Position numbers and translations under genes: made by a program. Below the pieces are notes generated by a model. The model worked only from the letters and a program-made list of their open reading frames with translations. It had not been told where the DNA came from and did not search any database. Positions 1-30,893 of a DNA stretch of 30,893 nt are shown one piece after another (positions within the stretch are counted from its first letter, which is position 1; every line of letters starts with the position of its first letter). The stretch spans positions 1 through 30,893 of the forward strand of contig CAYJRP010000001.1 in assembly GCA_964372675.1 (NCBI GenBank), in the 5' to 3' direction. The stretch is from Candidatus Woesearchaeota archaeon. Lineage in GTDB: Archaea; Nanobdellota; Nanobdellia; Pacearchaeales; GW2011-AR1.

Positions 1-180
1 GAGAAAGAGATTTAAGAAAAAGTGAGGGATAATTTTTGAAAGACAAGCATTATCAAACCATCAATAAGATTATATGGATAAAAGATAATCTGGAATATTT
101 CTGTATTTGTTAATTGGTTTTTGGAAAATTCATGATGGGCGGGCAAAACCATAGCAATCTAAAGATATATACAAATATGA

Positions 181-194
181 GAAATGTTTATATA
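181..194 (+). promoter_or_regulatory. Archaeal BRE/TATA-like promoter for the 230..1095 gene pair
   Basis: GAAATG-TTTATATA about 35 nt upstream of ATG 230; the same purine-run plus TTTAWA pattern recurs upstream of other genes in the window. Confidence 0.55.
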
Positions 195-229
195 TGATAA
201 ACTTGTTAATCTAGAAAAGAGAATTAAAA

Positions 230-433
230 ATGGGTAAGGAAGCTACAAGAAAAGTTGTGATTTTGCTTTTAATACTGGCTATAGTTTTCTCTGCAATTTC
301 CATTTTTATTGGATGGTCTGCCTTGCAGGCAGATATTCCGCAGAGGCGGGCGGCGACAGAAGGCAGCAGTCCGCCCGGAGTAGTTGGCTTTTTTGTTGAA
401 ACACCTCCTAGTTTAAGCGGAGGTGGAGGATGA
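230..433 (+). CDS. Small membrane-anchored hypothetical protein (67 aa)
   Basis: ATG start, one hydrophobic helix (VVILLLILAIVFSAISIFIGW), promoter upstream, and ATGA overlap with the next gene. Confidence 0.65.
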   Translation: MGKEATRKVVILLLILAIVFSAISIFIGWSALQADIPQRRAATEGSSPPGVVGFFVETPPSLSGGGG

Positions 434-1095
434 AGGGGGAGAATTTTCTTTTTGGGGTTGCCGTGGCCGCGGTTATTGTCTCTGTTATTGCTGCAGGGAT
501 AACTTATTTTTCAATAGCTGATTTGGTCTCAAAAATCTCAGGATATCAAACTCTTGGCGAGGCTAATCTGACAGTAGAAACGCTGGCGCAAGTCAATTTT
601 TCTATAAGAGCGATTAGCTGGGGTTCGGGGAGAGTAACGCCTGGATTTACCGCAGCCTCTTTGACTACTTCAAATCATACGGGAGTTGCTAATGTAACAG
701 GAGGCAACTGGAGTTTGGACAGCGATTCCGGTACTGCTGGACTTCAAGCAAGTGGCTTAGTCATTGAAAATATAGGGACTGTAAACGTCACCCTTAACTT
801 AACTGTGGGAAAAAACGCCTCCCAATTTATTGGAGGGACTAATCCTGCGTATGAATGGAATCTGACTAATTTAAACGCTAATTCATGCCTAAACACCACC
901 GGATTACCAATGGCAGTAAGAATTAATACCTGGTTCCCTGCAAACACTACTAAATTCTCTGCCTTATGGTGCGATGTCTTCCCATTCAGGGCTGCCCAAG
1001 ACGCTGTGCGCCTTGACTTTAATCTTACTATCCCAGAAGATTCTCTCACAGGCGCATTAGGGGATATTATAACTGCCACTGTTACAGCCTTGTAA
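430..1095 (+). CDS. Secreted or membrane-anchored beta-rich surface protein (221 aa)
   Basis: GGAGG upstream of the start, N-terminal hydrophobic segment, Thr/Asn/Gly-rich composition with many N-x-S/T sequons, and a Cys pair. Confidence 0.8.
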   Translation: MKGENFLFGVAVAAVIVSVIAAGITYFSIADLVSKISGYQTLGEANLTVETLAQVNFSIRAISWGSGRVTPGFTAASLTTSNHTGVANVTGGNWSLDSDSGTAGLQASGLVIENIGTVNVTLNLTVGKNASQFIGGTNPAYEWNLTNLNANSCLNTTGLPMAVRINTWFPANTTKFSALWCDVFPFRAAQDAVRLDFNLTIPEDSLTGALGDIITATVTAL

Positions 1096-1185
1096 GGTAT
1101 TTTAGGATTATTACAATGTCTATTTAAGATTTGATAGCATAACTCACAGAAAGATAGCTTTTATTATCACAAAGTCTTTGCGTTC

Positions 1186-1475
1186 ACTGCGGACTAAAGT
1201 CCGCAGTTTGTGTAGATTCATCAAAAACAAACTTGTTTTTGACTGCCATCAAAATTCCTTGAATTTTGAGGTTGGGATGCAAGCAAATTGCTCTCGTTGG
1301 CAATTTGCTGCACAGAAATTTGTCATGGTAAACAAATTTCTTGTGCTCAAAGTGTTCCGCACACTAAAGACTTCAACACGAAGTGTTGAATGGATTAGAA
1401 AACTGATGTTTTCTAAGTGTGCGGTTTGTCAAACACTTTGACATCAAAACAGCTCTTTAAGCTTGGAAAGCTTAA
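1186..1475. repeat. Intergenic array of inverted repeats (hairpin cluster with a nested multibranch)
   Basis: Perfect stems read directly: 1186-1195/1198-1207, 1221-1230/1233-1242, 1249-1257/1261-1269, 1282-1291/1300-1309, 1314-1323/1332-1341, 1347-1356/1432-1441, 1357-1364/1417-1424, 1372-1379/1383-1390, 1395-1403/1408-1416, 1457-1464/1468-1475. Confidence 0.9.
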
Positions 1476-1596
1476 TCACCAGAAGATGGGGCGCATGAAC
1501 AGGATAATATAAGAGTTGTTAATTGTTAATCTTTCATTTGGATAAAATATTCACAGCTACCAATTGTTTTAAATATCTTATTTAATAAGTTAAAAT

Positions 1597-2709
1597 ATGA
1601 AAAGAGAGGCGTTATGTTTGTTTGCAATATTTTTTATAATTTTTTCTATAGAGTTGACAGCGGCGGCTCTAGGAATTACTCCTGCCAAGCAGGAAATTAA
1701 TTTTATTCCAGGGCAGAAATATGAATTCACTTTTACAATAATCAGCGATAATCCCAACCAGGAGCTTGAGCTATATCTCGACGGAGACTTGGCTGAATAT
1801 GGGAGATTAAGCACAACAAGCGCCATTGGGTCAGAGACTTTCAATGTGGCTGTTGCTCTTCCTGACGAAATAATCTCTCCAGGGCCGCATAGCATCATTG
1901 TAAGGGGTAGGGAGGTGGTATCTGAAAGGGAGTTTATAGGCACACTAATTGACATAGGCGTGCCTATTAAGATTTTTGTTCCTTATCCCGGGAGATATGC
2001 GGAACTGCAGTTAAACATTCCCAATGGAAATATTGATGAGGAAATTCCAATAGAGCTTTTGGTGATTAACAGAGGCAAAGAAAATTTGTTTTTGCAGTCT
2101 GTTTATGTAGATTTCTATACTAGCGGACAGAAAGCCGGCACTTTGAGCTATAAGCCTGCGGAGATTTCTGTTGCAGAAGAAAGGTACTTTCGCAAACGTT
2201 TGGACACTGCAGGATATAAGTCAGGGGATTATCTGGGCGTTGCATACGCAGATTATGGGGAAATTGCTTCTGTTAATCAAAGTTTTAGAGTCGGCTCCTT
2301 ATTTATTAATATAACCAATTTTACTCAAAGAATTCCACAAGAGAGCATCCAAAAATTCCACATAGGAATTGAAAGCTTCTGGAATCGCGAGATAGATGGG
2401 GTTTTTGCAGACGTGAATCTTTCCAATGATGTCGAGACAGTCACTTTTAGGACGCCGCCTGTTAACCTTGAACCATGGAGAATAAAACAGCTTGAAGGAT
2501 TTATTGACACTTCTGATTTAAATGGGAATTATAACGCTCTTATTTCTTTGCATTACGCGCAAAAAACAACTACTGCCGAAGGCATTGTGACAATATACAA
2601 GTACAGCTATATTACAATAATTGTCACTTCATTAGTTGCCCTTGCGTTCATGGGGGGAATAATTGCGCTGATATTATTTATGATGAGAAGAAAAAAGAGG
2701 CGCAGATGA
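1597..2709 (+). CDS. Surface protein with Ig-like (CARDB-like) domains and C-terminal membrane anchor (370 aa)
   Basis: Signal peptide; motifs 'LGITPAKQEINF' and 'VINRGKE' typical of Ig-like beta-sandwiches; C-terminal TM helix followed by the basic tail RRKKRRR. Confidence 0.85.
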   Translation: MKREALCLFAIFFIIFSIELTAAALGITPAKQEINFIPGQKYEFTFTIISDNPNQELELYLDGDLAEYGRLSTTSAIGSETFNVAVALPDEIISPGPHSIIVRGREVVSEREFIGTLIDIGVPIKIFVPYPGRYAELQLNIPNGNIDEEIPIELLVINRGKENLFLQSVYVDFYTSGQKAGTLSYKPAEISVAEERYFRKRLDTAGYKSGDYLGVAYADYGEIASVNQSFRVGSLFINITNFTQRIPQESIQKFHIGIESFWNREIDGVFADVNLSNDVETVTFRTPPVNLEPWRIKQLEGFIDTSDLNGNYNALISLHYAQKTTTAEGIVTIYKYSYITIIVTSLVALAFMGGIIALILFMMRRKKRRR

Positions 2710-3110
2710 AAAAGCCAAGCTATATTCTTTTTTGGGTTTCGCTGATAATTTTTTTATTTTCTTTAGCAGGCAGCATTTTACTCAATAGACCCATACAGCA
2801 TAAGACAATTTATGCAAATGTCACTATCGGGGATAAGCTTGGTTTTGATGTTAGTGAAAACTCGCTTATTTTTGGCATTCTTCCTTCAGGCAGCACTTCC
2901 ACAAGAAGCGTGATTTTTACAAATGAGAATGATTTTGAGGTTTTAGTAAAAATAAAAGCGACAGGAAATATTGCGCCGCTTCTGGATTTTGAAGAAACAG
3001 TAAGTGTTAAACCAAAGGAGCAGAAAAATATAGGCATTACCGCTGTTTCAGGAGAGAATGAGCTTGGAGATTATGTGGGGTTTGTAGAGTTTAAGGTATT
3101 TCCTGCATGA
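2706..3110 (+). CDS. Membrane-anchored single Ig-like-domain protein (134 aa)
   Basis: ATGA overlap with the upstream gene, N-terminal TM helix, beta-rich remainder. Confidence 0.8.
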   Translation: MKKPSYILFWVSLIIFLFSLAGSILLNRPIQHKTIYANVTIGDKLGFDVSENSLIFGILPSGSTSTRSVIFTNENDFEVLVKIKATGNIAPLLDFEETVSVKPKEQKNIGITAVSGENELGDYVGFVEFKVFPA

Positions 3111-3189
3111 TTAAAAAAATAGCATAATAACAAACAATTTTTTGGATAGGGAGATTTGGTTTTACTTTTAATTTTATTTTTTCTGGGAT

Positions 3190-3375
3190 CTATACTCTTA
3201 TATATATTTTTTTATGCCCTCTGCTCCAGTATACAGCATAGCCAACCTTTCTTCACCTTCTATTTTTACCTCGATGCTCTCCATCATATTTATCTACTCT
3301 TACTGTACAAGAGCCTTCTTTTCCTTCTATTTTGGTTATAAGCTCGCCGTCGTACCAGTATTGTCTTATTTTTAT
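3190..3375 (-). pseudogene. Probable decayed small ORF (ATA in place of ATG, internal TGA)
   Basis: Follows an exact copy of the RBS block that precedes the 3418..3696 gene. Reads IKIRQYWYDGELITKIEGKEGSCTVRVDKYDGEHRGKNRR*RKVGYAVYWSRGHKKIYIRV*. Confidence 0.4.
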
Positions 3376-3395
3376 TTTCCTTTTACCTCCTTTCA
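3374..3395 (-). repeat. 22-bp direct repeat, copy 2 (TGAAAGGAGGTAAAAGGAAAAT, contains SD GGAGGT)
   Basis: Identical to 3695..3716. Confidence 0.9.
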
Positions 3396-3417
3396 GCTTT
3401 TATATATTAAACAGATG

Positions 3418-3696
3418 TTATTTCCGCACTCTGTGCCATTTGCCATCATAAAATTCATACCCATCGCTGCGATCAGGAACCCACCCTTGATCAGTATTTC
3501 TCACTCTAGTCCACTTATTTTTATTTAATTCAACAAAATGTCCACCATCAACACTTCTTGCCCACTTTTCTATTTCTCCGGTAGCATGATTTCTATAGAC
3601 ACTTATTGTGCTTCCGTCATGAGGGTCCTTCTCTTTTCTAATAAGCTCATATTCTTCTTCTCTTCCAAATGTTCCGTCTGGTTGTAATCTTGGCAT
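3418..3696 (-). CDS. Hypothetical protein (92 aa, Trp/aromatic-rich; start revised to MPRLQ)
   Basis: GGAGGT SD 9 nt upstream of the ATG at 3696; open frame; last intact gene of a three-gene minus-strand block. Confidence 0.75.
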   Translation of the reverse strand: MPRLQPDGTFGREEEYELIRKEKDPHDGSTISVYRNHATGEIEKWARSVDGGHFVELNKNKWTRVRNTDQGWVPDRSDGYEFYDGKWHRVRK

Positions 3697-3716
3697 TTTC
3701 CTTTTACCTCCTTTCA
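3695..3716 (-). repeat. 22-bp direct repeat, copy 1 (stop codon + SD + start junction)
   Basis: Its TGA is the stop of 3714..4061 and its final AT begins the ATG of the 92-aa gene; identical to 3374..3395. Confidence 0.9.
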
Positions 3717-4061
3717 ATTTTTTAGTTTTGAATATAAATCTTCTGCATTTTGTAATGAAATGTCGTAAAGTAATACTGTTCTTTCAAATTCTGAAGATTT
3801 AAGTTTTCTTTGACTGCATTGATTTGAATGAAATACCTCACAAATGGCTGGAGAAGATAACTCATAATATTCTTCAAATCCTTTTGTGGTCAAAAATAAT
3901 CTGTATATTTCTTTACAACTACCTTGGTGTATATACTCCGCTATTAAAACTTCTGAAGATAAATTGTTCAGTTCAGGTAGATCAACTATTTTTTCAAGTA
4001 AGTTTGCTGTTTCTCTTATTTCATCTTTCTTGCGTATTTGATTTAGGTCTTGGAATGGCAT
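3714..4061 (-). CDS. Hypothetical protein (115 aa)
   Basis: GGAGG SD and TAA-A-ATG coupling to the upstream ORF. Confidence 0.7.
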   Translation of the reverse strand: MPFQDLNQIRKKDEIRETANLLEKIVDLPELNNLSSEVLIAEYIHQGSCKEIYRLFLTTKGFEEYYELSSPAICEVFHSNQCSQRKLKSSEFERTVLLYDISLQNAEDLYSKLKN

Positions 4062-4062
4062 T

Positions 4063-4437
4063 TTATCTCCTCCTCTCTTTCACTTCTGTAATGCAAGTAT
4101 ACCATAAATCATACATTGCTCGACATGTTCCCCAGTTTTCTTCTGAGTGAATGGGATCATGTCCGTTTCGTGACCAAATCTTGGTTTTTCCCTCTTTTGA
4201 CAACCAAGTGTGAAAAGAAATACCGCAATCATGACGCCATCCTTGATTTGAAAAAATTGTTCCGCAGTAAACCGTAGTTCCAACATCAGAACCATAATAC
4301 GAGCTTTTTTTTCTTTCGTAAAGATGCGGCTCTCCTCCGCTTTCGTTTGTTACACTTCCTCTTAAGCCCCATGCTATCTCTACAAGCTCTTCTAAAATAG
4401 TTTCTGGATCTCCATGTAATGTTGAATTAAGTGCCAT
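4063..4437 (-). CDS. Hypothetical protein (124 aa)
   Basis: ATG after an AAAA run, AT-rich divergent promoter region upstream, coupled to the next gene. Confidence 0.7.
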   Translation of the reverse strand: MALNSTLHGDPETILEELVEIAWGLRGSVTNESGGEPHLYERKKSSYYGSDVGTTVYCGTIFSNQGWRHDCGISFHTWLSKEGKTKIWSRNGHDPIHSEENWGTCRAMYDLWYTCITEVKERRR

Positions 4438-4530
4438 TTTGTTTTTCTCTTCAGATCTGTTAATAATTAGTATATTTTATTCTTAATAAACATATTTATA
4501 CAATTTAAGTATAAATATTCAAATAGAATA

Positions 4531-4567
4531 GAAAGATTTATATATATTATGGAATAAATATTCCATA
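4531..4567 (+). promoter_or_regulatory. BRE/TATA plus palindromic operator-like site upstream of the Lrp gene
   Basis: GAAAGA-TTTATATA at 4531-4544, then the inverted repeat TATGGAAT-AAAT-ATTCCATA at 4548-4567, which reaches the A of the start codon. Confidence 0.6.
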
Positions 4568-5022
4568 TGAATAAAATAGATGACAAAGACTGGAAGGTTA
4601 TTGAATGTTTGAAAGAAAATGGTAGGTGGAGCGTACAGAAAATCTCTAAACAAACAAGGATTCCAATTACAACTGTTCACAATAGGTTAAAGAAATTAAA
4701 TAGAGAAGGCGTTATTAAGAAATATTCAATAGTGCTCGACTATAAAAAAGTTGGAATACCCCTGGCATCTTATGTGTTAATAACTGTAGATTATAAAGGA
4801 TTGCAAGAACGAGAATTAAGCCAGTATGATTTAGCAAAGGAGCTTCTGAAGAAAAAAGAAGTAGAAAGCGCTGCAATGATAACAGGATTAACAGATATTA
4901 TATTAAAAATTAGAGTTGCTAATATTGATGAACTAAATCGTTTTATTACAGTAGATTTAAGAAATGTTATGGGTATTGAAAAAACGCAGACAATATTAAT
5001 TTTAAATGAAGCAGAAACGTGA
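4567..5022 (+). CDS. Lrp/AsnC family transcriptional regulator (151 aa)
   Basis: N-terminal wHTH (LKENGRWSVQKISKQTRIPITTVHNRLKKLNREGVIKKY) and C-terminal RAM domain (ITGLTDIILKIRVANIDELNRFI). Confidence 0.95.
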   Translation: MNKIDDKDWKVIECLKENGRWSVQKISKQTRIPITTVHNRLKKLNREGVIKKYSIVLDYKKVGIPLASYVLITVDYKGLQERELSQYDLAKELLKKKEVESAAMITGLTDIILKIRVANIDELNRFITVDLRNVMGIEKTQTILILNEAET

Positions 5023-5228
5023 AAAAAATGCGCTGTTCCTTATGGTGTGACCGGACTTGCGGATTGGTCATGTACGCAGGATATTCCCATCGAAGTTAAT
5101 GCAGAAATAACAAAATTAAATGGATTCCGTTAAATGCCAAGTCACCCAGATTATTTAGAGAAATGCTAATTTATGTTCAGAATTAACATTTAAGAAAACT
5201 ATTTAATTGCTGACTTAGTATAAGGGAT

Positions 5229-6218
5229 ATGAAAAAGAAGTATTTTATCCTATTCTTTGTTCTTTTTATAGCACTTGTCATGAATGTTGCCAGTGTTTAT
5301 TATTCACTAAAGGTTTACAGGTTTTTTAATGAGCCTGGCACAACTGCGCGCGCCAGCGAAGGAGATCTGTCTTTAAGCGTTGAAGCGGCTCCTTCTGATG
5401 GCGGGACAACTGGGGGGGCTGGCACAACCGGGGGAGGCGGAGGCGGAGGAGGCGGAGGAGGCGGAGGAGCTACTCCTAGATTTACTGTCAGTCCTAAAGA
5501 AATAAATGTGCAGATTGTTTCTGGCGAGAGCGAGTCTCGCGAGATAACCATAGAAAATACAGGATCAGAAACAATCACAGTTAGCATAAGCGCTATAACG
5601 ATTAAGGACTATGTGGTTTTTAACACTGACCGCGTAGTTCTACAGAAAGGGCAGAAGAAAACAGTTACAATGACTATTAATGCCCCTGCTTCAGGAGTAT
5701 ATGCTGGCAAAATAATCTTTAAGTCAGGAGCTATTGTTAAAGAAGTTTTAGTTTTATTGAATGTAATTAGCGACGGCGTTTTATTTGACGTTGCCATAAC
5801 TGTTTCAGAACCTTACAATAATTTATATGTTGGAGAGAATTTGCCTGCGTTGATTGAGCTTACTGAAGTCGGTGGAGAAGAAGGGCTTGATGTCACTTTG
5901 AATTACTTTATCAAGGATTTTGACGGGAATGTGCTTTACACTGAATCTGAAACCCTTTACGTCTTTGGAGCAAAGAGCTTTAACAAGGAATTTCCAACAG
6001 GCAGTTTAGAAGCTAACGATTATGTTGTTGGTGTTGAGCTTCTTTATCCCGGGGGATTTGCAACATCCAGCGCGCACTTTAGAATTCAAAAGTTCCAGAT
6101 TAGCTGGCTGACTATTTTGGCGATAATTCTCGCCATTATCTCGATTGTATTAATCATATTAGCAATAAGATTTTATAGGAATAGTAATAAACACAAGAAG
6201 GGGGTGGTTAGAAAATGA
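5229..6218 (+). CDS. Surface protein with poly-Gly linker, Ig-like domains and C-terminal TM anchor (329 aa)
   Basis: N-terminal TM or signal segment, GGA/GGC-coded Gly run, 'ITIENTG' Ig-like motif, C-terminal TM plus basic tail. Confidence 0.85.
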   Translation: MKKKYFILFFVLFIALVMNVASVYYSLKVYRFFNEPGTTARASEGDLSLSVEAAPSDGGTTGGAGTTGGGGGGGGGGGGGATPRFTVSPKEINVQIVSGESESREITIENTGSETITVSISAITIKDYVVFNTDRVVLQKGQKKTVTMTINAPASGVYAGKIIFKSGAIVKEVLVLLNVISDGVLFDVAITVSEPYNNLYVGENLPALIELTEVGGEEGLDVTLNYFIKDFDGNVLYTESETLYVFGAKSFNKEFPTGSLEANDYVVGVELLYPGGFATSSAHFRIQKFQISWLTILAIILAIISIVLIILAIRFYRNSNKHKKGVVRK

Positions 6219-7237
6219 AAAAGGCTTTTGTTTTTGTCATGCTCGGATTGTTAATTATTAACTTATCTGCGGGATTTGAGGTGCATACTCCAGCAATAAA
6301 AATCGGGCTAAAAGCAGGCAGCTCTGGCATACAGACAATAAGTGTTTTCAATGATAAAGATGAAGCCAAGACATTCACAATTGAGAAAGAGCATGGCCGC
6401 AACTTTTATGAAATAGGCGAAAATACTTTAGAGGTTGGGCCTAAAACATACGGCACAGTTACGCTAACCTTAGGAAGCCCCATAGTACTGCCAGGCCTTT
6501 ATTTAGATAGAGTAATAATTTCTGATGGAACAAGTGAAAAAGGGGTGCCGGTAGTTGTTGAAGTGTCTTCTAAGGGGAAAATCTTGTTTGACACAATAAT
6601 AGAAGCCAAAATTGATTATTTGGCTGTTCCTGGTAGCAATTTTGGTGCTAGAGTAAAAGTGTATAATATTGGAGCAGTGCAGGATGCTGTAGAAATGTTA
6701 TATGGAATTCAAAACTTTGGGGGCGATATGATTCATGAGAAAACAGAGGTATTAAGTGTGAGAGAGCCTATTGAAATTAGAAAGGAATTTTCCCTTCCTG
6801 AAAGTTTGCCCGAAGGGCTATATGTTTTTTCTGTTGCTGCCAGGCAAGGCAATTATGCCAGCCCAAACGATTATTCTTATTCTGTTACATCACAGCTATT
6901 TATAGTAGAACAAAGGACAAGCTTAAGCCCTGTTATTGAAGCAGACTCCTCAAAGACAATCGGGTTTTTCATAATTCTATTTTTGATGGTTTCAGTAATT
7001 GTTTTAAGCTATTACTGGAATAAGCGGGTGCTTAATCAAGGGAAGGAGTGGAGGACTAAAGTTAGTGAGATAAGGGCTGTTAAGTTCAGCGACGCTGCCC
7101 GCTCTATCAGAAGGTTAAATTATCAGAAACATTTGCTTGAAAAGGCCTACGGAAGTCATTATGTGACAAGGGAATCATACGAGCAGGGCAGGAAAGAAAT
7201 AAACAACATGATAAGCAAGCTAAAGAAACGTTTATAA
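6215..7237 (+). CDS. Surface or membrane protein with Ig-like domains, TM helix and cytoplasmic helical tail (340 aa)
   Basis: ATGA overlap, signal peptide, beta-rich domains resembling the upstream gene (e.g. 'VYNIG'), TM near residue 250. Confidence 0.85.
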   Translation: MKKAFVFVMLGLLIINLSAGFEVHTPAIKIGLKAGSSGIQTISVFNDKDEAKTFTIEKEHGRNFYEIGENTLEVGPKTYGTVTLTLGSPIVLPGLYLDRVIISDGTSEKGVPVVVEVSSKGKILFDTIIEAKIDYLAVPGSNFGARVKVYNIGAVQDAVEMLYGIQNFGGDMIHEKTEVLSVREPIEIRKEFSLPESLPEGLYVFSVAARQGNYASPNDYSYSVTSQLFIVEQRTSLSPVIEADSSKTIGFFIILFLMVSVIVLSYYWNKRVLNQGKEWRTKVSEIRAVKFSDAARSIRRLNYQKHLLEKAYGSHYVTRESYEQGRKEINNMISKLKKRL

Positions 7238-7267
7238 ATTGGTTTGGTTATTCTCTATTTATATAAA

Positions 7268-7597
7268 ATGGCTGTTAAAAAGAAGGGTGTGAAAAAGACA
7301 GGTTCTAAAAAATCCTCCAACAAGAATGCTCTCTCTGGGGCAATTAGCGACTTGGAGAAAGAGTTAGGCAGAGTCAATAGAGAGAAAAACGAGGTAAAGA
7401 GGCAGATGAGCGAGACTTCTTCCATGATTAATATTGACAGGGAAAAGGAAAGGGAATTGCAGGAGAAAATAGCCAGTCTGCTTGAGAAGGAAGCTCATTT
7501 AGAGCAGAAGAGAAAGAACCTGCAGACTAAGGGAGAGAAGCTTTCTGACAAGGCAGGGAAGATTTCAAAGATAAAGATGGAAATGGCAGATATCTGA
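7268..7597 (+). CDS. Coiled-coil hypothetical protein (109 aa; start revised to MAVKKK)
   Basis: Lys-rich N-terminus followed by E/K-rich heptad-like helix. Confidence 0.75.
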   Translation: MAVKKKGVKKTGSKKSSNKNALSGAISDLEKELGRVNREKNEVKRQMSETSSMINIDREKERELQEKIASLLEKEAHLEQKRKNLQTKGEKLSDKAGKISKIKMEMADI

Positions 7598-7715
7598 GAA
7601 TTAGCAGATTATATTTGAAGAGGGTTGATGATGATATTTCTTGGTTTAAAGAATGCTCCTGTCTGTAAAATGTTTTGATAATGGAATATTTAAAGGAGAA
7701 AATCTTAGAGGAATA

Positions 7716-8057
7716 ATGGACATTGTTGTTAATTTTAAAGGCAGAAAGATTAAATTAAATGTCACGGAAACAGGCCCTATTAGGCAAGGAATAGGTTTCA
7801 CATTCCGAACAAGAAACACAGACTGCCTTTTGTTTGATTTCAAAAAAGAAGTTTATGAAAGAGGGGCGCTTACATCGTTTTTTGTGTTTTTTCCATTCCT
7901 GGCTCTTTGGCTGGACAAGAATAATGGGGTTTTAGAGCATAAAATCATAAAGCCATGGATTTTGTCTATACTGCCTTCCAAGCCCTTCAGAAAGGTCGTG
8001 GAAGTCCCAATAAGCCCTAAAAACAGGAAAATTATCGATTTTTTCGTCGGAAAATGA
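7716..8057 (+). CDS. DUF192-family protein (113 aa; start revised to MDIVV)
   Basis: Pattern 'GFTFR...LLFDF...FFVFFPFLALWLD.N.V....IKPW' matches the DUF192 profile as I recall it. Confidence 0.7.
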   Translation: MDIVVNFKGRKIKLNVTETGPIRQGIGFTFRTRNTDCLLFDFKKEVYERGALTSFFVFFPFLALWLDKNNGVLEHKIIKPWILSILPSKPFRKVVEVPISPKNRKIIDFFVGK

Positions 8058-8070
8058 AAAAGTTTAAATA
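8056..8070 (+). promoter_or_regulatory. BRE/TATA promoter of the 41-aa gene
   Basis: GAAAAAG-TTTAAATA, followed by an SD (GGAGGT 8104-8109) and ATG 8115. Confidence 0.65.
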
Positions 8071-8114
8071 CTTCCTCGTCGTGCAATTAGCACAGGAGAC
8101 AAGGGAGGTACACA

Positions 8115-8240
8115 ATGGGAACAGTTATTGCAAGAAATGTCATCACACGAAAGAAAGGCTATCTTTACTATGTAGACGCAAAAGGTAATGTCTGCGAGGC
8201 AAAAATGGCTCGTGGCGGCAGAAGAAAGAGACGAAGATAA
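8115..8240 (+). CDS. 41-aa basic micro-protein (not in the ORF track)
   Basis: MGTVIARNVITRKKGYLYYVDAKGNVCEAKMARGGRRKRRR*, with its own TATA box, strong SD and a downstream oligo-T tract. Confidence 0.8.
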   Translation: MGTVIARNVITRKKGYLYYVDAKGNVCEAKMARGGRRKRRR

Positions 8241-8260
8241 TTATCTAATTATCTGAGATC

Positions 8261-8296
8261 TTTTATTTTTCTTTTTTTAATAATTTTTTTATTTTA
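8261..8296 (+). terminator. Oligo-T terminator-like tract between convergent genes
   Basis: Successive T runs (TTTTATTTTTCTTTTTTTAATAATTTTTTTATTTTA) just after stop 8240. Confidence 0.55.
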
Positions 8297-8307
8297 TTGT
8301 TTGATTT

Positions 8308-9120
8308 TTATGAAGTTTTTTTGGATAGCCAAGCAACATAGTAATTTTTATTCAATTTATTTAGAGTATTCATGTCTTGGTTCTTAATATTAAAGTCAAA
8401 TACATCTATATTTTGTTTCAAATGGCGTTTATTTGTAGATTTTGGAATTACTGCTATTCCTTGTTGTAAACTCCACCTTATCATAATCTGAGCTTCTGAT
8501 TTTTTATATTTCTTGGCAATTTCTTTAATAGTTTTGTTTTGCATCATTTTTCCTCTAACTAACGGGCTATGAGCTTCTAGAACGATACCTTTTGAATTAC
8601 AATAAGACAATAATTCTTTTCTATAAAGAAATGGATGAAATTCCACTTGATTAACTGCTGGAATAATTTCTATTTTTTTAAGAAGAGATTTTAATTTATT
8701 AATATTAAAATTACTGACCCCTATTGCTTTTACACGACCTTCTTTGTAGATTTTTTCTAGTTCTTTCCAGATTTGGCTTGTTCTTAAAAATGGTAGGTGG
8801 ATTAAATATAAGTCAATATAATTCAAACCAAGTTTTCTTAAGCTTTTATAAAAAGCTTTCCTAATTCCTAAAATTCTTAATGGATGAAGTTTAGTTGTAA
8901 TAAATATTTCTTTTCTTGGAATTCCACTTTTAATAATGGCTTTACCTACATCTATCTCATTACCGTAAAGAGCGGCTGTATCTATTAATTTATAACCTAG
9001 TTTAAGGGCGAGAGTTACTGCTTCTTCTGTTTTTGTGCCTTTAGGTATTCTAAAAACTCCCAGCCCTAAGGAAGGTATTTTTATGCCATTATTTAAAATA
9101 ACGAATTTCTTTGCTTTCAT
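8308..9120 (-). CDS. Aldo/keto reductase (DkgA/AKR5-like, 270 aa)
   Basis: Catalytic tetrad motifs IDTAALYGNE, ITTKL and YLIHLP; also IGVSNF, NQVEFHP and IPKS. Confidence 0.95.
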   Translation of the reverse strand: MKAKKFVILNNGIKIPSLGLGVFRIPKGTKTEEAVTLALKLGYKLIDTAALYGNEIDVGKAIIKSGIPRKEIFITTKLHPLRILGIRKAFYKSLRKLGLNYIDLYLIHLPFLRTSQIWKELEKIYKEGRVKAIGVSNFNINKLKSLLKKIEIIPAVNQVEFHPFLYRKELLSYCNSKGIVLEAHSPLVRGKMMQNKTIKEIAKKYKKSEAQIMIRWSLQQGIAVIPKSTNKRHLKQNIDVFDFNIKNQDMNTLNKLNKNYYVAWLSKKTS

Positions 9121-9175
9121 TTAAAGATTATAAAAGGCATACTTTATAAATTATTGATCATTATAATTTTTTATT

Positions 9176-9586
9176 TTATTGGTTTTTTAACAAATATCTG
9201 ACTTTTTTGTCAATTAACTTCACAGTATGTTTTCTTTTTTTGCCTATTTCTCCAGATTTATCCATTACATCCTTAATTTTCCAGATTATGACTTCTTTTT
9301 TATCATTAATCCTTTCTTCACTAAATAACTCTTTAGGGATTCTGTCTTCTATTATAATTATTTTATCCGCCCACATATTTAGCTGATAAGACAAACCTTG
9401 AGGAGGATTTGATATTTGTATGCCTTGGGATTTGCATAGGCCCATTATATCCTGGTTGATTGGCAATCCTGGAACTATTCCCGCGCTCTTTGCTTGGTTA
9501 TTTGGATTTTTATTTAGCTTATTAAAAATTGCCTCTGCAACTTTACTTCTGAATCTATTGTATTTGCAGACGAATAGGATTTTCAT
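9176..9586 (-). CDS. Low-molecular-weight protein-tyrosine-phosphatase/ArsC-fold protein (136 aa; start revised to MKILF)
   Basis: P-loop ILFVCKYNRFRSKVAEA (CX5R), SAG motif, 'WADKII' and 'WKIKD'. Confidence 0.85.
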   Translation of the reverse strand: MKILFVCKYNRFRSKVAEAIFNKLNKNPNNQAKSAGIVPGLPINQDIMGLCKSQGIQISNPPQGLSYQLNMWADKIIIIEDRIPKELFSEERINDKKEVIIWKIKDVMDKSGEIGKKRKHTVKLIDKKVRYLLKNQ

Positions 9587-9591
9587 GTTAA

Positions 9592-9855
9592 TTAAGATAA
9601 AATGCAATATATATTACTTTCTAGATCTCTTTTTCTCACGAATTCTTCAATTGCTCTTAGGCGAGCGGTAGTGTCGGGGTTTGGAATTTTCAATTTCCTC
9701 AAAGCGCCATACATCATACGAGCAATGTCTGATGAGAATTTTTCCCTTAACATTGGTTGTGGCTCTCTTCCGCCAAATCTACAGAAAGCGTTAGCTACAG
9801 GATAAGTTATGTATCCTATGGTTGTTCTTAAGTAATCTCCTGCAGAGCCTTTCAT
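9592..9855 (-). CDS. Hypothetical protein (87 aa)
   Basis: ATG start with a TTTATATA-like element upstream; ends 5 nt before the LMW-PTP start. Confidence 0.55.
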   Translation of the reverse strand: MKGSAGDYLRTTIGYITYPVANAFCRFGGREPQPMLREKFSSDIARMMYGALRKLKIPNPDTTARLRAIEEFVRKRDLESNIYCILS

Positions 9856-9940
9856 GAGATTAGTATTATTGCTTCTTATATAAATTTATTGCAGAACCCT
9901 CAAACATTGATTAACCAAGATTTTTATATTATTCTCTTTT

Positions 9941-10741
9941 TTATTTTGTATTTTCTTTTAACCTATCTTTAACCACTTGCTCATCTTGAGGATTGGTAAG
10001 GCCAGTCCATCCATCTAACGAAGGCAAAACTCTCATTTTAATTTCTTTCTTTTCTAGCATTTTTCCTAACTCTTGTGGAAGCATACATTCAATAGTTCTA
10101 TTGGTGCGATAAGTATCTTTAAAAGATTTTAATCTAGCCTCTAATTTTTGAGTTGTTGCTTCACTTAAGCCGAATAAACTCATGCTGCAAAGCGTCTCAT
10201 GAGATAAACCCCTGGATAAGAAATTTTCATTTGTTAAACCTAATTCTTCTCTTAAAGAAGTTGCATATCCAACTCTTGTTTGAAAAATGCCTCTGTTTAC
10301 GCTGCCTCTGGATGGGATAACTTCACTTAGTTTATATCCTATAGCCACATCAGATGTGTTTGTCATTAAATATTCTTTTATCGCCATTAAAGAGCTCTTT
10401 CCGTATATGTCGTCCCCGTTGCATACAACGTAAGGGTATTTCAAAATATTTTTGGCAGAATATAAAGCATCCAACGTGCCCCAAGGACTGTCTCTAGAGT
10501 TTTGGTCTATTTCTTGTTTTGCATAAAGGACTTTTACCCCTAAAAAACTCTTCCCCATTAATTTCTTTAAAGGACGCTCGGTTTTATGCCCTACTACCAA
10601 TACTATCTCGTTAAATCCAGCTCTTATTGCCTGCGTAGCAGAATACTCGATGAGAGTCTCATCGTTTGGACCAACTTTGGCAAGTTGTTTTATTCCATTA
10701 AATCTCTTGGACAAACCTGCAGCTAGATAAACTATTTGCAT
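9941..10741 (-). CDS. Sugar-phosphate nucleotidyltransferase family protein (266 aa)
   Basis: N-terminal LAAGLSKRF...KQL motif, PWGT, and NGDDIYG. Confidence 0.9.
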   Translation of the reverse strand: MQIVYLAAGLSKRFNGIKQLAKVGPNDETLIEYSATQAIRAGFNEIVLVVGHKTERPLKKLMGKSFLGVKVLYAKQEIDQNSRDSPWGTLDALYSAKNILKYPYVVCNGDDIYGKSSLMAIKEYLMTNTSDVAIGYKLSEVIPSRGSVNRGIFQTRVGYATSLREELGLTNENFLSRGLSHETLCSMSLFGLSEATTQKLEARLKSFKDTYRTNRTIECMLPQELGKMLEKKEIKMRVLPSLDGWTGLTNPQDEQVVKDRLKENTK

Positions 10742-10792
10742 ACTATTTTCTGGTCAAGGATACTTTATAAATATAATTTTAGTTGGATAATA

Positions 10793-11767
10793 ATGATATT
10801 AGGAATAGAATGCACGGCGCATACTTTCGGAGTTGCATTGGTTGATAAAGGCAAAGTCTTGTCAAATGTAAAGGATATGTACAAGCCTGCAACTGGAGGA
10901 ATTATTCCAGTAGACAGCGCAAAGCATCATCGAGATGTCTGCCAATTCATTTACGAGGATGCTTTGAATAAAGCAGAAGTTTCTGAAAAAGATATTATTG
11001 CTATAGCTGTGTCAAATGCTCCTGGACTTGCTCCGTGCTTGCTGGCTGGGATGGAATTTGCTAAAACTAAAGCGAAACAACTGAATGTTCCACTAATTCC
11101 AGTAAATCATTGCATTGCACACTTGGAAATTGGGCAGAGTGTTGGAGCTACTGATCCTGTGCTTCTTTATGCCTCTGGCGCAAATACGCAGGTGATTGCA
11201 TACGCTGCTGGCAAATATCGTGTGTTTGGCGAGACGCTTGATTCCGGAGTTGGAAATTTTATTGATACTTTTGGAAGGCATGTTGGAATTGCTTTTCCTG
11301 CAGGCCCTGAATTGGAAAAAAAAGCTCATGGTGGAAAATATATTGAGTTGCCTTATTCAATTAAAGGCATGGATGTTAGTTTTTCTGGCATGCAGACTAA
11401 AATGAAACAACTATATGATGCACATGGTACGAGTGTTGAAGATTTGGCTTATTCAATGCAGGAAACAGCCTTTGCAATGCTTGTTGAAGCTGCTGAAAGG
11501 GCAATGGCGCACACAGGAAAGTCCGAGTTGGTGCTTGGCGGAGGCGTTGGATGTAATGCGCGTCTTCAGGAAATGTGCAGAATTATGTGTGAAGAACGCG
11601 GCGCCAAGTTTTTCTGCCCTGCTAGAGACCTGTTAACTGATAACGCCGCCATGATCGCATTTACAGGGGAACTTATGTATAATTGTGGAGATTACCCTAG
11701 GGACATCTCTAAAATAGATATTTTGCCTCGCCAACGTACTGATCAAGTAATTATAAAATATAAATAA
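10793..11767 (+). CDS. kae1: tRNA N6-threonylcarbamoyladenosine (t6A) synthesis protein Kae1/TsaD, stand-alone (324 aa; start revised to MILGIE)
   Basis: GIECTAHTFG, HCIAH metal-binding motif, SGANTQ, GETLD, GGGVGCN, TDNAAMIA; no fused Bud32 kinase domain. Confidence 0.97.
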   Translation: MILGIECTAHTFGVALVDKGKVLSNVKDMYKPATGGIIPVDSAKHHRDVCQFIYEDALNKAEVSEKDIIAIAVSNAPGLAPCLLAGMEFAKTKAKQLNVPLIPVNHCIAHLEIGQSVGATDPVLLYASGANTQVIAYAAGKYRVFGETLDSGVGNFIDTFGRHVGIAFPAGPELEKKAHGGKYIELPYSIKGMDVSFSGMQTKMKQLYDAHGTSVEDLAYSMQETAFAMLVEAAERAMAHTGKSELVLGGGVGCNARLQEMCRIMCEERGAKFFCPARDLLTDNAAMIAFTGELMYNCGDYPRDISKIDILPRQRTDQVIIKYK

Positions 11768-12777
11768 GGTTCTTTTGCCTTATTGCATTCTATCAACCTC
11801 TCCCTTTCCAGTTTTAATAAATAGTGACTTACAACTCTTTTACCCTTGCCTATAAAACTAGCTATCTCTTCTGCAGTTACCTTTTTGTTCATCTCTTTTA
11901 ATTTTTTTATATAAAATTCCCTATATGTGCCTCTGGAGATCTGGTGTCTTTTAAATTCTTTCATCATTCTTTTCCATCTATCTAACTTTTCTGAATGATG
12001 CAAGCAAAAGCCTTTCTCTTCTAACTTGTAGAAATCTTCCCATCCCGAAATATTAAGCTCCCAATCATTCTTATTTCTTCGATATTTATTGCCTATTCCA
12101 TGTTCTTTTAACAGTTTAGACCATTCTTCTAAATAGTCTTTGCTTCTCATCCTAACTCTTATTACTCTTTTTAATCCATACCAATTGATTGATCCCCCAC
12201 AGTCAATCAGAGCGCTAAAAGCGGACATGAAAAATTTTTCATTAGACCTTAATAGTTTGTGGTGGATATGCAGGTCTCTCTTGTTTCCCCCATATTTATC
12301 TAAGAAGTCTAATAGTGCTTTTATCGGAAACCTTAAGTCTTTGTACACCCAGCATTGCAAATTACCTTGACACTTAATTTGATGTTTATAAGAGCTTATT
12401 CTTAATTTGTAAATTTCATTAAGATAAAATATCTTTAATTCGTAAATTTTTTTATATGGCAGACTTATCACTGCTTTTACTTTTTTATTATCAAAAGGAC
12501 TTTTTTCTATGTGGAAATTAAGTTCTTTGTCTCCTTCTAAAATCTTTACTTTTTCTTTTACGGAATTATCATTAAGTCTTATTTTTACTAATAGCCTCTT
12601 CGATGGTGTAACCCCCAATTCTTTAACAATATCTTCTATATAATTAAGAAGCGAGAGGTTCTTATTTTGCAAGGTTAATGTGTATCTTTTAGTATTCCAA
12701 TAACCTTCAACTTTGAGAGTTTCCACTAGATAAACCGTTTTTTCGTTAATAGGGATATTTAAATGATAGGTCATCAT
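11743..12777 (-). CDS. Two-motif LAGLIDADG endonuclease-like protein with C-terminal winged HTH (344 aa)
   Basis: Motif 1 YLVETLKVEGY and motif 2 AFSALIDCGGSI, followed by 'IRVRMRSKDYLEEWSKLLKEHGI'; C-terminal VTAEEIASFIGKGKRVVSHYLLKLERERLIE. Confidence 0.85.
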   Translation of the reverse strand: MMTYHLNIPINEKTVYLVETLKVEGYWNTKRYTLTLQNKNLSLLNYIEDIVKELGVTPSKRLLVKIRLNDNSVKEKVKILEGDKELNFHIEKSPFDNKKVKAVISLPYKKIYELKIFYLNEIYKLRISSYKHQIKCQGNLQCWVYKDLRFPIKALLDFLDKYGGNKRDLHIHHKLLRSNEKFFMSAFSALIDCGGSINWYGLKRVIRVRMRSKDYLEEWSKLLKEHGIGNKYRRNKNDWELNISGWEDFYKLEEKGFCLHHSEKLDRWKRMMKEFKRHQISRGTYREFYIKKLKEMNKKVTAEEIASFIGKGKRVVSHYLLKLERERLIECNKAKEPYLYFIIT

Positions 12778-12795
12778 AGGGGTAATAGTCTAAGA

Positions 12796-12809
12796 TTAAT
12801 AAACCTTTC
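12796..12809 (-). promoter_or_regulatory. BRE/TATA promoter of the LAGLIDADG gene
   Basis: Minus strand reads GAAAGG-TTTATTAA, 18 nt upstream of ATG 12777. Confidence 0.6.
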
Positions 12810-12812
12810 TAA

Positions 12813-12896
12813 GAAAAAGTTGTGTCCAAGGATTTGGATAAGTTGGACATTGCACCCAGGGAAAGAACTGATATGGTTGATGTGACGTGGAAATAA
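12813..12896 (+). pseudogene. Orphan (displaced) kae1 3' end, 27 codons plus stop
   Basis: Translates EKVVSKDLDKLDIAPRERTDMVDVTWK*; its last 23 aa align without gaps to the last 23 aa of Kae1 (PRDISKIDILPRQRTDQVIIKYK*) with 11 identities. Confidence 0.9.
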
Positions 12897-12908
12897 GACT
12901 ATAGACGA

Positions 12909-13376
12909 TTATGCAATATTAACCTGCAATTTCTTTGAGATGTCTACACCCCATGGGATATCCAGGCTTGCAATAAGATACCATTTTACTTGGGAATATT
13001 GTCTTGAAAAGGCTTGCAAAGACTTTGCAACAGAATCAAGCATAGAATTCATTCCTCCTAAGATATTTTGAGGTATCTTTATTTGAAAGTTATAGTTATA
13101 ATCTCCATTGTAATCTTTTTCGCCATCAAGAGGTTGTTTGAAATCATAAATATAAGCTGTTCTCATTTGCTGTTGCATTGCACCAAAGTTATTTGTAGTG
13201 TTTGGCATGTTAGTTGTTCTTGTTGTTTTTTGCTGACCCACTAATCTAATTGTAACTGCTTTTGCTTTTGTTGGCTTTTTAACATTAAGGGAAATCGCAC
13301 CTTCAATAGTGTCTCCTGGGGAAAAATTGTACTTACTGATTGATATGCCTATTTTTCCTTTTCCAAAGCCGAACAT
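12909..13376 (-). CDS. Arrestin-N/SpoOM-like protein (155 aa; start revised to MFGFG)
   Basis: 'YNFSPGDTIEGAISLNVKKPTKAKAVTIRLVG', 'YNFQIKIP' and 'WYLIASLDIPWGVD' fit the arrestin-fold/SpoOM pattern. Confidence 0.7.
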   Translation of the reverse strand: MFGFGKGKIGISISKYNFSPGDTIEGAISLNVKKPTKAKAVTIRLVGQQKTTRTTNMPNTTNNFGAMQQQMRTAYIYDFKQPLDGEKDYNGDYNYNFQIKIPQNILGGMNSMLDSVAKSLQAFSRQYSQVKWYLIASLDIPWGVDISKKLQVNIA

Positions 13377-13452
13377 CTTGTTTATAAGAGATTTAGATTT
13401 ATATAACTTTCTTCGCATAATTTAAATACATATTTCTCTTTGCATCGACGCC

Positions 13453-15216
13453 ATGGGGAGATTAAAAGAGGTGTTTAAAATAGATGTGCGAGCTCTTGCT
13501 TTTTTTAGGGTTTGCCTTGCACTGATTATAATTTTCGATTTGATTATTAGATCTACTTCTTTGGTTGCACATTATACGGACTTAGGAACAATGCCTCGCT
13601 CTTTAGTTAATGAGAAGTTCGGGCTTTTAAATTGGGTTTCAGTTCACATGCTTTCAGGAAGCGCTGGCTTTCAAGTGTTTTTGTTTATTCTTGCAGGCAT
13701 ATTTGCTTTAATGTTGCTAGTCGGCTACAGAACAAAACTATCTACTATTGCATCTTGGTTTTTGCTTATTTCATTGCAGTCAAGAAACCCAATGGTTTTG
13801 CAAGGTGGAGATATTATGCTCAGGATGTTGGTGTTTTGGGCAATGTTTTTACCTCTTGGACTAAAATACTCGATTGACGAGGCTAAAAATATTAGAAATG
13901 GAATAGAAACTAATCGAAAGAGTATTTTGTCTTTTGGCACTGTAGGAATATTAATGCAGGTTGCTTCAGTTTACTTTTTTTCGGCACTTTTGAAAACTGG
14001 AAATGAATGGTATCCGAATGGGACTGCACTTTATTATGCGTTAAGCATTGACCAGTTTGCGACTTATGCTGGAAAGTTTCTTTTAGGGTTTCATAGTTTA
14101 CTAGGGCCTTTAACTTATTTTGTTTACTTCTTAGAGTTAATTGGCCCTCTTTTACTTTTTATTCCATTCTTCTTTCCTTATTTAAGGACCATTATGGCTT
14201 TTCTGTTCTTCGCTCTCACTCTTGGAATGGGTTTATCTCTTAACCTTGGGCCGTTTCCATTTATAGGAGCTGCAGGATTTATTTTATTTTTACCTAGTTG
14301 GTTCTGGGATAAGGTGCAAGAGCTGTTCTACAGAAAAGAAAATGAAAGACTTAGAGTTTATTATGACGGAGAATGCGGAACATGCAGATTCTCTATTGCG
14401 TTGCTTAGGGTTTTCCTTATGCTGCCTAAGAGTGCATTTTTGCCTGCGCAAAGCAGGAAAGATATACTTGGATTAATGAATAAAAATAATTCATGGGTTG
14501 TTGACTTCGAAGGAAGAAAATATTTTCGCTTTGATGCTTTCAAACCAGTTTTGTCTGCTTCGCCATTGTTTTGGCCGCTTTCATATATCATTTCTATTTC
14601 CTGGATGCGCAAAATTGGAAACTGGTTTTACAGAGCTTTTGCTAGAAGGAGAAAGCACGTTTGTGAAATTCCTGAGATTAAACAAGAGAGAGTTAATAGA
14701 AAGAAGATATTGTTTGCAACAGGAAACATTCTAGCTGCTTTTTTCATCATTTTTATAATTGCTTGGAACGTGCAATCTCTTGGGAAAAATAATGCTGTGC
14801 CTAATGGAATTGAATTTATTGCGCATAAATTGCGCATTGACCAGTATTGGAATATGTTTTCTCCTTTTCCTTTGAAGGACGACGGGTGGTATGTTATCGA
14901 CGCTTCTCTTGCTAATGGAAAACATATTGATTTACTACGTGATGGGAAACCTGTTGACTTTGAGAAGCCTTCGCATGTTGCTTACTTGTACAAGCATGAA
15001 CGCTGGAGAAAATATTTAATGAATTTATGGAGCAGGGATAATTCTGTTTATCGGCCTTATTACCTGCAATACTTATGCTATGACTGGAATAAAAACCATG
15101 AAGCCAATGAAAAACTGAAAGAAATAAATATGTACTTCATGCTTGAATTTACTCTGCCTGATTATCAGAAACCAAACATAGAGAAGATACTGCTTGGCCA
15201 GCAAGAATGCTTTTAG
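13453..15216 (+). CDS. HTTM-domain membrane protein with an inserted DCC1-like (DUF393) thiol-disulfide domain (587 aa)
   Basis: Multi-TM N-half with 'DVRALAFFRV', 'RNPMVLQGGD' and 'YFFSALLK...W.PNGTALYYAL'; 'VYYDGECGTC' DxxCxxC motif; C-terminal 'DQYWNMFSPFP'. Confidence 0.85.
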   Translation: MGRLKEVFKIDVRALAFFRVCLALIIIFDLIIRSTSLVAHYTDLGTMPRSLVNEKFGLLNWVSVHMLSGSAGFQVFLFILAGIFALMLLVGYRTKLSTIASWFLLISLQSRNPMVLQGGDIMLRMLVFWAMFLPLGLKYSIDEAKNIRNGIETNRKSILSFGTVGILMQVASVYFFSALLKTGNEWYPNGTALYYALSIDQFATYAGKFLLGFHSLLGPLTYFVYFLELIGPLLLFIPFFFPYLRTIMAFLFFALTLGMGLSLNLGPFPFIGAAGFILFLPSWFWDKVQELFYRKENERLRVYYDGECGTCRFSIALLRVFLMLPKSAFLPAQSRKDILGLMNKNNSWVVDFEGRKYFRFDAFKPVLSASPLFWPLSYIISISWMRKIGNWFYRAFARRRKHVCEIPEIKQERVNRKKILFATGNILAAFFIIFIIAWNVQSLGKNNAVPNGIEFIAHKLRIDQYWNMFSPFPLKDDGWYVIDASLANGKHIDLLRDGKPVDFEKPSHVAYLYKHERWRKYLMNLWSRDNSVYRPYYLQYLCYDWNKNHEANEKLKEINMYFMLEFTLPDYQKPNIEKILLGQQECF

Positions 15217-15308
15217 ATAAAACTTTGAATCTTGGGAATGCTAATAAACCTTAAATCCGAGAATATAGAAATGTTTTTAAAGTAAATTTTTATATCTCTT
15301 GTTGTAAG

Positions 15309-15638
15309 ATGGCAGAAGAAAATGAGAGACTACCAAAAGGCAGATTTACTGTATTCGTACAGCCTGACAGAAAGAATCCTGGAGAACTTTCTAGAGCTGT
15401 TCAAGGAATTTTAGACAATATTCCCAGTTCTAACGGAGAAAGAGTTGAGGATTACCGCTCAAAGTCAAGAGAGGGTTCTGTCAACTTTGTTTATATTGGC
15501 AAACATTCTTCTTTCAAGGTTATTTTAGTAGAGGGCTTAAAGAGAAGAGGCTATGACCCGGTGGTAAGCTATACGCCTGCGCCAACGTCTGCGCAAAGCG
15601 CGATTGACCGCAGGAAGCATTCTGAAAGGCAATATTAA
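15309..15638 (+). CDS. Hypothetical protein (109 aa)
   Basis: ATG start with an AT-rich TATA-like region upstream; coding-like composition. Confidence 0.6.
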   Translation: MAEENERLPKGRFTVFVQPDRKNPGELSRAVQGILDNIPSSNGERVEDYRSKSREGSVNFVYIGKHSSFKVILVEGLKRRGYDPVVSYTPAPTSAQSAIDRRKHSERQY

Positions 15639-15720
15639 CAATTTTCATAGGAATATTTATATACCCTCTTTTCAATTTTTGATTACCAATGAATCTCTAT
15701 TGAGAGTTGGAGGTTGTAAA

Positions 15721-16038
15721 ATGACAGACTATTACGCAATAATTGAAAAAGCTCGAAAAACCGGAAAGGTTGACAAAGGCACTAACGAAGTTACCAAAGC
15801 AATTGAAAGAGGAGTTGCCAAAGCTGTTTTTTATGCCGGAGATGTAAGTCCCAAGGAAGTTGTTGCTCATCTTGCTGTAATTTCAAAAGAAAAAGGAATT
15901 CCATGCTATGAAGTTGATTCAAAGCAAAAACTCGGTCTTGCTGTTGGAATTCCTGTTTCTGCAAGCGCTGTCGCGATAATTGATGCCGGCGGCGCCGACA
16001 AGGATTTAGATTACATAAAGAAAGACGGAGGAAAATAA
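15721..16038 (+). CDS. rpl7ae: 50S ribosomal protein L7Ae (105 aa; start revised to MTDYY)
   Basis: KTGKVDKGTNEVTKAIERGVAKAVFYAGDVSPKEVVAHL...KQKLGLAVG. Confidence 0.95.
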   Translation: MTDYYAIIEKARKTGKVDKGTNEVTKAIERGVAKAVFYAGDVSPKEVVAHLAVISKEKGIPCYEVDSKQKLGLAVGIPVSASAVAIIDAGGADKDLDYIKKDGGK

Positions 16039-16153
16039 GTTATTATGGATAAAAAAGATTCTATTGTTTTCATAGATGAAGATAATTATAAGTTAAATTT
16101 TAATGAAGGGTTATCTGATTCAAACCTTGATAGTAACTGGAGGATTTTATAAA

Positions 16154-16465
16154 ATGGGCGGAGCAAAGAAACAGCAGAAGCCTAAGGATCAGCAGCAAAA
16201 GGGCTCTGAACAGCAGCAAACATCAAGCAGAAGACTTTCTGATGAGGCTCCTGTTAAAGCTGAAGTTGTGAACCTTATTGTAAGAACAGGAGCAAGAGGA
16301 GAAATTACACAAGTTGAATGCAGAATTCTAGAAGGGAAAAATATAGACAAGGTAATGCGAAGAAATGTCAAGGGTTCTGTTAGAATTGGCGACTTGCTGA
16401 CATTGAGAGAGACAGAAATTGAGGCGAGAAGAGTAAAAGGAGCGACCAAAGGGTCACACGCTTAA
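16154..16465 (+). CDS. rps28e: 30S ribosomal protein S28e with N-terminal Q/K-rich extension (103 aa; start revised to MGGAK)
   Basis: AEVVNLIVRTGARGEITQVECRILEG...RRNVKGSVRIGDLLTLRETEIEARR. Confidence 0.95.
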   Translation: MGGAKKQQKPKDQQQKGSEQQQTSSRRLSDEAPVKAEVVNLIVRTGARGEITQVECRILEGKNIDKVMRRNVKGSVRIGDLLTLRETEIEARRVKGATKGSHA

Positions 16466-16466
16466 A

Positions 16467-16784
16467 ATGTTTAACTTAATTGGAAAACTTATTAGAAAAA
16501 AGAAACAGCAAAAGCAGGATGCGCGAGATCTTTTAAACAGGACATTTGGCGTAGATATTCCCGCGAGTTCTATAAAAATTCGCGATGGATATGCAGAGGC
16601 AATTTTCAATAATCATGTTTATTTGGCTACACAGCATCTTACAGAAGAATTGCTTATTACAATGGATGTTCGAGCATTAGTTTTAGCAATGGGCGGCAAT
16701 TATACTGATGATAAAGTTGTTCCGTCGGGAGCGCACACGCCTTATGGGCATGCTTATGGTTTACAATTAAGGAGAGTTTCTTAA
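16467..16784 (+). CDS. Hypothetical protein (105 aa) inside the ribosomal protein operon
   Basis: TAA-A-ATG coupling on both sides; open frame. Confidence 0.75.
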   Translation: MFNLIGKLIRKKKQQKQDARDLLNRTFGVDIPASSIKIRDGYAEAIFNNHVYLATQHLTEELLITMDVRALVLAMGGNYTDDKVVPSGAHTPYGHAYGLQLRRVS

Positions 16785-16785
16785 A

Positions 16786-17178
16786 ATGACTGAAGAAACA
16801 ACCCCTCCGATAGATATGAGACAATCAGAATACCTAAAAATAGGGCGGAATGTTATTTTTAATGCTAATAACCATGGCAGCAATGGGGTTCTGGTAGTGG
16901 TTAGCGGCGTTGCGGGAGACAGGTTATCTCTTTTAGAGGCCAAGATGGATGATGGTTGCTTGGTTTATCATGTGGTTTCTAAAAGTGGTTCAAGAACTTC
17001 TTCAGAAGGAGACTTAGTAATGGAAAATAGGAATAATTATGAGCAGAGCAGAATTCCTCCAGGATTTAGAGGTTATGAGTCTGGAGTTAATTTACTGAAG
17101 AATGCAGGAAAACTATCGCCCGAGGATTATAGGGCTGCTTTAGAAAAACATCAGTTATTGATGAAGAGGCGCGGATAA
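16786..17178 (+). CDS. Hypothetical protein (130 aa) inside the ribosomal protein operon
   Basis: TAA-A-ATG coupling on both sides; open frame. Confidence 0.75.
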   Translation: MTEETTPPIDMRQSEYLKIGRNVIFNANNHGSNGVLVVVSGVAGDRLSLLEAKMDDGCLVYHVVSKSGSRTSSEGDLVMENRNNYEQSRIPPGFRGYESGVNLLKNAGKLSPEDYRAALEKHQLLMKRRG

Positions 17179-17179
17179 A

Positions 17180-17392
17180 ATGGCATTAGCGAAATGTGTT
17201 TTTTGCGGAATAGAGCAGGAAGATTTCAAAGGCACTTATTTTATCAGGAATGACGGCCTTGTTCACTATTATTGCTCAAGCAAGTGCTATAAAAACCATT
17301 TAGGATTAAGAAGAGACAAGAAAAGAGTGAGATGGACAGAGGCGCATATGGCTTTAAAATCTGCTGAAAAATCAGCTAGAGATAAGGAATAA
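17180..17392 (+). CDS. rpl24e: 50S ribosomal protein L24e (70 aa)
   Basis: CVFCG...GTYFIRNDG..HYYCSSKC.KN...R....VRWT zinc-ribbon signature. Confidence 0.95.
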   Translation: MALAKCVFCGIEQEDFKGTYFIRNDGLVHYYCSSKCYKNHLGLRRDKKRVRWTEAHMALKSAEKSARDKE

Positions 17393-17396
17393 TTCT

Positions 17397-17723
17397 ATGG
17401 GACTTCCTATTGGTGGCGGCTTTGACTTTTTTATTGCTGGAAGCTTCAGCCCAACGTACCAGATGCGCGTTGATGATTTGGATAAACGATGCAGAAAGGC
17501 TTTTGTTTCAATTACATATCCTGATAGGAGTGTCAGGCAGCATTCTGTAATTGCGGGAGATATTGCGTTGCATATATTTTATGAAAGCGAGGCTCCTTTG
17601 GATATTCAATTGCAGAGAATTAAGACTGGAGAGAGAGGAGACTTAATTGCTGATTTCAAATTTCATTGCAGAGGAGTTTATGAGTGGAGAAAAACAGAGC
17701 AGCCTGGACTTGAAGCGCGCTAA
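17397..17723 (+). CDS. Hypothetical protein (108 aa)
   Basis: ATG 4 nt after the L24e stop; open frame. Confidence 0.65.
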   Translation: MGLPIGGGFDFFIAGSFSPTYQMRVDDLDKRCRKAFVSITYPDRSVRQHSVIAGDIALHIFYESEAPLDIQLQRIKTGERGDLIADFKFHCRGVYEWRKTEQPGLEAR

Positions 17724-17761
17724 ATTGTTTTTATCGTCGGTAAATGCCCATTTTAGCATAT

Positions 17762-17774
17762 AAAGGTTTATAAA
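17762..17774 (+). promoter_or_regulatory. BRE/TATA promoter upstream of gyrB
   Basis: AAAGG-TTTATAAA 26 nt upstream of ATG 17801. Confidence 0.6.
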
Positions 17775-17800
17775 GCAAGTTTCCTTTTTTTGATGGTAAA

Positions 17801-20800
17801 ATGTCAGATAAAAAGGATTATTCAGCAGAGAAAATCAAGGTTCTCGAGGGTTTAGAAGGAGTAAGGATGCGCCCTGCAATGTATCTGGGTAGCACAAGCA
17901 AAACAGGCCTGCATCATTTAGTTTACGAAGTTCTTGACAACTCTGTTGATGAAGCAATGGCAGGACATTGTGATACTATTGTTGTTGTTTTGAATAAGGA
18001 CGGAAGTGTTACTGTTACTGATAATGGCAGGGGAATTCCTGTTGATATGCATCCTGTTTACAAAGTGCCTGCTTTAGAAGTTGTTATAACTAAGCTGCAT
18101 GCTGGGGGAAAGTTTGACAAGCAAAGCTACAAAATTTCTGGAGGACTGCATGGCGTTGGCATTAGCGTTGTTGCTGCTTTGTCCAAGAACATGAAAGTGC
18201 GTGTCAAAAGAGATGGAAAAATTTACCAGCAAGAATACAAAATAGGGAAGCCCTCTTACGCTGTAAAAGTTGTCGGAGAAACAAAAGGGAAGGACGATAC
18301 TGGCACTGAAGTTATCTTTATGCCGGACGACACCATATTTTCGGCAACCAAGTTTGATTTTTCTGTTTTGGAAACAAGATTTAGAGAAGTAGCATTTCTC
18401 AACAAGGGGCTTAAAATTGTTTTGGAAGAGGAAGAAGGAAAAAAAGAAGTCTTCCATTATGATGGTGGAATAATAGAGTTTGTAAAGTGGGTAAATGAGA
18501 ACAAAGAGCCGATTCATGCTAAACCGATTTATTTCTCTAAGGAAGATTCAGGCGTGGTTGTTGAAAGTGCTGTCCAATATAACGCAGGATATCAGGAAAA
18601 TGTTTTAAGTTTTGTAAATACTATTAATACAATTGAGGGAGGAACTCATGTTGTTGGATTTAAGACAGCTTTGACAAGAGCAATAAATGATTATGCCAAT
18701 AAAAGCAAACTGCTTAAGGATGGAAATGTTACTGGAGACGATGTTCGCGAGGGGCTAACGGCTATTATTTCTATAAAAGTGCCAGAGCCGCAATTTGAGG
18801 GTCAGACAAAGACAAAGTTGGGAAATAGTGAAGTAAAAGGTATTGTTGATAGTGTTGCTATGGTTGCACTAACTCAATTCTTTGAAGAAAATCCTGCAGT
18901 AGCAAGAAGAGTTGTTGAAAAAGCCCTTGAAGCGCAAAAAGCAAGGAACGCCGCCAAGAAAGCCAAGGAGCTTGTTAGAAGAAAAAATGCTTTTTCTGTT
19001 GGGGGTCTTCCTGGAAAACTCGCTGATTGCTCTAGCAATAAGATGGAGGAATGCGAGATATTTATTGTGGAAGGCGATTCAGCCGCTGGTTGTTTTTCTG
19101 GGGACACTGAAGTAGCTTTAACTGATGGTAGAAATGTTTCCTTTAAGCAATTAGTTAGTGAAGCAACCCACGGAAAAAAACATTTTTGTTATACTATTAA
19201 AGAAAATGGAAGCATTGGCATAGAAGAGATAATTAGTCCAAGAGTTACAAAGAAAGATGCAGAAGTTATTAAAATTATTTTAGATAATGGAAAGGAAATT
19301 ATTTGCACTCCAGACCATAAGTTTATGCTTCGGGATGGAAGCTATAGACAAGCTAAAGACCTAACTAATGATGATTCTTTAATGCCGCTCCATAAAAGAA
19401 TTTCTAAGATTGGAGGAAGAATTACAATAGATGGTTATGAGATGGTTTGGGATCAAAAGAAGAACTGGATATTTACACATATGCTTGCTGATGAATATAA
19501 TCTTCAAAATAGGGTATATCTAAAAGAACAAGGCGATACAAGGCACCATATTGACTTCAATAAAAGAAATAATAATCCTTCTAATATCATTAGGTTATCA
19601 AAAGAAGATCACCTTATATTTAACACACAGAATCTGTCTAAAACCTTGCATAGTCCAGAGATGAAGAAAAAAGCTGCCGAAGCTCATAAAACTACAGAGT
19701 ATAGACAAAAAATGAGCAATTGGGCTAAAAGACCAGAAGTAAAGGCTCTTATGAGTGAAAACTCTAAAAAATTGTGGCAAGACAATGAATACAAGAGTTA
19801 TATGGTTGAGAAGTTTCTTGAGTTCTATAATACTAACGAGGATTATAGAAATAAAAATAATGCTCTCTTAAATAAAAATCAGCAAGAGTATTGGGCAAAT
19901 CCAGAACATAGAAAAAAAGCATCTGAAAAAGTTAACAAGTTTTTTGAAGAAAATCCAGACGCTAAACAATATCTTTCAGAATTGTCTAAAGAGCAGTGGA
20001 AAGATGATGCGCTAATAATCTGGAGAAGGCAGAAAACGAGGGAACAATGGACTCCAGAATTCAGAAATCAGAGAAAAGAGGCTTATAATAAGACATATTA
20101 TACTGAAACAATAAAGTTTATGAAGAGGATTTTGGAGGAAGGAGGAGATGTCTCTAAGTTTGATGATTTGAGAGTTAAAAGCAAAAACAAGAACTTATTG
20201 CGCTCAGATACGTTCTGTTCAAGATTTTTTGATAATAATAAGGAAAGAATGCTTGAAGCTGTAAATAATTATAACCACAAAATAAAGAGCATCGAATTCT
20301 TAAATAATAAAATTGATGTTTACGATATTGAAGTCCCCGGAACGCATAATTTTGCTTTAGCCTCCGGCATTTTTGTGCATAATAGTAGCAAACAAGGCAG
20401 AAATAAAAACTTTCAGGCGATATTGCCTTTGAAAGGCAAAATACTGAATGTTGAGAAAGCTCCACCAATTAAAGTCTTGTCAAATGAAGAAATTGCCAAT
20501 TTAATTACTGCAATTGGTACAGGTATCACGGACCAATTTGACCATGAGAGGTTAAGATACGGCAAGATAATTATTATGACCGATGCTGATGTCGACGGGG
20601 CGCACATTAGAACATTGTTGCTGACTTTTTTCTTTAGATTCATGAATAAATTAATTGAAAACGGAAATATCTACATTGCTGTTTCTCCTTTGTTTAGGGT
20701 TAGAAAGCGCGGCGACCATTATGTTTATTCTGATAAAGAACTTAAGTCTCTTGTCGCTAAATTGGGCGGAAATGTCGATGTGCAGAGGTTTAAGGGCCTT

Positions 20801-20986
20801 GGAGAAATGAATGCTGACCAATTGTGGGAAACAACAATGGATCCGAAAACTCGCTTGTTAAAAAAAGTCACAATTGATGATGCAGCCAAAGCAAATGATG
20901 TTTTCTCAAGATTAATGGGGGACTTGGTTGAGCCAAGAAAAAAGTTTATTGCAGAGAGAGCGGCGGAGGCGCAAATTGATATTTGA
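17801..20986 (+). CDS. gyrB: DNA gyrase subunit B containing an intein (1061-aa precursor, 630 aa after splicing)
   Basis: GHKL motifs EVLDNSVDE, DNGRGIP and GGLHGVG; EGDSA; PLKGKILN; MTDADVDG; QRFKGLGEM. Confidence 0.97.
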   Translation: MSDKKDYSAEKIKVLEGLEGVRMRPAMYLGSTSKTGLHHLVYEVLDNSVDEAMAGHCDTIVVVLNKDGSVTVTDNGRGIPVDMHPVYKVPALEVVITKLHAGGKFDKQSYKISGGLHGVGISVVAALSKNMKVRVKRDGKIYQQEYKIGKPSYAVKVVGETKGKDDTGTEVIFMPDDTIFSATKFDFSVLETRFREVAFLNKGLKIVLEEEEGKKEVFHYDGGIIEFVKWVNENKEPIHAKPIYFSKEDSGVVVESAVQYNAGYQENVLSFVNTINTIEGGTHVVGFKTALTRAINDYANKSKLLKDGNVTGDDVREGLTAIISIKVPEPQFEGQTKTKLGNSEVKGIVDSVAMVALTQFFEENPAVARRVVEKALEAQKARNAAKKAKELVRRKNAFSVGGLPGKLADCSSNKMEECEIFIVEGDSAAGCFSGDTEVALTDGRNVSFKQLVSEATHGKKHFCYTIKENGSIGIEEIISPRVTKKDAEVIKIILDNGKEIICTPDHKFMLRDGSYRQAKDLTNDDSLMPLHKRISKIGGRITIDGYEMVWDQKKNWIFTHMLADEYNLQNRVYLKEQGDTRHHIDFNKRNNNPSNIIRLSKEDHLIFNTQNLSKTLHSPEMKKKAAEAHKTTEYRQKMSNWAKRPEVKALMSENSKKLWQDNEYKSYMVEKFLEFYNTNEDYRNKNNALLNKNQQEYWANPEHRKKASEKVNKFFEENPDAKQYLSELSKEQWKDDALIIWRRQKTREQWTPEFRNQRKEAYNKTYYTETIKFMKRILEEGGDVSKFDDLRVKSKNKNLLRSDTFCSRFFDNNKERMLEAVNNYNHKIKSIEFLNNKIDVYDIEVPGTHNFALASGIFVHNSSKQGRNKNFQAILPLKGKILNVEKAPPIKVLSNEEIANLITAIGTGITDQFDHERLRYGKIIIMTDADVDGAHIRTLLLTFFFRFMNKLIENGNIYIAVSPLFRVRKRGDHYVYSDKELKSLVAKLGGNVDVQRFKGLGEMNADQLWETTMDPKTRLLKKVTIDDAAKANDVFSRLMGDLVEPRKKFIAERAAEAQIDI
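19091..20383 (+). mobile_element. Intein (431 aa) with HNH homing endonuclease
   Basis: Begins with Cys (CFSGDT) after EGDSAAG; block B 'CTPDHKF'; HNH 'RHHIDFNKRNNNPSN'; ends 'VYDIEVPGTHNFALASGIFVHN' followed by +1 Ser. Confidence 0.97.
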
Positions 20987-20988
20987 AG

Positions 20989-21492
20989 ATGAAAAAGAAA
21001 ATAATAATCGGAGTTATGGGTCCTGGTAAAGAAGCAACAAAAAAAGATATAGAGAATGCTTTGCAGCTTGGAGAGTTAATTGCTTCTCAAGGTTGGGTAA
21101 CTTTGAGTGGAGGAATGAAAAGTGGAGTCATGGGAGCTGTAAATGAGGGGGCTAAGAAGAAAAATGGTTTAACTGTTGGTATTTTACCTAATGATATTGT
21201 AGAAGAACACTCAGAGCATCTTGATATACCAATTATAACTAATATGAAAGCTGGTAGGAATTATATTAATGCTCTGTCTTGTGATGTAATGGTTGCTTGT
21301 GGCATGGGTCCTGGAACTTCTTCAGAAGTATCTCATGCTATTCAAACGAATAAACCAATTATTTTATTAGGGGCAGATAATGAAACTAAAAAATTCTTTG
21401 GAAAGATAGGACAAAGATTAATTCATATTGCCAATAGCCCTAAAGAAGTTATTGAGATGGTAAATAAAATAATTAAAGGAGTTAAAAAATAA
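20989..21492 (+). CDS. LOG/SLOG-family protein, TIGR00725-like (167 aa; start revised to the ATG)
   Basis: IIGVMGPG, 'LSGGMKSGVMGAVNEGAKKKNGLTVGILP', 'RNYINALSCD', 'GPGTSSEV'. Confidence 0.85.
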   Translation: MKKKIIIGVMGPGKEATKKDIENALQLGELIASQGWVTLSGGMKSGVMGAVNEGAKKKNGLTVGILPNDIVEEHSEHLDIPIITNMKAGRNYINALSCDVMVACGMGPGTSSEVSHAIQTNKPIILLGADNETKKFFGKIGQRLIHIANSPKEVIEMVNKIIKGVKK

Positions 21493-21494
21493 AA

Positions 21495-21704
21495 ATGGAA
21501 GAAAATATTGATGTAATTGAGGTAAGCATGAGCGAGCAGGAAATTGACGATGTAATTGCAAGCTTGCGAAAACTTAAAATTGAAAAGGAAAGCGTGCAAG
21601 TTCCTATTGCTTCTGATGTTGACTTATTGGTCAATTATCATCAGGGCGATGCTGATGATGAAGAAGACTTTGAAGAAGACGATGATGGAGATGGCATAAT
21701 ATGA
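21495..21704 (+). CDS. Small acidic hypothetical protein (69 aa)
   Basis: ATG after AAAA, D/E-rich tail, ATGA overlap with the next ORF. Confidence 0.65.
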   Translation: MEENIDVIEVSMSEQEIDDVIASLRKLKIEKESVQVPIASDVDLLVNYHQGDADDEEDFEEDDDGDGII

Positions 21705-21877
21705 TTTCAAATAAAAAATGCCCTAAATGCGGAAGCAGCGATGTTGTTATGATTTCAAAAGGCCCTGTTGGGGCTTGGAAGTGCCAAGGATGTGGTTTTG
21801 TTGGCAATATGATTGACAAGCCCATTGTTGGAAGAGAAATTAAAGAGGATTTGGACTTGTTTGGAGGCAAGAAGTAA
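21701..21877 (+). CDS. 58-aa zinc-ribbon micro-protein (not in the ORF track)
   Basis: MISNKKCPKCGSSDVVMISKGPVGAWKCQGCGFVG...GGKK*: two CxxC motifs; ATGA overlap upstream and 1-nt gap to cutA downstream. Confidence 0.8.
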   Translation: MISNKKCPKCGSSDVVMISKGPVGAWKCQGCGFVGNMIDKPIVGREIKEDLDLFGGKK

Positions 21878-21878
21878 G

Positions 21879-22190
21879 ATGAGCTACCTAATAATTAAGA
21901 CCACATTTGAAAATAAGAAGGATGCTGAATTAATTGCTAAGAAAATATTAGATAATAAATTAGCTGCATGCATACAATTATCTGAAATAGAGAGTTATTA
22001 CAAATGGAATGGAAAGGCTCAGAATTCTAATGAATATAAAGTTGAAATTAAAACATTGTCTAAAAATTATAAGAAAATAGAAAATTTGATATCAAAAAAT
22101 CACAAATATAAAATTCCTGAAATAATTTCTTATAAGATAAACAAAGGCAGTAAGAAATATTTTGACTGGATGAAAGGAGAAATTAACTAA
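21879..22190 (+). CDS. cutA: CutA divalent-cation tolerance family protein (103 aa; start revised to MSYLI)
   Basis: 'KLAACIQ', 'SYYKWNG', 'EIKT', 'HKYKIPEII', 'YFDWM'. Confidence 0.9.
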
Positions 22191-22191
22191 A

Positions 22192-24747
22192 ATGACTGAA
22201 AAAGAAGAAAATGGAAACGGCGATGCAGAGAAAAAGATAGATGACCAGATTGCTAAAGAGGAAAAAGAAAGAAGAAGCAAAGATTTAGTTGAGCCTGGTG
22301 TTCAAAATGCTGAAATTGTAGAGGAAATGGAGCAGGCTTTCATTGACTATGCTATGTCTGTTATTGTTGACAGGGCTTTGCCTGCTGTTGAAGATGGGCT
22401 TAAGCCAGTTCATCGAAGAATTTTATATGCCATGTATATGCTTGGACTCGAGCCAAATAAACCTACGAGAAAATCCGCAACTGTTGTAGGGGAAGTTTTA
22501 GGAAAATATCATCCTCATGGAGATATTGCTGTTTATGATGCTATGGTAAGAATGGCGCAGGACTTTTCATTGCGTTATCCTTTAGTTCATGGACAAGGCA
22601 ATATGGGCAGTCTTGATGGGGACAGCCCTGCAGCTCAAAGGTATACGGAAGCAAAGCTTAGCAAGATCTCCGGCGAGTTACTGGCCGAAATAGAAAAAGA
22701 GACAGTGAACATGCGGCCCAATTTTGATAATTCTTTAAAAGAACCAGAAACTTTGCCAGCAAAACTTCCTAACTTGCTTTTGAATGGTGCAACAGGAATT
22801 GCCGTCGGTATGGCTACAAATATTCCTCCTCATAACTTGACTGAAGTATGCGATGCTGTCGTTGAATACATAAACAAGCCAGAAATTACTGTTGAGGAGC
22901 TTGGCGAGATTATCAAAGGTCCCGATTTTCCAACAGGAGGAATGATAACAGGGCCTGGAATTAAGGAGATGTATAAAACAGGGAAAGGAAAGATAATTAT
23001 TAGGGCTAGAAGCGAGGTAGAGGAGGATAAGAAAGGGAAAAATTCTATTGTTATTACTGAAATTCCATATATGGTTAACAAAGCTGATCTTGTAAAGGAC
23101 ATTGCCCGTCTTGCAACAGAGAAGAAACTTCCTGATATTTCCGACTTGAGAGACGAGAGCGCAAAAGGAAATGTTAGAATAGTTATTGAACTAAAGAAAG
23201 GAGTTGACCCGAAGTTTACTTTGAATAAATTGTATAAGATGACAAATATTCAGACAAGCTTTGACGCTAACTTGCTTGCTCTTGTGGGAAATAAGCCCAG
23301 AGTTCTTAATTTGAGAGATATTATTTTGGAGTATGTCAAGTACCGCCAGTTGGTTGTCAGAAGAAGAAGTGATTTTGATTTGCGCAAAGCGCAGGAAAGG
23401 CTTGAAATTGTCCTTGGACTGCTAATAGCTTTGAAGGAAATTGATGCTGTTGTTAGTTTTATCAAAAAGTCTGTCAACGCAACAGAAGCTCATGCAGGAT
23501 TGATGAAGAAGTTTGACTTGAGTGACAGGCAAGCCAAGGCTGTTTTAGAGATTAGATTGCAGCAGTTAACTCATTTGGAAGCAGACAAGTTAAAAGACGA
23601 AGAGAAAAAACTTAAAGAAACTATTGCAGAGCTTAAGAGAATTTTAGGTGATGAAAAAGAAATACTAAAAATAATTAAGAAAGAAGTTAATGAGCTTAAA
23701 ACCAAGTATGGCGATGATAGAAGGACAAGAATATTGCGGAGAGTTGAGGAAATCACTGAAAAAGACCTGACTGAAAAGAAAGATGTCGTTGTGATGATAA
23801 CTAATTCTGGATATGTAAAGAGGGTTGATGTCAAAGTGTATAGAGAGCAAAGGCGCGGGGGGGCTGGAGTGCATGGCGCTGAATTGAAAGAGGAAGATTT
23901 TGTTACAAAGATGCTTACCTGCTCTACTCATGACTACTTGCTGTTCTTTACATCTCGCGGAAGAGTATATTGGCTTAAAGCAAACGACATACCTGCAGCA
24001 GAAAGGCAGGGAAAAGGGAAAGCAATTATCAACCTGCTTAATTTGAGGGATGAGAGCATTGCAAATGTTATGGCTGTAAAAGATTTTGAAAAAGATTATT
24101 TGATATTTGTTACTAGGAAAGGAGTTGTTAAGAAATTGCCTTTGAAAGATTTGGCAAAACCAAGAAGCGCAGGAGTTAGAGTAATTAATTTACCTGTAGA
24201 TAATTCTGATTCGGTAATCAATGTTAGGGTTGTGACAGATAAGCAGGAAGTTTTGTTAATAACAAAGAAAGGATTTGCTGTTAGATTTACTTCTGATGAG
24301 GTTAGAAGTATGGGAAGGGCAAGCTATGGGGTTAGTGGAGCTGATTTACGGGACAATGATGAAGTTGTTTCTTTAGAAGTTTTGCCTCTTGACTTAAAAA
24401 CAACAATCCTAACCGTAACGGATAAAGGATATGGAAAGAGAAGCGATTTGGAAGAGTACAGGAAAACATCTCGTGGAAGCAAAGGAGTAATTAACTTGAA
24501 GTTGAGCGATAAAACAGGAAATGTAATTAAGTCGTTGTCGGTTGATAATAAAGACTCTGTTATTTTGACGACGAAGAAAGGGATTGTTCTTCGCATTTCT
24601 ATGAAAGATTTACATATTAGAGGAAGAGCAACTCAAGGAGTGCATGTTGTTAGGTTGAAAGAAGGGGATAGAGCCGCTGACATTGTTAAGGTTCCCAACG
24701 AAGAGGCTATTGTTGAGAAGGCTGTGGATTCTGGAAAAGAGGAATAA
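22192..24747 (+). CDS. gyrA: DNA gyrase subunit A (851 aa)
   Basis: [22 protein letters not shown], catalytic Tyr in AAQRYTE, GyrA-box QRRGGAG, C-terminal beta-pinwheel repeats. Confidence 0.97.
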
Positions 24748-24778
24748 GTTATAAATAGAAGTTTAGGCTTGATTTATC

Positions 24779-25294
24779 ATGAAATTAATTGTGCTGGGAG
24801 GGAATAGTTCTGGGAACAAGGAATGGGTTGAATCTGTGAAGGATAAATTGAGCGATTTATTTGATGAGGGAGCTGTTCATTATTATGAGCATTGGGCTTC
24901 TGGCAAAGACGCTGACTGGAATTTAGAGGCTGACAGGCTCGGCAAGAGCGCGCATGGAATAGACTGCGTTATATTCGCGAAGTCAGCAGGAATTGCAGTC
25001 TCTCTGATGGCAATTTATAACAAAAGAATTAATCCTAAAAAATGCATTTTTGTTGGTATGCCTCTGGACTCTGCAGAAAGGCAGGGCAAGAAATTAAGTG
25101 TATATTTTTCAAGCTACCGCATACCCACTTTATTCATACAGCAAACTGAAGATCCATATGCAAGATTTGACGAGGTAAGAAAATTCCTGGAGAAGAATAA
25201 ATTAGCAAATTACCAATTAAAGGAAATCCATGGAAGCGGCCATGATTACTCTGATTTGGAAGAAATTAGAGGGCTTGTGAAAGAATTTTTATAG
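24779..25294 (+). CDS. Alpha/beta-hydrolase-fold protein (171 aa)
   Basis: Nucleophile-elbow-like FAKSAG, 'QTEDPY' Asp and 'SGHDY' His in canonical order. Confidence 0.7.
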   Translation: MKLIVLGGNSSGNKEWVESVKDKLSDLFDEGAVHYYEHWASGKDADWNLEADRLGKSAHGIDCVIFAKSAGIAVSLMAIYNKRINPKKCIFVGMPLDSAERQGKKLSVYFSSYRIPTLFIQQTEDPYARFDEVRKFLEKNKLANYQLKEIHGSGHDYSDLEEIRGLVKEFL

Positions 25295-25395
25295 CCATTT
25301 AACTTGTTTTCAACACCCTATTGGATTTTTCCTTGAATAATAATATCATTTTATCACGAATATATTTATTAGCACCTTGTTTTTCTAAAATCCTC

Positions 25396-25836
25396 ATGGA
25401 TGAGAGAAAACAAGGAAAAATCAATGTGGAATTGAAGCAAAATCTCAAAGGTGTTTGGTATGCTTCTTCACTTAATATTAATGCAGATACTCTCGAAGAA
25501 TTTGACAAGCTCTTGCTTGAGGCATCTAGGAAGTTAAAGGATCATATTGGGCAGTTAAATGCTGGGCAGATTAAGCAGGAGAGCAAGCAGCCAGAAACTA
25601 TCATGGATTCAGACTCGCTGAAAATTTTTCATAACTTAAAAGAGTTAAGGCATGCGCTTGCAAGAAGAGAGGGCAATCCGCCTTATGCAATCTTCAACGA
25701 TGCTATTTTGAGGAGATTAGCAAAAGAAAGGCCAAGGACAGACCAAGATGTTGAAAACGTTCTTGGAAAGAAAGTCTTTAACAAATACGGTGGACTTGTT
25801 ATTGAAGTCCTGGATAGGCATAGGACGATTTTTTGA
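25396..25836 (+). CDS. Stand-alone HRDC-domain protein (146 aa; start revised to MDERK)
   Basis: C-terminal 'IFHNLKELRHALARREGNPPYAIFNDAILRRLAKERPRT...KYG' matches the RecQ-type HRDC pattern. Confidence 0.8.
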   Translation: MDERKQGKINVELKQNLKGVWYASSLNINADTLEEFDKLLLEASRKLKDHIGQLNAGQIKQESKQPETIMDSDSLKIFHNLKELRHALARREGNPPYAIFNDAILRRLAKERPRTDQDVENVLGKKVFNKYGGLVIEVLDRHRTIF

Positions 25837-25863
25837 GGAATTGCTTTAAACCACCCGATTTAT

Positions 25864-28800
25864 TTATGGCTGGATAATTAAGGTGTTGCTTAATACTGTT
25901 TGTCCATCGGTTTGAATGTTGCTGGGAGTAACAGCAACCTGCCATGTTTCGTTTATTTTTGTTTCTTTACTGGAAATATGAAGTGGATGTTTGCCCTGTA
26001 AGCCTGCAAGATAATTCTCATAAACTTGTTTCGCACTTAATGGGCGATTGTAAATTTTAACTTCATCAATTTTTCCGGAAAAGAAATAATCTGTTTCTTC
26101 TGTTCCGATGAAAGTGCTTACATCAGTTGTATGGATTTGACCTGAAGCGGGTACAACTGTATCGCTGATGCCATTAATGTAGATTTTTATTTCGCTTCTA
26201 TTATAAGTTGTAACAATATGATACCAGTTATTTGGCACTAATTGTGTGGTTGAATAAAGGTCGATATCAGTTCCTCCTATATTAAAGAAAGACAGTATTT
26301 GGTTTCCTCCGGCAAAGTGGTCTGGTTCTGTTACTCTCAAAGCCCTTCTGAAATAACCATTACTTACTATATTTTGTATATCATCTGTGGAATTTGCTTC
26401 TCCGCTCCAGTTAATCCATGCTTCAATTGTAATGTCTTGAGTTATGTTCAAAGCTGTGTGTTCGGGAATTTCAATGAAATCATTTATCCCATCAAAGAAA
26501 TATGCGCCGCCAACTTTTCCGTTGCTTGTCCAGAGAGAATTGTTTATTGTTCCGTTCAGGTTGTTTATAGAATAGTCCTTTGCATTTATTTGGCTTTGAG
26601 TATCAAAAGGCATGTTTAAAGCTGTGAATCCTTGGCTGTTAATTCTCCAGTCTGTTATTTCTGTTACTGTATTTTGCGGATTTATGATGTGCGCAGTAAG
26701 ATTTTCATTTGTGGAATTTGTACCGAATGTTGAGTTTAGGATTACTTGCCCTATCATAGGAGCATTGCTTGGAGCAGCTTGAATTGTAAAATTAACCGGA
26801 TTAAATATTGTTACTATATTTTGTAAATCTGGTGTGAGAGTAGCTGCTCCTGCATAAAGCTGTAATCCGGAAATTGGCGCATTTGGAATTGTCCATGTTA
26901 CTGTTGCTTCTCCGTTATAATCAAGATTGCCCGTTGAATTAAATAAGCCTATTGCATTTGGATATAATAAAGATACTTCCATTGCAAGATCATAGTTAAG
27001 TGGGATTGTTTGTCCTGTCGGCAAAGGAATTCCGGGAGTTGTTCCGAATGAAAAAGCAAAAATGTAAGGAAAGCCAGAATAAGTAGGATCGGATATTGTG
27101 AAATTTATTGTTGCTGTGATGTTTGGCGAGCCTTCTAAAGTTAATGAATATGGAAATGTTATATTTCTAGGAGATAGTTCTGGTTCTTCTGGAGGAGTTA
27201 TTCTTACGCCGTCGGCAAAATCTGATGAAAGGCGGAAATTATATACAATATTGTTCCAATCATTAAACCCATTTAAGACTTGTCCTGGGATCGGGATAGC
27301 GCAACTGGAGCCCGCTACGATAATATAATTTGGATCAGGATTTACTCCTCCGATTGTAGCTAGAGGGTCTATTGTTCCATTTCCATTCCAGTCAACTGAT
27401 CCACTTGCAGAAGGTAAAGGTAAAAATAAATTGCCCGTTGTGTGGTTGCCAAAAATAACACGGCGATTTGAAGGCCCCTGGATGCCGAGATTTTCATTTA
27501 AAGATGATTCATTTAGTGTTGGAAGAGTTTGGTTTGAATAATCTAATGTTCTATTTGGGTCAAGATCACTAAGTTGTAAAGAATAGCTCATGATACTCAA
27601 ATAATTTGGTTTGCAATTGATCTCGTCGCCGCCTCCATGTTGAAGATTTAATGTGTGTCCAAATTCATGCATTAATGTTCCTTCTTGTTCATCTTGATTT
27701 CCGATGTTTGCTGTAAAATTGCCGAGGCTGACCATAAAATCATTTCCGGGTAGTTCAGCAACTCCAGAACTGGTATCATTATCATATTCATGACTAAATA
27801 GATTATAGCGAGTTGACCAGCGCCTGGCTTCAAGAATGTTTTCGCAATTATTGGAATTTCTTTCTGCGGGAGTGCCAAAATACCCACCACAATTTTTAGT
27901 AAGGTTGCCAAGTTTTATATCATCAAAATGCGGACTTCCTAATTCTAAAAAGTTTATATTTGCGATTTCGGGGATATTTTCATCTACGAAGAGATGCAAG
28001 TTAATTCCTTTTGTGCCATTTGGATTTTGTACTGGAGAATTAGAAAATGCTTGTCTTACTCTGTTTAAACCATCTGGAATTGGCTTATGACTGTGGGCTG
28101 GTGATTTCATATAATCAATTTCTATAAACATGTCTTTGTAATTTTTGTTGAAGCCAAGAGAGGGTAATGCAAAATCTATACTTGTGTCATTGTTAGCATC
28201 AATACCTAAATCTTCCCAGTTATCGCAAAGCGCATCTCCGTCGTTATCTGGATTGTTATTATTGTCAGTGTCCCAACATTGGCACATAAATGTGCAAAGA
28301 CTTAAGTTTAATACCATGGTTCTGTCTGTCCAATTAATTACAGTGGCGCATGTATTATCAATTCCATTTAATTGACTTTGTGAGAAAGTTTGATTAACAA
28401 TATCAACTTTGTTAAGACAAATATAATTATTTTTTATTGTGGTGTTTAATATTTCATTAAGATTTATTCCATTTGTGTTGTTCAGAATAACGTTTTCTTT
28501 TATCGTGTTTTCAAACTGAATATTAATTGGGATAGTATTGGTTGTTATTATACCGCTTTTGCTATTTGAATAAATAAAATTATTTATTATTGTGCTGTTT
28601 GCGGTTGAATTTAATAATATTCCGTCTTGATTTGATGTTATATTGTTAGCCAAAATATTGTTATGTTTTGATAATGAAATTTTAATTCCATTTAACTTGT
28701 TTTCTTTTATAGTATTGTTTGCTATCGTGTTGTAATGTGAGTTTTCTAAAGAAATACCATTTATATTATTATTTATAATATTATTTTTTTCAATTAGCGT

Positions 28801-30339
28801 TGTATTTGATGAATTAATTATAATCCCATAGCTGTTTTTGGAGATGTTGTTTAGTATTATTTTATTATTTAGAGGGCTTTCAAGAGAACCAAACATCAGT
28901 TGTGGTGTTGATAATAAGCCGCCTAAAAAATTATTTTCAATTATATTCGATATGATATTGTTGTTATTGCCAAATTTAATTTCTATTCCATAATTAGTGT
29001 TGTTTAGGATTTTATTATTTAAAATAGTATTATTTTCCGAAGGGGTAATATAACCGCTGCTTATATTTCCTAAAACAAAACCTGAAATATTATTAAAACT
29101 TACAAAATTTTCTATAAATTTATCGTTAAATGAAGATAAGATTTCTACCCCATATCCTTTATTAAAAGAGATATTATTTTTTGTGAAATTGTTATCGGAG
29201 CCAGATATTATTATTCCGCTTTCATTATTTAGGGTTATATTATTGTTAAAAATTTTATTTAGTAATCCGTATATTAAAATTCCTGTTTGATTGTTTTCTC
29301 TTACTATATTATTAGAAATTGTATTGTTTTGACCAAATATAAATATTCCTATCTGATTATTATAGCCTATGTTGTTTTCTGTAATTAGACTGTTACCTGT
29401 TTGGATAAAAATTCCTGATGCATTGTTTGACCGTATCGTATTGTTGGAAATAGTGTTATTGTTTGCTACTCCTGATGACGAAATTCCGTTTGCACCGTTT
29501 AAGTCGATAATATTTTCACTAATCAAAGTATTTGCAATAGTTTGTATTCCTGGGCCCATATTATATTTTATGGTATTTTTTCTTATGATATTTGAAGTAG
29601 TTAGATTATAATTTAAAATATATAGCCCTCCTTGAAAGCCATTAAAGTTTAAATTGTTATCTTCAATTGTATTATACTCGGAGTTTAGGCGCGTTCCTGC
29701 ATATCCGTTGGAATTTATAATATTGTTTTTGATTAGAGAGTTTCTTGTAGCTATATAAAATGGTTGATCACTTTCAATTCCGTATCTTGCATTAGAACTA
29801 AGGTTATTGTTCATTATTGTAAGATAGTTTGTTGCATCTGAAAATCTTATTCCTGCACCAAAAACTTGGCCAGGAAGTGGGCCATAGCATGCGTCATTGT
29901 CACTAAAATCATTATTTATGAGGGTTATAAAATTAGAATTACCTATTTTTATCCCAGATCCATGAAGAGTTGATTTACAATTTTGAATTGTAACAGAATT
30001 AATTCCGTCTATGCGAAAACCTTCGTAATGAGAAACAACACAATTATTACCATCGCCGACTATGCTTGCGCCATTACAGTCAACTGTTATGCCATTTGAA
30101 CAAACATCAATTCCTATTGGAAAGTTATGGCTGCCCGCAGGCATGTTAAAAGAGTTTCTTATATCACAACCTTGTATGAAGTTAACACCGCATTCAGGGT
30201 CTGTCCATGGTGAAGTGTGGAATAAAGGGAAACTATTTAAAAAACATCCTATATGTGCGCCGTTGTGAGCGCGAACAAGATTTATAGATATTAAAATAAA
30301 GAAAAATATAAACCCTAAAACAAAGATGTGTTTTTTCAT
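25864..30339 (-). CDS. Large secreted surface protein: right-handed beta-helix repeats, Ca-binding Dx(N/D)xDG motif, zinc metalloprotease motif, LamG/ConA-like domain (1491 aa)
   Basis: Signal peptide; NosD/PbH1-like 'I.NN.I..N..GI' repeats; DNDGDALCDNWE; HEFGHTLNLQH with downstream SIMSY; LamG motifs 'FFDGINDFIEI', 'WYHIVTTY' and 'FSGKIDEVKIYNRPLS'. Confidence 0.9.
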   Translation of the reverse strand: MKKHIFVLGFIFFFILISINLVRAHNGAHIGCFLNSFPLFHTSPWTDPECGVNFIQGCDIRNSFNMPAGSHNFPIGIDVCSNGITVDCNGASIVGDGNNCVVSHYEGFRIDGINSVTIQNCKSTLHGSGIKIGNSNFITLINNDFSDNDACYGPLPGQVFGAGIRFSDATNYLTIMNNNLSSNARYGIESDQPFYIATRNSLIKNNIINSNGYAGTRLNSEYNTIEDNNLNFNGFQGGLYILNYNLTTSNIIRKNTIKYNMGPGIQTIANTLISENIIDLNGANGISSSGVANNNTISNNTIRSNNASGIFIQTGNSLITENNIGYNNQIGIFIFGQNNTISNNIVRENNQTGILIYGLLNKIFNNNITLNNESGIIISGSDNNFTKNNISFNKGYGVEILSSFNDKFIENFVSFNNISGFVLGNISSGYITPSENNTILNNKILNNTNYGIEIKFGNNNNIISNIIENNFLGGLLSTPQLMFGSLESPLNNKIILNNISKNSYGIIINSSNTTLIEKNNIINNNINGISLENSHYNTIANNTIKENKLNGIKISLSKHNNILANNITSNQDGILLNSTANSTIINNFIYSNSKSGIITTNTIPINIQFENTIKENVILNNTNGINLNEILNTTIKNNYICLNKVDIVNQTFSQSQLNGIDNTCATVINWTDRTMVLNLSLCTFMCQCWDTDNNNNPDNDGDALCDNWEDLGIDANNDTSIDFALPSLGFNKNYKDMFIEIDYMKSPAHSHKPIPDGLNRVRQAFSNSPVQNPNGTKGINLHLFVDENIPEIANINFLELGSPHFDDIKLGNLTKNCGGYFGTPAERNSNNCENILEARRWSTRYNLFSHEYDNDTSSGVAELPGNDFMVSLGNFTANIGNQDEQEGTLMHEFGHTLNLQHGGGDEINCKPNYLSIMSYSLQLSDLDPNRTLDYSNQTLPTLNESSLNENLGIQGPSNRRVIFGNHTTGNLFLPLPSASGSVDWNGNGTIDPLATIGGVNPDPNYIIVAGSSCAIPIPGQVLNGFNDWNNIVYNFRLSSDFADGVRITPPEEPELSPRNITFPYSLTLEGSPNITATINFTISDPTYSGFPYIFAFSFGTTPGIPLPTGQTIPLNYDLAMEVSLLYPNAIGLFNSTGNLDYNGEATVTWTIPNAPISGLQLYAGAATLTPDLQNIVTIFNPVNFTIQAAPSNAPMIGQVILNSTFGTNSTNENLTAHIINPQNTVTEITDWRINSQGFTALNMPFDTQSQINAKDYSINNLNGTINNSLWTSNGKVGGAYFFDGINDFIEIPEHTALNITQDITIEAWINWSGEANSTDDIQNIVSNGYFRRALRVTEPDHFAGGNQILSFFNIGGTDIDLYSTTQLVPNNWYHIVTTYNRSEIKIYINGISDTVVPASGQIHTTDVSTFIGTEETDYFFSGKIDEVKIYNRPLSAKQVYENYLAGLQGKHPLHISSKETKINETWQVAVTPSNIQTDGQTVLSNTLIIQP

Positions 30340-30373
30340 GATTATTATTGCATATTACTTATTCTTTTATTTA

Positions 30374-30661
30374 TTATTCTTGATTTTGCGATTGATATTT
30401 TCCTGCAGCTTTTAATATGGCTTCTACTGGATCCATTTCTTTGTATTTTTCAAATTTTTCTTTTTCTTCTGCTGGTAATTCATTTATTTTACTTTCAAGA
30501 TAATCAAGAAACGCTTCCTGTGGAGAAACTTCTTCGCTTTTTTCTTTTACTAAATCTGTGTCTTCTTGTGCTGATATTTTGTTTGCGGTTAGAAATAAGA
30601 GGGCAATAGCGAATAGCAGAATAATTATTGAGATAAATATTAATTTGCTTTTTGATTGCAT
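30374..30661 (-). CDS. Small membrane-anchored or secreted protein (95 aa; start revised to MQSKS)
   Basis: Signal or TM helix followed by an acidic helical segment; co-oriented with and just upstream of the large surface gene. Confidence 0.6.
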   Translation of the reverse strand: MQSKSKLIFISIIILLFAIALLFLTANKISAQEDTDLVKEKSEEVSPQEAFLDYLESKINELPAEEKEKFEKYKEMDPVEAILKAAGKYQSQNQE

Positions 30662-30742
30662 GTAATTTACTAGATATAGTTGTATATAAGGATTGTTGTA
30701 TTTGGAAAGAATATTTATTAACATCAAATAACTAATACTTAA

Positions 30743-30893
30743 ATGGCTTTGAGCGACTCAATTATAATTGTACTGCTGTTTATAGGGGCGTTAGTTGCAG
30801 GATATTTTATCGGGCATGTTATTGGTACTCGTAAAAGAGAGAGATTGTGGCAGGAGGCTTTGCCAGAGCATAGAGCCGATGCTATCGCCCGCT
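30743..30893 (+). CDS. 5' part of a probable Holliday-junction-resolvase-like (Endonuc_Holl-type) membrane-anchored protein; runs off the window
   Basis: MALSDSIIIVLLFIGALVAGYFIGHVIGTRKRERLWQEALPEHRADAIAR...: TM helix, then 'R.DAI.R', which I recall preceding the SR..L.G motif of that family. Only 50 codons are visible. Confidence 0.5.
   Translation, partial: MALSDSIIIVLLFIGALVAGYFIGHVIGTRKRERLWQEALPEHRADAIAR

Follow-up and report, generated by a model that had tools for sequence, protein, structure and literature searches.

A probable homing-endonuclease cassette carrying a replacement gene end in the 3' part of an archaeal kae1

The locus described here raises the question of why the C-terminus of an essential protein, the t6A synthase Kae1, is encoded twice, on either side of an antisense LAGLIDADG gene, and which of the two copies is native to the host. 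We consider it highly probable that the arrangement represents a mobile homing-endonuclease cassette, of the type 'mobile ORF with replacement gene end', lodged in the 3' part of kae1.

Architecture of the kae1 locus

Throughout, the window denotes the whole stretch of DNA analysed, 30,893 nt from a Candidatus Woesearchaeota archaeon. Its kae1 gene (10793-11767, plus strand; stop codon 11765-11767) is open over 324 codons and gives a full-length match to Pfam TsaD (E 1e-75); a single match to kae1 was found in the genome. The encoded protein is 73-82% identical to its nearest Kae1 relatives and ends in ...GDYPRDISKIDILPRQRTDQVIIKYK before the stop. The conserved motif DN[GA][AG]MIA takes the form DNAAMIA, with codons at 11639-11659 on the plus strand, the junction having been mapped in 24 stranded copies. 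What we regard as the replacement tail, CGDYPRDISKIDILPRQRTDQVIIKYK followed by the stop, occupies 11684-11767 (plus strand). This is its minimal extent, in that DNA colinearity with the nearest endonuclease-less relative (L132) stops at 11684; the canonical cassette tail begins earlier, at the GAMIA codons (11645).

Converging on this tail from the minus strand is a free-standing LAGLIDADG endonuclease gene of 344 aa (11743-12777), recognized through Pfam LAGLIDADG_3 (E 1e-8), AlphaFold, Foldseek, a family alignment and a motif census. The two genes end in a 25-nt antisense overlap (11743-11767) in which both strands are coding: the plus strand specifies (D)QVIIKYK and stop of Kae1, the minus strand (P)YLYFIIT and stop of the endonuclease. 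The protein comprises two LAGLIDADG domains and a C-terminal winged helix at approximately residues 285-342. In the AlphaFold model (pLDDT 89), helices at residues 12-24 and 180-194 are each followed by beta sheets, and the top Foldseek matches are I-Tsp061I (E 1e-6), WhiA as second-best, PI-SceI and I-DmoI, with I-AniI also recovered. As modelled, the protein has the monomeric two-motif LAGLIDADG fold.

The catalytic motifs of the window's protein differ in their state of preservation. Motif 1 (LKVEG) holds Glu24, encoded at 12706-12708; motif 2 (LIDCGG) has Gly194, encoded at 12196-12198, at the position where the family has Glu. A census of homologues found Glu or Asp in motif 1 of 109 out of 110 proteins and Glu in motif 2 of 112 out of 115, the motif-2 Gly recurring in two other family members. 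Y340 is invariant in the family alignment.

Upstream of the endonuclease lies the right end of the cassette (12778-12812, minus strand), which includes the promoter region of the endonuclease gene. A TATA-like box, TTTATTAA, stands on the minus strand at 12796-12803, preceding the endonuclease ATG by 19-26 nt, and the sequence here is homologous to the conserved ...TTTAAATA... block of other cassettes. Such a block of approximately 30 nt separates the endonuclease ATG from the stranded tail in 24 loci, and in the family it abuts the (N)GAMIA of the stranded copy; its promoter function is inferred from these sequence features alone. The neighbouring arrestin-like gene was ruled out as a part of the cassette, since it lies beyond the stranded tail and converges on it, and the canonical cassette stops at the promoter block.

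Beyond the right end, at 12813-12896 on the plus strand, follows the stranded Kae1 C-terminus, 27 codons and a stop (12894-12896) reading EKVVSKDLDKLDIAPRERTDMVDVTWK. Compared with canonical stranded copies, approximately 14 upstream codons are missing, namely the GAMIA...G.K part with the GAMIA half of the target. All checked coordinates and peptides of the original prediction agree with our own, and on recounting, the two tails align without gaps at 11 of 23 identities, with a GC content of 27/84 in the last 84 nt of kae1 and 34/84 in the stranded copy. The same prediction had called the stranded copy an unannotated in-frame fragment. Open it is, on the plus strand; literally in frame with kae1 it is not (12813 mod 3 = 0, against 10793 mod 3 = 2), and it has no start codon.

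Recurrence, distribution and mobility

The proposal that further cassettes would be found downstream of kae1 in DPANN genomes was amply borne out. Homologues of the endonuclease (35-60% identity) occur at the 3' end of kae1 in at least 41 distinct loci, counting unique and complete loci only, in Pacearchaeota, Woesearchaeota, Nanoarchaeota and other DPANN archaea. Among 400 genomes of the order, five full-length homologues were present, all of them convergent on the end of kae1 and with a second tail beyond. In further loci drawn from genome and metagenome collections, kae1 sequence adjoins the endonuclease in 76 of 78 cases, the two exceptions being contigs shorter than 1.5 kb. Within the core clade, a second, stranded Kae1 tail lies beyond the endonuclease start in 24 of 25 loci, other genera included, and the antisense overlap measures 37 nt (n=17), 25 nt (n=6) or 14 nt (n=2). 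The fused tails carry a common cassette signature, PRQRTD.VEIKY[KR] and stop, antisense-interlocked with the conserved C-terminus of the endonuclease, and the stranded tails are native-looking, ending in V.W[KR] and stop. Both the architecture and its recurrence are direct observations.

A unit made up of replacement tail, antisense endonuclease and promoter, and free of any intron or intein, had been suggested for the window, and it is this unit that recurs in the core clade with a shared signature. An inserted C-terminus restores a full-length kae1 ORF in frame in the window and in 25 core loci. A Rfam scan of 10500-13600 (E<=1) returned no match and no intron-like RNA; an intron- or intein-borne endonuclease is further contradicted by the position of the gene on the opposite strand and by the kae1 stop lying inside the overlap.

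The family is patchily distributed. Within the order it is represented in 6 of the 400 genomes, and in none of the 12 same-genus genomes among them; no endonuclease was found at the kae1 loci of same-genus genomes. By the AU test, the tree of the endonuclease and that of the Kae1 body do not share one topology (p 4e-47 and 2e-102), an incongruence that points to horizontal movement. There is a moderate correlation between endonuclease and host identities (Spearman 0.46-0.49), and much of the history has therefore been vertical. Mantel tests on the tails are less informative: stranded-tail similarity is not significantly related to host or to endonuclease similarity (p 0.23 and 0.47), approximately 21 aligned residues being too few; fused tails relate to the endonuclease with rho 0.23 (p 0.06), tail trees being too short to resolve, and weakly to the host body (rho 0.29, p 0.008). 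A joint passage of fused tail and endonuclease between hosts is suggested by the common tail signature and by the physical overlap of the two.

Several loci represent stages of decay. The sixth genome of the order (L037) retains only a C-terminal endonuclease remnant beside a cassette-type tail; in L134 the endonuclease is deleted and the two tails lie approximately 45 nt apart; in L133 a VapB/PemK toxin-antitoxin pair stands between them. The original prediction would have been refuted by relatives without the endonuclease that still carry both tails. Such relatives do exist in L134 and L133, yet in both the fused tail belongs to the cassette (Y) type and, on that sequence evidence, we read both loci as derivatives that have lost the endonuclease. 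Full-length stranded tails show a dN/dS of 0.18, equal to that of functional tails, in keeping with insertions that are young in relation to the divergence of the hosts, with the caveats that intact copies alone were selected and that only 77 of 190 pairs were unsaturated. Patchiness at one fixed site, a host-incongruent tree and decay stages are together the observed behaviour of a mobile element. A scan of viral contigs for the endonuclease family found no relative, so that no viral carrier was identified. The loci offer a dated decay series for the life cycle of homing endonucleases, in organisms for which no route of DNA exchange is known, nor any way in which the DNA of two DPANN cells would meet for homing.

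The window copy itself is an old or decaying resident. In its nearest endonuclease-bearing relative (L130), Kae1 is 82% identical, the cassette tail is the same (70 of 84 nt identical between the fused tails) and the endonuclease C-terminus is 74% identical. With Gly in place of the motif-2 Glu, and the stranded tail having lost its half of the target by deletion, the window's endonuclease is most likely a nickase or inactive, although its ORF is intact; judged from its sequence, it is probably no longer a double-strand cutter, and the lack of one catalytic acid makes the current mobility of this copy doubtful.

These same features could be accommodated by a domesticated LAGLIDADG-HTH regulator resembling bacterial WhiA, one that has ceased to be a mobile endonuclease or has never been one, inherited vertically beside kae1, perhaps controlling kae1 or its own expression, with the duplicated tail as an old scar. 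WhiA likewise combines two LAGLIDADG domains with a C-terminal HTH and is the second-best structural match; the window copy has lost its motif-2 Glu and kept its reading frame; the cassette shared with L130 suggests long vertical residence, and the partial correlation between endonuclease and host identities is in keeping with it. WhiA, which has lost its catalytic acids, is near-universal and vertically inherited in Gram-positive bacteria. The kae1 endonuclease family, in contrast, keeps both acids in approximately 97% of its members and is as patchy as described above, so that neither a family-wide loss of acids nor a broad vertical conservation is seen. Given also that the AU test rejects co-phylogeny with Kae1 and that remnants and deletions mark the gene as dispensable, we regard a domesticated regulator as improbable and retain the mobile cassette as the preferred interpretation.

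Which of the two tails is native

The stranded copy had been proposed to be the native tail, and three lines of evidence uphold this. Firstly, a native-tail HMM was built from the last 30 residues of Kae1 in 28 relatives that lack the endonuclease. Against it the stranded fragment reaches 48.7 bits (E 3.5e-14), the fused tail 30.3 bits (E 2.1e-8); among 1159 six-frame fragments of the window, no other was better than E 2.5. Secondly, L132 is DNA-colinear with the window over 10789-11684 and again over 12837-12895; these two matches are separated by 23 nt in L132 and by 1152 nt in the window. BLASTN aligns the stranded copy with the L132 kae1 tail at 74.6% over 59 nt and does not detect the fused tail; counted over 84 nt, the stranded copy matches the native tail of L132 at 50 positions and the fused tail at 43. 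Thirdly, a PSSM classifier with leave-one-out called 39 of 39 stranded tails native-like and 23 of 23 fused tails cassette-like, with a log-odds of +26.9 towards native for the window's stranded tail. Most of this discrimination comes from the six terminal residues, on which the overlap imposes a constraint; without them, over 13 positions, just 24 of 39 stranded tails were called native, such that the upstream signal is modest. The direction of replacement is nonetheless evident from the data: the native end is the displaced one.

The window's kae1 appears to be a chimera of a native body and a cassette-borne C-terminus. The fused tail had earlier been described as locally recoded; it looks instead like a tail carried by the cassette and common across the element family, its signature PRQRTD..IKY[KR] being shared with 22 other loci. 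It had also been expected that empty alleles would abut the arrestin-like gene. This was not the case, as kae1 abuts a DCC1-like gene in five same-genus genomes and has other neighbours in L132. For annotation, the finding serves as a warning that the C-termini of DPANN Kae1 proteins may be chimeric, and that small downstream 'hypothetical' ORFs may be stranded gene ends.

A different order of events is conceivable, in which the 3' end of kae1 was first duplicated locally in tandem, the endonuclease then landed between the copies, and the proximal copy was subsequently fitted to the overlap, no foreign tail being part of the cassette. The concentration of the cassette-versus-native signal in six residues forced by the overlap is compatible with such a history, as are the weak Mantel correlation between fused tails and host bodies and the host-like appearance of the AMIAFTGEL stretch in the window. 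What speaks against it is that the same overlap (25 or 37 nt), together with upstream tail features (F[NK]N.[DE][YF]..., PRQRTD), is found again in hosts from other genera, next to stranded tails that are unlike one another; for these features to have evolved anew with every insertion would be far less parsimonious than transfer as a unit. Moreover, the tree incongruence shows the endonuclease to move between host lineages, and the endonuclease-less alleles of the 28 relatives have a single tail. We therefore judge a duplication preceding the insertion to be very improbable, and transfer of the tail with the cassette remains the favoured explanation.

Mis-assembly, raised in the original prediction as a possible source of error, could be checked directly. 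In four runs, both junctions are spanned by Logan contigs, of which one (7016 nt) covers 11615-13500 without any difference, and neither a cassette-less allele nor a joint skipping the cassette was seen in the reads and contigs of these runs. A contig of run X4 departs from the window's sequence directly behind 12896. An assembly chimera, or a chance likeness of the stranded fragment to Kae1, might be suspected in a metagenome-assembled genome of 103 contigs and 80% completeness and for a fragment of just 27 codons, but the separately assembled contigs across both junctions, the presence of the architecture in more than 40 independent assemblies and the HMM E-value of the fragment leave it practically no room, and we treat it as already effectively refuted.

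Proposed mechanism and known parallels

The canonical cassette of the family consists of three parts: a foreign Kae1 C-terminus of approximately 45 codons, which starts with the GAMIA codons and includes the stop; the antisense LAGLIDADG-wHTH gene, which shares its final 25-37 nt, as reverse complement, with the closing codons of that tail; and approximately 30 nt of putative promoter with a TATA box. The stranded copies of the family begin at (N)GAMIA, which places the insertion point, and the presumed centre of the target, between the DN and GA codons. In the mechanism that we propose, the endonuclease would cut a cassette-less kae1 at an inferred site of approximately 22 bp spanning the (V)DN|GAMIA catalytic-site codons, and repair would copy the donor cassette, for which the kae1 body would provide homology on the left and the native tail homology on the right. 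Function would be retained in the new allele because the cassette supplies an in-frame end, and a few junction substitutions, Val to Thr, Gln or Leu, Asn to Gln, or synonymous changes such as ATT to ATA or ATC, may protect it; the displaced native tail, without a start codon, would then decay.

Fused alleles do differ from native and stranded copies around the junction, at positions -3, -2, +5, +11 and +17. The Val/Thr and ATT/ATA associations are confounded with phylogeny and have exceptions, VDN being kept in 2 of 12 Y-type tails. A further candidate marker of immunity, T versus L in ...IA[YF][TL]GE..., was discarded because L094 and L095 show the opposite pattern. Neither cleavage nor homing nor transcription has been observed; where the enzyme cuts, which substitutions confer immunity, that homing takes place and that the right end holds a promoter are all inferences.

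It is tempting to speculate further that across DPANN archaea the family is a natural 'home-and-rescue' drive that is still active. In naive alleles it would cleave active-site codons, with imprecise repair proving lethal, and it would put a resistant end in place; dual coding on the two strands would be a lock making clean loss of the selfish gene costly, and the stranded tail would serve as right arm and promoter platform. This we offer only as a tentative possibility that may well prove incorrect. Engineered home-and-rescue or cleave-and-rescue drives cleave an essential gene and bring along a resistant rescue copy of the part that is cut; a cell in which repair fails dies, so that the alleles that survive are either intact or carry the drive. 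The kae1 cassette differs in being natural, in relying on a protein-guided nuclease and in residing in haploid or oligoploid archaea, and the analogy is one of logic, not of homology. The cassette constitutes a natural experiment for the design of rescue-type drives, with an inferred target in active-site codons, a handful of presumed immunity substitutions, and drive and rescue parts that physically overlap.

The closest parallels are found in fungal mitochondria, where the principle of mobile ORFs (mORFs) that bring a foreign C-terminus is well described (PMC3630166); examples are atp6 of Allomyces macrogynus, atp6, atp9, cox2 and nad3 of Glomus sp., and the C-terminal duplications of atp6 and cob in Endoconidiophora (PMC3630166, PMC6279837). 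In these, as in kae1, the 3' part of an essential gene harbours an ORF for an endonuclease (LAGLIDADG or GIY-YIG), the inserted C-terminus restores the reading frame with no need for an intron or intein, and the native C-terminus is displaced approximately 1 kb downstream, where it remains closer to the tails of relatives than the inserted one; the window presents the same relation, with the native C-terminus downstream of the endonuclease and nearer to relatives' tails. Spread by cutting ORF-less alleles has been inferred or shown for mORFs. The kae1 cassette differs from them in several respects. It resides in an archaeal chromosome and not in an organelle; its inferred target is the codons of the DNGAMIA active-site motif of kae1; and its endonuclease bears an additional C-terminal winged helix. 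The core-clade endonuclease is antisense, with its own TATA-type promoter (its function inferred) and 14-37 nt of dual coding with the replacement tail, whereas most fungal mORFs either keep the phase of the host gene or lie downstream of it. Finally, a single endonuclease family is here dedicated to a single gene, and this in several DPANN phyla. A splicing-free life in an essential gene by means of a replacement end is hence not peculiar to fungal mitochondria but occurs also in archaeal chromosomes, as a large family in one universal gene. Our literature search on Kae1 with homing endonucleases, free-standing homing-endonuclease genes in archaea, and LAGLIDADG proteins in DPANN or Pacearchaeota, which left most subscription journals outside its reach, found no prior description in archaea.

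Two further groups of elements share parts of this design. The free-standing endonucleases of phages, such as T4 SegF/SegG and MobE, which practise 'intronless homing' (PMC2790892), likewise have a gene adjoining the target gene and, as is inferred for the kae1 cassette, act through double-strand-break repair with co-conversion of flanking markers and are protected by target-site polymorphism, not by disruption of the site. They differ in being intergenic, without duplication or replacement of a gene end, in belonging to the GIY-YIG or HNH type, and in having co-infecting phage genomes as hosts. The LAGLIDADG endonucleases of archaeal introns and inteins (I-DmoI, I-Tsp061I and PI-PfuI type) share with the kae1 family the monomeric two-domain fold and the preference for highly conserved sites of essential genes; the kae1 cassette, by contrast, is without a splicing element and owes its neutrality to the replacement tail.

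The kae1 locus and its two tails

The window carries a single kae1 gene (10793-11767, forward strand; full-length Pfam TsaD/Kae1 match, E 1e-75), which ends in GDYPRDISKIDILPRQRTDQVIIKYK and a stop codon; no other kae1 was found in the genome (0.8 Mb, 80% complete). Its end is overlapped by the last 25 nt of a reverse-strand open reading frame of 344 residues (11743-12777) with a Pfam LAGLIDADG_3 domain, and beyond this endonuclease gene an open fragment without a start codon (12813-12896, forward strand) reads EKVVSKDLDKLDIAPRERTDMVDVTWK up to its stop. Against a native-tail profile built from the last 30 Kae1 residues of 28 endonuclease-less relatives, this stranded tail scored E 3.5e-14 (48.7 bits) and the fused tail, with which kae1 now ends, E 2.1e-8 (30.3 bits). 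Since none of the remaining six-frame fragments of the window (1159 in all) did better than E 2.5, the likeness of the stranded fragment to a Kae1 tail is not a matter of chance. Recounting reproduced exactly the 11 of 23 ungapped identities between the tails and the GC contents of 27/84 (last 84 nt of kae1) and 34/84 (stranded copy) of the original prediction; its description of the fragment as 'in-frame' needs the trivial correction that the frame is not literally that of kae1.

Leave-one-out position-specific scoring placed all 23 fused tails on the cassette-like side. The 28 tails from relatives that lack the endonuclease all fell on the native side, as did the 39 stranded ones, and the window's own tails scored -7.3 (fused) and +26.9 (stranded). 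The last six residues provide the bulk of this signal, and without them the native call was obtained for 24 of the 39 stranded tails. The nearest endonuclease-less relative, L132, encodes a Kae1 (P0096) 78% identical to the window's, and its DNA aligns with window positions 10789-11684 (73.8%) and 12837-12895 (74.6%), the two alignments being separated by 23 nt in L132 versus 1152 nt in the window. The fused tail was not detected by BLASTN against L132, and the alignment gives the picture anticipated for an empty allele, in which the kae1 body reads straight into a stranded-type tail. Furthermore, the stranded tail bears the lineage mark RERTDM, present in same-genus Kae1 tails, and the fused tail bears the cassette marks PRQRTD and IKYK. 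Tail scoring, colinearity with L132 and the lineage mark thus uphold the proposal that the stranded copy is the native tail. The further proposal, that kae1 was rescued without an intron or intein, also holds: Rfam returned nothing in a search for intron-like RNA at the locus, the endonuclease runs antisense and a normal stop closes kae1, so no splicing is involved.

Between the stranded tail and a DCC1-like gene lies a gene for a 169-residue arrestin-fold protein (12909-13418, reverse strand; Pfam Arrestin_N, E 5e-12, and Arrestin_C, E 3e-6). In five same-genus genomes kae1 directly adjoins the DCC1-like gene, and the arrestin-like gene was not seen in the loci fetched.

Recurrence and anatomy of the cassette

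At E <= 0.001 the endonuclease has homologues in 92 other clusters; their annotations are to Pacearchaeota and Nanoarchaeota, and the majority are 340-350 aa long and 35-60% identical. A search of 400 same-order genomes found a full-length homologue in five and a C-terminal remnant in one (L037); the endonuclease was absent from all 12 same-genus genomes among the 400, and none was seen in separately fetched same-genus kae1 loci. In all five full-length cases the gene converges on the kae1 3' end with a second Kae1 tail beyond its start; in the remnant genome kae1 has a tail of cassette type, without a stranded one. Genome and metagenome collections yielded 78 further loci, and kae1 sequence adjoins the endonuclease in 76, the two exceptions being contigs shorter than 1.5 kb. 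The hosts are recorded as Pacearchaeota, Woesearchaeota, Nanoarchaeota, Iainarchaeota and Aenigmatarchaeota.

Both genes are complete in 41 distinct loci. Among the 25 core-clade loci, the window included, whose endonucleases share 50% identity or more, kae1 and the endonuclease overlap tail to tail by 37 nt (17 loci), 25 nt (6) or 14 nt (2). Fused Kae1 ends in PRQRTD[DEQ]VEIKY[KR] in the 23 core loci with a 25- or 37-nt overlap, and a stranded tail lies beyond the endonuclease start in 24 of the 25. Distant clades (35-45% identity) likewise sit at the kae1 end, convergent or co-directional, and several members carry a short second tail, directly behind the endonuclease stop in L050/L051, L104, L067 and L108 and past its start in L113, L120 and L066. 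The endonuclease is co-directional with kae1 in L050/L051 (1866-4089), L104, L067 and L108, with an identity of 29% in L067 and about 36-44% in the others. At L111, L114 and L068 it starts within a few nucleotides of the kae1 end, close enough for translational coupling to be possible.

A conserved block of ~30 nt separates the endonuclease ATG from the stranded tail. Its endonuclease strand carries TTTAAATA, some 20-30 nt ahead of the ATG, a putative element that fits an archaeal TATA box of a leaderless mRNA; the homologous version in the window is TTTATTAA at 12796-12803. Stranded copies start at (N)GAMIA directly after the block, within codons of the conserved Kae1 motif DN[GA][AG]MIA, from which the canonical cassette is inferred to be a ~45-codon tail (GAMIA to stop), the antisense endonuclease and the promoter block, with its insertion point between the DN and GA codons. 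The window's stranded copy has lost its first ~14 codons (the GAMIA...G.K part), and with them the presumed target's right half.

Two conserved features of the endonuclease, the invariant Tyr340 and the YLYF stretch, are read from the strand opposite the K-Y-K-stop of Kae1. The fused tail is a physical part of the endonuclease gene, and the near-universal Trp is replaced there by Tyr because of this overlap. Where the endonuclease stops is decided by one Kae1 residue after RTD, both in the window (11743-11767) and family-wide: Gln (CAA) creates an antisense TGA, so that the endonuclease ends in FIST with a 25-nt overlap, and with Asp or Glu it extends to FISTSSVR with a 37-nt overlap.

Junctions were compared among 28 endonuclease-less alleles, 24 stranded copies and 25 fused copies, with positions numbered from the first base of the Asp codon. 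The largest group differences fall at -3/-2, +5, +11 and +17. At -3/-2 either the Val codon ahead of Asp-Asn is exchanged for one of Thr, Gln or Leu, or Asn is exchanged for Gln; at +5 AAT gives way to AAC; +11, the wobble base of the second Gly/Ala codon that follows Asn, is predominantly A in native and stranded copies and T in fused ones; and at +17 the Ile codon ATT gives way to ATA or ATC. ATT occurs in the stranded but not the fused copy in 14 of 17 genomes with both. Among the 119 closest Kae1 proteins, VDN is found in 84 of 103 with native (W-type) tails but in only 2 of 12 with cassette (Y-type) tails; the empty L132 has LVDN, whereas the window and L130, its nearest endonuclease-bearing relative, have LTDN. 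The insertion point lies at the centre of the ~21 bp over which these positions are spread, a length that matches a LAGLIDADG site, and we infer this region to be the endonuclease target with its immunity substitutions, although these comparisons are not phylogenetically independent.

A probable mobile element and rival readings

The cassette finding is real and well supported, and we hold it very probable that the element is a mobile endonuclease cassette of the mORF type resident in kae1. The endonuclease would cut naive kae1 alleles at active-site codons; repair from an occupied allele would install the endonuclease together with a resistant in-frame replacement end, and the displaced native end would then decay. 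The closest described systems are the mORFs of fungal mitochondria, in which an endonuclease ORF accompanies an inserted foreign C-terminus and the native C*-terminus, ~1 kb downstream, is closer to relatives than the inserted one; they were described first in Allomyces atp6 and later in Glomus atp6, atp9, cox2 and nad3, and in Rhizopus and Mortierella (PMC3630166). In Endoconidiophora, too, endonuclease ORFs stand next to duplicated C-termini of atp6 and cob (PMC6279837). Phage 'intronless homing' resembles the kae1 element in having a gene that stands free and in being protected through polymorphism of the site, but no gene end is duplicated there (PMC2790892). The kae1 cassette differs from described systems in its host (an archaeal chromosome), its target (kae1), its antisense orientation with 14-37 nt of dual coding, its own promoter and added winged helix, and in the tie of an entire endonuclease family to one gene across DPANN. 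We found no description of such a cassette in the literature, our coverage of which is incomplete.

The AlphaFold model of the protein (pLDDT 89) has two LAGLIDADG domains and a C-terminal winged helix of three helices and two strands (about residues 285-342). Structurally it most resembles two archaeal intron enzymes (I-Tsp061I, I-DmoI), two intein enzymes (PI-SceI, TliVMA) and WhiA, a transcription factor that shares the LAGLIDADG and HTH architecture. That the gene encodes a domesticated WhiA-like regulator is improbable; the catalytic acid of motif 1 is Glu or Asp in 109 of 110 scorable family sequences and that of motif 2 is Glu in 112 of 115, the window's protein being one of three members with Gly at this position (Gly194), in accord with a separate original prediction. 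We give slightly less credence still to a host duplication of the kae1 end followed by insertion of the endonuclease. Loci with both tails and no endonuclease, which the original prediction held would refute it, do exist (L134, L133), but their fused tails are of cassette type, and we therefore read them as derivatives that lost the endonuclease. An artefact can be set aside: both junctions are covered by contigs assembled separately from four sequencing runs, which removes the feared assembly chimera, and a single 7016-nt contig matches 11615-13500 with zero differences.

One Logan contig, from sequencing run X4, agrees with the window as far as 12896, where the stop codon of the stranded tail ends, and continues with 255 nt of unrelated sequence (TTAATAATATTTAAATAG...). 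It may derive from a related strain with another gene after the kae1 end, possibly an empty allele.

Evidence for movement and decay

When trees were built from 25 loci for the endonuclease and for the Kae1 body, each data set rejected the topology of the other (AU p 4e-47 and 2e-102), and some of the conflicts are well supported. The Kae1 bodies of L083 and L032 are 92% identical, yet their endonucleases are only 69% identical and fall in different clades; conversely, the endonucleases of L101 and L102 are sisters (83% identical) although their hosts are not. A vertical component is present as well, endonuclease and host identities being correlated (Spearman 0.46-0.49). Full-length stranded tails have a between-locus dN/dS of 0.18, equal to that of functional fused tails (intact copies only; synonymous sites near saturation), which suggests that most of their divergence predates displacement and that insertions are recent relative to host divergence.

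Several stages of decay can be seen. Stranded copies are truncated or mutated, the window's among them; in L037 the endonuclease is cut down to its C-terminal 103 codons, adjoining the cassette-type tail; and in L134 nothing of it is left, the Y-type fused tail being followed after 45 nt by a stranded remnant. In the endonuclease-less locus L133, a VapB/PemK toxin-antitoxin pair (3512-4149) lies exactly between a Y-type fused tail and a decayed stranded tail reading VDISP*ERTDDVVVSWR, and one selfish module seems to have been replaced by another. The window's nearest relative, L130 (P0095; Kae1 82% identical), has a fused tail of the same type (70 of 84 nt identical) and an endonuclease C-terminus identical at 67 of 91 positions. 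Three features, this shared ancestry, Gly194 and the loss of the stranded tail's target half, make the window's copy a probable late-stage resident.

A gyrB with intein and LAGLIDADG Pfam matches lies a few kb from kae1 in several relatives (L046/L047, 1-1618; L134, 5340-5972), and a GyrB intein was originally predicted at 19091-20383 of the window; selfish endonucleases may be dense in the conserved neighbourhood of kae1, L7Ae, S28e, L24e and gyrB. In two relatives kae1 matches as two pieces with a short gap and overlapping query ranges (G016:C37:15944-16972, residues 1-140 and 129-324; G021:C64:5422-6522, residues 2-120 and 107-324), which may reflect a small insertion, a mini-intron or a frameshift.
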